Shown here: positions 1 through 64,000 of the stretch, one piece after another
Layout of the letters: each line of letters opens with the position of its first letter
How positions within the stretch are numbered: position 1 is the stretch's first letter
Assembly: GCA_017547655.1 (NCBI GenBank)
Contig: JAFYPF010000027.1
Coordinates: 9,356 to 73,355, forward strand
Source: Clostridia bacterium
GTDB taxonomy: Bacteria > Bacillota > Clostridia > Oscillospirales > CAG-272
Reading direction: 5' to 3'
Length of the DNA stretch: 64,000 bases
The notes under the pieces: generated by a model
Told to the model about the DNA's origin: nothing
The model's database searches: none
Seen by the model: the letters and a program-made list of their open reading frames with translations, nothing else
Position numbers and translations under genes: made by a program

Positions 1-949
1 CGAATGCCGTTGCAACACCGAATGCAACAACGCCCATTACGATAATTTTGATTGTTTGCCACTTAAGGAACGTTGAGCCGGTTGCTGTAGCGCCAACGGA
101 AACTCCGAGGAATACCGTAACGATGTTCATAAGCTCGTTTTGTACGGTTTTTGAAAGTCTTTCGCAAACGCCGCACTCTTTGAGGAGGTTACCGAACATG
201 AGACAACCAATGAGGGGAGCTGCGCTCGGAACTATCAAAGCTACGAAAATAGTAGATACAATAGGGAAGATGATCTTCTGCAATTTAGAAACGGGCTTCA
301 ATGAGTCCATAACTATAGCGCGTTCTTCTTTTGTTGTGAGAGCCTTCATAATGGGGGGCTGAATAACGGGCACCAAAGCCATATATGAATAAGCCGCAAC
401 AGCTATAGGTCCAAGCAAATGCGAAGCGAGTTTTGATGTAACGAAAATTGCAGTAGGTCCGTCAGCTCCGCCTATAATACCGATAGAACTTGCTTCGGAA
501 CCTGTAAATCCGAGCAGAATAGCAACGGCGTAAGTAGCAAAAATACCTATTTGAGCAGCCGCGCCGAGCATAAGGCTCTTGGGGTTAGCAATCAGCGGAC
601 CGAAGTCGGTCATAGCGCCTACACCGATAAATATAAGACAAGGGTAAACACCGAGCTTAACGCCGAGATACAATACGTCAATAAGACCAATATTTTTTAC
701 GTCAGCAAAAGCGCTCCAGTTGACGTTGCCGTTTGCGAATATTTCCTCGTGGAAAATACCCGCACCCGGAAGGTTTGTGAGAAGCATACCGATTGCGATA
801 GGAAGAAGGAGCAGAGGCTCAAACTTTTTTCCGATAGCGAGATAGCATAACAAGCATGCTATTGCAATCATAACGAGGTTTTTCCAGCCGCCTTGTGCAA
901 AGAAGAGGGCAAAACCCGTATCGTATAAAAAATTAATTAAAGCGTTCAT
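1..949 (-). CDS. Na+-translocating carboxybiotin decarboxylase beta subunit (OadB/MmdB/GcdB family); 3' end runs off the window
   Basis: Manual translation of the minus strand from ATG at 949 (RBS GGAGG) gives MNALINFLYDTGFALFFAQGGWKNLVMIAIACLLCYLAIGKKFEPLLLLPIAIGMLL..., with the family FEPLLLLPI motif and later IGIIGGADGPT; lies downstream of the gamma and biotin-carrier genes. Confidence 0.9.
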   Translation of the reverse strand, partial: MNALINFLYDTGFALFFAQGGWKNLVMIAIACLLCYLAIGKKFEPLLLLPIAIGMLLTNLPGAGIFHEEIFANGNVNWSAFADVKNIGLIDVLYLGVKLGVYPCLIFIGVGAMTDFGPLIANPKSLMLGAAAQIGIFATYAVAILLGFTGSEASSIGIIGGADGPTAIFVTSKLASHLLGPIAVAAYSYMALVPVIQPPIMKALTTKEERAIVMDSLKPVSKLQKIIFPIVSTIFVALIVPSAAPLIGCLMFGNLLKECGVCERLSKTVQNELMNIVTVFLGVSVGATATGSTFLKWQTIKIIVMGVVAFGVATAF

Positions 950-970
950 TAAAAATCCTCCGAATGAGAT

Positions 971-1327
971 TTATGCGAGTGTGCAAAGAACAGCGCCGGA
1001 ATCAACTGATGCTCCTGCTTGAACGTTTACGGATGCAACAGTACCGTCGGAGGGAGCCATGATTTCGTTTTCCATTTTCATAGCTTCAAGAACCATAAGG
1101 ACATCGCCTTTTTTTACAGCCTGTCCGTTTGCAATGTTAACCTTAAGTATAGTACCGGGCATAGGAGCGTTAATTGTAACAGAACCGGAAGCTACGGGTG
1201 CTGTGGGAGCTGCAGGTGCGGGAGCCGCTGCGGGGGCTGCAGGTGGATTCTTAATTTCTTCTTTATCAATTATTTCAAGTGTGATTTCGTATACGTTTCC
1301 ATTTACGTTAACTTTGTAAGCTTTCAT
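971..1327 (-). CDS. Biotin carboxyl carrier subunit of the decarboxylase
   Basis: EAMKM biotinylation motif; Ala/Pro-rich linker; APMPG. Confidence 0.92.
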
Positions 1328-1346
1328 TTTTTTACCTCTCTAAATG

Positions 1347-1670
1347 TTAATTAAGTTTCTTGAACGAAAGAACTCGAATAGCCGAGATATCAGTTCCGTT
1401 TTCTTCTGCGACTGCCGCACATATAGCCGCAATCAATTCTTGTTTGTTTTCGATAGGTGCGGATTTCGCCTCCGAAGTCGGTGTCAGTTTTGGAACGGGG
1501 TGGCTTTGCGTCTGCGGGATTTTCTTGGTGTTGTTGAAAAATGCATTCATTATGGAAACAATTCCAACAAGAAAAGCGAGACCGACAAAAACTACACCGA
1601 TGCCAAGCGCACAAACTAGCAGAATAGAGGGATCTTCAGCGCCGATTGATTTGAGTAAATAGTTACCCAT
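1347..1670 (-). CDS. OadG-family decarboxylase gamma/delta subunit
   Basis: Single TM helix (GIGVVFVGLAFLVGIV), Pro-rich linker, ELIAAICAAV motif; operon context. Confidence 0.8.
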   Translation of the reverse strand: MGNYLLKSIGAEDPSILLVCALGIGVVFVGLAFLVGIVSIMNAFFNNTKKIPQTQSHPVPKLTPTSEAKSAPIENKQELIAAICAAVAEENGTDISAIRVLSFKKLN

Positions 1671-1833
1671 GGTTTTTGCTCCTTCTTTTGTAACTTTAAT
1701 TTAACTTTGGTTTATAACCAAAGTCATTGTCGGAGTTCATTCTAACATATTTTGGGTAAAAATGACATAAAAATATACAATATTAACAAAAAATTCACAA
1801 AGCGAAAAAATGCTTTTTTTTGCGAAAAAAGTG

Positions 1834-1862
1834 TTGACACAACACTATTGGTGTAATATAAT
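1834..1862 (+). promoter_or_regulatory. Sigma-A promoter of the aro operon
   Basis: TTGACA (1834-1839), 17 bp spacer, TATAAT (1857-1862). Confidence 0.8.
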
Positions 1863-1889
1863 AAAATAATATACTATCTGCGGGAAAAG

Positions 1890-2990
1890 GTGGAAATGAT
1901 TATGAGCAATCTTCAAAAAGCGAGAGAGATAATTAACGAAGCGGACAGAGAAATGGCGCGTCTTTTTGAAAAAAGGATGGATGCTGTAAAGATTGTTTCC
2001 GAGTACAAAAAAGAAAACGGTATACCGATAGACGACTTCGGCCGTGAAGAAGAGATGATTAAACGAAATTCTGAGTATATCGAGAACGAAGAATATAGAT
2101 CATATTACGTGAATTTTTTAAAAAATAATATAAAACTTTCAAAGGATATGCAACACAAGTTTCTTGAGGGAATGAAGGTTGCATATAGCGGGGTTGAGGG
2201 GGCGTTTGCAAATATTGCGGCTCAAAAGATATTTCCCGATGCGCTTTGTGTTCCGTACGCTGATTTTAAATCAGCATACAAAGCCGTAGAAAATGGTGAA
2301 TGTGATTGCGTTCTGTTGCCTATCGAAAACAGCCACAACGGAGACGTTGGTAATGTTCTTGATTTGGCGTTTTTTGGCAGTTTGTATATAAACGGTGTGT
2401 ATGAAGCTGATGTTATACAGAATCTTTTGGCAAACAAGGGAACGACGATTGATGATATAAAGAAAGTAATCAGTCACCCACAGGCGTTGGGACAGAGCGC
2501 GGCTTATATAGAAAAGCATAAATTTGAGACCGAAGACGCGGTTAATACTGCAGTTGCAGCAAAGATTGTTGCAGAATCGGGAAAAAAGGATATTGCGGCA
2601 ATAGGAAGTGTCGAAGCGGCGGATAAATTCGGATTAAAGGTACTTGCTTCGCATATCAACGAAAGTAATACGAATACAACGAGATTTGCCGTATTTTCAC
2701 GTTCATGTAGGAAGAATTCGTCATCAGATGACAGATTTATTATGTTGTTTACGGTAAAAAATGCTGCAGGCTCTTTGGGACAGGCGATATCAGTAATCGG
2801 TCAACACGGATTTAACTTGAGAGCATTGAAGAGCAGACCTACAAAAGAATTGGTGTGGGACTATTTCTTTTACGTAGAGGGAGAGGGCAACATAGAAAGT
2901 TGGCAGGGCAAGGCTATGCTCGAGGAGCTTGGAAAGTGTTGCGCAAATTTAAAGGTTATAGGTAAGTTTGAAAAAGAAATTCATATTTAA
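1890..2990 (+). CDS. pheA: Chorismate mutase / prephenate dehydratase (P-protein)
   Basis: N-terminal CM_2 helix domain, PIENS, SHPQALGQ, NTTRF and ACT domain (LKSRP); exact start (1890/1896/1902) uncertain. Confidence 0.9.
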   Translation: MEMIMSNLQKAREIINEADREMARLFEKRMDAVKIVSEYKKENGIPIDDFGREEEMIKRNSEYIENEEYRSYYVNFLKNNIKLSKDMQHKFLEGMKVAYSGVEGAFANIAAQKIFPDALCVPYADFKSAYKAVENGECDCVLLPIENSHNGDVGNVLDLAFFGSLYINGVYEADVIQNLLANKGTTIDDIKKVISHPQALGQSAAYIEKHKFETEDAVNTAVAAKIVAESGKKDIAAIGSVEAADKFGLKVLASHINESNTNTTRFAVFSRSCRKNSSSDDRFIMLFTVKNAAGSLGQAISVIGQHGFNLRALKSRPTKELVWDYFFYVEGEGNIESWQGKAMLEELGKCCANLKVIGKFEKEIHI

Positions 2991-3002
2991 TGAGGCGAAA
3001 AA

Positions 3003-4013
3003 ATGATTATACCGGTTAAGACACAAAACGGTTCATATAACATATATCTTGAAAGAGGAGCATTAAAAAAGGCGGGAGAATACTTTAACCTTGACAGAAA
3101 GGTTTTGGTTGTAACCGATACGGGTGTTCCCGCAGGATATGCGGAGACTGTTGCATCTTGTTGTAAAGATGCTGTTACAGTAAGATTTGAACAGGGGGAA
3201 AAGTCAAAAAACATAGATACATACAAATACCTTTTGGAATGTATGGTAAATAATAAATTCACAAGAACCGATTGTGTGGTTGCAGTGGGCGGCGGTGTTG
3301 TTGGTGATTTATCGGGATTTGTTGCGTCAAGTTTTATGAGGGGCGTTGATTTTTATAATATTCCCACAACGGTTTTATCACAGGTTGATTCATCTATTGG
3401 AGGTAAGACGGCGATAGATTTTATGGGATTAAAAAATATAGTAGGCGCATTTTATCCCCCCAAGGGTGTACTTATCGACTCTGAAACCTTGAAGACGTTG
3501 CCCGAAAGACAAATTTCAAACGGATTAGCCGAGTCTTTAAAAATGGCTATGATAAACGACACATTGTTGTTTGATATATTTGAAAACGGCGATGTTAAGG
3601 ACAAAATTGATACGATAATAGAAAAATCGCTCTACATAAAAAAACACGTAGTTGAAGAAGACGAAAAAGAATCGGGGCTTCGCAAGACGTTGAATTTCGG
3701 ACATACGTTGGCTCATGCGATAGAAAGCGTAAACGAGCTTGACAATTTATATCACGGCGAATGCGTAAGCATCGGTATGGTTCCGATGTGCGAGGATGGA
3801 ATAAGAGAAAGACTTTTACCTATACTCAAAAAACTTAATCTTCCGACAGAGACGGAATATACGGCAGAACTGCTTATTGATGCTTGTAAGCATGACAAAA
3901 AGGCGTCGGGAGATGATATAACGGTTGTTTACGTTTCAGAGATTGGCAAAGCAGAACTGTTGAAAATGAAGATAACAGAATTTGAAGATATGGTAAAGAA
4001 AGGGCTTAACTGA
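3003..4013 (+). CDS. aroB: 3-dehydroquinate synthase
   Basis: GGGVVGDLSGF, PTTVLSQVDSSIGGKT, LNFGHTLAHAIE. Confidence 0.95.
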   Translation: MIIPVKTQNGSYNIYLERGALKKAGEYFNLDRKVLVVTDTGVPAGYAETVASCCKDAVTVRFEQGEKSKNIDTYKYLLECMVNNKFTRTDCVVAVGGGVVGDLSGFVASSFMRGVDFYNIPTTVLSQVDSSIGGKTAIDFMGLKNIVGAFYPPKGVLIDSETLKTLPERQISNGLAESLKMAMINDTLLFDIFENGDVKDKIDTIIEKSLYIKKHVVEEDEKESGLRKTLNFGHTLAHAIESVNELDNLYHGECVSIGMVPMCEDGIRERLLPILKKLNLPTETEYTAELLIDACKHDKKASGDDITVVYVSEIGKAELLKMKITEFEDMVKKGLN

Positions 4014-5107
4014 TGAAGAATACATTTGGAAACAACGTATCGTTTACAATATTCGGCGAGAGCCACGGTGTGGGTATCGGTGTTGTAATTGACGGACTTT
4101 CTCCCGGAATTGAGGTTGATACCAAATATATAGACAAGCTTCTTTCGTTAAGGAGACCTGCCGGAAAAATATCGACTTCAAGACAGGAAGCTGACGAATA
4201 TGTGATTCAAAGCGGAGTTTTTGAGGGAAAGACAACGGGAACGCCCATCAGCATATTTATTCCGAACAGCGATACGAAATCCAAGGATTATTCGGAAACT
4301 CGTTGGTTGGCAAGACCGTCACACGCAGATTATACTGCCAATTGCAAATATCACGGATTTGAAGATTATAGAGGAGGCGGACATTTCAGCGGAAGAATTA
4401 CGGCGGCGATAGTTGCGGCTGGAGCTATAGTTTTACCCGCTTTGAATAAAAAGGGAATTAGGATTGGTACGCACATAAAGAAGTGCGCAGGTATATCCGA
4501 CGTTGATTTTTCGGATAAAATTATAGAAGAAATAGACTCTTTGTATGAAAAGAATATAGCGGTTCTTGATGAATCTGTTGCACCAAAAATGGAAGAAGCG
4601 ATTATTGATGCAAAAAATAACGGTAATAGTGTAGGCGGTATTCTTGAGACTGTGATTATAGGGCTTGAAGCAGGACTTGGCGAACCTATGTTTGACACTG
4701 TTGAAGGAGTGTTGGCGCACGCGCTGTTTGCCGTTCCCGCAATAAAGGGCGTTGAATTCGGCGCAGGGTTTGCTATTGCCGATATGACGGGAAAAGAAGC
4801 AAACGATGCTTTTTATACCGAGAATGGTAGTATTTTTACAAAGACTAACACTGCCGGTGGCATAAATGGTGGAATAACAAACGGTATGCCTATAGTTTTC
4901 AGATGTGCAGTAAAACCAACTCCGACGTTGTCAGTAGAACAAGAAACGGTAGATATGCAGAGCAAAAAAAATGCGGTGCTTTTGTCAAAGGGAAGACACG
5001 ATCCGTGCATCGTGCACAGAGCGCGCATTGTTGTTGATTGCATAACAGCACTTACTGTTGCCGATATACTGGCTACAAGATACGGAACGGATTGGTTGGC
5101 AAAATAA
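4013..5107 (+). CDS. aroC: Chorismate synthase
   Basis: FGESHG, RPSHAD, GGGHFSGR, GRHDPC. Confidence 0.95.
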   Translation: MKNTFGNNVSFTIFGESHGVGIGVVIDGLSPGIEVDTKYIDKLLSLRRPAGKISTSRQEADEYVIQSGVFEGKTTGTPISIFIPNSDTKSKDYSETRWLARPSHADYTANCKYHGFEDYRGGGHFSGRITAAIVAAGAIVLPALNKKGIRIGTHIKKCAGISDVDFSDKIIEEIDSLYEKNIAVLDESVAPKMEEAIIDAKNNGNSVGGILETVIIGLEAGLGEPMFDTVEGVLAHALFAVPAIKGVEFGAGFAIADMTGKEANDAFYTENGSIFTKTNTAGGINGGITNGMPIVFRCAVKPTPTLSVEQETVDMQSKKNAVLLSKGRHDPCIVHRARIVVDCITALTVADILATRYGTDWLAK

Positions 5108-5108
5108 A

Positions 5109-6362
5109 ATGAATTACGGTTGTATAGCAGAAAAATTGGGGCACAGCTTTTCAAAGGATATACACAACAGACTGTTTGATTATAGTTACGAATTACTTGA
5201 AGTGCCAAAAGGTAACCTTGATGAATTTATGCAAAAAAAAGATTTCAAGGCGATAAACGTTACTATTCCATATAAAGAATGCGTTATTCCTTATCTTGAT
5301 TACGTAAGTGATATTGCGAAGAAAATAGGCGCTGTTAATACCATTGTTAACGATAACGGTTATTTGAGAGGCTATAATACCGATTTCTCGGGAATGAAAG
5401 CGCTTTTAGATAAGAATGGTATTGAAATAAAGGGAAAAAAGGTACTAATTCTCGGTAGCGGCGGAACGTCAAAAACAGCTTTTGCGTTATGTGAAAGTTT
5501 AGGGGGCAAATATGTATACCGTGTATCGAGGACTGCGCGAGAAGATTGTGTCAGTTATGATTTTGCAAGAGAGAATTGCAGAGATGCGCAGGTTATAATA
5601 AACACAACCCCCGTAGGTATGTACCCAAAGATAGGGTATTCACCTATTGATTTAGAAGATTATCCAAATGCTGTTGCGGTTGTTGACGCTGTGTATAACC
5701 CTCTTCGTTCAAAGCTTGTTTGTGATGCGCAAAAAAAGGGAATAAAGGCGGTTGGCGGCTTATATATGCTGGTCGCTCAAGCGGTTTTTGCGGCTGAAAA
5801 GTTTATTGACACAAAGGTTGAAGTCAAAGAAATTGACAGAGTATATCGAGAAATAATGCTCTTGAAAGAAAACGTGGTTTTAACAGGTATGCCCGGAAGC
5901 GGTAAATCTACAATAGGAAAACTTCTTGCAGAAAATTTGGGTAAGCTATTTATAGATACAGATGCCGAGATTATAAAAAAGATAAACAAGTCGATTCCTG
6001 AAATTTTTGCAGAATTCGGAGAAGCAGGTTTCAGAAAGATTGAAAACGAAGTAATAAAAGAGCTTTCTTCGGTCCAAAGCGCTGTTATTGCGACGGGCGG
6101 CGGTGCGATATTGAACTCTGAAAATTTTGATTTTTTACGTCAAAATGGTAAGATATATTTTATTGACAGGGATATTGAACATATTGCAGCGACATCGGAC
6201 AGACCGTTGTCGAGCAACAGATGTGACCTTGAAAAGAGGTATAAGGAAAGGTATCCGCTTTACATCTCGAGATGTGACAGACATATACGTATAGATGATG
6301 ATGCTGTTTTGAATATGCAAATGATTAAGAAGGATTTTTGTGATGAAGATACTTGTAATTAA
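5109..6362 (+). CDS. Fused shikimate dehydrogenase - shikimate kinase (AroE-AroK)
   Basis: N-terminal half: HSFS, NVTIPYK, GAVNT, NTD, GSGGT. C-terminal half: GMPGSGKST, ATGGG, RPL. ATG at 5109 follows the aroC stop. Confidence 0.9.
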   Translation: MNYGCIAEKLGHSFSKDIHNRLFDYSYELLEVPKGNLDEFMQKKDFKAINVTIPYKECVIPYLDYVSDIAKKIGAVNTIVNDNGYLRGYNTDFSGMKALLDKNGIEIKGKKVLILGSGGTSKTAFALCESLGGKYVYRVSRTAREDCVSYDFARENCRDAQVIINTTPVGMYPKIGYSPIDLEDYPNAVAVVDAVYNPLRSKLVCDAQKKGIKAVGGLYMLVAQAVFAAEKFIDTKVEVKEIDRVYREIMLLKENVVLTGMPGSGKSTIGKLLAENLGKLFIDTDAEIIKKINKSIPEIFAEFGEAGFRKIENEVIKELSSVQSAVIATGGGAILNSENFDFLRQNGKIYFIDRDIEHIAATSDRPLSSNRCDLEKRYKERYPLYISRCDRHIRIDDDAVLNMQMIKKDFCDEDTCN

Positions 6363-6777
6363 CGGGCCCAATATAAATATGCTCGGAATAAGAGAGCCAC
6401 ACCTTTACGGCAATCAAAATTATGCGTACTTATGTGAAATGATTCAAAAGTACGCTTTGGATAATGGGATTGAAGTTGAATTGTATCAATCGAATCACGA
6501 GGGTTGTTTGGTTGACAAAATACAAGAGTCTTATGGGAGATTTGACGGTATTGTTATGAATCCTGCCGCTTATACGCATACGAGCGTAGCTTTACTTGAT
6601 GCGTTGAAATCGGTAAATATTCCAACTGTTGAGGTACATATATCCGATGTAGCGAAGAGGGAAGATTTTAGACAAATAAGCTATGTAAGGCAGTTTTGTG
6701 AGAAGACGATATGCGGTCACGGGTTTGACGGATATCTTGAGGCTATTGAATATTTGAATACAAGATATGGTAAGTGA
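6343..6777 (+). CDS. aroQ: Type II 3-dehydroquinate dehydratase
   Basis: INGPNINMLGIREP, QSNHEG, NPAAYTHTS, EVHIS. Confidence 0.95.
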   Translation: MKILVINGPNINMLGIREPHLYGNQNYAYLCEMIQKYALDNGIEVELYQSNHEGCLVDKIQESYGRFDGIVMNPAAYTHTSVALLDALKSVNIPTVEVHISDVAKREDFRQISYVRQFCEKTICGHGFDGYLEAIEYLNTRYGK

Positions 6778-6779
6778 TT

Positions 6780-7982
6780 ATGACTGTAAAAATAGAAAAA
6801 TCTATTGCGAACGGTGTTGTTGAAGCGCCTCCGTCAAAGAGTGTTGCGCACAGAGCGCTTATTTGCGGTTCATTGAGCGGTGGCTCGGAGATACGCAATC
6901 TTGCGTATTCAAAGGATATTCAAGCTACAATTGATTGTCTTGAGAAGATGGGTGCTTGCGTTAAAGAAGACGGTAATTCTGTAAGGGTTGGCGGATTAAA
7001 CGTAGAAAAAGCAAAAGAAAACGTAGAAGTTTTTTGTAATGAAAGCGGAAGTACGTTAAGATTTTTAATACCTTTAGCTATGTTTTTGGGAAAGAAAATA
7101 ACGTTTTGCGGAAGTCAAAGACTTTTTGAAAGACCTTTGGGCGTATATGAAGATATATGCAAAAAGCAAGGGGTGCTTTTTGAGAAAAAACACGACAGAG
7201 TGACTGTTTTCGGTAAGCTGAAATCAGGTGAATACAGTATTCCGGGGGATATATCAAGTCAGTTTATAACCGGACTTTTGTTTGTGTTGCCTTTGCTTGA
7301 AAGCGACAGCATTTTGACTGTTACGGGAAAATTTGAAAGCGCGTCATATATTGATTTGACGCTCAATACAATGCGCTCGTTTGGTGTTGAGATTTCAAGA
7401 CGAGACAACGTGTTTTTTATAAAAGGTGGACAAAGCTATACATCTCAAAACTATACGGTTGAGGGTGATTGCTCGAATGCGGCTTTTCTTGAAGCGTTTA
7501 ATCTTTTAGGCGGAAACGTAGAGGTTAAGGGGATAAATCCCGATACACTTCAAGGGGATAGGGTTTATAAATCATATTTTGGTTTCTTAAAGAATAACGG
7601 AAAAACCTTTGATTTATCAGACTGCCCAGACCTTGCTCCCGTTATGTTTGCAATGGCGGCGTATAAGGGCGGAGCCGAGTTTACGGGGACTGCAAGATTA
7701 AAGATAAAAGAAAGCGACAGAGCAGAAGCTATGGCTGAAGAACTTGCAAAATTCGGAATAGAAGTATCTGTTTTCGATGATTCCGTAACTGTTCACAAAG
7801 GGAGGGTGAAAACACCCGCAGAATTGTTGCAAGGGCATAATGACCATAGGATAGTAATGGCGTTATCCCTGCTTTGCAGTGTTACGGGCGGTACGATTGA
7901 GGGGGCAGAAAGCGTATCAAAAAGCTACCCCGATTATTTTGAAAAAATTGAATCAATGGGAATTATGGTGAAAATACAATGA
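6780..7982 (+). CDS. aroA: EPSP synthase
   Basis: PPSKS..HR, ESGSTLRF, SSQFITG, KESDR, DHRIVMA. Confidence 0.95.
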   Translation: MTVKIEKSIANGVVEAPPSKSVAHRALICGSLSGGSEIRNLAYSKDIQATIDCLEKMGACVKEDGNSVRVGGLNVEKAKENVEVFCNESGSTLRFLIPLAMFLGKKITFCGSQRLFERPLGVYEDICKKQGVLFEKKHDRVTVFGKLKSGEYSIPGDISSQFITGLLFVLPLLESDSILTVTGKFESASYIDLTLNTMRSFGVEISRRDNVFFIKGGQSYTSQNYTVEGDCSNAAFLEAFNLLGGNVEVKGINPDTLQGDRVYKSYFGFLKNNGKTFDLSDCPDLAPVMFAMAAYKGGAEFTGTARLKIKESDRAEAMAEELAKFGIEVSVFDDSVTVHKGRVKTPAELLQGHNDHRIVMALSLLCSVTGGTIEGAESVSKSYPDYFEKIESMGIMVKIQ

Positions 7983-8854
7983 GCAAATTGATGAAGATAG
8001 ACAAATCGAAGAAGTTTTTGATAGTTGGTTTAGGTCTTCTTGGAGGCTGTTATGCGATGGCTTTGAAGAAGAAAGGCTATTACGTAAGCGCAATAACAAA
8101 GAATGAAGAGGACATAGAGTTTGCATACCAAAAGGGTATAATTGACAAGGGAAGTACAACTGTAGAAAAAGATATTATTGAAAATGCAGATGTAATAGTG
8201 TTTGCGTTGTACCCTCATACTTTTGTTGAGTGGATAAAGCAGTACGGCAACTTGATAAAGGAAGGAACCGTAATAACAGACGTAACCGGTGTTAAAGGTT
8301 GTGTTGTATACGAGATTCAATCAATGCTGAAAGAGGGGGTTGAATTTATTGCAGCTCACCCTATGGCGGGAAGAGAAGTAAGCGGTGTACAGAACAGTGA
8401 TGACAAAATATTTAAGGACGCCAACTACATAGTGGTACCGACAGAGAATAACACCTTTGGCGCAATTGAGTTATGCAAGGAACTTGGTGAGATACTCGGA
8501 TTTGCTCGAATATCTGTACTGAATCCTGAAAAGCACGACGAGATGATAGCGTTTTTGTCGCAGTTGACACACTGTATAGCGGTGTCTCTTATGTGCGCAA
8601 ACGATAATCCCGGACTTGTGCTTTATACAGGTGACTCGTTTAGGGATTTAACGAGAATTGCAAAGATAAATGATGAAATGTGGAGTGAGCTCTTCCTTTT
8701 GAATAGAGAAGCGTTGCTTACCGAAATGGAAAAATACAGAAAAACATTTGATAAGTTATATGACTGTATAAGGAATAATGACAGAGAAGAGATGCGCAGT
8801 ATGATGCGTATATCAACGGAACGCAGAGGCGAATTTAACAAAAAGGAAGGCTGA
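7979..8854 (+). CDS. tyrA: Prephenate dehydrogenase
   Basis: GLGLLGG Rossmann motif, HPMAGRE, HDEMIAFLSQLTH, SFRDLTRIA. Confidence 0.92.
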   Translation: MSKLMKIDKSKKFLIVGLGLLGGCYAMALKKKGYYVSAITKNEEDIEFAYQKGIIDKGSTTVEKDIIENADVIVFALYPHTFVEWIKQYGNLIKEGTVITDVTGVKGCVVYEIQSMLKEGVEFIAAHPMAGREVSGVQNSDDKIFKDANYIVVPTENNTFGAIELCKELGEILGFARISVLNPEKHDEMIAFLSQLTHCIAVSLMCANDNPGLVLYTGDSFRDLTRIAKINDEMWSELFLLNREALLTEMEKYRKTFDKLYDCIRNNDREEMRSMMRISTERRGEFNKKEG

Positions 8855-8861
8855 AAAAACG

Positions 8862-9890
8862 ATGAATATGCATTTTTACAGAAAGCTACCGATACCGCAG
8901 GTTATAAAAGAGGAATATCCTTTATCGGCAGAAATGGAGCAGATAAAGAACGAGAGAGATAGAGAGATTAAAGCTGTTTTTGAAGGTAGGTCTGAAAAGT
9001 TTTTGCTTATAATAGGACCGTGCTCGGCAGACAGTCACGAGGCGGTTTTGGACTATATTTCCAGATTGCGCAGAGTTGGAGATGAGGTAAAAGATAAGAT
9101 TATCATTATTCCTCGTATATACACGAACAAGCCGAGAACAACGGGGGCGGGATATAAAGGAATGCTCCATCAGCCGAATCCGGATGAAAAGCCCGATATG
9201 TTAAAGGGAATAGTTGCAATCAGAGAGTTGCATTTAGATGCGCTTAAGTATTATGGTTTTACTTGCGCCGATGAAATGCTATACCCCGAGAATCACCGTT
9301 ATCTTTCCGATTTGCTTTCATACGTTGCGGTAGGCGCAAGATCTACAGAGGACCAACAACACAGATTAACTGCAAGCGGAATTGATATTCCGGTAGGTAT
9401 GAAGAACCCGACAAGCGGCGATTTGTCGATTATGATAAACTCTATAAAGGCGGCGCAGAGCAGTCATACATTTATTTACAGAGGTTGGGAGGTTAAGAGT
9501 GACGGCAATCCGTTGACTCATGCAATATTGCGTGGATATACCGACTTTGCCGGAAAAAACATATCGAACTACCACTACGAAAACCTTGTAAACGTTGTTG
9601 AGATGTATAGCAAATCAGGTCTTTTAAATCCTGCTGCAATTATTGATACTAACCATGCAAACTCATCTAAAAAATATCTTGAACAGATTAGAATAGCCAA
9701 AGAGGTTGTAGAAAACCGTAAGCAGAATACCGATATAAAGAGTCTTGTAAAAGGTCTTATGATAGAAAGCTATATTGAAGACGGCGCGCAGTGCATAGGT
9801 GAACACATTTACGGTAAATCTATCACAGACCCCTGTCTCGGGTGGGATAAAACCGAAAAACTTATACTTGAACTTGCTGATATGCTTTAA
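8862..9890 (+). CDS. DAHP synthase, class I-alpha (AroF/G/H type)
   Basis: IGPCS, KPRT, VGARS, VGMKN, DTNHANS, SITDPCLGW. Confidence 0.93.
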   Translation: MNMHFYRKLPIPQVIKEEYPLSAEMEQIKNERDREIKAVFEGRSEKFLLIIGPCSADSHEAVLDYISRLRRVGDEVKDKIIIIPRIYTNKPRTTGAGYKGMLHQPNPDEKPDMLKGIVAIRELHLDALKYYGFTCADEMLYPENHRYLSDLLSYVAVGARSTEDQQHRLTASGIDIPVGMKNPTSGDLSIMINSIKAAQSSHTFIYRGWEVKSDGNPLTHAILRGYTDFAGKNISNYHYENLVNVVEMYSKSGLLNPAAIIDTNHANSSKKYLEQIRIAKEVVENRKQNTDIKSLVKGLMIESYIEDGAQCIGEHIYGKSITDPCLGWDKTEKLILELADML

Positions 9891-9926
9891 AAAAACAGTA
9901 CGCTGGTATTCGGCGTACTGTTTTTT
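9890..9926 (+). terminator. Rho-independent terminator of the aro operon
   Basis: AAAAAACAGTACGCTG-gtatt-CGGCGTACTGTTTTTT hairpin plus U tract. Confidence 0.85.
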
Positions 9927-9927
9927 G

Positions 9928-9956
9928 TTGACAAAATTACAAATAAATAATATAAT
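9928..9956 (+). promoter_or_regulatory. Sigma-A promoter abutting the terminator U tract
   Basis: TTGACA, 17 bp, TATAAT perfect consensus. Confidence 0.75.
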
Positions 9957-9994
9957 ATTCTTAACAAAAATTTAATATTTTGCGAGGTGTTTTT

Positions 9995-11311
9995 GTGAAT
10001 ACTGTTTTGATAATATTTTTGTTGTGGGTACCGTTTATTTTGTATGCTTCAATATACGGCACAATATATTCTGTAAGGGGATATAAAAAGGGGCTATATC
10101 GTTCCTTAATATCGGTTGGCGCGACGGGTGTTGCGGGCGTAATAAGCGCTATACTCGCCAAGTTTTTTGCGGCGAGGATTGCAGATGACGCATATAATGC
10201 TATAATGTCGGAGGGAATTGATGCTTCAAGTCCGTTTGTTGCTGATTTAGTTGCTCTTTTTGCCAAGGGGGCGTTACAAGGATTTATGGCATTGTTTTTA
10301 TTTTCGTCGATACTCTTTTGGGCAACGATTATTGTCAAGGTTATTGCGAGTGCTATAGTTAAAAATAGATTTGAGCCGCAAAATAAGAGTATGCGTTGGG
10401 CGGGAATGGGAGTTCGTTTGGTGGAGGCTATTGTTTTTTCTCTGCTTTTATTGCTTCCGCTCTACGGAACGTTGGCGACTTATATGCCTATAGCCGAAGA
10501 CGTTATTGCTATGACGACAACCACTGATAGCGAAAGCGATGATTTGACTGTTTTGGAGATAATCGGAGAAATAAACAATCATCCATTGCTTAAAGCTGTA
10601 AGGACAAAGCCTATTACTGTTATATATAACGCTCTTTCTGAGTCAAATCTTGAGAGTTCAAGCATCAATCTTCCCGAAATCGTTTCGTCGGTTAGTGGCA
10701 TTTTGGAGCAGTTAAAAGGAATAAAAAATATTCCCGAGGAAGAAAGAGTAGCTGCAATACAGTCGCTTATACAATATCTTGAAAGTGATGTTGTCAATCA
10801 AGAATGGGTTTACGACGTTTATCTTCTTGCGAAAAATGAGATTGTAAAAATGTACAATGAATCGACGAGTGATATGACAGCAGAGGAAAGACGTGTTGCC
10901 GATGAACTCATCAAATCACTCGATATGCCGAAAAAAGATTTTCAAGCCGGTGTCAAGGAGTCTCTTCGATTTACCGAATACCTTATTGAAAGCGACTTTA
11001 TGGATAAGTTAGAAAATGAGGGAGAATCCGTTTTTGATGATGATGAATTTTTATATTCATTAGGCGAATGGTTAAACTGCAGTGATTCTATGCTGGCTAT
11101 CAAAAAGACTCTTGTTTTGACTGCCTTGAACAGTGTTACCGAAGATATTGATGCGTCTATGAAAATCATTTCCGAGCTTGATTTGAAGATTCATACAGAC
11201 AAGGAAGAACAGAAGAATGAGGCGAAAGAGATATTGAAGATTATTTTTGAGAACTTGATGAACGAAACCTCGAATATCGACAGTGCGGCAGAATCTGCTC
11301 CTATCTCTTGA
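9995..11311 (+). CDS. Hypothetical membrane protein (about 4 N-terminal TM helices, loosely CvpA-like, plus an acidic helical domain)
   Basis: Long ORF; GAGGTG RBS before GTG at 9995; hydrophobic N-terminal third. Confidence 0.7.
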   Translation: MNTVLIIFLLWVPFILYASIYGTIYSVRGYKKGLYRSLISVGATGVAGVISAILAKFFAARIADDAYNAIMSEGIDASSPFVADLVALFAKGALQGFMALFLFSSILFWATIIVKVIASAIVKNRFEPQNKSMRWAGMGVRLVEAIVFSLLLLLPLYGTLATYMPIAEDVIAMTTTTDSESDDLTVLEIIGEINNHPLLKAVRTKPITVIYNALSESNLESSSINLPEIVSSVSGILEQLKGIKNIPEEERVAAIQSLIQYLESDVVNQEWVYDVYLLAKNEIVKMYNESTSDMTAEERRVADELIKSLDMPKKDFQAGVKESLRFTEYLIESDFMDKLENEGESVFDDDEFLYSLGEWLNCSDSMLAIKKTLVLTALNSVTEDIDASMKIISELDLKIHTDKEEQKNEAKEILKIIFENLMNETSNIDSAAESAPIS

Positions 11312-11323
11312 ATTTGTTATAAG

Positions 11324-11360
11324 AAAAAAATACCTGCGAAATTCGCAGGTATTTTTATTT
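11324..11360. terminator. Bidirectional terminator
   Basis: AAAAATACCTGCGAA-a-TTCGCAGGTATTTTT between convergent genes. Confidence 0.85.
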
Positions 11361-11810
11361 TACGATTGCGTGTTTGGTTTTAGAGAGAATGGAACGGAAA
11401 TACGAGTAAGTCTTTCTCAAATAATACGTACGCCTGTTTAACTGAACGTATATTTTATACAACTTGTTTTTGTTGCAGTCAATAAATTTATCATCTCTGT
11501 AAAAGCCCTCAAGAACACCTATGATGTTTTTGTTTTCGATATCGTATTCGTTAAAAAAATTGTTATCTCCTCGGATAATATATCCGTTTTCAAGAACTTT
11601 AATTACCCTGTGGAGAACGTATTTTCCCATATTGTTTTTATACAGAAGAACGTCGTTTTCTTTAGGGAGACCTTCTAATTTTTTTACGATAATGGTATCA
11701 CGATTTTGACGTATAAGAGGCATCATACTGAAGCCTTTTGTCAGTTGAGCCAATACTCCGTCTCTTTGTATGATTGTTTCGTAATCGATTATTTCGTTGT
11801 TTTTGTTCAT
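11355..11810 (-). CDS. S24/S26-like serine peptidase without an N-terminal TM segment
   Basis: GFSMMP (catalytic Ser), YVLHRV (His general base, as in ER/SipW-type signal peptidases), RGDNN. Confidence 0.8.
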   Translation of the reverse strand: MNKNNEIIDYETIIQRDGVLAQLTKGFSMMPLIRQNRDTIIVKKLEGLPKENDVLLYKNNMGKYVLHRVIKVLENGYIIRGDNNFFNEYDIENKNIIGVLEGFYRDDKFIDCNKNKLYKIYVQLNRRTYYLRKTYSYFRSILSKTKHAIVK

Positions 11811-11816
11811 ACAGAT

Positions 11817-12083
11817 TTATTCGATAATAAGATTGTTTTCTCTTAAAGTTTCAAGATAAGCTTCGATAGAGTTTTTTGCCTCTTCGGCGGATACGTCATA
11901 GTTTTCTGTAATTTTATTTATGATTTCCTCTGTCGAAATATCATTTTCGAGGAGTTTGAAGATAAATTCTCCTACAGAATTTAACTTTATCATACCGTTA
12001 AATTTATCATTTTCGTTTCCGACAGCAAGCGCAACAGCCTGACCTGCAACATTTCTTACAATAAAGTTGTATTTAAGTTTCAT
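11817..12083 (-). CDS. PqqD-family protein / RiPP recognition element (RRE) #1
   Basis: 88 aa; GMIKLNSVGEFIFKLL...ITENYDVSAEEAKNSIEAYLETLRENNLI, the three-strand three-helix PqqD pattern. Confidence 0.85.
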   Translation of the reverse strand: MKLKYNFIVRNVAGQAVALAVGNENDKFNGMIKLNSVGEFIFKLLENDISTEEIINKITENYDVSAEEAKNSIEAYLETLRENNLIIE

Positions 12084-12131
12084 AGTTCTATACCCTCATT
12101 TATCATTGAATTGTTTTTTGTATGCCGAGTT

Positions 12132-12545
12132 TTAATTTTCTTTTTCTGTTTTCTTTTTGTCCATCTTTTTCTTTACGGTCAAAATAATAGTCGTTACGAT
12201 TACATATAGAATAGAGAAAACTATTGTAAACGTAAATGCAAATGCCTGATTTTCCGAAGCGCCGGATATACCGAAAAGTATAACGTACATACCGACAACC
12301 GATGAGACGAAGTTCAATATAACTCGAAGAATAATATTGATTTTCTGAGGCTTCAAAAGAAGTGAAGAAAGAGACAGCCAAAGAGCAAGTAATGCTAACA
12401 GTAATAATGCAGAAATATTCAGATGATTACCGGCAATTGCTCCGCCGGAAAAAGAAATAAAAGAGCACGCCAATACGAATATTGTAAAGATAACGCAAGC
12501 GTTTTGAAAAACGCCGTAAACTGATTTAAGGAAATTTCTTTTCAT
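12132..12545 (-). CDS. Small 4-TM membrane protein
   Basis: Four hydrophobic segments, basic C-terminal tail, GAGGTG RBS. Confidence 0.65.
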   Translation of the reverse strand: MKRNFLKSVYGVFQNACVIFTIFVLACSFISFSGGAIAGNHLNISALLLLALLALWLSLSSLLLKPQKINIILRVILNFVSSVVGMYVILFGISGASENQAFAFTFTIVFSILYVIVTTIILTVKKKMDKKKTEKEN

Positions 12546-12562
12546 TTGTTGACATACACCTC

Positions 12563-13534
12563 TTAAACAAGATCGGAGAAGCTTATTTCAAAGGTGTTTA
12601 CAACCTTTTCGTGAGCCTTAAGATATTTTTGCGTACCATTTTCTACGTTGGCTTTAAAGCCTGAATTTGTTGCAGTCATAGGTTCAAGACCGCATACGTA
12701 TGTTCCGGACTGACAAGCCTTCCATTCGAGGAAGTTTGTGAGGGCGGGGGAGAGATAGTTTATTTTGAGTCTTGTGTTAATATCTTCGTTGTCGATACCG
12801 AAGCATTTTTCCGACAGCTCGTGTTCGAACAACATTTCGCCAAAGTTATCCTGCGGAGCCTCAAAATATTTCCAAGCATCGGGATTTTCTTTTGCCAAAG
12901 CATTAAATGGGTGGCATTTTGTGGATGGGATTACGATTTTTGAATTTTCGGACATGAGAGGATAACCGAGGTTAAAGTGATAGAGCATAGAAAGATGTGT
13001 ATCGGTAAATCCTTCGTTTTTGATAATGTCTTTAATAAAGATTTTATCCTCGCCGTATTTACAAGTGATTGAACGAGTTAAAGTCATATTTGAGCCGAAT
13101 AAAATAGCTTCGCGCATTACACCCGAGATTGTAACCGAGCTTCCGTCTTCGGGGATTTCGATATTTAGGTGTTCGCAAGGCGTATTGCTCATTCTTCCGT
13201 GGAATGTAAGCTCGGGGTTTGTTCCGTCAGCACCGCCGTAGTTTTTTAAACCGCAGGTAGCAAGAAAACCACCGCCGAAGGAGCGCAACCATACGTTTCC
13301 GAGTTCGTTATAATACGAGGGGTTTACAACGCCGTTCGGGGTGTGGAATGCCATATTCTTATTTTTAAAACGTACTGTAAAAAGGTCGAGACAACGGTCG
13401 GGAAGAACTGTAAAGTGGAGATTTGCGCCGTTCCAAATATCTATAGCGCGAGTACCTTCAGCTTTTCCGTTGCTGAATTTGTATTCTCTTACGTCAAATA
13501 ATTGCATTCTGTTTCCGATATACTTGTTATTCAT
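12563..13534 (-). CDS. Aldose 1-epimerase-like (DUF4432-type) protein
   Basis: VLPDRCLD, GFLATCG, HGRMSN, LYHFNLGYP, GLEP. Confidence 0.8.
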   Translation of the reverse strand: MNNKYIGNRMQLFDVREYKFSNGKAEGTRAIDIWNGANLHFTVLPDRCLDLFTVRFKNKNMAFHTPNGVVNPSYYNELGNVWLRSFGGGFLATCGLKNYGGADGTNPELTFHGRMSNTPCEHLNIEIPEDGSSVTISGVMREAILFGSNMTLTRSITCKYGEDKIFIKDIIKNEGFTDTHLSMLYHFNLGYPLMSENSKIVIPSTKCHPFNALAKENPDAWKYFEAPQDNFGEMLFEHELSEKCFGIDNEDINTRLKINYLSPALTNFLEWKACQSGTYVCGLEPMTATNSGFKANVENGTQKYLKAHEKVVNTFEISFSDLV

Positions 13535-13711
13535 AGCGCACCTCTTTATAATTCATTTATTTTGTACAAAACGATACCCGAAAATACGAGTACAGTTAAC
13601 TATATTATATCACATTTACGTTTTATTGCAAGTAAAATTTTAAAAAAATTACACAATGCGAAAAAAATAGGCGTATTTGCAAATATATATAAATATTAAA
13701 TACTAACTATA

Positions 13712-13740
13712 TTGACTTTTTATGCAAAAAAGTTTATAAT
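13712..13740 (+). promoter_or_regulatory. Sigma-A promoter for the nusB operon
   Basis: TTGACT, 17 bp, TATAAT. Confidence 0.7.
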
Positions 13741-13781
13741 ATACAGTGATTAACTGTATAAAAATGTAAGAGGAGTCAGAT

Positions 13782-14192
13782 ATGAACAGACGACAGGCGA
13801 GAGAGAATGTTTTTTACTTGGTTTTTGAGACTGAATTTCAGAAAGAGGAAATCAATTCGGCAGAGTTGTTTCAAAGCGCACAGGAATTAGGTGTTATTGA
13901 ATACGATGAATTTACCGAGCGTGTTTTCTTCGGTGTAATGTCAGAACTTGAAAATCTTGACAGAAAGATAGAAGAAAATACAAAAGGCTGGAAGCTGGAG
14001 AGAATATCTAAAGTTTCACTTGCCATTATGCGTATTTGTGTATATGAAATGCTTTGTTGTGAGGACGTTCCTTTCAACATTTCGATTAACGAGGCTGTTG
14101 AGTTGGCAAAGAAGTTTGATTATGACAAAGCTCCCTCGTTTATAAACGGTGTAGTTAATAAGATTGCCGAAAACGAAGGTTTGAAAAAATAA
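13782..14192 (+). CDS. nusB: Transcription antitermination factor NusB
   Basis: MNRRQARE, SINEAVELAKKF, FINGV. Confidence 0.95.
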   Translation: MNRRQARENVFYLVFETEFQKEEINSAELFQSAQELGVIEYDEFTERVFFGVMSELENLDRKIEENTKGWKLERISKVSLAIMRICVYEMLCCEDVPFNISINEAVELAKKFDYDKAPSFINGVVNKIAENEGLKK

Positions 14193-15115
14193 TGGGCGTT
14201 TTTCTCGGTATAGACACAAGCAATTATACAACGTCGATGGCTGTGTGCGATTCGGACGGAATATTATTGAACGAGAAGATATTGCTTGAGGTTAAAGAGG
14301 GCGAAAGAGGGCTTAGACAAAGTGATGCTTTTTTTTCGCACATAAGCAATCTCCCAATTATTGCCGAAAGAATAGGCAGACAAGATATTATTGCCGTTGG
14401 AGTTTCATCGAAGCCTCGCGACGTTGAGGGCTCGTATATGCCTTGCTTTAAGGCGGGAGAAAGCTTTGCCGATTCACTCGGTAAGCTTATAAATGTACCT
14501 GTATATAAGTTTTCGCACCAAACCGGACACGTTGTTGCGGCGGCATATTCGGCAGAACGTATGGATTTGCTGAAAACAAGTTTTAATGCGTTTCACGTTT
14601 CCGGAGGAACGACAGAGATACTTTTGTGTGACGGGAACGGAGAAAAGCTTGAAATTGAGAATATAGGCGGTACGCTTGACCTTAATGCAGGACAGGCAAT
14701 AGACCGAACGGGAGTTTTGCTTGGCTTGAAATTTCCTTGCGGACCTAAATTAGAGGAATTAGCTTTGAAAGGTAAATTGCCCGAAAATCCCAAAATTTGC
14801 GTTAAGGGCTTAAATTGCAACCTTTCGGGACTCGAAAATAAGGTTATTGGATTAAAGGCTAAAGGGGTTTCATACGAGGATATAGCCTTGTACGCTCTTA
14901 AATACGTTGAAATGACTTTAGAGAAGCTTACGGGAAATTTGAGAAGTGAATATGACCTTCCGATAATTTTTGCGGGCGGAGTAATGAGTAATTCGGCTAT
15001 AAAAAAAGCGTTATCAAAATATGACGAGTCATATTTTGCCGAAAGAGCATTTTCGGCGGATAATGCGGCAGGGATAGCTTTACTTGCAAGGAATACTTAT
15101 TCAGAAAACAAATAA
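14192..15115 (+). CDS. TsaD/Kae1-like ASKHA protein (divergent paralogue)
   Basis: LGIDTSNYTTS, HQTGH metal motif, HVSGGT, AGGVMSN, DNAAGIA. Confidence 0.8.
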   Translation: MGVFLGIDTSNYTTSMAVCDSDGILLNEKILLEVKEGERGLRQSDAFFSHISNLPIIAERIGRQDIIAVGVSSKPRDVEGSYMPCFKAGESFADSLGKLINVPVYKFSHQTGHVVAAAYSAERMDLLKTSFNAFHVSGGTTEILLCDGNGEKLEIENIGGTLDLNAGQAIDRTGVLLGLKFPCGPKLEELALKGKLPENPKICVKGLNCNLSGLENKVIGLKAKGVSYEDIALYALKYVEMTLEKLTGNLRSEYDLPIIFAGGVMSNSAIKKALSKYDESYFAERAFSADNAAGIALLARNTYSENK

Positions 15116-15134
15116 CGAAGGAAAGTGAGGGATA

Positions 15135-16358
15135 ATGGTGGCAGAAGAAACAAGGCGGATAATCACCGTTTCCCAATTAAATGAATATATTAAGGCTGTG
15201 ATTGAGGGACAGCCCGTGTTGCGCAGTTTGTTTGTAAAGGGCGAGATTTCGAACTTTACCAATCACTACAAGACGGGACATTTCTACTTTACGTTAAAGG
15301 ACGAAAACAGTCTTATAAGATGCATAATGTTTAAAGGCTTTGCCGAGAAGCTGAAATTCGTACCCGAAAACGGTATGAAAATTATACTTCATGGAAAGGT
15401 TTCGGCATATCCTAAAGACGGTCAGTATCAGTTGTATGCCGATAACATGGAGCCTGACGGTATAGGAGCTTTATATATAGCTTACGAACAGCTTAAGGCT
15501 AAACTTGAAAAAGAGGGCTTGTTTAATCCGATACACAAGAAGCCGTTACCCAAGATACCCAAAAGGGTTGGTATAATTACATCTCCGACGGGTGCGGCAA
15601 TACGAGATATTATAAATATTCTCGGTAGGCGTTTTCCTTATGCCGAGGGCGTTTTATATCCTGCGTTGGTGCAGGGGGACGGAGCACCCGCACAGCTTAT
15701 TGCGGGTATGAAGTACTTTAATTCGGCTAATAACGTTGACGTTATCATAATAGGCAGAGGCGGCGGCTCTATAGAAGATTTGTGGGCTTTTAACGACGAG
15801 GGATTGGCTCGAGAGGTTTTTGCATCAAAGATACCGGTAATTTCGGCGGTAGGACACGAGACCGACTTTACTATATGCGACTTTGTTGCTGACAGAAGAG
15901 CGCCGACGCCGTCGGCTGCGGCAGAACTTGCTGTTCCCGAGACAATGGAATTAAAGCAAAAGATATTAAATATAATTGGCAGAATGGATATGCTGATTAT
16001 GCATAATATAGAAAACAACAGACAAAGGCTTAACGAGCTTTCGGGAAAACGAGTTTTAAATACTCCCGATTACATTGTTGACGACAGACGTTTTCAGCTT
16101 ATGAATCTTGATGCTCGAATGGAAAACGGTATGAAGTATTCGTTGAGCTTAAAGAAAGAACTTTTTGCACGTTATACGTCAAAGCTTGAGGCTTTGAATC
16201 CGATGTCGGTTATATCAAGAGGCTATTCGGCAGTATTCACCGATGAAGGACGGCTTATAAAAAGTGTTGACCAGGTTGAGGTTGGCGACAGATTAAACTT
16301 TAAGACGGTGGACGGAACAGTGTCTGCTGAAGTGAAAGGAAAGATTAAGAATGGATAA
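15135..16358 (+). CDS. xseA: Exodeoxyribonuclease VII large subunit
   Basis: GEISNF, GHFYFTLKD, RGGGSIEDLWAFN, GHETDFT, PTPSAAAE. Confidence 0.95.
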   Translation: MVAEETRRIITVSQLNEYIKAVIEGQPVLRSLFVKGEISNFTNHYKTGHFYFTLKDENSLIRCIMFKGFAEKLKFVPENGMKIILHGKVSAYPKDGQYQLYADNMEPDGIGALYIAYEQLKAKLEKEGLFNPIHKKPLPKIPKRVGIITSPTGAAIRDIINILGRRFPYAEGVLYPALVQGDGAPAQLIAGMKYFNSANNVDVIIIGRGGGSIEDLWAFNDEGLAREVFASKIPVISAVGHETDFTICDFVADRRAPTPSAAAELAVPETMELKQKILNIIGRMDMLIMHNIENNRQRLNELSGKRVLNTPDYIVDDRRFQLMNLDARMENGMKYSLSLKKELFARYTSKLEALNPMSVISRGYSAVFTDEGRLIKSVDQVEVGDRLNFKTVDGTVSAEVKGKIKNG

Positions 16359-16584
16359 TAATATTACTTTTGAACAGGCATTGGCGAGACTTGAAGAAAT
16401 AGTTAGAATGCTCGAGGGAGGCTCGGCACCGCTTGATAAATCACTCGAATATTTCGAGGAGGGCGTTAGGCTCGTTAAGATGTGTAACGTTCAGCTTGAT
16501 AACGTTGAGCAAAGAATTAAGATTTTATCCAAAAATGATTCTGGAGAAATGACCGAGGCAGACTTTGTCGGAGGGCGTGAATGA
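16351..16584 (+). CDS. xseB: Exodeoxyribonuclease VII small subunit
   Basis: TFEQALARLEEIV..LE. Confidence 0.93.
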   Translation: MDNNITFEQALARLEEIVRMLEGGSAPLDKSLEYFEEGVRLVKMCNVQLDNVEQRIKILSKNDSGEMTEADFVGGRE

Positions 16585-17459
16585 GCTTTAAGGATTTATT
16601 AAAATCAGATCTTTTGCTCGTTGACGATGCGCTTGAAAAGTATCTTGTTACAAAAGACGGGATGTTTCCGAAGTTGTTTGAATCGATGAAGTATACGACG
16701 ATGGCAGGCGGTAAGAGGATAAGAGCATTTTTGACACTTATGTTTGCCCGTCTTGCGGGCGGAAAAGCTGAAAGTGCAGTGCCTTACGCTTGTGCTTTGG
16801 AGATGATACACGCATATTCTCTTATTCACGACGATTTGCCCTGTATGGACAATGACGATATGAGAAGAGGAAAGCCGTCGAACCATATAGTTTACGGAGA
16901 GGCAAATGCTTTGTTGGCGGGAGATGCCTTGTTGACATATGCTTTTGAAGTTTGCGCGAGTAATAAATTTGTTGAACCTGCTCGTAATGCCAGGGCTGTC
17001 GGTGTTCTTGCTAAATGCGCAGGGCCGTGCGGTATGGTGGGCGGTCAGGTGCTTGACCTTGAGGGTGAAAAAAGAAAGCTCAATCAAGAAGAGCTTCACC
17101 ACGTTCATAATTTGAAGACGAGTGCGCTTATTCGGGCGGCTTGTGTTCTTGGCTGCTGTGCTTCTCAAGACGGTGACGGCTATATAGAGAAAGCGAAGAT
17201 TTACGGACAAAATATAGGACTTGCATTTCAGGTTGTTGACGATATTCTTGACGTAACGAGCGATGAAGAAACATTAGGGAAGCCTATAGGCAGTGATGCT
17301 GAAAACAATAAAACGACATATATGGATTTTATGACGCTTGAAGAAGCGGCAGATTACGCAAGGAAACTTACAGACGAAGCGTGTGAAGTTATTGGGCAGG
17401 GAGAAGCTGCCGAGATATTAAAGGAACTCGCTTACTACCTACTTGAAAGAAAGAATTAA
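16581..17459 (+). CDS. ispA: Farnesyl/geranylgeranyl diphosphate synthase
   Basis: GGKRIR, HDDLPCMDNDDMRRG, FQVVDDILD. Confidence 0.92.
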   Translation: MSFKDLLKSDLLLVDDALEKYLVTKDGMFPKLFESMKYTTMAGGKRIRAFLTLMFARLAGGKAESAVPYACALEMIHAYSLIHDDLPCMDNDDMRRGKPSNHIVYGEANALLAGDALLTYAFEVCASNKFVEPARNARAVGVLAKCAGPCGMVGGQVLDLEGEKRKLNQEELHHVHNLKTSALIRAACVLGCCASQDGDGYIEKAKIYGQNIGLAFQVVDDILDVTSDEETLGKPIGSDAENNKTTYMDFMTLEEAADYARKLTDEACEVIGQGEAAEILKELAYYLLERKN

Positions 17460-17462
17460 GAA

Positions 17463-18191
17463 ATGCGTCTTGATGTGTATTTAACCGACAGTAATATTTT
17501 TGAAAGCCGAAAAAAAGCGACCGACAATATAAAAGAGGGCTGTATTTCGGTTGACGGAAAAATTATAACCAAACCTGCCTATTTTGTTGACGGTTTGGAA
17601 AAAATAGAGGTAATCGGAAACTTTTGTCCGTACGTTGGCAGGGGAGGATTTAAGCTTGAGGGAGCTCTCGATTTCTTTAAGATTGATGTGAATGGTTTAA
17701 CGTGTGTTGATATAGGCTCTTCGACGGGTGGATTTACGGACTGTCTTTTACAAAGAGGCGCCGCAAGGGTTTATGCGGTTGATTCGGGGCGTGATCAGCT
17801 TCACTCCAAGCTTCGTGAGGACAGCAAGGTTGTGTGTATGGAGGAGTTTAACGCAAGACAGCTTACTGTTGATAATTTAGGTGGAGAAGTTGATTTGGCG
17901 GTAATGGACGTTTCGTTTATTTCTCAAACACATCTTTATCAAGCAGTTTCATCGGTGCTGAAGGATAACGGATTTTTTATTTCTTTGGTTAAGCCGCAAT
18001 TTGAAGCGGGAAAATCTCATATCGGTAAAAACGGAATAGTAAAAAACGAAAAAATTCACAGAATAGTTTGTGAGAATATAAAAGACGTTGCAAGAATTTA
18101 CGGACTGCAATGTATTGAAATAATTGAGTCGCCCATTAAAGGCGGGGACGGAAATAAAGAATTTTTAGCATTGTTTAAGCTTAAAAAATGA
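17463..18191 (+). CDS. tlyA: TlyA-family rRNA 2'-O-methyltransferase
   Basis: S4 domain, RGGFKL, DIGSSTGGFTD, DVSFIS, LVKPQFE. Confidence 0.93.
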   Translation: MRLDVYLTDSNIFESRKKATDNIKEGCISVDGKIITKPAYFVDGLEKIEVIGNFCPYVGRGGFKLEGALDFFKIDVNGLTCVDIGSSTGGFTDCLLQRGAARVYAVDSGRDQLHSKLREDSKVVCMEEFNARQLTVDNLGGEVDLAVMDVSFISQTHLYQAVSSVLKDNGFFISLVKPQFEAGKSHIGKNGIVKNEKIHRIVCENIKDVARIYGLQCIEIIESPIKGGDGNKEFLALFKLKK

Positions 18192-18209
18192 CATATCGGA
18201 GATTTTGAT

Positions 18210-19058
18210 ATGAAGAAAATTGCTTTGAATATAAAAAACAATACCGAAGAGGGTATTAGGGTTGCGCAGGAGACAGCTGATATATTGTGCGATTTAGGTT
18301 GTTCGCTATATGCTTCTGATAGCTCCGAAAAATATATCGGGAAAAGAAAAAATGTCTTTTATTCAGATGAAGGAGATTTTTTGAGAGAGGCTGAATGTGT
18401 AATTGTTTTTGGCGGAGACGGCTCGATAATGCGAACTGCTCACAGAACAAGGCTTCCGATACTCGGTATAAATTTAGGCAGAATAGGTTATATAGCCGAG
18501 CTTGAAACGAATGAACTACAGTTGCTTAACGAACTCGTTAATGATAATTTTTCTCTGGAAAACAGAATGATGCTAAATTATACAGTAACAAAAGGCGGTT
18601 GTAAGACGGCTGAAGCGAACGTATTAAACGAGGTTGTGCTCTCGAAGGGCGGTTATTCGGTTATGTCGGAGATAGAGCTTGTTTGTAACGGCGAAGAAGT
18701 TGGAAAATATTTTGCTGACGGGTTAATATGTACAACACCTACAGGCTCTACGGGATATTCGCTTTCGGCGGGCGGTTCGATAATAGATCCCGGTATGGAA
18801 TGTTTTGGTGTTTCTCAAATTTGTCCACAGTCGTTTTATGCAAAACCGTTGATTTTTGGTGGCTCATCTGTTCTTGAATTCAGAAAAGGGTGGAGAGGGC
18901 ACGGAAAAATCGTTCTTAACGGAGATGGCGATTTTGTGTGTGAAATAGAGCATGGCGACGTAGTTACGGTAAAAAAGAGTGATGTGTATACAAAGCTGAT
19001 AAAAATAAAGAAAAATAATTTTTACAGCGTTATGCGCAGCAAGATGACCGAAATATAG
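18210..19058 (+). CDS. nadK: NAD kinase
   Basis: GGDGS, NE motif, TPTGSTGYSLSAGG. Confidence 0.93.
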   Translation: MKKIALNIKNNTEEGIRVAQETADILCDLGCSLYASDSSEKYIGKRKNVFYSDEGDFLREAECVIVFGGDGSIMRTAHRTRLPILGINLGRIGYIAELETNELQLLNELVNDNFSLENRMMLNYTVTKGGCKTAEANVLNEVVLSKGGYSVMSEIELVCNGEEVGKYFADGLICTTPTGSTGYSLSAGGSIIDPGMECFGVSQICPQSFYAKPLIFGGSSVLEFRKGWRGHGKIVLNGDGDFVCEIEHGDVVTVKKSDVYTKLIKIKKNNFYSVMRSKMTEI

Positions 19059-19072
19059 AAAAAAGAGGAAGC

Positions 19073-19531
19073 ATGATGAAAAAGGAAAGACAGAAGAAGA
19101 TACTTGAAATAATAGAGAGATATAATGTCGAGACGCAAGAGGAGCTTACCGCAAGGCTTATGGAAGAGGGGTACAAGGTTACACAGGCGACCGCTTCACG
19201 AGACATAAGAGAGCTTAACCTTGTAAAAGTATCGGTTGACGGCACAGCGTATAAGTATGCGCAGGCGCCGAATGAAGATATAAAAATATCGGTTAAATAT
19301 AAAAACATACTCAAAGAGACGCTTGTCAGTGCAGATTATGCTTGTCATACCGTGGTGTTGAAGACGTATTCGGGTATGGCTCAAGCGGCGGCGGCGGCAA
19401 TAGATAATATGGGGTGGAATGAAATAGTCGGCTCGGTTGCGGGAGATGATACTATTATTATAGTAATGCGCAGTGATGATAGCGCAAAGGACTTTTATTC
19501 CAAGTTTAATAATCTTATTGCTCGTAAATAA
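19073..19531 (+). CDS. argR: Arginine repressor
   Basis: TQEEL, TQATASRDIREL, AGDDT. Confidence 0.95.
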   Translation: MMKKERQKKILEIIERYNVETQEELTARLMEEGYKVTQATASRDIRELNLVKVSVDGTAYKYAQAPNEDIKISVKYKNILKETLVSADYACHTVVLKTYSGMAQAAAAAIDNMGWNEIVGSVAGDDTIIIVMRSDDSAKDFYSKFNNLIARK

Positions 19532-19546
19532 TTTTAGCAAAAAGGG

Positions 19547-21238
19547 GTGAATGCGCAGATGCTTTCATCGTTACATATAGAAAATATTGCTGTTATACGA
19601 AGCGCAGATATTGATATAGGCAAAGGCTTTACCGTTCTTACGGGCGAGACCGGTGCGGGAAAATCAATTATAATAGACTCTATTAACTTTCTTATGGGAA
19701 ATCGCACGGGGAAAGAGCTTATAAGAAACGGGGAAGACAGTGCGCTTGTTTCTGCGGTGTTTACGGAGATACCGCAAAATGTACTTGATAGATTTTCGGA
19801 GCTTGGATTTTCTGCAGACGAAAACGGAGAGATGTTTTTGCAGAGAACGCTTAATATAGACGGTAAATCACAAGTTAAGATTAACGGCAGAGCATGTACG
19901 GCGTCGATTTTAAAAGATGTAGCGGGTATGCTTATAAATATACACGGTCAACATGACAGTAAATATCTTCTTGAAAATAAGTATCATATAGATATTCTCG
20001 ATTCATTTGCTGAAAATGAAAAATATCTTACAGAATACAAAGAGTATTATGATAAAATGAATGAAGTCGCTTTGAAGATAAAGGAGATTCAGATAAGCGA
20101 GGGAGAGAAAGAAAGACTTACGGAGATACTTACGTATCAAATTAAAGATATTGATAACGCAAAACTGAAAAAAGGCGAAGAAGAGCAGCTTTTGGCAAGA
20201 GAAAGCGTTTTGAGAAACAGTGAAAATATTTCAAAGCAGATAAGATTTTGTTATAAAGCGCTTTACTCGAACGATAAAGGTGTTACGGCATCGACGTTGG
20301 CGCGAAAATCAGCAGATGCTTTAAAATCGGTGTCAGATATGATTCCCGATTTTAAAGAGATGTCGGAGAAACTTAATAATTTTGCTTATGAGATGGAAGA
20401 GATAGCTATAAGTGCAAAGGAATGTGTTGGTGATATAAGCCTCGATCCGCTTCTTGAATTAAATGAAGTTCAGTCTCGTTTGGACGTTATTTATAAGTTA
20501 AAGAGAAAGTACGGAAGCACAGTAGAAGAGATACTTGAATACAGAGATAAACGCGCTGAAGAACTTGATAACATAACCCGAAGCGAAGAGAAGACGGAAG
20601 AGCTGCATAGGGAATATAACGAACATAGACAAAAGGCAGAAAAAATATCAAATGTTATAACCCGAAACAGAATTAGAGCAGCGGAAATGCTCGAGACTGC
20701 GGTGTGCGAATGTTTGACTTTTCTTGAAATGCCAAAGGTTAAGTTTAAAGTTTTGGTTGAGGATTGCGGTAGATTTACGTCTAAAGGCAGAGATGAGGTT
20801 GTTTTTATGCTATCCGCTAATCCGGGCGAACCGTTGAAGCCGCTGTCGAAAATCGCATCGGGCGGAGAGCTTTCAAGAATTATGCTCGCAATAAAGAGTG
20901 TATTAAGAGAGAAAGAGAGCACGGGAACGGTGGTTTTTGATGAGGTTGACTCGGGTGTATCGGGAAAGACTTCTCAAAAAATCGGAATTAAATTAAAGCA
21001 AACCGCCGAAAGCTGTCAGGTTGTTTGCATAACCCACTCGGCGCAAATAGCCGCATTGGCTGATGAGCACTTATATATTTTAAAGAGAGAACGCAACGGA
21101 AGAGTGGAGACGGAGGTTAAACTTCTGGATTATGAAGCTCGTATAAGAGAGATTGCAAGGATAATGGGCGGTCAGGATATAACCGAGGTTTTACTGACAG
21201 GCGCAAAGGAGTTAATTGATACCTCCAAAAAATATTAA
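19547..21238 (+). CDS. recN: DNA repair protein RecN
   Basis: TGETGAGKS, IHGQH, ASGGELSR, FDEVDSG. Confidence 0.95.
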   Translation: MNAQMLSSLHIENIAVIRSADIDIGKGFTVLTGETGAGKSIIIDSINFLMGNRTGKELIRNGEDSALVSAVFTEIPQNVLDRFSELGFSADENGEMFLQRTLNIDGKSQVKINGRACTASILKDVAGMLINIHGQHDSKYLLENKYHIDILDSFAENEKYLTEYKEYYDKMNEVALKIKEIQISEGEKERLTEILTYQIKDIDNAKLKKGEEEQLLARESVLRNSENISKQIRFCYKALYSNDKGVTASTLARKSADALKSVSDMIPDFKEMSEKLNNFAYEMEEIAISAKECVGDISLDPLLELNEVQSRLDVIYKLKRKYGSTVEEILEYRDKRAEELDNITRSEEKTEELHREYNEHRQKAEKISNVITRNRIRAAEMLETAVCECLTFLEMPKVKFKVLVEDCGRFTSKGRDEVVFMLSANPGEPLKPLSKIASGGELSRIMLAIKSVLREKESTGTVVFDEVDSGVSGKTSQKIGIKLKQTAESCQVVCITHSAQIAALADEHLYILKRERNGRVETEVKLLDYEARIREIARIMGGQDITEVLLTGAKELIDTSKKY

Positions 21239-21315
21239 ATTATGTGAATTTTGCTTAATATGCGACATATAATGATTGTATATTGATTTTTCACAAGAAA
21301 AAAAGGGGAATTACT

Positions 21316-22224
21316 ATGTTTGAATGTTCTAATTTAGAGCAATTTATGAAAGAATGCGCATCCCTTGATTTTGAAAAGAACGTTTCACTTGCTGAACATT
21401 CGACTATCAAAGTCGGCGGATATGCAGATTATGTGGCATATCCAAAAACAGAAAGCGCATTGTGTGCGCTTGTTGACTACCTCAATGAGGAGAAAATAAA
21501 ATACTCTGTTGTCGGAAACGGAAGCAATTTGATATTTGATGACGAGGGATACAGAGGTGTTGTTGTAATAACTAACCAACTTAAGAAGATAAGGAAAGTA
21601 AGAAATACATTGTATGCGGAGTGCGGTGTATCGTTGACCGCTTTGGCGGTGTATGCTCAAAAGCACGGATTGTCGGGACTTGAGTTTGCATACGGTATTC
21701 CCGGAACCATAGGTGGCGCCGTATATATGAATGCGGGAGCGTACGGAGGCGAGATTAAGGATGTTTTGCAGAAGAGCGCATATTTTGATCCGAGCATATC
21801 AAAGAGATGTGAATTATATAATGCAGGTCATAGGTTTGGTTATAGAGAAAGTGTTTATGAAACCAATAATAACGTTATTCTTTCTGCCGTTTTTGAGTTG
21901 AAACAGAGGGATCCTAATGAAATCAAGGTTGAAATGGACGGATATATGGCTGCAAGAAAAGAGAAACAGCCTCTTGATTATCCGAGTGCGGGAAGTACGT
22001 TTAAAAGGTGTGAGGGGCATTATACTGCTCAAATGATTGACCGTGCCGGATTAAAGGGATTTTCTGTCGGAGGTGCTCAAGTGTCGGAGAAGCACGCAGG
22101 ATTTGTTATAAATAAGGGTAATGCGACCTCAAAGGATATTAAAGATCTTATCTCTATAATAAAGCAAAGAGTTAAAGAGAAGTTCGATGTAGATATTCAA
22201 GAGGAAGTTAAATATATTGACTGA
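21316..22224 (+). CDS. murB: UDP-N-acetylmuramate dehydrogenase
   Basis: GNGSNL, GIPGTIGGAVYMNAGAYG, PSAGSTFKR, SEKHAGF. Confidence 0.95.
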   Translation: MFECSNLEQFMKECASLDFEKNVSLAEHSTIKVGGYADYVAYPKTESALCALVDYLNEEKIKYSVVGNGSNLIFDDEGYRGVVVITNQLKKIRKVRNTLYAECGVSLTALAVYAQKHGLSGLEFAYGIPGTIGGAVYMNAGAYGGEIKDVLQKSAYFDPSISKRCELYNAGHRFGYRESVYETNNNVILSAVFELKQRDPNEIKVEMDGYMAARKEKQPLDYPSAGSTFKRCEGHYTAQMIDRAGLKGFSVGGAQVSEKHAGFVINKGNATSKDIKDLISIIKQRVKEKFDVDIQEEVKYID

Positions 22225-22255
22225 TAAGAACAGTAAAAAAATAGGGTAAAATTTT

Positions 22256-23116
22256 ATGGAATTTGTTATTTTAACGGGAATGTCGGGATCGGGAAAATCA
22301 TGCGCGGCGAACACCTTGGAGGACATGGGCTATCTTTGTATAGATAATATGCCCGTTGCTTTTATTCCGAAGTTTGCCGAGATGTATAATCAGACTCCTA
22401 ATAAAAACTCTAAAGTAGCTTTTGTTATAGACGTTAGAGGTGAAATAGAATTTGAAACGCTTATATCGGAGCTTGACGAGTTGAAAAAAAGGGGTTATAG
22501 TTGCACGACGGTTTTTATTGACTGTGATGACGCTATACTTGTAAACAGATATAAAGAAAGCCGAAGAATACATCCGCTTGTTCCCATTAAAAACGTTGGT
22601 ACAAACGGAGCTATTGAGCTTGAAAGAAATATGTTGGCACCTATAAAGGAATATGCCGACTATATTATAGATACGTCATATCTTACAGTAAGACAGTTTA
22701 GAGATAAGATATTGGCGATTTATACGAACAACACAAAAAAAGAGTTAGTTGTAACATGTATGTCTTTTGGATTTAAAAACGGTATTGTATCTGATGCAGA
22801 TCTTGTTTTTGACGTCAGATGTTTTCCGAATCCGTTTTATTTGCCCGAACTGAAAGATAAGACAGGGTTGGACAGTGAAGTTAGAAAATATGTTTTTTCA
22901 AACGGAGAAGCGGAGAAATTTTTGGATAAGCTTTATGATATGCTTGATTATATGATTCCGTTATATGAAAAAGAAGGTAAGTCACAGCTTACGGTTGCTG
23001 TTGGTTGTACCGGCGGAAAGCATAGATCCGTAGCGATTGCAGAAGAGCTTTGTTCTTATTTGAAGAAAAGACACAAGACTGTATTAGTTCACAGAGATAT
23101 TGATAAATTATATTGA
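22256..23116 (+). CDS. rapZ: RNase adapter RapZ/YvcJ P-loop protein
   Basis: TGMSGSGKS, SFGFK, FDVRCFPNP, GCTGGKHRSV. Confidence 0.93.
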   Translation: MEFVILTGMSGSGKSCAANTLEDMGYLCIDNMPVAFIPKFAEMYNQTPNKNSKVAFVIDVRGEIEFETLISELDELKKRGYSCTTVFIDCDDAILVNRYKESRRIHPLVPIKNVGTNGAIELERNMLAPIKEYADYIIDTSYLTVRQFRDKILAIYTNNTKKELVVTCMSFGFKNGIVSDADLVFDVRCFPNPFYLPELKDKTGLDSEVRKYVFSNGEAEKFLDKLYDMLDYMIPLYEKEGKSQLTVAVGCTGGKHRSVAIAEELCSYLKKRHKTVLVHRDIDKLY

Positions 23117-23129
23117 TTTGGAGATATTG

Positions 23130-23882
23130 ATGTCATATTCAAGCCAACTTAAGAAGAACTTAAAAGAAATAAGTATGAAAAAGAAGTGCTGCAGAAGAGC
23201 ATTCTTTTATGGAGAGCTTTTGTTTACTCCCGAAAAAAAGCGTCAGGAAAATGCCGATTTGACTAAATACGGCTATGATGATACCACAAAATCAGACTGT
23301 ATATTATACGGTGATTTTAAGTGTTCGTCGTGTAAAAGCAGTTTTTTGCGAGGCGTTTTTTGTGCTGCGGGAACTGTTTCTGATCCCGAAAAATCTTTTC
23401 ACCTTGAGATAAAAACGAAAGATAAACAGCTTGCGGATTCGTTGTATGAATTTATTTCAGAAAATTGTCTTGAGATGAAGAGGACGACCAGAGGGGAAAG
23501 TTTTTGCCTTTATTTAAAAAAAGGTTATGATATTGAAGATTTGATGCATTATATGGGCTCAAGCCGCGAGGCGTTTGAGCTTGCAAATGAAAAAATAAAA
23601 CGAAATATATCTAACCAGGCAAACAGAAGAAGCAATTTTGAGGTAGTGAATATCAAAAAGACTGTTGATGCGGCACAGGAATCGGTTGATGCGATAAACA
23701 AACTGATAAAGAAAGGGAAGTTGACCGAGTTACCGCGCGGATTTGAGGAGACGGCAAAACTTCGGGTGGATAACCCGTTTGCAAGTCTTGAGGAGCTTGC
23801 GGAAATGCATACTGATAGAATTTCAAAATCGGGTGTTAATCATAGGCTTAAAAAGATGACTATGATGGCTGATGAATTATAA
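23130..23882 (+). CDS. whiA: DNA-binding protein WhiA (short)
   Basis: FLRGVF.AAG.V.DP, HLEI, NR..N.E..N..KT..AA, SKSGVNHRL. Confidence 0.85.
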   Translation: MSYSSQLKKNLKEISMKKKCCRRAFFYGELLFTPEKKRQENADLTKYGYDDTTKSDCILYGDFKCSSCKSSFLRGVFCAAGTVSDPEKSFHLEIKTKDKQLADSLYEFISENCLEMKRTTRGESFCLYLKKGYDIEDLMHYMGSSREAFELANEKIKRNISNQANRRSNFEVVNIKKTVDAAQESVDAINKLIKKGKLTELPRGFEETAKLRVDNPFASLEELAEMHTDRISKSGVNHRLKKMTMMADEL

Positions 23883-23904
23883 AAAAGGAGAAAGTGAGTA
23901 AGGT

Positions 23905-26900
23905 ATGAGCGGATTTGTTCATTTACATTTGCATACGGAATATAGTCTGCTCGACGGTGCTTGCAGAATCTCGGATATTCCAAAAATCGCAAAAGAGATG
24001 GGGCATAACGCCGTTGCGATTACAGACCACGGCGCGATGTACGGTGTTGTTGATTTTTATAAGGCGTGTAAAGCTAATGGTATAAAACCGATAATCGGTT
24101 GTGAGGTCTACGTTGCCTCGCGAACTCGTTTTGACAAGGAATACGGAACTGATAGCGGTTATAATCATTTGATACTTCTTGTAAAGAATGAAGTTGGATA
24201 CAAGAATCTTATATATATGGTTTCGAAAGCGTTTGAAGAAGGCTTTTATTCGAAGCCGAGGATAGATAATGATTTGCTTGAAGCCCACTCGGAGGGGATT
24301 GTGTGTCTTTCTGCCTGTTTGGCGGGAGCAATTCCGAGAATGATATTAAAAAACGATTATAGCGGCGCATTGGATTATGCCGTAAGGCTCGATAAGCTTT
24401 TTGGACGCGGTAATTTTTATTTAGAGGTACAGAATCACGGTATCGAGGCTGAAAACGAGGTATCCCGAGCGCTGTTAAAAATACATGAAGAGACGGGAAT
24501 TCCCCTTGTAGCGACAAATGACGTTCATTATTTGAGAAGGCAAGATGCTGAAACACAGGCGGTTCTAATGTGTCTTCAGATGAATACTACAATATCCGAG
24601 GGTAGACCGCTTGGTTTTGAGACGGACGAATTTTATTATAAGTCTACCGAGGAAATGGACTCACTTTTTGCTGAATATGAAGAGGCAGTATGCAATACGC
24701 AAAAAATTGCCGATATGTGTGATTTTGATTTTACATTCGGGAATACGTTTTTGCCAAGATATACGACTGAAAACGGAATGACTCCGCAGGAATATCTGCG
24801 TTTTCTGTCGGTTCAGGGCTTTGAGAAAAAGATAAATAACGGACAGATAGTTTTTTCGGACGAGCATACCGAAGTTGAATACCGCGAAAGAATGGAATAC
24901 GAATTATCTGTAATTACAAAGATGGGGTATGCCGAATATTATCTTATAGTTTGGGACTTTGTTAATTATGCTAAAAGTCACGAAATACCCACAGGTCCCG
25001 GAAGAGGCTCCGGTGCGGGAAGTCTTGTAGCATATCTTATCGGGATAACAGAGGTTGATTCGATTAAGCACAGTCTTTTGTTTGAGAGATTTCTTAATCC
25101 CGAAAGGGTTAGTATGCCCGACTTTGATATAGATTTCAGTGATGAAAAACGTGACCTTGTATATGATTACGTATCCCGAAAATACGGAAAAGAACGAGTT
25201 TCTCACATTATTACGTTTGGAACGCTTGCGGCGCGCGCATGTGTTAGAGACGTAGGACGTGCTATGGGGATGTCTTATAACAACGTTGCCCGTGTAGCTG
25301 AAGCTGTGCCGCAGAGGATATCGGTAAAGAGTGAGGACGGCACTACCGAAAATATCAATAAGGTTACTCTTGAGATGGCTTTGAAAACCGAAAAACTAAA
25401 GGAAATGTACGAAAAAGAGCCTGAAACAAGAAGATTGATTGATACGGCAAGAGCGCTTGAGGGTATGCCGAGACACGCATCGACGCACGCAGCGGGCGTA
25501 GTTATTACCGAGAGGGCTGTGTGTGATTATGTTCCTATGGCTGTAACAAAGGGCTCCCTTGTTACACAATTTGATATGAATACGGTTGCTGATTTGGGGC
25601 TGTTGAAGTTTGATTTTTTGGGACTGCGATTTTTGACGGTTATAGAAAATACCGTAAAGGCAATAAAGGAACGGGAGCCCGATTTTGAAATAGATAATAT
25701 TTCTCTTGAGGATAAAGAGACTTTTAGGAATATTTCTGACGGTGAAACAATAGGCTTATTCCAGCTTGAAAGTGCAGGAATGAGAAGTAAGCTTGTTCAA
25801 TTAAAACCCGAAAGCCTGGCTGACATTATGGCGGCAATAGCGCTTTACAGACCGGGACCGATGAACTCGATTGGTAAGTATATAGAGAACAAGAAAAAAC
25901 GTCAAAATATCGATTACAAGATTAAGCTTATTGAGCCCATTTTGCGCGAAACCTTTGGGTGCGTTGTATATCAAGAGCAGGTAATGCAGATATTCAGAAC
26001 GGTTGCCGACTATTCATTCGGACAGGCTGATATAATAAGAAAGGCTATGTCAAAAAAGAAGTCGGGCGTAATCGAAAAAGAAAGAAGTGCGTTTCTTTCG
26101 AAGGCGGTAGAAAAAGGTATAGAGCTTAAAGGGGCTTCAGAACTTTTTGAGGAATTGGTAGGCTTCTGTAAATATGCATTTAACAAGAGCCATGCTGCAT
26201 CATACGCCGTTGTGACGTACAGAACGGCATATCTTAAGACACATTACCCGAAAGAGTATATGGCATCACTTTTAACCTCGGTTATAGGTGATGAGGAGAA
26301 GGTTGTTAACTATGCCGAAGAGTGCAAACGGCTTGGTATAACACTTTTGCCGCCCCATATAAATGAAAGTTGCGGATATTTCAGAGTTGTTGATGGTGAT
26401 TTGAGATTCGCTTTACTTGCGCTGAAAAACGTAGGAAGAACATTTGTTGATGACGTTGTATCGGAAAGGGCGAATGGAAAATTCACCTCTTTTGAAAATT
26501 TTATTAACAGAATGAGAGAGTCTGACTTAAACAAGAGACAGATTGAAGCTTTAATAAAAGTAGGATGCTTTGATTACACGGGTATATACAGATCGCAGCT
26601 TTTGGCTGTTTTTGAGAGTATGATAGACGGAGTTGCTGAATCAAACAGAAGAAACGCCGCAGGACAGCTCGATTTCTTTTCAGTTGATTCCGAAGAGGGG
26701 GACAATTCGGGCGACTTGTACGAATACCCTAAAATAAACGACTTTGATTCAAAAGAGAAGCTTTTATACGAAAAGGAATGTGCCGGATTTTATTTTTCGG
26801 GTAATTTGCTTGACGATTATACAAATCACGAAAAAGCAATAGGTTGCATACCGATAAAATCTATAATTAACTCGTTTGATGTTTCCGATGGAGAAGACAT

Positions 26901-27459
26901 AATAGAGGGAACGGGAGAGTTTAGGGATAGACAAAGGGTGAACGTGTGTGGTATAATTACAAAGGTAGTTGAAAAGTCAACCCGAAAAGGCGATAAGATG
27001 TACTTTGTAACAATAGAAGACAGGACGAAGCCGATAGAGGTTATAGTTTTTTCTTCGGTATTGGAAGAGTACGGATATATGCTGACTCTCGATAATATTA
27101 TTACGTGCTGCGCCGATATATCTGCAAGGGGGGAGAATGAGGTTAAGCTTATTCTTCAAAAGGCGGAAGTGCTGAAGCCTAATTCACAGTTTAAACCTGC
27201 AGATGAAGCTCACGTCAATAAAATTGAGTTAAAAAATAAAGAGAAGACATTGTTTTTGCGTGTGGAAAGCATGGAGAGTGAACAGTTTAAAAGGGCACTT
27301 AATCTTATTGAGATTTTTGAGGGCAGAACGAAAGTTGTGTTTTACGAGACTTCTCAAAAGAATTATATTACTGCAAAAGGGCGTTCGGTTGACCTTTCGG
27401 GTAATATAATACGCTTCTTTATTGAACTTCTCGGCAAGGAAAATGTTATAGTTAAGTAA
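23905..27459 (+). CDS. dnaE: DNA polymerase III alpha subunit
   Basis: PHP domain HLHLHTEYSLLDG, GPGRGSGAGS, PDFDIDF, FNKSH, OB fold. Confidence 0.96.
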   Translation: MSGFVHLHLHTEYSLLDGACRISDIPKIAKEMGHNAVAITDHGAMYGVVDFYKACKANGIKPIIGCEVYVASRTRFDKEYGTDSGYNHLILLVKNEVGYKNLIYMVSKAFEEGFYSKPRIDNDLLEAHSEGIVCLSACLAGAIPRMILKNDYSGALDYAVRLDKLFGRGNFYLEVQNHGIEAENEVSRALLKIHEETGIPLVATNDVHYLRRQDAETQAVLMCLQMNTTISEGRPLGFETDEFYYKSTEEMDSLFAEYEEAVCNTQKIADMCDFDFTFGNTFLPRYTTENGMTPQEYLRFLSVQGFEKKINNGQIVFSDEHTEVEYRERMEYELSVITKMGYAEYYLIVWDFVNYAKSHEIPTGPGRGSGAGSLVAYLIGITEVDSIKHSLLFERFLNPERVSMPDFDIDFSDEKRDLVYDYVSRKYGKERVSHIITFGTLAARACVRDVGRAMGMSYNNVARVAEAVPQRISVKSEDGTTENINKVTLEMALKTEKLKEMYEKEPETRRLIDTARALEGMPRHASTHAAGVVITERAVCDYVPMAVTKGSLVTQFDMNTVADLGLLKFDFLGLRFLTVIENTVKAIKEREPDFEIDNISLEDKETFRNISDGETIGLFQLESAGMRSKLVQLKPESLADIMAAIALYRPGPMNSIGKYIENKKKRQNIDYKIKLIEPILRETFGCVVYQEQVMQIFRTVADYSFGQADIIRKAMSKKKSGVIEKERSAFLSKAVEKGIELKGASELFEELVGFCKYAFNKSHAASYAVVTYRTAYLKTHYPKEYMASLLTSVIGDEEKVVNYAEECKRLGITLLPPHINESCGYFRVVDGDLRFALLALKNVGRTFVDDVVSERANGKFTSFENFINRMRESDLNKRQIEALIKVGCFDYTGIYRSQLLAVFESMIDGVAESNRRNAAGQLDFFSVDSEEGDNSGDLYEYPKINDFDSKEKLLYEKECAGFYFSGNLLDDYTNHEKAIGCIPIKSIINSFDVSDGEDIIEGTGEFRDRQRVNVCGIITKVVEKSTRKGDKMYFVTIEDRTKPIEVIVFSSVLEEYGYMLTLDNIITCCADISARGENEVKLILQKAEVLKPNSQFKPADEAHVNKIELKNKEKTLFLRVESMESEQFKRALNLIEIFEGRTKVVFYETSQKNYITAKGRSVDLSGNIIRFFIELLGKENVIVK

Positions 27460-27566
27460 AAATTTATAAAATTATTTTAGAAATTAACAACAAATTTAAA
27501 AATATGTGCTATAATATAGCACAGTTGGTTAATTGTAATAAACTTACCGTATATTAACGGAGGATT

Positions 27567-30389
27567 GTGATGAATCAAAACAGAGGTACAAGGAGGACTG
27601 GAAAGCCCCCTGTCAGAAAGAATGATGTTTTTGTAAGGAAAAGAAAAATAAAAGAAGAAAAGCCTAAAATTAACGCGCCGAAAGAAAGAAGTATTTTTAA
27701 AAAAATTCTTTCTGGATTTGCAATTTTCATTCTTACTGTTTTTCTTATAGGTTTCATAACAGGCTTGATTGTTGTCGGTGCTTTTGCGATTTATATTAAG
27801 ACGTATATCGATCCTGTAATTGACGATTTTGATACTATATCGACCGAGCAGAAGTTGTCGTCAAAGATTTATTATATGGATTATACGGACAGAGAGAACA
27901 GAGTCGGAACACCGGTTGAACTTGAAGGCGAGACGTTGTACGGTTCTGAAAACAGAATCTGGGTAAGCTTTACCGAGATGCCTACTTATCTGTACGAAGC
28001 TTTTATATCAATTGAGGACCAACGTTATTGGACACACGGCGGCGTTGACTGGAAGAGAACTTTAGGTGCAACGTTTTATTTCTTTACAGGCGGTGACCAT
28101 TACGGCGGATCTACCATAACACAGCAGCTTATTAAGAACTTAACAAACGAAAAGGACGTTACTATTCAGCGTAAGCTTCAAGAGATAATGCGTGCGCTTT
28201 ATCTTAATAAGACCAAGGATAAGACCGAAGTTCTTGAGTTGTATTTGAATACGATATACTTATCTCAAGGATGCTATGGTGTACAAGCTGCGGCTAACGT
28301 ATATTTCGGAAAAGACGTTAGTGAATTGTCTCTTGCGGAATGTGCTGCATTAGCATCCATTACGCAGGCGCCTACAAAATGGGACCCTATCCAAAACCCC
28401 GATAATAATAAAGAGAGAAGAGCAACCGTTCTTTATAAGATGTATGAGCTTGGTAAGATTACTTATACAGAGTATCAAGATGCATTAAATGAAGAGCTTG
28501 TATTGGCAAAGAATACTGCAAACGTTGAGGGTGAGCCTTCGGTAAGCGATGAAGATTACAACACATGGTATACCGATGCTGTAATCAGATCTATCGTAGA
28601 GAGACTTCAAGAAGAGAAGGGTTATCCCGAAAACCTTGCATATAATATGATTTATTCCGGCGGATTGAAAATATATACTGTTCTTGATCCCGATATTCAA
28701 GCGGCGCTTGATTTGGTATATGAAAACGAGACAGAGGTGTTTCAGGATAGTCGACTTCCCGGCGTATTCAAGCCTGAATCATCGATGGTTATAATTCACC
28801 CAACAACAGGTGACGTACTTGGTATTGCGGGCGGACGAGGAAAGAAGCAAGGAAATCTTATTCTCAACTATGCTACTCAAACAACAAGATCTCCCGGTTC
28901 ATCTATTAAACCTCTTACCGTTTATGCTCCTGCGCTTGAAGCGGGCGTTATAACAATGGGCTCTGTATACGATGACGTTCCCGTTAACTTTGATACCGGT
29001 AAATATGTTGATAATGGCGGAAGTGTTACCTATTTTTATGCGGAGACGGGGCAAACCGTTACGAGAAATACGGGTTGGCCGGGCAATCTTCCTGTAAGAT
29101 ATGACGGCAAGACTAACATTGATTATGCCGTATGTGTATCAAAGAATACGATTGCAGTTCGTGTATTGCAGGATTTGACGTGCGAAGCGGCATTTGATTT
29201 TGCAAAAAATAAGCTTCATATGGACAGTATGATTGAAAGATTACAGCTTTCAAACGGCGAATGGATATCCGATAAGGGGTTGGTTGCTCTTGCGATGGGT
29301 GAAATGAACTATGGCGTTACAAACCTTGAAATAACGGCAGCGTATAGTATTTTCACAAATGACGGAACGTATAATCAGCCGAGGCTTTATACCGAAGTGC
29401 TTGACAATGATGACAACCTCATACTTGACGACGGTTGCGAAAGTTCTGTTGTAATAAGCAAGACAAATGCTTCTATTATGACAAGAATGTTGAAAGGCGT
29501 TGTTGACAAGGGTACTGCAAGTGGTTCAATTAAGCTTAAAAGCAGGGTTAACGTAGCCGGAAAAACAGGTACGACGAACGCAGACCACGATAGATGGTTT
29601 ATTGGATATACACCTTATCTTATAGGTGGTGTGTGGTATGGATATGCAGAGCCAGACAGCCTTTCAAAAGTTGTTGGTAACCCTGCCGCAGAGGTTTGGG
29701 ATAGAGTTATGACAATAGCTCACGAAAAGTATTTCAACAATGCTGCTGAATCGGGACAGGGTGTAAAGACGTTCAAGTATTCGAATGAAGTTGCAAGAAC
29801 TGTATGTAAGGATTCGGGCTTGATTTGTACTGCTAACTGCAGTAAGGACCTTAGAGGATCCAGAGGCTTTACGGCGTATTTTGCGCCCGGAACAGAGCCG
29901 AAGACTTACTGCGATAAGCACGTTTTGGTTAAATATGATGAAAAAACAAAATCGGTAGCATGTTCCGGATGTCCGTCCAAGGACGTAATTGAAATAGCGC
30001 TCGTTGATGCGAGTGACAGAAACTTCCCGAGACAGGTTACGGTTGTCGATGCGCAGTATACATGCAGGACACTTAAGGGCGACGTTGTAATGTCGACCAA
30101 TTTGAATGAGCCATATTATGCAACTGCGATGAATGGCAAGTTTGCGGGAACAAGCGGTAATCAGGCGCACGCTAACCACGCTTGCGTTGAGCATTTAAAG
30201 AACCCGTATGTTGAAGAAACGACGATACAGCAGGTTGTTACGACGGCTCCGACCGATAAACCGAAGGATACAGAATCGGGAAGCACATCGAGTGGTACAA
30301 AGCCTGTTTCAACAACGGCACCGGGCGGTCCTCCCGACGATACTGATCAAACAACAGCAAAGACAGATAACAGAGCGACGCCTGATTGA
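27567..30389 (+). CDS. Class A penicillin-binding protein (PBP1A type)
   Basis: TM anchor; glycosyltransferase motifs EDQRY, GSTITQQL, RKLQE; transpeptidase motifs SSIK, SKN, KTGT; Cys-rich and Thr/Pro-rich C-terminus. Confidence 0.93.
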   Translation: MMNQNRGTRRTGKPPVRKNDVFVRKRKIKEEKPKINAPKERSIFKKILSGFAIFILTVFLIGFITGLIVVGAFAIYIKTYIDPVIDDFDTISTEQKLSSKIYYMDYTDRENRVGTPVELEGETLYGSENRIWVSFTEMPTYLYEAFISIEDQRYWTHGGVDWKRTLGATFYFFTGGDHYGGSTITQQLIKNLTNEKDVTIQRKLQEIMRALYLNKTKDKTEVLELYLNTIYLSQGCYGVQAAANVYFGKDVSELSLAECAALASITQAPTKWDPIQNPDNNKERRATVLYKMYELGKITYTEYQDALNEELVLAKNTANVEGEPSVSDEDYNTWYTDAVIRSIVERLQEEKGYPENLAYNMIYSGGLKIYTVLDPDIQAALDLVYENETEVFQDSRLPGVFKPESSMVIIHPTTGDVLGIAGGRGKKQGNLILNYATQTTRSPGSSIKPLTVYAPALEAGVITMGSVYDDVPVNFDTGKYVDNGGSVTYFYAETGQTVTRNTGWPGNLPVRYDGKTNIDYAVCVSKNTIAVRVLQDLTCEAAFDFAKNKLHMDSMIERLQLSNGEWISDKGLVALAMGEMNYGVTNLEITAAYSIFTNDGTYNQPRLYTEVLDNDDNLILDDGCESSVVISKTNASIMTRMLKGVVDKGTASGSIKLKSRVNVAGKTGTTNADHDRWFIGYTPYLIGGVWYGYAEPDSLSKVVGNPAAEVWDRVMTIAHEKYFNNAAESGQGVKTFKYSNEVARTVCKDSGLICTANCSKDLRGSRGFTAYFAPGTEPKTYCDKHVLVKYDEKTKSVACSGCPSKDVIEIALVDASDRNFPRQVTVVDAQYTCRTLKGDVVMSTNLNEPYYATAMNGKFAGTSGNQAHANHACVEHLKNPYVEETTIQQVVTTAPTDKPKDTESGSTSSGTKPVSTTAPGGPPDDTDQTTAKTDNRATPD

Positions 30390-30390
30390 T

Positions 30391-30419
30391 TCATAAAAAT
30401 AAAAATCACCTCATACATT
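30391..30419 (+). promoter_or_regulatory. Putative SigE (mother-cell sporulation) promoter for tspO
   Basis: TCATAAA, 14 bp, CATACATT matches the B. subtilis SigE consensus in sequence and spacing. Confidence 0.5.
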
Positions 30420-30438
30420 TCAATGAGGTGATTTTTTT
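30401..30438 (+). terminator. Terminator after the PBP gene; contains the RBS of the next gene
   Basis: AAAAATCACCTCAT-acatttca-ATGAGGTGATTTTTTT. Confidence 0.8.
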
Positions 30439-30937
30439 GAATACATTAACAGAAAAAAACACGGAGAAATGGAACCTGATTTATACCGTTATATTTGCGT
30501 TGAGTTTTTTGATTTTTGGATTTTTTTCTGCAATACTTACCGGAAGTTCAAATGCGTATATAGGACTAAATAAACCAACTTTTTCTCCTCCGCCCGAACT
30601 TTTTGCCGTTGTTTGGTCATTACTTTACGTAATAATAGGCTGGGTAAACGGGAGTGTATATTTTTTAAACAATCCGATTTATGAGGACAACAGAAGAAAA
30701 GGATTTGTCTTTGCGGTTATAGGGTTTATTTTGAATTTATTATGGTATCCGTTGTTTTTTGGACGGGGAGAGTTTGTTGCATCATTTATTGATATTATAG
30801 CTATATTTCTTTTAGACGTTATTTGTATCATTGAATACAGGAGAATAAAACCGATATATGGTAATTTGTTGATTCCGTATGCGATATGGCTTGCTTTTGC
30901 GGCGTATTTAAATTTAGGTGTAATAATATTGAACTAA
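30437..30937 (+). CDS. tspO: TspO/MBR-family tryptophan-rich sensory protein
   Basis: LNKPTFSPP..F..VW..LY, LNLLW..LFFG, LLIPYAIWLAFAAYLN; TTG start inferred from the GAGGTG RBS. Confidence 0.88.
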   Translation: MNTLTEKNTEKWNLIYTVIFALSFLIFGFFSAILTGSSNAYIGLNKPTFSPPPELFAVVWSLLYVIIGWVNGSVYFLNNPIYEDNRRKGFVFAVIGFILNLLWYPLFFGRGEFVASFIDIIAIFLLDVICIIEYRRIKPIYGNLLIPYAIWLAFAAYLNLGVIILN

Positions 30938-30975
30938 AAAAATCGGGTTAGGCTTTTTTGGCTTAACCCGATTTT
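30936..30975. terminator. Bidirectional terminator
   Basis: AAAATCGGGTTAGGC...GCTTAACCCGATTTT. Confidence 0.75.
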
Positions 30976-30992
30976 AACTATGTATTGTTTAC

Positions 30993-31862
30993 TTATTTGT
31001 TCTGATTTTCGATATCAATTACGGGCAAAACAGCGTCGCTGCCCACAATTTGAGGGAGTTCGCCGTTCCACTGCATTGTTTCGTTGTATTTTACAAGCAA
31101 TTCGGTAAGAGAAGCTGCGATCTTTTGGTTTGCCTCGGCTTCTGCCTTTGCCTGTACCTCGACAGCGTAAGCATCTGCATCGGCTTGGATTTTTGCAACA
31201 GCGGCTTCTGCTTCGGCGGCAATTACCTTACGTTGAGCTTCTGCTTCCTGTTCCATATTTTTTTGTTCTTGTTCGATAGTAGCTTGGAGCTTTGACTGTT
31301 CTGCAACCTGCTTTGCTTCAACTGCGTTTGTGAATACGTCTGTAAAGTCAATATCCTCGATTGCAACACTTAATATGTTAATGCCGTAGACGTCCATTTC
31401 GGGAGAAAGCATTTCCTTTGTCTGCTCGGAAAGAGAGTCGCGGGATTTGATAAGGTTTTCTGCCGTATATTTAGCAATAATAGATTTTACGTTTTCGATA
31501 ATTCTCGGCTCAACTACTGTGTTGTAATAGGTTACGCCTATATTTTTGTAGAGGTTTTGTGACGTTTCCTTATTTATACTGTAGTTTACGGAGCATTTAA
31601 CGTTTACTTGCTGAATATCGCTTGAGAAAGCCTGAAAATTAAGTTGAGCTTTCTGGTTTCTGTTGTCCATAATGATTATCTGCTGCCATGGGAGTTTGAA
31701 GTGCAAACCCTCGTTTAGTACATAATCTTCAACGTGTCCGAATGTAACGACAATACCCGTATGACCTGCGGGCACCGAGCTTGTTGCGCTAACGCCCAAG
31801 ATGAGTAAAGCGATTACAATTACAGCTGTAATAACCAATGCTGTGAATTTTGTTTTTTTCAT
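30993..31862 (-). CDS. SPFH/prohibitin-family membrane protein
   Basis: TM anchor, VPAGHTGIVVTFG, EGLHFKLPW, Ala/Glu coiled coil, WNGELP; GGAGG RBS before ATG at 31862. Confidence 0.9.
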   Translation of the reverse strand: MKKTKFTALVITAVIVIALLILGVSATSSVPAGHTGIVVTFGHVEDYVLNEGLHFKLPWQQIIIMDNRNQKAQLNFQAFSSDIQQVNVKCSVNYSINKETSQNLYKNIGVTYYNTVVEPRIIENVKSIIAKYTAENLIKSRDSLSEQTKEMLSPEMDVYGINILSVAIEDIDFTDVFTNAVEAKQVAEQSKLQATIEQEQKNMEQEAEAQRKVIAAEAEAAVAKIQADADAYAVEVQAKAEAEANQKIAASLTELLVKYNETMQWNGELPQIVGSDAVLPVIDIENQNK

Positions 31863-31885
31863 AATAGATTCCTCCTGTAAATCGG

Positions 31886-31914
31886 TTGACATTAGCCGAA
31901 AAAATTGTTAAAAT
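31886..31914 (+). promoter_or_regulatory. Sigma-A-like promoter oriented antisense to the lipoprotein gene
   Basis: TTGACA, 17 bp, TAAAAT with extended -10 TGn. Confidence 0.5.
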
Positions 31915-31924
31915 ATATATGTAA

Positions 31925-32416
31925 TTATTTTTTTAGAACATTTTCGAATTCGGATTCTGCTGAATTTCTCGTGTTGTCGTCTAAAATTAAGAACGTTACG
32001 TAAAGACCGCAGCGTTTGGCTGTTGCATTTTCGATTTTCGGAAATTCTTCGGCAAGGTATTCGCTCATCCAATTTTTTTCGAGTGTAGATAAATAGCTTT
32101 CGGCATCAGACAAAAGCTTTTTTGCGTTTTCGGTTGACGAAGCCTTAAAGACACCGAACATATCAGAAGAACCCTCTGTATGAATATAAACTGCGCATTC
32201 GTCGCATAAAGATGTGTCAATCGGAATGTTTAATGCTACCCACCCCTCATCTGCTTTGGTGAGCGCGGGAATGTTGACGGTTTCTAAAAGTTTTTGGGTT
32301 ATAACAGAAACGTCGACATCGTTTAAATAATCGTTGTCTGCGAGTGTATTTTCGTTTTTTGCACAGGACACCAAACAGATAACGCAGATCAGAAGAATAC
32401 TGAATAATTTTTTCAT
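31925..32416 (-). CDS. Lipoprotein (DUF4358-like)
   Basis: Lipobox LVSC; C-terminal Y...E..KI.NA pattern. Confidence 0.65.
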   Translation of the reverse strand: MKKLFSILLICVICLVSCAKNENTLADNDYLNDVDVSVITQKLLETVNIPALTKADEGWVALNIPIDTSLCDECAVYIHTEGSSDMFGVFKASSTENAKKLLSDAESYLSTLEKNWMSEYLAEEFPKIENATAKRCGLYVTFLILDDNTRNSAESEFENVLKK

Positions 32417-32446
32417 AGAATTTATACCCCATCTTTCTACAGATTC

Positions 32447-32475
32447 AGTATATCACACATTTTTGAATAATTCAA
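32447..32475 (-). promoter_or_regulatory. Sigma-A promoter of the lipoprotein-SPFH genes
   Basis: Minus strand TTGAAT, 17 bp, TATACT with TG extension. Confidence 0.55.
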
Positions 32476-32515
32476 TAAGAAACAATTTAAAATTTAAAAA
32501 GGAGAAGTACAAATT

Positions 32516-33421
32516 TTGAAAAACGTAAGAGAGAATAAAAGGGAAGTTAAATTATATAACGTTATGTTTCCGATATGGTTGTTGTTTATTTTCCCGATAA
32601 CGTGGCTATTTGTTATTCCTGCAAATTTTATAATAGACAGCTTGGTTTTGCTTCTTGGAATGTATGTTCTTCGTATCAAGGAGAAGGTTGAATTATATAA
32701 AAAGACGATACTGTGGATTTTTATATTTGGATTTGTTGCAGATATACTTGGAGGAATACTTCTCTTAATAACGCAGTTTGTTGAATTAGACGGTTTCTTT
32801 TATGAGTATCTGACAGCACCTATAGCTCAAAATCCGTTTGATAACGTATATTCATTGGCATACACGTGTTTCGCTGTTGTTGTGTCGGCTGTTTTAATAT
32901 ATGTATTTAACCGTTTTGTTTCATTCAGAAAGGTTTACAGCAAGAAAATAAAGAGAATACTTTCACTTCTGCTTGCGATTATTACAGCTCCGTATTTGTT
33001 TTTGGTTCCTACATCAAGCCTTTATGGCGGACAGACGGAGAATTTTACAAATCATATTGCTTGGGATGATTATGTTAAGGCGGAAATATATATTTACGAT
33101 GAGCCCGAGGTAAATATAACCGAGACGGATAATAACGAGCATTTTAATTACGGGTTGGTTTCTGTTTTGCGCTACAGTGTAAATACTGCGAAGAAAGATA
33201 AGGTTGAGCTTCCCAAGGCGTGGAAATATAAGGTTGTATTCCAAATGCAGGATATAGAGGGGAAGAGGCTTGAACCGATATTTATATACGAAATTGAGGA
33301 CAGCATATATTTTGAATGGAAAAACAAGACATATCGTATAACAGACGAAAACAAAGAAAAAATATACGGTGAGATTGAGGAGCATTTGAACCCGCAACCG
33401 TCAGATGAGATTGGTATTTAG
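32516..33421 (+). CDS. Hypothetical membrane protein (4-5 TM helices plus a soluble C-terminal domain)
   Basis: AGGAG RBS, TTG start, hydrophobic N-terminal half. Confidence 0.7.
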   Translation: MKNVRENKREVKLYNVMFPIWLLFIFPITWLFVIPANFIIDSLVLLLGMYVLRIKEKVELYKKTILWIFIFGFVADILGGILLLITQFVELDGFFYEYLTAPIAQNPFDNVYSLAYTCFAVVVSAVLIYVFNRFVSFRKVYSKKIKRILSLLLAIITAPYLFLVPTSSLYGGQTENFTNHIAWDDYVKAEIYIYDEPEVNITETDNNEHFNYGLVSVLRYSVNTAKKDKVELPKAWKYKVVFQMQDIEGKRLEPIFIYEIEDSIYFEWKNKTYRITDENKEKIYGEIEEHLNPQPSDEIGI

Positions 33422-33426
33422 AATAT

Positions 33427-33469
33427 AAACGAGGTGCACTTTTGTAAGAGGGTGCACCTTGTTTTTTTG
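33427..33469 (+). terminator. Rho-independent terminator
   Basis: AAACGAGGTGCAC...GTGCACCTTGTTTTTTT. Confidence 0.75.
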
Positions 33470-33559
33470 TAATTATTTTTAGAAAATTCTTTATTAAATT
33501 AACAATGAATATAGGTGTGAATAAAATAATAAAAAAATGAGTTTTTTTTTAAGTTATGG

Positions 33560-33588
33560 TTGACAAAATTGTAAATATCGTGTATAAT
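33560..33588 (+). promoter_or_regulatory. Sigma-A promoter of the pfl leader
   Basis: TTGACA, 17 bp, TATAAT. Confidence 0.8.
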
Positions 33589-33596
33589 TAACATAC

Positions 33597-33676
33597 AGCT
33601 TTTACATAACTGACGGAAAGACGCAGATTGACTGCGGTGGAGTGTAAAAGTTAATAGTGCCGACCGTCTGGGCAAG
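33597..33676 (+). ncRNA. ZMP/ZTP riboswitch (pfl RNA motif)
   Basis: P1 GCTTTTACA/TGTAAAAGT, conserved ACTGACGGAA, P2 CGCAG/CTGCG, 3' GCCGACCGTCTGGGCA, pseudoknot GACGG/CCGTC; upstream of pflB. Confidence 0.9.
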
Positions 33677-33716
33677 TCAGTTTTTGTAAGATGAAAAACT
33701 GGGTTGTCTTTTTTTT
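33671..33716 (+). terminator. Riboswitch expression-platform terminator
   Basis: GGCAAGTCAGTTTTT...AAAAACTGGGTTGTC followed by a U tract; overlaps P3 of the aptamer. Confidence 0.75.
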
Positions 33717-33738
33717 AGGTTATTTAGGAGGTAAAAAT

Positions 33739-35970
33739 ATGGAACACATCAATTGGACAGGTTTTAAAGGAACGACTTGGAAGGAAAATATAGACGTTCG
33801 TGATTTTATACAGTCAAACTATAAGGAATATACAGGGGACTATTCGTTCTTGGCGAAAGCTACAGATAGAACAAAAGCATTGATGAAAAAGCTTCAGGCT
33901 CTTTTTGCAATCGAGAGGCAGTTTGGCGGAGTTCTTGACATTGATACGTCGACAGTTTCGACACTGACAGCGTTTGCTCCGGGGTATCTTGACAAAGAAA
34001 ATGAGCTTATCGTTGGACTTCAGACCAATAGACCGTTGAAGAGAGGAGTAAATCCTTTTGGTGGAATGAGAATGGTTAAGCAGGCGTGTGAGGCTTACGG
34101 ATATAAGCTTAGTTCCAAGGTTCAGGAAGAATTTAGGTTCAGAACTACACATAACGAAGGCGTATACAGAACGTATACTGATGAGATGAGAGATGCGCGT
34201 AAGTGCCATGTTATCACAGGTCTTCCCGATGCTTACGGAAGAGGAAGAATTATAGGTGACTACAGACGTGTTGCGTTGTACGGTGTAGATAAGCTTATTG
34301 AGGAGAAGAAGAAAGATAAAAAAACACTTGCTTATGACGTATTGAATTCAGATAATATTAAGCTGACCGAGGAGTTGTATCAGCAGATTGCCTTTCTTGG
34401 CTCTTTAAAAGAAATGGCAGAAATGTACGGCTTTGATATCAGTCAGCCCGCAAGCAACGCAAAGGAAGCTATACAGTGGACTTATTTTGCATATCTAGGC
34501 GCAATTAAAGAACAAAACGGCGCTGCTATGTCGCTTGGCAGAGTGAGTACATTTTTTGATATTTATATTGAAAGAGATATTGAAAACGGTATTCTTGACG
34601 AAACGGGTGCGCAGGAGCTTATAGATGATTTTGTGATGAAGCTTCGTATGGCGCGTCATCTTCGTACCCCCGAATATAACGAGCTTTTCGGCGGCGATCC
34701 TATGTGGATAACCGAAGCCGTTGGCGGTATGGGTGAAGATGGCAGAACGTTGGTTACAAAGAGCAGCTACCGTGTTTTAAATACGCTTTATACTTTGGGT
34801 TCGTCTCCCGAGCCTAATCTTACCGTATTGTGGTCAAACAGATTACCTCATAATTTCAAGAAATTCTGCGCAAAGGTTTCTGCAGATACAGACTCTATTC
34901 AGTATGAAAATGATGAGGTTATGCGTCCTATTTATGGTGATGATTACGCAATAGCTTGTTGTGTATCCGCTATGAGAGTGGGTAAACAGATGCAGTTCTT
35001 TGGCGCTCGTTGTAATCTTGCAAAGCTTTTGCTTATTGCGATTAACGGCGGATATGATGCTGACAGCGGAATGCACATCGGTCCTCAATATGAGCCAATG
35101 ACTGTTGACAAACTTGATTATGATGCTGTTATGGAACGATATGACGTTTATATCAAGTGGTTAAGTGAGCTCTACGTTAAGACTATGAACGTTATTCACT
35201 ATATGCATGATAAGTATGCGTATGAAAAGATACAAATGGCATTGCACGATACGTCGGTTGAACGTTTTATGGCGTTCGGTATTGCGGGACTTTCCGTTGT
35301 AGCGGACTCGTTGAGCGCTATAAAATATGCAAACGTTAAGCCTATTACAAATGAAGACGGTTTTGTTGTCGGATTTGATACAAAAGGTGATTTTCCGAAG
35401 TATGGTAATGATGATGACAGGGTTGACACTATTGCAAAGGAAATGACTCATAAGGTTATTACAGAGCTTCGCAAGACACCTGCATACAGAGATGCAATTC
35501 ATACTCTTTCCGTTCTTACGATTACGTCTAACGTTATGTACGGAAAGAATACCGGTGCAACCCCTGACGGCAGAGAAGCGGGTATGCCTTTTGCGCCCGG
35601 AGCTAACCCGATGCACAACAGAGAAGAAAATGGCGCATTGGCGAGTCTCAACTCGGTCGCAAAGCTTTCTTACGATGATTGCCGAGACGGTATTTCCAAT
35701 ACGTTCTCAATAACACCTCAAGCGCTTGGCAGAACCGAAGACGAGCGAATTGACAACCTCGTTTCTATTCTCGACGGATATTTTGCAAAGAAGGCGCATC
35801 ACATCAATATTAACGTTTTGAACAGAGAGACGTTGATGAAGGCGTATGAAGATCCCGAAAGCTATCCCAATCTTACTATCAGAGTTTCGGGATATGCAGT
35901 AAACTTCAATAAACTCTCTCGTGAACAGCAGAGGGAAGTTATCAGCCGTACTTTCCACGAGGCGTTATGA
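33739..35970 (+). CDS. pflB: Pyruvate formate-lyase
   Basis: [24 protein letters not shown] active-site Cys pair, RVSGYAV glycyl-radical loop; AGGAGG RBS. Confidence 0.96.
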
Positions 35971-36686
35971 TAAAAGGATATGTTCATTCGATACAAACTC
36001 TCGGAACGCTTGACGGACCGGGAGTTCGTTTCGTTGTGTTTACACAAGGCTGTAACCTGCGTTGCTCGTGCTGTCATAATCCCGATACTTGGAATTATAA
36101 CGATAGAACACAGTTTGCACCCGAAGAAATCGTAAAACGTGTAAAACGATATAAAGAGTATTTTGGCGACGAGGGAGGTATAACCTTTTCGGGGGGAGAG
36201 CCGTTGCTCCAAGCTGATTTTGTTTATGAAACGTTTAGACTTTGTCATTTAGAGGGGATAAATACCTGTCTTGATACCTCGGGAAGTGTACTGAATGACA
36301 GTGTGGTTAAGCTTTTAGGTGAGACTGACGTGGTTTTGCTTGACGTTAAATATACAAGTGACGACTTATATAAAAAACACGTTGGTTGCGATATGGATAG
36401 GGTTTTGAGATTCCTTGACGTGCTTCAAGAGAGGAATATAAAAACGATAATACGTCAGGTTGTTATTCCGACGGTTAATGATTATGAAGAGAACTTTTTG
36501 AAGCTGAAAGAACTTGTCGATAGATATACCGTTGTTCAAAAGGTTGAGCTTTTGCCATTTAAGAATATCTGCACAACTAAATATGATATGTTGAATATTG
36601 ATTTTCCTTTTAGAGATATTCCTTTGCCTAAAGAAAGTGATATGCAAAAATATCAAAATATGGTCAAAAACACCTTGCCGAAATGA
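35967..36686 (+). CDS. pflA: PFL-activating enzyme (radical SAM)
   Basis: [32 protein letters not shown]. Confidence 0.95.
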
Positions 36687-36706
36687 GTTGGCGAGGTGCT
36701 TTTTTG
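36668..36706 (+). terminator. Terminator after pflA
   Basis: CACCTTGCCGA-aatgag-TTGGCGAGGTGC followed by TTTTTT. Confidence 0.75.
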
Positions 36707-36854
36707 TTGGCTAAAAATGTACAATTGATTTTAAAGAAAAAGAGTGGAATCGAAACGGAATTTAGATGTGAAGTGGTGTGATGTACACTTTTGACAAAAA
36801 GTGTGAACAAAAGAAAAATATAAAGAAAACCGACGTGTATTTTCAGTTTTTTTG

Positions 36855-36883
36855 TTGACAATGCGTTTAAAAGAGTGTAGAAT
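36855..36883 (+). promoter_or_regulatory. Sigma-A promoter of the accessory operon
   Basis: TTGACA, 17 bp, TAGAAT. Confidence 0.7.
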
Positions 36884-37062
36884 ATATTATGAATTATTAT
36901 ATATAATAGACGTATTGTTTTTTAGCGCGACTTAATCGATTGAATCGGCGTTTATACAGCAAGAAAAAATTGATACTTTAGATAAAATTTCGTATTTAAA
37001 CAAGGTTGGATTGTCCTCCCCGAAATATTGGGAGTGACCGGTTAGAGAAGGAGATAGAATTG

Positions 37063-40000
37063 ATGAAAAGATCTAACAGACTGTTGGCATTTATTCTTTT
37101 TGTATGCATGGTAATATCGCTTGTGCCTCCGTTGCAAGTAGCTCGTGCCGCTGACATTATTCAGCGATATGAGCTTGATACGGACGGTATTGACGTGGGA
37201 GCTACGTATTTGATTGTCAATACGGGCTCGACCGGAAGCGGTAACGCGTTGCGTTTTTATTACAACAGCTCATTATCGCGCGATTTCCGTAATCAAACGA
37301 TTACTGTAAAGGATGATGCGGGAGTTAAATACATAGAAACTGGATTTACCAATGAGAGTGATTGCGTATTTACTTTTAGCGCAGCTAAAGTTGGATATAT
37401 AACGCATAACAATTACTATATTGACTTGAGCAATAGTAGATATGCGACAAGTAAACCGGGAGAAAGCTTGAACTTTACAAGCGTGGGTGACGGTGCATAT
37501 CGTATTTACTATTCGTCGTATTGGAGTTCTTACTATCTTCGTTATTCCAACTCGGATTGGGCGAGATCAACGACTTCTTCTACGGTATATCTTTACAAGC
37601 TGACAGAATATGTTGTAGGTCATGACGTTGAATACAACGGAAACGGCTATACTGCGGGTACACTCCCTCAAAATGAATATTACATAGACAGCGGAAGCGA
37701 ATACACAGTAAAAGCTCCGAGCGAGGGCTTTAAAATGGATGTTGGCGAAGATACGTATCTTTTCCGTTGTTGGAATACAAAGGCTGACGGTTCGGGTGTT
37801 GAATATGAGCCGGGAGAGAAGTTTACTGTTGAAAGCGACGTTGTATTGTATGCGCAGTGGTATCAACAAACAAAGCATACGGCTTCGTTTATTTCGCATT
37901 ACAACGGTGTTCAGACTGACCTTAATGATATCATCGGAGAGGACAAGAACTTTTATATTCTTCTTGATGGTGTAGAGGGCGCGTATATTCCGCTTATAAA
38001 GAGAGGCGACGGTGTATATAGCGCAAAGGTTGTTGACAATGGAATTTATGTTGTCTACGCCAAGAATGCTGACGGAAAATATGAAGAGGTGCACGGCCAC
38101 AAGATTGCGATTTATAATTTTGACGGCACGACAGACTGTTTCCATTACAGCGTTTCGTATAATACAAACGGAGGTGTTTGGGCTGATGGAGAAAATCCCG
38201 GAGATGTAATTCATCATTCTGGAGAATCGGCATTTGTTACAAATGCCACACCTACTCTTAAAGGCAACTTGTTTATGGGTTGGGAAGATAAGGACGGAAA
38301 CCTTTATGCTCCCGGACAACATCTCACGTCTGCTATAGATGAAAAGATTGAGCTTACAGCAAAGTGGCAAGAGACTATTGATATTACGGTAAACGTTGTT
38401 ATAAATCATAATGCTGTTACTACAGGCTCGGATAATAATAATAAGAGACATGAACTTTCTTTCACGTTGACTCGTGAAGAGAACGGCGTGAATATGCCGA
38501 TTGAGAATAAGGTTTTGGATTCGGGATACGTTTATGACGCCGAGAATAATACAACTACATACACTGTTGTATATACCGATATGCCTCAAGGAACATATCA
38601 CGTGTCAAGTGCGAAGAGTTCGTATGAGACTGTGATTACTCACGAGGGCAAGTCCGATGATGATCAGACAATTTTTATCAATCATACTTTTGCTCCTGAA
38701 AATTTTGACCTTTACTTTGATGTGATTGTTAAGGCTGACGACGAGGGCGAAAAGACATTGATGCCCGATAAGGTTAATGTTAAGGTTAGCTATTGGGGTT
38801 ACAACGAGGACAATGTTCTTGACTGGCATATTATTACACAGCAGGACGGAACAAAAGCGCCTATATCCGTTGAAATTGATGAAAACGGCAAGGGAGTAGG
38901 TTATTACCCTGTATGGGGCTTCTGGTCGGGCACTGATTATGCTTATGACTACAGAATTGAGATTACGTCATATGTTTTGCCCGACGGCTCTATTGTTCCT
39001 GTTAATAGTAAAGATAAGATTAACTTTTATATTGACGGCACAAACTTGTACACTGCTGTGATAACAATTGAGTCCGCAACCGAAAACGGGGAAGAGGGCA
39101 GAATTCCTACGTATCCCGCAGATAGTAAAACTGACCTCAATGGCGCATATGTTGGCAGCGGTGTTCAGATAGGCTTGCCTACGGCTACGATTGAAATCAA
39201 TTCTTATAAGGTTACATTCGATGCAGGCGAAGGAAGTGTTAACGGCAGCTCAAAGGTAGTACTTAATAACCAATACGTATGTCCCGATTTAGATAAATAT
39301 GTTGCAACTCCTTCAGCTGATGATAAGACGTTTATTTGTTGGGTTGACGCAGAAGGCGAGCCCGTTACGAATATGAACGGTCAGTTCCTGAATTCTGACG
39401 TAACCTACTATGCAAGATACAACGATGACGCCGTTGTTTCGGGTAAGGTTGTAGTAGACGTACAGTATGATTATAACGGAGAAACAGCAACCATTCACGA
39501 AATTGACCGTGTTAATAAGGTTATGGTTATTCTTCAGAAGAAGATTAACGATTACTACAACGACGTTGATTCAATGATTGTAAACATTGTATACAACAAA
39601 GACGAAAACGGCAATGTTCTTGACGGCGTTGGCGAATATAAGTTCGAAGACGTTCTTAATGACGGAACCGAATATAGAGTAAACGTTTTCGCGTATAACT
39701 TTACGACAACTTATGACAATGATGCTGACGGTGAATATTCCGAAGAGCAGTATGTAGTTGATATAGACCAATTCAGAGCCGAGGGAAAAGTTGATGTAGA
39801 ACTTGGTTTTGCGCCCGACAGCTATCAGCAGTATGTTCGCGTAGACGCTTCTCTTATTGAGGAATCATTGCGTCCAACGGCTGTTTTGGTTCGGTATTAT
39901 TACAGAGACCTTGGCGACGTTCACAACTTTCAAATTATTTCTCAGCACACAGTATCTCCTAACGGAGTAATGGTTTCTCTTGATAAGAGTACTGCTCAAG

Positions 40001-43000
40001 GTGTTGGATATGAATACGTTTGGAACTGGCACACCAACGGTACGCCTTACGAATACCAAGCAGAGGTTTACCTGGTGTACGGCAACAACCTTGAGGGCGC
40101 ATACAGCGAAGAGGGTATTGAGTATTCTTCCGATAGACCTTACTTTGTTGAATACGGTGCAGTAAGCAGTTATTCAATGCAGTTGGAGCAGACTGATAAT
40201 GTTCTTGAAATTACCCTTGTACCCAAGGAATATCCGATACATTTGGATTTGAATTTAGGCAACGATGTCGGAACACATGTGTATGGTCTTGAAGAGTTTA
40301 TGGTTGATGACAATTCGAGCGAAGACAAATATGTGTTTATGCATACTTGGAGCTTTACAGAAACCTTTAATGCATACCCCTATAGAGAGGGATACGTATT
40401 TAAGGGCTGGACAAGCAGTAACGAACAAGAGGTTTACATCAAAGAAGACGGTACAATATACGTAGGTAATACGTTGGCGAAGAGTGTAACCCTTACGGCA
40501 AATTGGGAAAAACTTGAGGGAACAGATTACATAATTCGTTATCTTGAACTTAATACAGACAAGGTTCTTCTCGGTGCAAAATCAGTTAGCGGAACCGCTG
40601 TCGGTTCAACGATTGTCGCGGCTGAATATGCTCGTGAAATTGACGGATATGCCTATGCGGGTGCTTATGTTGACGGTGCTTATCACGATAAAACCGAAAA
40701 TCCCGCTATGGTTATTTCGAATAATCCGGTTAAGAATTTGATGGTAATTTATTATTTGCCTGACGGTTCAGACGGTTATACCGAGCAGGTTGAAAGTAAC
40801 CTTTCTATAAGCAAGGACGCAGTTCTTGAAAATGACGGGACTTATACGATAACGTTTGACACATATACGAAGGACAATCCCATTACTACACTTATCCAAC
40901 AGAATACTCCCCTTGATATCGTTCTTGTGCTTGACCAATCGGGGTCATTGGCTGAAAACGACTATGAGTATTTGAATGCACTTCAAAGTGCGCTTGATAA
41001 TTTCGTTGCATCTGTTGCTAACCACGGCAGAATTAACGGTGTTGACCACAGAATAGCTATGGTTGGTTATGCAGGTAATGCGAGTGATATACATTCATCT
41101 GATCCTACCAAACCTACGGGCGGAAAAGAGACAGACAGCTGGATAAATACGGGTGTATTTGATTCCAACGGTGAGTTCCACCTTTATAACGTAAAGGGAT
41201 TTGTATATACAGAGCTTAAGAATTTAAATTCTATTACGGCAAACGGTATATATTATACAAAGGTTACAGTTGACGGCAAAGAGAAGTATTTATTGCTTAC
41301 TCACTACGATGAATATCGTCACTTGATTAACGAGGAACAGGCAAGAATTGCTTCCCTTAAGGGCGAGACTATTTATGGATACGTGTTTGACGATAATGAT
41401 GTCGGTTCATTCGTTAAGCTTACAAGAAACAGCAGTGGCTTGTGGCTCTATGGAGATAAACAGCTTTATTCAGGAGAAAAATTCTTTACTTACCATACCG
41501 ACGTGTGGACACATCGTGACGGAATAAATGCTCGTGAAATACACGCATACGGAGTAGGTTCGAATTATACACCTATAGACGGTCATAGCGGAGTATACAC
41601 TCGTGAAGAAACTACCGGAACATCGTTCCAGCATAGTATTTACGAAGATGCATTGATGCCTGTATCTGTTGGCGCTATGGGCTCGGGAGGAACAAACCCC
41701 GGACTTATAAAGGCAACACAGTCTTTGGGCGCTGACGGTGCTACACGTGCAAGTTACGGTATGGAAATGGCTAACAAGATTCTTGCTGCGATGCCCAAGG
41801 ATGACGACGAGGGACGTGTTCGTCTCGTTGTTATGTTTACCGACGGTGAGCCCGGTTATCTTGGATTCCAAGACGGTGATTACTATCAGCAGGGTGTAAC
41901 CGAAGCTAATAATGCTATAACTCTTGCTTACGATACAAAGAACGTTTACGGTGCGTACGTGTATACGATAGGTCTTTACGAGAGTGCAGGTGTAGAAGCG
42001 ACAAGTGATGTTTCATATTATATGAATGCGCTTTCTTCTAATTATCCCAACGCAAAGAAAATGGATGATATAAAGACTACCATTAAATATACAGCTGCGA
42101 CACAGGGAACAGCCCTTGAAGCTAACGGAAAGTTCTATGTAAAGATTGGATCCAAGTATTATTTGATTGACTATGGTTACGTAACTGTAAACCGTCGTAA
42201 TCAGTGGTGTTGGTATTACCAAAACGGTTCAACTATAACTTCTATTTCAACTGCTACGTATCCTACTGTAGATAAAAACGGTAAAGTTGGAAACTATAGT
42301 ATATTTATACAATCCGGTGGATTTGCCGAAACTTCAAACAAAGGATACTATGCAACGACCGAAAGTTCGGAGCATTTGAAGGATTATTTCGAGAACGTTT
42401 TACGAGATATTACAACAAAGATTACCACAGAGATTGTTCTTGAGAATGATACGATTCTCCGTGATATAATGAATCAAGGCTTGGTTCTTACCGACGGAAC
42501 GGTAATTACCGTTTATACGCAGGAAGGAAACTATGACCTTGAAAACAAGAAGATAGTTTGGGCTGTAGATGAAAATGGACAGCCTATCCTCGAAAAGAAG
42601 GTTAGTCTTGAGGTTGGCAAAGATGATGACAAAGTTATAACCGATCCCGAAAGCGGAGTTTCGATTTTGGTTTATAATTACGGTAAATCAAATGCAACCA
42701 ACCCCGACAAAGCGGACTACGCTCCTCATACAGTTGACGTTACGGGATATAATTTTGCTGAATGGTATATCAGCGAAGAACATACCCGCGGATACAAGAT
42801 GGTTGTTACAATCACTCGAGTTGAAGCGAGAGATGACGTTGAGTGGGGAAGAGCTACCTCTACAAATAACGAAAAGTCAGGACTTTGGTTACCTGCTGAC
42901 GCAAGCGGATACAGAGAGCTTCTTCTCCCGTTTGACCAGCCTACCACCATTTTTGTTGAACGTGCATACGTTCTCGATTATGGCAAGTCATTTGAACTCA

Positions 43001-44625
43001 GCGGTTGGTATTTCGACGATGAAGACGGAAAGAATGCTACAGCTGTTCACGTTGACTGTGATATATCAAACGGAATGAACTATTTTGCTCCGTCGTCGCC
43101 GAATACCGAAAATACAAAAGATTCGGAATACGGTAATCTTAAATACGGAAACGTAAGTGTTGAGAACGGAAAGGTTACTTATACACCTACAAGTACAAAC
43201 TGGGGCAGTTATGATCAGTTCTACGTATTCGGAAATACGTGGAGAAAGACCGTACTTGCTCAAGATGCAAATGAAAATGGCAACCTTTGGAATAAGGTTA
43301 CTGTAATTCCTGCGAATAACATTTATTACGAAGACAGCTTTATTACGAAGAGTGATGATGTACAGAACGGTATTGAAGGATTTACGTTTGTCGGCGAGTG
43401 GGAGATTGTTGGAGAATCCGATAACAATGTAGAAATTCCCGAGCATATTGAATCTGCTCCTTACGGAGACGTACACGGTTGGACTGATTCGCTTGGCGAT
43501 GATGAAGCATTTACCGACGGTTCTGCTCACTTGGCGGGCGGCAACGGTACTATGGGGGCTCAGGCAACATTTACGTTTACCGGTACAGGTGTTGACGTTT
43601 ATACGTTTACAAACAATAAATCGGGCAGAGTTGTTGCTTCATTGAGCAGAATAACAACCAATCCCGACGGAACAAAGGTTTCGACGTTTGTTCAATCGAT
43701 TTCTATGGATAACCTGGCAATGTCAGGCGATTACTATTCGATACCGACAATTTCATTCTCAAAGCTGACATACGGTACATATTCCGTACAGCTTGTAGCT
43801 ACGGCGGCATATTCGGTAGAAACGGGAATGAGATATGAATACTACATTGACGGTATTCGTGTATACAATCCTCTTGGCAATGCTACAAATTATATGACGA
43901 GTCTTGTTAAGGACGCGTACGAGCTTGAAACAAACGCTGTATTTACCGAAGTTAGAGATATACTTCTTGCCGCAAAAGACTTCAATACCGATCTTCCCAA
44001 CGGTGATAACGGCGAAATGGGCGCTGTCTTTATAGACTGGATAAAGAAAGGACAAGGCGCAGAGGATGATGAGATTGGCGAAGGTGTACCGACATACAAC
44101 GTAGGCACATTTAAAACTTATGGTCCTAAAAATGAAGCATATTTAAGCAAGGGACAAGCTGTAGTATTGAGGGTTGATGAAGCTAACTATTATTTTGTAG
44201 GTATGAAGAGTCTTACGGGCGAAGAAGTTATAGTTAACGTAAGTGGAATTGAACTTTCGGAGCCGACTTCGATTAAATTCAGTCATACATCAGATCTCTA
44301 CTATAGAGTAACACCTGTAAACGGATATATTGTAATTCAAAACAACAGTACAAACGGTGCGCTTTTGGCGTTGACCAAGCTTCGTGCGACGAATCTTACA
44401 CAGCCGGTTGTAAACGGTGGAATTCTTTCGATTTCTTCTGATGAAGCTGTTGCGATGATGAGTGATTATACCGCATATATGATTGAGAAACAGAACGAAG
44501 AACCCGAGGTTATTCCGCCTGAAGATTTGGAAGTAATTCCTTCACTTGAAGAACAGAGTGAAGCAAACATTTTATTGGCAAACGAATTGTTTAACTCGGT
44601 TCGCGTGTGGCTTGATGAAGAATAG
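37063..44625 (+). CDS. Giant secreted adhesin-like protein (~2520 aa): signal peptide, InlB-B/Listeria-Bacteroides-type repeats, MucBP-like module, vWA domain, beta-rich C-terminal region
   Basis: Signal peptide MKRSNRLLAFILFVCMVISLVPPLQVARA; about 4 repeats of type F.GW...LYAQW/LTAKW/LTANW; MIDAS LDIVLVLDQSGS (~40915-40947) and VVMFTDG (~41830-41847); AAGGAG RBS. Confidence 0.8.
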   Translation: MKRSNRLLAFILFVCMVISLVPPLQVARAADIIQRYELDTDGIDVGATYLIVNTGSTGSGNALRFYYNSSLSRDFRNQTITVKDDAGVKYIETGFTNESDCVFTFSAAKVGYITHNNYYIDLSNSRYATSKPGESLNFTSVGDGAYRIYYSSYWSSYYLRYSNSDWARSTTSSTVYLYKLTEYVVGHDVEYNGNGYTAGTLPQNEYYIDSGSEYTVKAPSEGFKMDVGEDTYLFRCWNTKADGSGVEYEPGEKFTVESDVVLYAQWYQQTKHTASFISHYNGVQTDLNDIIGEDKNFYILLDGVEGAYIPLIKRGDGVYSAKVVDNGIYVVYAKNADGKYEEVHGHKIAIYNFDGTTDCFHYSVSYNTNGGVWADGENPGDVIHHSGESAFVTNATPTLKGNLFMGWEDKDGNLYAPGQHLTSAIDEKIELTAKWQETIDITVNVVINHNAVTTGSDNNNKRHELSFTLTREENGVNMPIENKVLDSGYVYDAENNTTTYTVVYTDMPQGTYHVSSAKSSYETVITHEGKSDDDQTIFINHTFAPENFDLYFDVIVKADDEGEKTLMPDKVNVKVSYWGYNEDNVLDWHIITQQDGTKAPISVEIDENGKGVGYYPVWGFWSGTDYAYDYRIEITSYVLPDGSIVPVNSKDKINFYIDGTNLYTAVITIESATENGEEGRIPTYPADSKTDLNGAYVGSGVQIGLPTATIEINSYKVTFDAGEGSVNGSSKVVLNNQYVCPDLDKYVATPSADDKTFICWVDAEGEPVTNMNGQFLNSDVTYYARYNDDAVVSGKVVVDVQYDYNGETATIHEIDRVNKVMVILQKKINDYYNDVDSMIVNIVYNKDENGNVLDGVGEYKFEDVLNDGTEYRVNVFAYNFTTTYDNDADGEYSEEQYVVDIDQFRAEGKVDVELGFAPDSYQQYVRVDASLIEESLRPTAVLVRYYYRDLGDVHNFQIISQHTVSPNGVMVSLDKSTAQGVGYEYVWNWHTNGTPYEYQAEVYLVYGNNLEGAYSEEGIEYSSDRPYFVEYGAVSSYSMQLEQTDNVLEITLVPKEYPIHLDLNLGNDVGTHVYGLEEFMVDDNSSEDKYVFMHTWSFTETFNAYPYREGYVFKGWTSSNEQEVYIKEDGTIYVGNTLAKSVTLTANWEKLEGTDYIIRYLELNTDKVLLGAKSVSGTAVGSTIVAAEYAREIDGYAYAGAYVDGAYHDKTENPAMVISNNPVKNLMVIYYLPDGSDGYTEQVESNLSISKDAVLENDGTYTITFDTYTKDNPITTLIQQNTPLDIVLVLDQSGSLAENDYEYLNALQSALDNFVASVANHGRINGVDHRIAMVGYAGNASDIHSSDPTKPTGGKETDSWINTGVFDSNGEFHLYNVKGFVYTELKNLNSITANGIYYTKVTVDGKEKYLLLTHYDEYRHLINEEQARIASLKGETIYGYVFDDNDVGSFVKLTRNSSGLWLYGDKQLYSGEKFFTYHTDVWTHRDGINAREIHAYGVGSNYTPIDGHSGVYTREETTGTSFQHSIYEDALMPVSVGAMGSGGTNPGLIKATQSLGADGATRASYGMEMANKILAAMPKDDDEGRVRLVVMFTDGEPGYLGFQDGDYYQQGVTEANNAITLAYDTKNVYGAYVYTIGLYESAGVEATSDVSYYMNALSSNYPNAKKMDDIKTTIKYTAATQGTALEANGKFYVKIGSKYYLIDYGYVTVNRRNQWCWYYQNGSTITSISTATYPTVDKNGKVGNYSIFIQSGGFAETSNKGYYATTESSEHLKDYFENVLRDITTKITTEIVLENDTILRDIMNQGLVLTDGTVITVYTQEGNYDLENKKIVWAVDENGQPILEKKVSLEVGKDDDKVITDPESGVSILVYNYGKSNATNPDKADYAPHTVDVTGYNFAEWYISEEHTRGYKMVVTITRVEARDDVEWGRATSTNNEKSGLWLPADASGYRELLLPFDQPTTIFVERAYVLDYGKSFELSGWYFDDEDGKNATAVHVDCDISNGMNYFAPSSPNTENTKDSEYGNLKYGNVSVENGKVTYTPTSTNWGSYDQFYVFGNTWRKTVLAQDANENGNLWNKVTVIPANNIYYEDSFITKSDDVQNGIEGFTFVGEWEIVGESDNNVEIPEHIESAPYGDVHGWTDSLGDDEAFTDGSAHLAGGNGTMGAQATFTFTGTGVDVYTFTNNKSGRVVASLSRITTNPDGTKVSTFVQSISMDNLAMSGDYYSIPTISFSKLTYGTYSVQLVATAAYSVETGMRYEYYIDGIRVYNPLGNATNYMTSLVKDAYELETNAVFTEVRDILLAAKDFNTDLPNGDNGEMGAVFIDWIKKGQGAEDDEIGEGVPTYNVGTFKTYGPKNEAYLSKGQAVVLRVDEANYYFVGMKSLTGEEVIVNVSGIELSEPTSIKFSHTSDLYYRVTPVNGYIVIQNNSTNGALLALTKLRATNLTQPVVNGGILSISSDEAVAMMSDYTAYMIEKQNEEPEVIPPEDLEVIPSLEEQSEANILLANELFNSVRVWLDEE

Positions 44626-44636
44626 GGAGGGAAAAA

Positions 44637-44891
44637 ATGAAGCAAATTTATTCAAAACCATTTATATCACTAGAAGTTTTTTCGCTTACCCAATCTGTTA
44701 CTCGTGATTGCGATAATATGTCGATTCCCAAAGATCAACTTACGTCAAATGATCCTATAAATTGCAAATGGGAATTGGGCGGAGGTTTTACAGTCTTTAT
44801 GGTTAGTAACGGTTGCACCATTGAAGGAGAAAATATGGGGTACGCATGTTATAACAATCCCGGAGAGGGACAGTTTATATTTCGTTCGTAA
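44637..44891 (+). CDS. Putative RiPP precursor peptide (84 aa)
   Basis: Strong GGGAGG RBS; leader MKQIYSKPFISLEVF (YxxP); Cys at 25, 43, 60, 71; C-terminal Ser; upstream of kinase, radical SAM and RRE genes. Confidence 0.75.
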   Translation: MKQIYSKPFISLEVFSLTQSVTRDCDNMSIPKDQLTSNDPINCKWELGGGFTVFMVSNGCTIEGENMGYACYNNPGEGQFIFRS

Positions 44892-44944
44892 CGATATACT
44901 ATTTCGTATTTGAATTTATAATTAAAGCAAAAAAACGTGTGTAT

Positions 44945-45793
44945 ATGAATAAGTATTATTTAAGTTTTATGGGACTGCGCATTTTATTGTGTGTGTCCCA
45001 TAAAATCAATATTTCAGAAAAAATGCGGATATTTTTAGATAAACCGCAGACGAGTTATGATTGCACTATAATCATACAAACAAAAAAAGAGCTTCCGGAT
45101 AGAACGGAAGACGGTGTATGGCACGGACTTGAGTATTACGATTATATCGACGGAGAAGCGCTGACGTATCATTTTAATGAAATCGGAGGAAAGCCTTTTG
45201 CCGTTACACGTTTTTTGAAAAACGGTGATATTTTTATTGACGTATGTTCGGGATTTGAGTCATACTTTGAAGGCTCTACGGGGATTTTTAATCGTATTGG
45301 CGTTGAAATGATGCTTTTGAAATACGGTGGAATGTTGTTGCATGCATCGTTGATTGAGTATCAAGGAAAGGCGATTGCTTTTACGGGGCCGTCGGGGATA
45401 GGGAAATCTACCCAAGCGGATATTTGGCACAAACGCCTTGGCGCAGATATAATTAACGGTGACCGTGCGGCTATTCGTAAGGTAGACGGAGAATGGAGAG
45501 CTTATGGTTCTCCTTTTGCAGGAACGTCGGGAATATATAAAAACAAAAACGCCCCGCTTTCTGCCATTGTTGTTTTGAAGCAATCGAAGGAAAATAAACT
45601 TGTTCCATTGAATGCAGCGGAGGCGTTTGGGATTATTTATTCAGAAATATCTATTCATCAATGGGACAAAAGATTTGTCTCGGATATAACCGATATTTAC
45701 CTTGATTTATTGAATGCCGTACCTGTTTATTTATTGGAATGTCTTCCAAACGAAGACGCAGCAACTATTTTAAAGAAAGGCTTATTGCTATGA
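44945..45793 (+). CDS. HprK-related P-loop kinase
   Basis: LLHASLI...FTGPSGIGKST...INGDR...GSPFAG. Confidence 0.75.
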   Translation: MNKYYLSFMGLRILLCVSHKINISEKMRIFLDKPQTSYDCTIIIQTKKELPDRTEDGVWHGLEYYDYIDGEALTYHFNEIGGKPFAVTRFLKNGDIFIDVCSGFESYFEGSTGIFNRIGVEMMLLKYGGMLLHASLIEYQGKAIAFTGPSGIGKSTQADIWHKRLGADIINGDRAAIRKVDGEWRAYGSPFAGTSGIYKNKNAPLSAIVVLKQSKENKLVPLNAAEAFGIIYSEISIHQWDKRFVSDITDIYLDLLNAVPVYLLECLPNEDAATILKKGLLL

Positions 45794-46899
45794 TTACGAA
45801 TCCGGTGTCACCTCCGATAACAGAATATTTATATAGCAGGGCATCAAATGCGGGAGTTCCCATTAGCGGTACTTTTGAGCTGACTCCGTTGTGTAACATG
45901 GATTGTAAGATGTGCTACGTTCGTCTTTCGTGGAAAGAACAGGAAGCGATTTGTCGGATATACGATGCCGAGAAGTGGCTCGAGCTGGCAAGAGAAGCGA
46001 GAGATGCAGGTATGCTGTATCTTCTTCTTACCGGAGGCGAACCGTTTTTGTATCACGGTTTTCGACAGGTTATGGAGGGGTTAAACAAGCTTGGGTTAAT
46101 TGTTTCGATTAACTCAAACGGAACGCTGATTGACGAGACTGTTATATCCTGGCTCAAGAATTGCCCGCCTATGAGGATAAATATCAGTATATATGGAGCT
46201 TCCGATGATACGTATGCGAAATTATGTAATAACCCGAGAGGCTTTACACAGGTTACAAATGCGATTCGACTTCTTAAGGAAGCCGGTATTTCTGTTAAAT
46301 TGAATTGCAGCTTAACCCCCGATAATGCAGATGAACTTCCGCTCATTGTGGAGTATGCAAAAGAAAATGATTTGGTTTTGCAGGTTGCAACTTATATGTT
46401 TCCGCCTTTGCGAAAAGCGGAGGATAATATTGGCCAAAATTCTCGCTTTACCCCCGAACAGGCGGCATATTATACAGTGTATTCAGATTATTTACTTCTT
46501 GGCACAGAGCGTTTTTTAGCAAGAGAAAATCGAGTGATCGGTGACATAGAGGATGACTGCGCAGGAATTGGCGACGGGATAAGATGCAGAGCAGGAAAGT
46601 GCAGTTTTTGGATTACGTGGAAGGGAACTATGACTCCTTGCGGTATGTTTCCCGAGCAAGATTTACCAAATGTTTTTGAGATGTCATTCTGTGATGCCTG
46701 GGAGAAGGTAAAGGAATATGCATCAGGCATTGTTCTTCCGTCAAAATGTGCGGGTTGCAGTGCAAAAGATGATTGTCGTGCTTGTGCGGCGATGGTTATT
46801 ACAGAAAGCGGTAGTTTTGATAAGGTTCCTCAATACAGATGTGATATGACTCATTCGTTTAGAACACAATGGGAACGCGTTAAGGAGAAGATACAATGA
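45790..46899 (+). CDS. Radical SAM/SPASM peptide maturase
   Basis: CNMDCKMC, TGGEP, SNG; SPASM motif C-x12-G-x4-C...Cx2Cx5Cx2C...C; ATGA overlap with the kinase stop. Confidence 0.88.
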   Translation: MITNPVSPPITEYLYSRASNAGVPISGTFELTPLCNMDCKMCYVRLSWKEQEAICRIYDAEKWLELAREARDAGMLYLLLTGGEPFLYHGFRQVMEGLNKLGLIVSINSNGTLIDETVISWLKNCPPMRINISIYGASDDTYAKLCNNPRGFTQVTNAIRLLKEAGISVKLNCSLTPDNADELPLIVEYAKENDLVLQVATYMFPPLRKAEDNIGQNSRFTPEQAAYYTVYSDYLLLGTERFLARENRVIGDIEDDCAGIGDGIRCRAGKCSFWITWKGTMTPCGMFPEQDLPNVFEMSFCDAWEKVKEYASGIVLPSKCAGCSAKDDCRACAAMVITESGSFDKVPQYRCDMTHSFRTQWERVKEKIQ

Positions 46900-47825
46900 A
46901 AAGAAACAGCTTACTAATACTTTTGGGTGTTATAGTTATCGTTATACTGTTGGTGATTTCTATTGTATTGAAAAGCGGAACAGATAAAGATACGCCAATA
47001 GATGAAAACGGACCTGATATAACAAGTGGCGTTGGTGACACTACAAGCTCTCAAACAAATGCTACGCCGACGACTAATGCGTCTCCTGAGACTGATTCCG
47101 AAGCGCCAACTCCCGACACAACTACAGGTTCATCAACTGTTGTTACAACAGAGGTTACGACGGGACCTCAAGCGACTCTTCCGGCCGATTTACCTCCGGG
47201 GGTGGTAATTCTCCCCGATGATGATGGTACATCCGGAGAAAATGCAGGTGTAGAATTTCCGTGTAAGATTGACGGATATGAACTTGTGATTGAAAAAATT
47301 GCGAGTTACAAGGGGCTTTTTGTTGAACACGGCACGAATGTGATGGTTGACTCCGTTGCTATGCTTCTGGTTGATAACAAAGGCGAGTTTCCTATAGAAT
47401 ATACACAGTTGTCTGTGCAATACGGGAATGAAACGCTGGTGTTTGATATAACAGCGCTTCCGCAAGGGGAAAAAATTGTAGTGCAAGAAAAGAACGGAAA
47501 GACTGTTCCAGAGGGAAAGGTTGATTCTGTTAAAGCCATGATTGTACAAAAGGCATCAATAGATATGTCCGAGGGACAAGTGTCTGTTGTTGATAATGGG
47601 GATAATACACTTACAGTAAAGAACTTGACAGACAAGACAATACCGACTATTCGTATTTTTTATAAATATTATATGCAAGACGAAGATGTTTTTGTAGGCG
47701 GAATTGCTTTTACGGTTCGGCTTACACGAGTTGGCGCGGGTGAAAGCATAACTATTCAACCCTCACATTATACATCTAAAACAAGCAAGGTTGTAATGGT
47801 TTTGACTTACGATTCAGAGGTGTAA
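46896..47825 (+). CDS. Membrane-anchored protein with a Thr/Ser/Pro-rich stalk and beta-rich C-terminal domains
   Basis: N-terminal hydrophobic anchor; TTSSQTNATPTTNASPETDSEAPTPDTTTGSSTVVTT linker. Confidence 0.7.
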   Translation: MKRNSLLILLGVIVIVILLVISIVLKSGTDKDTPIDENGPDITSGVGDTTSSQTNATPTTNASPETDSEAPTPDTTTGSSTVVTTEVTTGPQATLPADLPPGVVILPDDDGTSGENAGVEFPCKIDGYELVIEKIASYKGLFVEHGTNVMVDSVAMLLVDNKGEFPIEYTQLSVQYGNETLVFDITALPQGEKIVVQEKNGKTVPEGKVDSVKAMIVQKASIDMSEGQVSVVDNGDNTLTVKNLTDKTIPTIRIFYKYYMQDEDVFVGGIAFTVRLTRVGAGESITIQPSHYTSKTSKVVMVLTYDSEV

Positions 47826-47829
47826 TACT

Positions 47830-48096
47830 ATGAAGTTGAAAGGCGATTTTGTTGTTCGTAGTGTAATGGACAATAACGTTGTAATTCCCATAGGGCAAAC
47901 TGCATTAAAAATAAAGGGTATGATTCTTTTGAATGATGTTAGTATGGTAATTTGGGAATGCTTATTAAACAAGTGTGACGTTGAAACTATTGTTTCGGCA
48001 GTTACGGATAAATTTGAGGTGTCCGACGCTGAAGCTCGCACAGATATTATTGAATTTTTAGATTTGTTGCGCAAAGCGCAGCTATTGGATGAATGA
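47830..48096 (+). CDS. PqqD-family protein / RRE #2
   Basis: GMILLNDVSMVIWECL...VTDKFEVSDAEARTDIIEFLDLLRKAQLL. Confidence 0.87.
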   Translation: MKLKGDFVVRSVMDNNVVIPIGQTALKIKGMILLNDVSMVIWECLLNKCDVETIVSAVTDKFEVSDAEARTDIIEFLDLLRKAQLLDE

Positions 48097-56660: not shown

Positions 56661-59600
56661 ATGTTAAAACTTGTGTACGGTCCCGCTGCGTGCGGAAAAA
56701 GCACTTATGTTTACAATAGAATACTCAAAGACTTAAAGCAAGGCAAGAAAGCGCTTCTTATCGTTCCCGAGCAGAATGTTTTGTTGGCTGAAAGATGTAT
56801 AACCGATATGTCAAACGATGTATCGACAATTGATCTTGAGGTTTTGAGTTACAGACGACTTGCCAATCAGGTTTTCAGAACCTTTGGGGGTTTATCGTTT
56901 AATGATTTAAATGAGGGAGCGAGGTTGCTTGTAATGTGGCGTGCTCTTCGGGAAGCATCTGCCTTTCTGAAGGTATATAATAATTTTGATGATAGAAACA
57001 CGTCACTTACCGAGCTTATGCTTTCTACAGTAGATGAACTGAAACAGTTTGCGATTACTCCCCTAATGCTTGAAAAGGCGGCTGAAAAGCTTGGCGAGAA
57101 GTATAAGTCCTTGAGTGACAAGCTGCATGATATAAGCTTTATATACTCTACGTATCAGGTCCTTCTTTCAAAGGAATACAATGATCCGTCTGACGAGCTG
57201 ACTCGACTTGCCGATAGGTTGGATAATAATAATTTTTTTAAAGATTACAACGTGTATATTGACGCATTCGACAGCTTCACCCCACAGCAGTATAAGATTA
57301 TAGATCATATCATAGAACAAGCTGATGGTATTTGTATTTCGCTTTGCTATGATATAAAGGATAAATCGGGAGTGTTTTCTACTACCGAGATTACATATAA
57401 AAAATTAAAAAAGATTGCCGACAGATTCAACAAAGGTGTTAATGAGGTATATCTTGAAAACAGCCTCGGTTTTGAAAATAAGGCAATAGAATACGTATCA
57501 AAAAATCTTTGGTGCCACAGCGTTCAAGGCGAAGATTTTACGGGTGATGACACTGGCGTTGATACGATAGCATGTCACGATAAATTTGAAGAGTGCGAAG
57601 CTGTTGTTTGCGATATAATTAAAAAAGTACGCGACGGTGTCAGATATAAGGATATTCTTGTTATAGCAAGGGATATTAGTTCGTACGAGGGAATTATTGA
57701 CTGTGAGCTTGAAAATAACGGGATTCCTTTCTTTATGTCACGCAGAACTGATATTACAACTAAACCCTTGTTTAAGCTCATTCTTGCGGCGCTTGCGATA
57801 AAAAATAAGGGGTGGCGTTTTAACGACGTTATTTCTTACGTTAAGACGGGCCTTGTGGGCATAACCTTTGATGAATGTGATATACTTGAAAATTATGCAT
57901 CGGCTTGGAATATAAACGGCAGACGGTGGTACGACGGCATTGATTGGAATATGAACCCTGACGGTTTTGTTGAAAAGATTACTGACGATGGAGCCGAGTT
58001 GTTAAACAAAGCGAATGAAATAAGAAAGAAAATTGTTCCGCCTCTTGTAAAATTCTTTGATTCTATAGGCGGTACGACTGTTTCTGATGTTACGGTTGCT
58101 TTATACGATTTTCTTTGTGAACTTAATATAAAAGAACGGATTGAAAATAAGGCTGCCGAATGTCGCAGGAACTGTAATTTTTCTGAAGAAAAAGAACTTG
58201 TACAGCTATGGAATTTGCTTATAAGTGCCCTTGATGATATCGTAGAGTTTGCGGGAGAAATGAAAATTGACGGATTAAGCTATGCGACGATATTAAATCT
58301 TGTTTTGAGCAAGATAGGTATTGGAACCATTCCCGCAAGGGTAGATCAAGTGATGCTCGGAAGTGCTTCTATGATTCGTACGGGAAGTGTAAAGCACGTA
58401 TATTTGATAGGTGTAAACGAGGGAGTATTTCCGAAGACGGCAGAAGAGAACTGTATATTTAACGATAATGATAAGTTTATTTTGAAATCGGTGGACGTTG
58501 AGTTGAGTCCCGGAACAAACAGGCTTGCGTCGGATGAGTTGTATTGGTTCTATAAGTCTATATCGACAGCGAGGGAGTCATTGACTCTTACATACTGTGT
58601 ATCTGATTTGAAAGGCGCATCGGGAAATATTTCCGTTGCCGGTTCAAGAGTTAATTTTCTTTTGAATAATAAGCCTTTTATAAACTATGCAGAAGTACCT
58701 GCTGAAAACAAGATTGAGGGCAAGAATACTGCATTAAAAATTCTTGCCTTAAATAGAGATAACGAAATAGGTATTGCATTGCAGAGATATTTTGAAAAGA
58801 ATAATATTTACGGTGGTTTGGCTGAATTTTTAGATACATCGCTTGATGCGGGTGTATCGGATATAGATGACAAACTTGCAAAAGAAATATATAAGGGGAA
58901 TATGTCTACAAGCCAATCGAAGATTGACAGCTATGTAAAGTGTTCGTTTGAATATCATTGTAAATATATATTGAAACTCCAAGAGAAGAAGACTGCAGTT
59001 TTCAGAAATAATGATATTGGTAATTTTGTTCACATAGTTTTGGAAAGGTTTATGTCAAGGATTGCTACTGACAACGGTATTGATACGGATATTGACAACA
59101 AAACCGTTGTTAATCTTATTGATGAAATAATCGATGACTATGTAAAGAGCGCATGTCAGGGAATGTCTGAAAACAGTCCGAGGTTTATGCAGCTTATAAA
59201 AAGACTTAAGAGAACAACGATTTTGCTTGTTCGTAATATTTTGGCAGAATTTCGTCAAAGTGAATTTGTTCCGAGTTTTTTTGAGCTTCCTATATCTTAT
59301 GAAAATGAAAATGGTGTTGAGCCGTATGAAATAATGCTTCAAGACGGCACGAAACTCTTTATGCGAGGAATGGTGGACAGAGTTGATACCTTTAAAAAGG
59401 GTAAAGACGTATATATAAGGATTGTTGACTATAAAACGGGCGTCAAAACGTTTTCTCCCGATGATATAGAAAAAGGCTTAAATTTGCAGATGCTTTTATA
59501 TCTTTTTGCTATATGGAATACGAAGAGGAACGGATTTAAAGACAGAATAAAGTGTGATGGGGAAATTTTACCCGCAGGAATACTTTATTTTGCCGCCAAG

Positions 59601-59987
59601 GCTCCTGATTTTGCAATAGAGAGTGACGGAGATATAGAGAATGCATACACTATAGCCGAAAACAGTATTGAAAGAGTGGGAATGCTTGTTAATGACATTG
59701 ATATACTCAAGGCTATGGATAAAAATCTTGAGCAAAAGTATATTCCCGTAAAGCTATACAAAAACGGGAATTTAAGCAACGCCAAATATCTAAAGACTGT
59801 TGAAGAGTTTGGTGAATTGTCACGTAAAATTGACGGTATATTAAACAAGATTGCAATGGATATGAAATCGGGGAGCGTAAAAGCGGAACCGATGGAAATG
59901 AATAAAAAGAAAGACAGTCCGTGTGTGTATTGCAGAATGAAAGCGGTATGCAGAAGACTTGGCAAGGAGGAAGATGATGAGCAGTAA
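56661..59987 (+). CDS. addB: ATP-dependent helicase/nuclease subunit B
   Basis: GPAACGKS, LIVPEQ, RGMVDRVD, IVDYKTG, C-terminal CxxC..C Fe-S ligands. Confidence 0.9.
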   Translation: MLKLVYGPAACGKSTYVYNRILKDLKQGKKALLIVPEQNVLLAERCITDMSNDVSTIDLEVLSYRRLANQVFRTFGGLSFNDLNEGARLLVMWRALREASAFLKVYNNFDDRNTSLTELMLSTVDELKQFAITPLMLEKAAEKLGEKYKSLSDKLHDISFIYSTYQVLLSKEYNDPSDELTRLADRLDNNNFFKDYNVYIDAFDSFTPQQYKIIDHIIEQADGICISLCYDIKDKSGVFSTTEITYKKLKKIADRFNKGVNEVYLENSLGFENKAIEYVSKNLWCHSVQGEDFTGDDTGVDTIACHDKFEECEAVVCDIIKKVRDGVRYKDILVIARDISSYEGIIDCELENNGIPFFMSRRTDITTKPLFKLILAALAIKNKGWRFNDVISYVKTGLVGITFDECDILENYASAWNINGRRWYDGIDWNMNPDGFVEKITDDGAELLNKANEIRKKIVPPLVKFFDSIGGTTVSDVTVALYDFLCELNIKERIENKAAECRRNCNFSEEKELVQLWNLLISALDDIVEFAGEMKIDGLSYATILNLVLSKIGIGTIPARVDQVMLGSASMIRTGSVKHVYLIGVNEGVFPKTAEENCIFNDNDKFILKSVDVELSPGTNRLASDELYWFYKSISTARESLTLTYCVSDLKGASGNISVAGSRVNFLLNNKPFINYAEVPAENKIEGKNTALKILALNRDNEIGIALQRYFEKNNIYGGLAEFLDTSLDAGVSDIDDKLAKEIYKGNMSTSQSKIDSYVKCSFEYHCKYILKLQEKKTAVFRNNDIGNFVHIVLERFMSRIATDNGIDTDIDNKTVVNLIDEIIDDYVKSACQGMSENSPRFMQLIKRLKRTTILLVRNILAEFRQSEFVPSFFELPISYENENGVEPYEIMLQDGTKLFMRGMVDRVDTFKKGKDVYIRIVDYKTGVKTFSPDDIEKGLNLQMLLYLFAIWNTKRNGFKDRIKCDGEILPAGILYFAAKAPDFAIESDGDIENAYTIAENSIERVGMLVNDIDILKAMDKNLEQKYIPVKLYKNGNLSNAKYLKTVEEFGELSRKIDGILNKIAMDMKSGSVKAEPMEMNKKKDSPCVYCRMKAVCRRLGKEEDDEQ

Positions 59988-62900
59988 ATTGGAACTAACG
60001 CCTGCGCAAAAGGTTGCTGTTAATTTGCGTGGTCATACTATGCTTGTCTCTGCCGCCGCAGGTTCAGGTAAAACGGCAGTGTTGACAAAGAGGATAATAG
60101 AGCTTGTTACTGACTCGGAAAATCCTATTGACGTATCGGAAATACTTGTTGTTACATTCACAAAGGCAGCCGCAACAGAGTTGAAGGAGCGTATATCGAA
60201 AGCGGTTTTTTCTGCATTGAAAGAGGACCCGACAAACAAGCATCTCTCAAATCAGCTGCTTAATTTAGGCAAGGCGAAAATATGTACGATACACTCGTTT
60301 TGCGCCGATCTTGTGAAGAATAATTTCCAAAACCTTGATTTGCCCGCAAACCTTCGTATAGCTGATGAGAGCGAGTCTGCGCTTATCTGCAATAATATAA
60401 TGAACGAGCTTATAGATTCGTGTTACGGCGGTTTATATTCGGAAAAAATATCTGATTTTGCTGATTTTACCGAAAACTTTTTACAGGCTAAAAAAGATAA
60501 CAGTTTACCAATGATTTTTACGGGAATATATAACTATTTACGTAATTTTCCTATTGGAATATCACTTTTAAATAACTGTGCAGACGAGCTTCGTTGTGGT
60601 TCAAAAACAAATCCTCTTGAAACTAAATGGGGTAAAAAGATAACGGATTATCTTAAAAGAACATTTGAATACTACTACAAGGAACTCGATAGTGCATGCG
60701 ACTATTTTATTGCTGATGAAAAGTTTGCAAGGTCATATCTGCCTGCATTTGAAGAAGACAGACGAATTTGTTATGACATAGTATCTTCTGTAGAGGGTTC
60801 TGCTTATTCTGGTCTTGTCGATATCTTTAATGGTAATAATAAGTTAAAACTTGGCAATATAAAGAGCGAGTATCAGACGGATGAATCTAATTATTATAAG
60901 GCGATCCGGGCTGAATTTTGGGACAAGCTTTCAAAGGCTGCTTCAAATTATTTTGCTTTTTCGGAAGATGTTGTTAGAACTCACTTTGAACATACGTCGG
61001 TGGTTTGCAGAGATATGTATGCTTTTCTTTCGGCATTTGACGGAATGTATAAGGAAGAGAAGAAGAGCAGAGGGCTACTTGATTACAACGATCTTGAAAA
61101 CTTTGCACTGCGACTTCTTTATGTAGATAAAGAATGTACGGTTTCGAGTGAGCTTGCAAGTAGTATAAAGGAAAAATACAAATATATTTTTATTGACGAA
61201 TATCAGGATGTAAACGAGCTTCAAGATAAAATATTTTTGGGTATAAGTACTACTGTAAACAGATTTATGGTTGGAGATATAAAGCAGAGTATTTATGGCT
61301 TTAGAGGTTCTGAACCTGCATTGTTTTCAGAATACAGAAGTGCATTCCCCGAGGTGTCACCCGAAAGAAAATGCCCAAACAGTGATGGGGTAACACTCTA
61401 TCTTTCAAACAATTTCAGAAGTGATAAAGCTGTCATAGACTTCTCTAACGCTGTATTCGAGGTGTTGTTTAACAATAACAGTGGTAAAACGCCGTATACC
61501 GAAGGCGACAGACTTGTATGCTCAAAAGTATATAAGGATGGCGAAAAGGACTGTAAAGTAAGACTTTGCTTTATGGAAGATGATGATGATGTGGCAGGAG
61601 TAGTCAGAGAGGCGGAATTTGTTGCATCGGAAATAGAGAAATTGGTAAAAAAGGGAACAGATCCATCTGATATAGCGCTTCTATTCCGTTCGAGAAATAG
61701 CACATTATACTTTGAAGAGGCATTAAAAAAGAGAAATATATCAAGCTTTAATCAAGTTAATAGAGACTTTTTTGAAAATGATGCTGTATTATTGATGCTG
61801 TGTATATTAAATACAGTTGATAATCCGAGCAGAGATATTTATCTTGCGGGTGCATTAAAGAGTCCGATATTTTCTTTCAGTTTATCAGAATTAACTAAAA
61901 TTCGCAGGTATGAGAATAGTGGAACATTGTTCTATGCTTTGCAAAAATATTATGACGATACGTCGGATAAAAAGTGTGAGTATTTCCTTAATAAGTTAAA
62001 TCAATGGAGAAAATATGCCGAGGGGTGCCCGGTAGACAAGCTTGTAAGGCATATATATAATGATACGCATATAGTTGAATTGCTTTCGGGAAGAAAGAAT
62101 AATGATTCGGATATTGAACGTCAGGCTAATCTTCTCTTGCTTTACGAGTATGCGCGTCAGTTTGAAAATGGAAGCTTTAAAGGTCTTTATAATTTTATAC
62201 TGTATCTTAATGATGTTTTGGATAAGAAAACAAGACTGTCAAATGCAAGACTTACGGGTGATGGAAAAGGCGTTGTAAACATTATGTCTGTTCACAATTC
62301 AAAGGGGCTTGAATTTGATACGGTATTCATTTGTGATACGTCGCATCGGTTTAACAGAGACGATGAAAGAAGCTCGTATATAATTCATAAAGACTTTGGA
62401 CTTACATTAAAGTTGCGTGATGAAACTACTTTCGGCAAATTTAATACTTTATCAAGAAGTGCTGCGGAAATAGCATTACGCGAAGAAGCGCTTGATGAAG
62501 AAATGCGAGTTCTTTACGTTGCGTTAACAAGAGCTAAAAAACGTCTTATTATAACGTCTGCATTAAAACATGCAAGGGATGTAATAGAAAGCATTTCCTC
62601 GCCTGAAAGAAAGGTGTCTCGACATATACTGCTTGAAGCGAGGAGTATGTCGGAACTTATTTTGTGGGGAATCATAAAATCCGATTATAGGGATTACGAG
62701 ATTGAGTACGTTTCTAACCGTATAGAAGAGAAAAATACGATTATCGAGAAAACGGAAAAAGTATATGATGAAAAATTGGTTGATGATATTTTATCGCAAG
62801 TTGAAAAAAGACTTTCGTTCGAATATCCCTACAAAGAAATGACCGAATTACCCTCGAAACTTGCAGTATCGAAGTTATATCCTGCAGTACTCGATGAATA

Positions 62901-63519
62901 CACAACCGAAACCGAGCCCATTGCACCCGCAATGTACGTGAAGCCTAAATTCCTGCTTCCCGAACAAGAGAGAGCGACGGGCGCGGAGAGGGGAACGGCA
63001 ACGCATTTATTTATGCAGTTTTGCGATTTCAATAACGTAACTATCAACGGTGTCGAAAATGAACTCGAAAGATTAACCGAAAAAGGCTATATTGATAAGC
63101 GAAATTCGTCGCTTGTTAACATAGAAAGGATAAAAGAGTTTTTTAAAGGGCAACTTTTCAATAGTTTGTTGAGCGCAAAGAGGGTTTGGCGTGAAAGAAG
63201 ATTTAATATTAAACTTTCTGCAACGGATTTTACGCGGAATCCAGAACTAAAAGAAAAATATGCTGATGAAAGCATACTTGTTCAAGGTGTTATTGACTTG
63301 TTATTTGTGGACGAAAACGATAAGCTTGTATTAGCCGACTATAAGTCCGATTGGTTTTCTGATAAGGATATAAGCACCGGTAACGCCGAGAAAATTCTTA
63401 TAGAAAGACACAAAACACAGCTTTCGTATTATGCCGAGGCCTGTGAAAGAATGTTTGGCAAAAAGGTTGATAAAATACTTATTTATTCTTTTGCTTTAGG
63501 TAAGACCGTAGAAATATAA
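59974..63519 (+). CDS. addA: ATP-dependent helicase/nuclease subunit A
   Basis: SAAAGSGKT, DEYQD, VGDIKQSIYGFR, SKGLEF, YVALTRA, QGVID, DYK. Confidence 0.92.
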   Translation: MMSSKLELTPAQKVAVNLRGHTMLVSAAAGSGKTAVLTKRIIELVTDSENPIDVSEILVVTFTKAAATELKERISKAVFSALKEDPTNKHLSNQLLNLGKAKICTIHSFCADLVKNNFQNLDLPANLRIADESESALICNNIMNELIDSCYGGLYSEKISDFADFTENFLQAKKDNSLPMIFTGIYNYLRNFPIGISLLNNCADELRCGSKTNPLETKWGKKITDYLKRTFEYYYKELDSACDYFIADEKFARSYLPAFEEDRRICYDIVSSVEGSAYSGLVDIFNGNNKLKLGNIKSEYQTDESNYYKAIRAEFWDKLSKAASNYFAFSEDVVRTHFEHTSVVCRDMYAFLSAFDGMYKEEKKSRGLLDYNDLENFALRLLYVDKECTVSSELASSIKEKYKYIFIDEYQDVNELQDKIFLGISTTVNRFMVGDIKQSIYGFRGSEPALFSEYRSAFPEVSPERKCPNSDGVTLYLSNNFRSDKAVIDFSNAVFEVLFNNNSGKTPYTEGDRLVCSKVYKDGEKDCKVRLCFMEDDDDVAGVVREAEFVASEIEKLVKKGTDPSDIALLFRSRNSTLYFEEALKKRNISSFNQVNRDFFENDAVLLMLCILNTVDNPSRDIYLAGALKSPIFSFSLSELTKIRRYENSGTLFYALQKYYDDTSDKKCEYFLNKLNQWRKYAEGCPVDKLVRHIYNDTHIVELLSGRKNNDSDIERQANLLLLYEYARQFENGSFKGLYNFILYLNDVLDKKTRLSNARLTGDGKGVVNIMSVHNSKGLEFDTVFICDTSHRFNRDDERSSYIIHKDFGLTLKLRDETTFGKFNTLSRSAAEIALREEALDEEMRVLYVALTRAKKRLIITSALKHARDVIESISSPERKVSRHILLEARSMSELILWGIIKSDYRDYEIEYVSNRIEEKNTIIEKTEKVYDEKLVDDILSQVEKRLSFEYPYKEMTELPSKLAVSKLYPAVLDEYTTETEPIAPAMYVKPKFLLPEQERATGAERGTATHLFMQFCDFNNVTINGVENELERLTEKGYIDKRNSSLVNIERIKEFFKGQLFNSLLSAKRVWRERRFNIKLSATDFTRNPELKEKYADESILVQGVIDLLFVDENDKLVLADYKSDWFSDKDISTGNAEKILIERHKTQLSYYAEACERMFGKKVDKILIYSFALGKTVEI

Positions 63520-63610
63520 TCAGATGGGGGGTCAAAGTTCGTATCCCATCTGATTAAATACAAAAAAGCGAGTGGATATTGGTTTCTCAATTATCCACTC
63601 GCTTATTTTT
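63519..63610. terminator. Two tandem hairpins between convergent addA and folA
   Basis: ATCAGATGGG...CCCATCTGAT and AAGCGAGTGGATA...TATCCACTCGCTT. Confidence 0.7.
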
Positions 63611-64000
63611 ATTTTCTTTTATATTCAATAAAATAGAACGCTAAATCAGCTTCGGTATCCTTTTCGGGTTCGCTGATTTGTGTTTCGCTTTTTGAGACCA
63701 TTTTCCAGTTTTTATCTTCGTCAAGATTGGGAAAATATACGTCTTTTTCAAAGGATTTGTCAAACTTCGTAACGTATGCCGTATCACAATAGGGAAGCAT
63801 TTGCTTATATACACTTGCCCCGCCGATAACGAATACGTCGTCAGTATTATATTTTTTTACTTCTTCAAGTAGATGTTCAATTGAGTGAACGACCGTCGTA
63901 TCTTCGGGATGGTATTCTTCCGAGGGGTGAAGAACGATATTTGTTCTGTTTTTCAAAGCCTTTCCGCCGGGGAATGTAGCCAAAGTGTTTGAGCCTAAAA
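63609..64000 (-). CDS. folA: Dihydrofolate reductase; 5' end outside the window
   Basis: LATFPGGKALKNRTNIVL, VFVIGGASVY, AYVT, DVYFP. Confidence 0.9.
   Translation of the reverse strand, partial: LGSNTLATFPGGKALKNRTNIVLHPSEEYHPEDTTVVHSIEHLLEEVKKYNTDDVFVIGGASVYKQMLPYCDTAYVTKFDKSFEKDVYFPNLDEDKNWKMVSKSETQISEPEKDTEADLAFYFIEYKRK

Follow-up and report, generated by a model that had tools for sequence, protein, structure and literature searches.

A conserved four-cysteine peptide encoded with a PqqD-type protein, an HprK-like kinase and a radical SAM/SPASM enzyme in Clostridia: a putative relative of linear polyphosphorylated peptide and phosphorylated lasso peptide systems

The locus described here raises the question of what becomes of an 84-aa product that is encoded directly behind the gene for a giant surface protein and directly ahead of genes for putative peptide-modifying enzymes. 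The initial annotation of this DNA had taken the product for the precursor of a RiPP with a YxxP leader, four spaced cysteines and possibly a new scaffold. The window (the whole 64,000-nucleotide stretch that was analyzed) lies on contig C26 of a genome that is 84.6% complete. Features of the locus, in window coordinates, were as follows.

36671-36698: terminator-like hairpin, upstream of the promoter matches
36791..36883, + strand: two sigma-70-like promoter matches before the giant gene (weak, by consensus scan only)
37006..44625, + strand: giant surface protein, 2539 aa, with an N-terminal signal/TM segment, Flg_new repeats and VWA (Pfam)
44625..44631, + strand: ribosome-binding site (RBS) GGGAGGG, 5 nt ahead of the ATG, as read from the sequence
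44637..44891, + strand: putative precursor peptide gene, 84 aa (ATG at 44637, stop at 44889-44891)
44939..45793, + strand: HprK-like P-loop kinase homologue, 284 aa (start GTG at 44939)
45739..46899, + strand: radical SAM/SPASM enzyme, 386 aa (Pfam Radical_SAM 9e-24, SPASM 8e-4)
46896..47825, + strand: 309-aa protein anchored in the membrane by an N-terminal TM helix, which is followed by a linker rich in Ser/Thr/Pro and a C-terminal domain of ~190 aa
47830..48096, + strand: discrete PqqD-type RRE, 88 aa (Pfam PqqD 1.1e-13)
48093..52506, + strand: accessory block of four genes
52517..52557, no strand assigned: terminator-like hairpin with a strong 18-bp stem, between the end of the convergent operon and the ABC gene
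52560..54284, - strand: MsbA-like ABC exporter, 574 aa (ABC_membrane and ABC_tran, without a peptidase domain)

The + strand genes, in the order giant protein, peptide, kinase, radical SAM/SPASM enzyme, 309-aa protein, PqqD-type RRE and accessory block, form one string between the hairpins at 36671-36698 and 52517-52557, and no terminator was detected directly after the peptide gene. The operon probably starts at 36791..36883, judging from the promoter matches. In the accessory block, two Wzz/BY-kinase fusions, the first of them with a (GY)n tail, enclose a CpsB phosphatase and, after it, an Ig-like surface protein. The remainder of the window held housekeeping genes and no glycosyltransferases. 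Pfam searches with four segments of the giant protein found no domain in its last 739 aa, and its C-terminal ~500 aa were left without assignment. The 309-aa protein belonged to no known family; its C-terminal domain conserves E144, E198, K257, H291 and S297, and its matches in the ESM Atlas were exclusively clusters labeled "hypothetical protein." The best NCBIfam match of the 574-aa exporter was MsbA (2.4e-79, below the cut-off), and it was 31-33% identical to exporters of related clostridial peptide/kinase clusters.

The ORF itself agreed in every particular with the initial annotation. It encodes 84 aa (MKQIYSKPFISLEVFSLTQSVTRDC...CYNNPGEGQFIFRS) behind a strong RBS, with cysteines at positions 25, 43, 60 and 71, a CYNNP motif at positions 71-75 and a C-terminal FIFRS, and its ATG lies 12 nt past the stop codon of the 2539-aa gene. 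A word-indexed search recovered 19 homologues of 72-84 aa with 53-100% identity, and a scan of one genome per species placed the gene at 23 genomic loci, mostly in Faecousia/Oscillospiraceae MAGs. Across the 23 copies, the median pN was 0.26 and the median pS was 0.70, with a dN/dS of ~0.19 from the 172 of 253 pairs in which dS was unsaturated. Leader (pN 0.21) and core (pN 0.28) were both conserved. A profile of the peptide was compared to 1.84 billion representatives of 50%-identity clusters; 1044 of these matched at E<=0.001, including 138 at E<=1e-10. The family spans at least about a thousand such clusters. The ORF is a real gene, subject to purifying selection and part of a large family that lacks annotation.

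Small proteins made up 147 of the best 150 of these 1044 matches. Among those 147 proteins, 138 contained YxxP within the first 20 residues, 135 contained CY..P, 132 ended in serine, and 122 had exactly 4 cysteines, with 5-7 in the others. In an alignment of 58 diverse members, M1, Y5, P8, C25, C43, C60, C71, F82 and S84 were invariant, as was a hydrophobic character of the residue directly after Y5xxP8; Y72 and P75 of the CYxxP motif were also assigned to the invariant residues alongside the four cysteines, F82 and S84. In support of the initial annotation, no NCBIfam or Pfam model matched the peptide, models of known precursor classes included; the type of pathway has a precedent, discussed below. 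Matches of the peptide in the ESM Atlas were all to "hypothetical protein" clusters. Genomes contributed few members, the four-Cys family being found in 1 of 400 genomes in a class-level scan (the window's own) and in 4 of 401 in an order-level scan, and the breadth of the family therefore comes from metagenomes. The sequencing runs that were matched consisted of gut-metagenome DNA from two studies, with no RNA run among the matches. Modeled alone, the peptide had a mean AF2 pLDDT of 52.6 and no confident fold, and no signal peptide was predicted. Core residues from about 35 to 73 weakly resembled a two-Cys repeat of giant proteins (single-repeat scores of 5-9 bits), and on account of this likeness the cysteines could form disulfides instead of being enzymatically modified.

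In the initial annotation, YxxP-type leaders were linked to binding by RREs in lasso peptide pathways, and the cluster encodes a discrete RRE in the form of the 88-aa PqqD-type protein. Compared to PDB sequences, the profile of this protein was closest to TbiB1, which binds the leader in a lasso system (1.2e-12, full length), followed by PbaB1 (9x90; 2.1e-6) and LppB (9x8z_B; 3.4e-5), and its NCBIfam match to the lasso PqqD model (1.2e-7) fell below the cut-off. N35 and D72 aligned with N33 and D70 of LppB, and when the alignment of the RRE family was read by eye, D72 was present in 15 of 15 sequences and N35 in 13 of 15. In LppB, the Asn holds the kink at the leader Pro and the Asp holds the leader Tyr; N33A nearly abolishes leader binding and D70A lowers it, and RREs of the paeninodin type, which prefer Trp, carry Gly at the Asn position (PMC13381572). 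The Asn/Asp pair fits the constancy of Tyr5 and Pro8 in the peptides, and by these alignments the protein is an RRE of the lasso/LPP YxxP-binding type. A structure prediction for the complex of the PqqD-type protein and the peptide scored 0.31, against a mark of 0.32, and was counted neither for nor against binding.

The ORF downstream of the peptide gene encodes an HprK-like kinase homologue. Relatives align from an ATG at 44945, within the frame opened by the GTG. H135, K156 (in PSGIGKST) and N173-G174-D175 were invariant in the family. Matches to NCBIfam models were below the cut-off (ScmC, 7.9e-8; HprK_rel_B, 1.1e-5), and a profile comparison with PDB sequences was weak, reaching HprK/P at E 0.17; the fold search settled the fold, with an AF2 model (pLDDT 92.9) for which Foldseek retrieved HprK/P and PEPCK at E~1e-5 and a probability of 1.0. 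As modeled, the kinase homologue has the HprK/P fold. The family was found in 150 of 399 sampled Clostridia genomes. It was also related (hhalign probability 97.8%, E 1.1e-12, 259 columns) to HprK-like proteins of other Clostridia that neighbor PqqD, a B2-type protease domain, PF14907 and an ABC exporter. Where those relatives have S-D-D, the family has N-G-D, and since Gly replaces the first Asp of the motif, the kinase activity could differ. A second HprK-like gene in the same genome (contig C24) had no peptide, RRE or radical SAM gene that could be found nearby.

The radical SAM/SPASM enzyme contains a CX3CX2C motif (C52/C56/C59) and SPASM cysteines at positions 283, 288, 301, 337, 340, 346, 349 and 368; all three Fe-S cysteine motifs were conserved among relatives. 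The nearest solved chains were SkfB (3e-17) and the 5v1q entry (4.6e-8). No NCBIfam model scored above its cut-off, the bit scores against cut-offs being 51/340 for PapB, 67/300 for SkfB and 52/850 for AlbA. A discrete RRE beside a SPASM enzyme is usual for peptide substrates, as in PqqD/PqqE-type systems. In other Clostridia, a leader HMM was run on the 29 best kinase loci, 1.5 kb to each side. Small ORFs starting M-K-x-Y-x-K-P, with very different cores, were found beside HprK-like genes; a shared leader with varied cores is a hallmark of RiPPs. Twelve peptides came from the 7 loci at which a radical SAM gene was adjacent, and each of them had 2-3 core cysteines; the 8 loci without a radical SAM gene within 1.5 kb yielded 8 peptides, none with a core cysteine. 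The leader HMM found no peptide at the remaining 14 loci. Five of the Cys-free loci were extended by 5-8 kb and were still without a radical SAM gene. These counts are not independent, because the genomes are kin. Among these peptides, core cysteines were present only where a radical SAM gene was adjacent, and this is the pattern expected if the radical SAM enzyme acts on cysteines.

Linkage of these genes was strongly conserved. The kinase and radical SAM genes adjoined the peptide gene in 23 of 23 genome loci, with the 309-aa protein in 21, PqqD in 20, the ABC exporter in 18 and, upstream of the peptide, a homologue of the giant protein's C-terminal part in 20. Misses were mostly at contig ends. 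The exception was L025, a rearranged locus in which the peptide gene is still accompanied by kinase, radical SAM and exporter genes and by the BY-kinase set; there the giant gene was absent and PqqD was not detected. The BY-kinase/CpsB block was present in 18 of the 21 genome loci that reach that far and was not found in distant metagenome loci; it is regarded as accessory because it is missing in three genome loci (L015, L017 and L021).

Since the 23 genome loci belong to close kin, linkage was also examined in more distant genomes. Three genomes of other families and genera in the order encoded peptides of only ~30% identity, with the same leader, four cysteines, CYHxP and a terminal serine. 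The kinase gene adjoined the peptide gene in all three, radical SAM and PqqD genes were adjacent in two, and a homologue of the giant-protein C terminus lay upstream in two. In the third genome (G091), a different contig held a radical SAM gene of 42% identity. Seventeen metagenome loci were gathered with a distant family member (P0087) as the query, their members being about 30-40% identical to it. Gene order in these loci was giant protein, peptide, 309-aa-like protein, kinase, radical SAM enzyme and PqqD; the kinase was present in 10 and the radical SAM gene in 9, the others being cut by contig ends, PqqD was present in 4, and a giant homologue was upstream in all 11 loci whose upstream sequence exceeded 1 kb. 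A conserved peptide was thus kept beside homologous radical SAM/SPASM and PqqD genes, the initial annotation having named its absence as grounds for abandoning the precursor reading. The 309-aa protein is a conserved member of the module.

The closest described parallel is provided by the linear polyphosphorylated peptides (LPPs) of Bacillota (Popov et al., Nat Commun, May 2026, PMC13381572). LPP systems comprise LppA, LppB (RRE), LppK (HprK-like kinase), LppS (SpI-like peptidase), LppD (MsbA-like exporter) and LppN (NTP-transferase), in clusters that sit within capsule loci of Bacilli. Precursor lengths range from 35 to 200 aa, with a YxxP-containing leader, LppK adds several phosphates to core Ser3, and LppS, a signal peptidase I of the archaeal type that was the discovery feature of the family, cleaves the leader (PMC13381572). 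As described there, LPP clusters have in common with the window cluster a discrete RRE with a Tyr-binding Asp and a Pro-fixing Asn, an HprK-like kinase (set beside LppK by fold and NCBIfam, not by sequence), an MsbA-like exporter without a peptidase domain, an N-terminal YxxPx-hydrophobic motif followed by a long core, the lack of a lasso cyclase, and capsule-type neighbors (Wzz/BY-kinase and CpsB).

Differences were also evident with respect to the LPP systems as described in that account. Unlike those, the window cluster has no SpI-like peptidase and no PF14907 NTP-transferase, and it includes a radical SAM/SPASM enzyme, the 309-aa membrane protein and the upstream giant surface protein. Its precursor has four invariant cysteines and an invariant F-x-S C terminus, and Ser3 of the core is not conserved. 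The host is an Oscillospiraceae-type Clostridium, compared to relatives of Bacillus for the LPPs. Compared by eye with the LPP leader consensus (YxxPxVLxHQxIxFETxxS), the remainder of the peptide leader (x-E-x-F-x-L-x-Q-S-I-A) was similar in register, with Q-S opposite E-T, without being identical beyond YxxPx-hydrophobic. If the peptide is placed in register with LppA, in which the Tyr is at -16, the end of its leader would fall close to S20. The four signal-peptidase-like matches in the genome were all off contig C26, with TIGR02228 on contigs C17, C10 and C28; the copies on C17 had no RRE, kinase or leader HMM matches nearby. A relative in another genome (G326) has an S26-like gene. The single PF14907 gene was on contig C27, where other pathway components were not found nearby. 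The words "radical," "SPASM" and "Clostridi" are absent from the main text of PMC13381572, and the literature searched contained no account of a radical-SAM-bearing version of LPP.

Other known systems matched in part. Phosphorylated lasso peptides include paeninodin (PadeK and ThcoK) and pseudomycoidin (PsmK and PsmN) (PMC9266682, PMC5067487), and the paeninodin kinase is described as phosphorylating the C-terminal Ser of the linear precursor (PMC9266682). The likeness consists of an HprK-like kinase acting on a linear precursor, a C-terminal Ser site and a PqqD-type B1 protein with a [Y/W]xxP leader; compared to them, the peptide in the window has a core of about three times the length, the cluster includes a radical SAM enzyme and the kinase family has N-G-D where relatives have S-D-D. 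Identity as a lasso peptide was rejected. PF13471 (B2) had no matches in the genome (84.6% complete), and the sole strong PF00733 match was a 618-aa open frame on contig C14; lasso membership is excluded because there is no B2 domain and the Asn-synthase match is on another contig. Of 400 Clostridia genomes, 6 contained B2 domains, and these 6 did not overlap with the 150 that carry the kinase family. Systems for sactipeptides and ranthipeptides (SkfB, AlbA, PapB and CteB type) resemble the cluster in having a SPASM enzyme with three Fe-S cysteine motifs beside a Cys-bearing substrate. They differ in that the RRE of the window is discrete, not fused, the kinase is additional, and no named maturase or precursor family was reached. 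CrpA/CrpC is a system with a protein-sized ranthionine substrate (PMC13692751), and the large size of the precursor in the window is comparable to that of CrpA.

The combination of HprK-like, PqqD-like and radical SAM/SPASM proteins is also shared with SynChlorMet (ScmC/D/E/F) and GeoRSP, represented by NCBIfam models TIGR04248-04251 and TIGR04302/04303. As far as is known, these families are defined by genome context only. Their models were the best or near-best NCBIfam matches for the kinase and the radical SAM enzyme, with scores below one third of the cut-off (ScmC, 32/125 bits; GeoRSP radical SAM, 76/400 bits; GeoRSP PqqD, 20/100 bits). The names SynChlorMet and GeoRSP were not met in a literature search, which was swamped by unrelated uses of ScmC.

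Taken with the conserved linkage, these comparisons make it likely that the ORF product is a precursor peptide, the substrate of an RRE-dependent maturation pathway akin to those of LPPs and phosphorylated lasso peptides, and a classification of the cluster as a radical-SAM-bearing relative of this kind is supported in outline by the gene content and alignments. The RiPP-precursor reading of the initial annotation thereby stands in outline; it had left out the kinase, the C-terminal Ser, the membrane and giant proteins and the link to LPP. In the proposed mechanism, the discrete PqqD-type protein would bind the leader motif Y5-x-x-P8-x-hydrophobic as a beta-strand, with Asp72 hydrogen bonded to the Tyr and Asn35 fixing the kink at the Pro, as in LppB. 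The RRE would then present the peptide to the radical SAM/SPASM enzyme, which would act on the four invariant cysteines, most likely yielding Cys-to-carbon thioether bridges of the sacti/ranthi type. The HprK-like kinase would phosphorylate a hydroxyl residue. Ser84 in F-x-S-COOH is the best candidate site, since the Ser3 of LPPs is not conserved, the terminal Ser is invariant and paeninodin offers a precedent. The MsbA-like ABC pump would export the product, and the 309-aa and giant surface proteins would probably act on or with it extracellularly. We infer leader binding, Cys crosslinking, Ser84 phosphorylation and export from the parts present. Several observations count against the pathway: leader and core are both conserved, unlike in many RiPPs with hypervariable cores; the cluster contains no leader peptidase, whether SpI/S26-like or B2; the kinase motif is altered; and core Ser3 of the LPPs has no conserved counterpart.

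Much of the same evidence bears on two other explanations. Like an LPP precursor, the peptide may serve as substrate for just the RRE and the kinase, with its cysteines forming disulfides after export and the radical SAM enzyme acting elsewhere, for example on the giant surface protein, on the 309-aa protein or on a substrate that is not a peptide. The parts held in common with LPP as described in PMC13381572 are indeed the RRE, kinase, exporter and leader, related clusters work without any radical SAM gene, G091 has peptide and kinase genes with no radical SAM gene adjacent, and the core is weakly like a two-Cys repeat of giant proteins. We consider this explanation unlikely, given the restriction of core cysteines in related peptides to loci with a radical SAM gene (12/12 versus 0/8 peptides), the adjacency of that gene in all 23 genome loci and the 42%-identical copy elsewhere in G091. 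Discrete RREs paired with SPASM enzymes are usual for peptide substrates, which also speaks against it.

The 84-aa product may otherwise undergo no RiPP processing and be a small subunit with a structural or accessory part in the giant surface protein, for example as its cap, chaperone or anchor, the leader-like N terminus serving only for recognition or export. The constancy of the giant-protein homologue directly upstream (20/23, 2/3 and 11/11 informative loci), the 12-nt spacing of the two genes, the whole-length conservation of the peptide and the lack of a leader peptidase in the cluster are all compatible with such a subunit. It is nevertheless quite improbable, in that the module exists without the giant gene in L025, the peptide has neither a signal peptide nor a confident fold, and its leader recurs on short peptides of varied sequence in kinase/RRE clusters that lack such a giant gene. 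A third explanation, a chance open frame or a wrongly called gene, which the shortness of the ORF and the lack of a library model that names it might suggest, is refuted by purifying selection, hundreds of full-length homologues with invariant residues, the strong RBS and conserved synteny, and its probability is negligible.

The locus shows the RRE/kinase/exporter chassis of LPPs combined, in gut Clostridia, with a radical SAM/SPASM enzyme and with a putative precursor family that is large, sharply defined and unannotated. The LPPs were described in 2026 from Bacilli; the strict link to the giant surface protein and the 309-aa membrane protein provides a concrete lead to a biological role, a question that LPPs share with the phosphorylated lasso peptides. 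A more speculative extension, to which we assign a rather low probability, is that the cross-linked, phosphorylated peptides are a dedicated partner of the upstream giant protein and not free antibiotics or signals. The exported peptide might then be a covalent or high-affinity anchor or adaptor of the giant protein to the envelope or to polysaccharide, the phosphate on the terminal Ser might be extended with sugar as on pseudomycoidin, and the 309-aa protein might carry out the extracellular step. Were this so, it would mean that a Gram-positive cell surface can be built in a new way, out of a RiPP-like module.

Two types of related clusters were found. One comprised CpsB, an S26-like peptidase, an ABC exporter, PqqD, a radical SAM enzyme, peptides, the kinase, Wzz and a BY-kinase; the other comprised PqqD, an ABC exporter, an unknown 345-aa protein, a peptide, the kinase, an SLH protein and Wzz. 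Both types sit among capsule and surface genes.

The peptide gene (44637 to 44891) lies directly downstream of a gene for a giant surface protein and precedes genes for a membrane-anchored protein and a capsule-type kinase:
37006 to 44625, giant surface protein
46896 to 47825, 309-aa membrane-anchored protein
48093 to 49586, first Wzz/BY-kinase fusion, with a long C-terminal (GY)n tail (GYGYGY...)

The C-terminal ~400 residues of the giant surface protein, in which no Pfam domain was found, have a homologue encoded immediately 5' of the peptide gene in related loci. Among the metagenome loci recovered with a distant peptide as the query (L094 to L110), this homologue was present upstream in all of those with enough upstream sequence (11 of 11), and the linkage was kept where the peptides were only about 30 to 40% identical to the query. 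A profile search with the peptide family also gave a weak match between core residues ~35 to 73 and a two-Cys repeat of roughly 40 residues in three proteins (P0044, P0078, and P0160), with the pattern C..GG..tF...G.C.i.a.q.G..Y. This repeat occurs in 10 to 20 copies per giant protein (1,609 to 3,596 aa). Because single repeats scored low against the peptide core, the likeness may reflect convergence on a beta-hairpin.

In all five extended Clostridial peptide/kinase loci with peptide cores lacking Cys (L068 and L070 to L073), the kinase gene was followed by one encoding an SLH-domain protein of 530 to 550 aa, beside which a Wzz gene was found in L068 and L071. A protein of 317 to 361 aa without known identity was encoded upstream of the peptide gene. 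This cluster type is another pairing of a peptide with a surface protein.

The 309-aa membrane-anchored protein, which matched no known family, accompanied the peptide at almost every locus. Residues E144, E198, K257, H291, and S297 were conserved across 34 homologues and could point to an enzyme acting outside the cell, which perhaps supplies the processing step otherwise missing from the pathway. The (GY)n tail was likewise present in the rearranged relative of the cluster (L025). Besides its two BY-kinase fusions, the 64-kb window encoded a CpsB phosphatase, but no glycosyltransferase, polymerase, or flippase.

Related genes were located on other contigs of the same genome (G000):
contig C17, 720 to 2485, adjacent pair of archaeal-type (SipW-like) signal peptidase genes
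contig C27, 18469 to 19086, lone PF14907 nucleotidyltransferase gene
contig C24 (L063, 8484 to 9194), second HprK-like gene (236 aa; kinase family [A2] profile E value, 7e-35)

No RRE, kinase, or leader-type peptide was encoded near the C17 or C27 genes, which may serve the pathway in trans. The second HprK-like protein is shorter than its homologue in the window. Its gene was flanked by one for a sulfatase-family protein and one for a sigma-70 region-4 protein, and none for a peptide, RRE, or radical SAM enzyme lay nearby.

A lasso B2-type domain was detected in 6 of 400 Clostridia genomes (L086 to L090), where it co-occurred with PqqD, PF14907, and either one or two HprK-like genes. None of the 25 neighbors scanned around these loci was an Asn-synthetase-type cyclase, and the sets resemble lasso-cluster relatives that lack a cyclase. 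An ABC exporter adjoined the set in two of the loci, and in L086 the set was placed among capsule genes.
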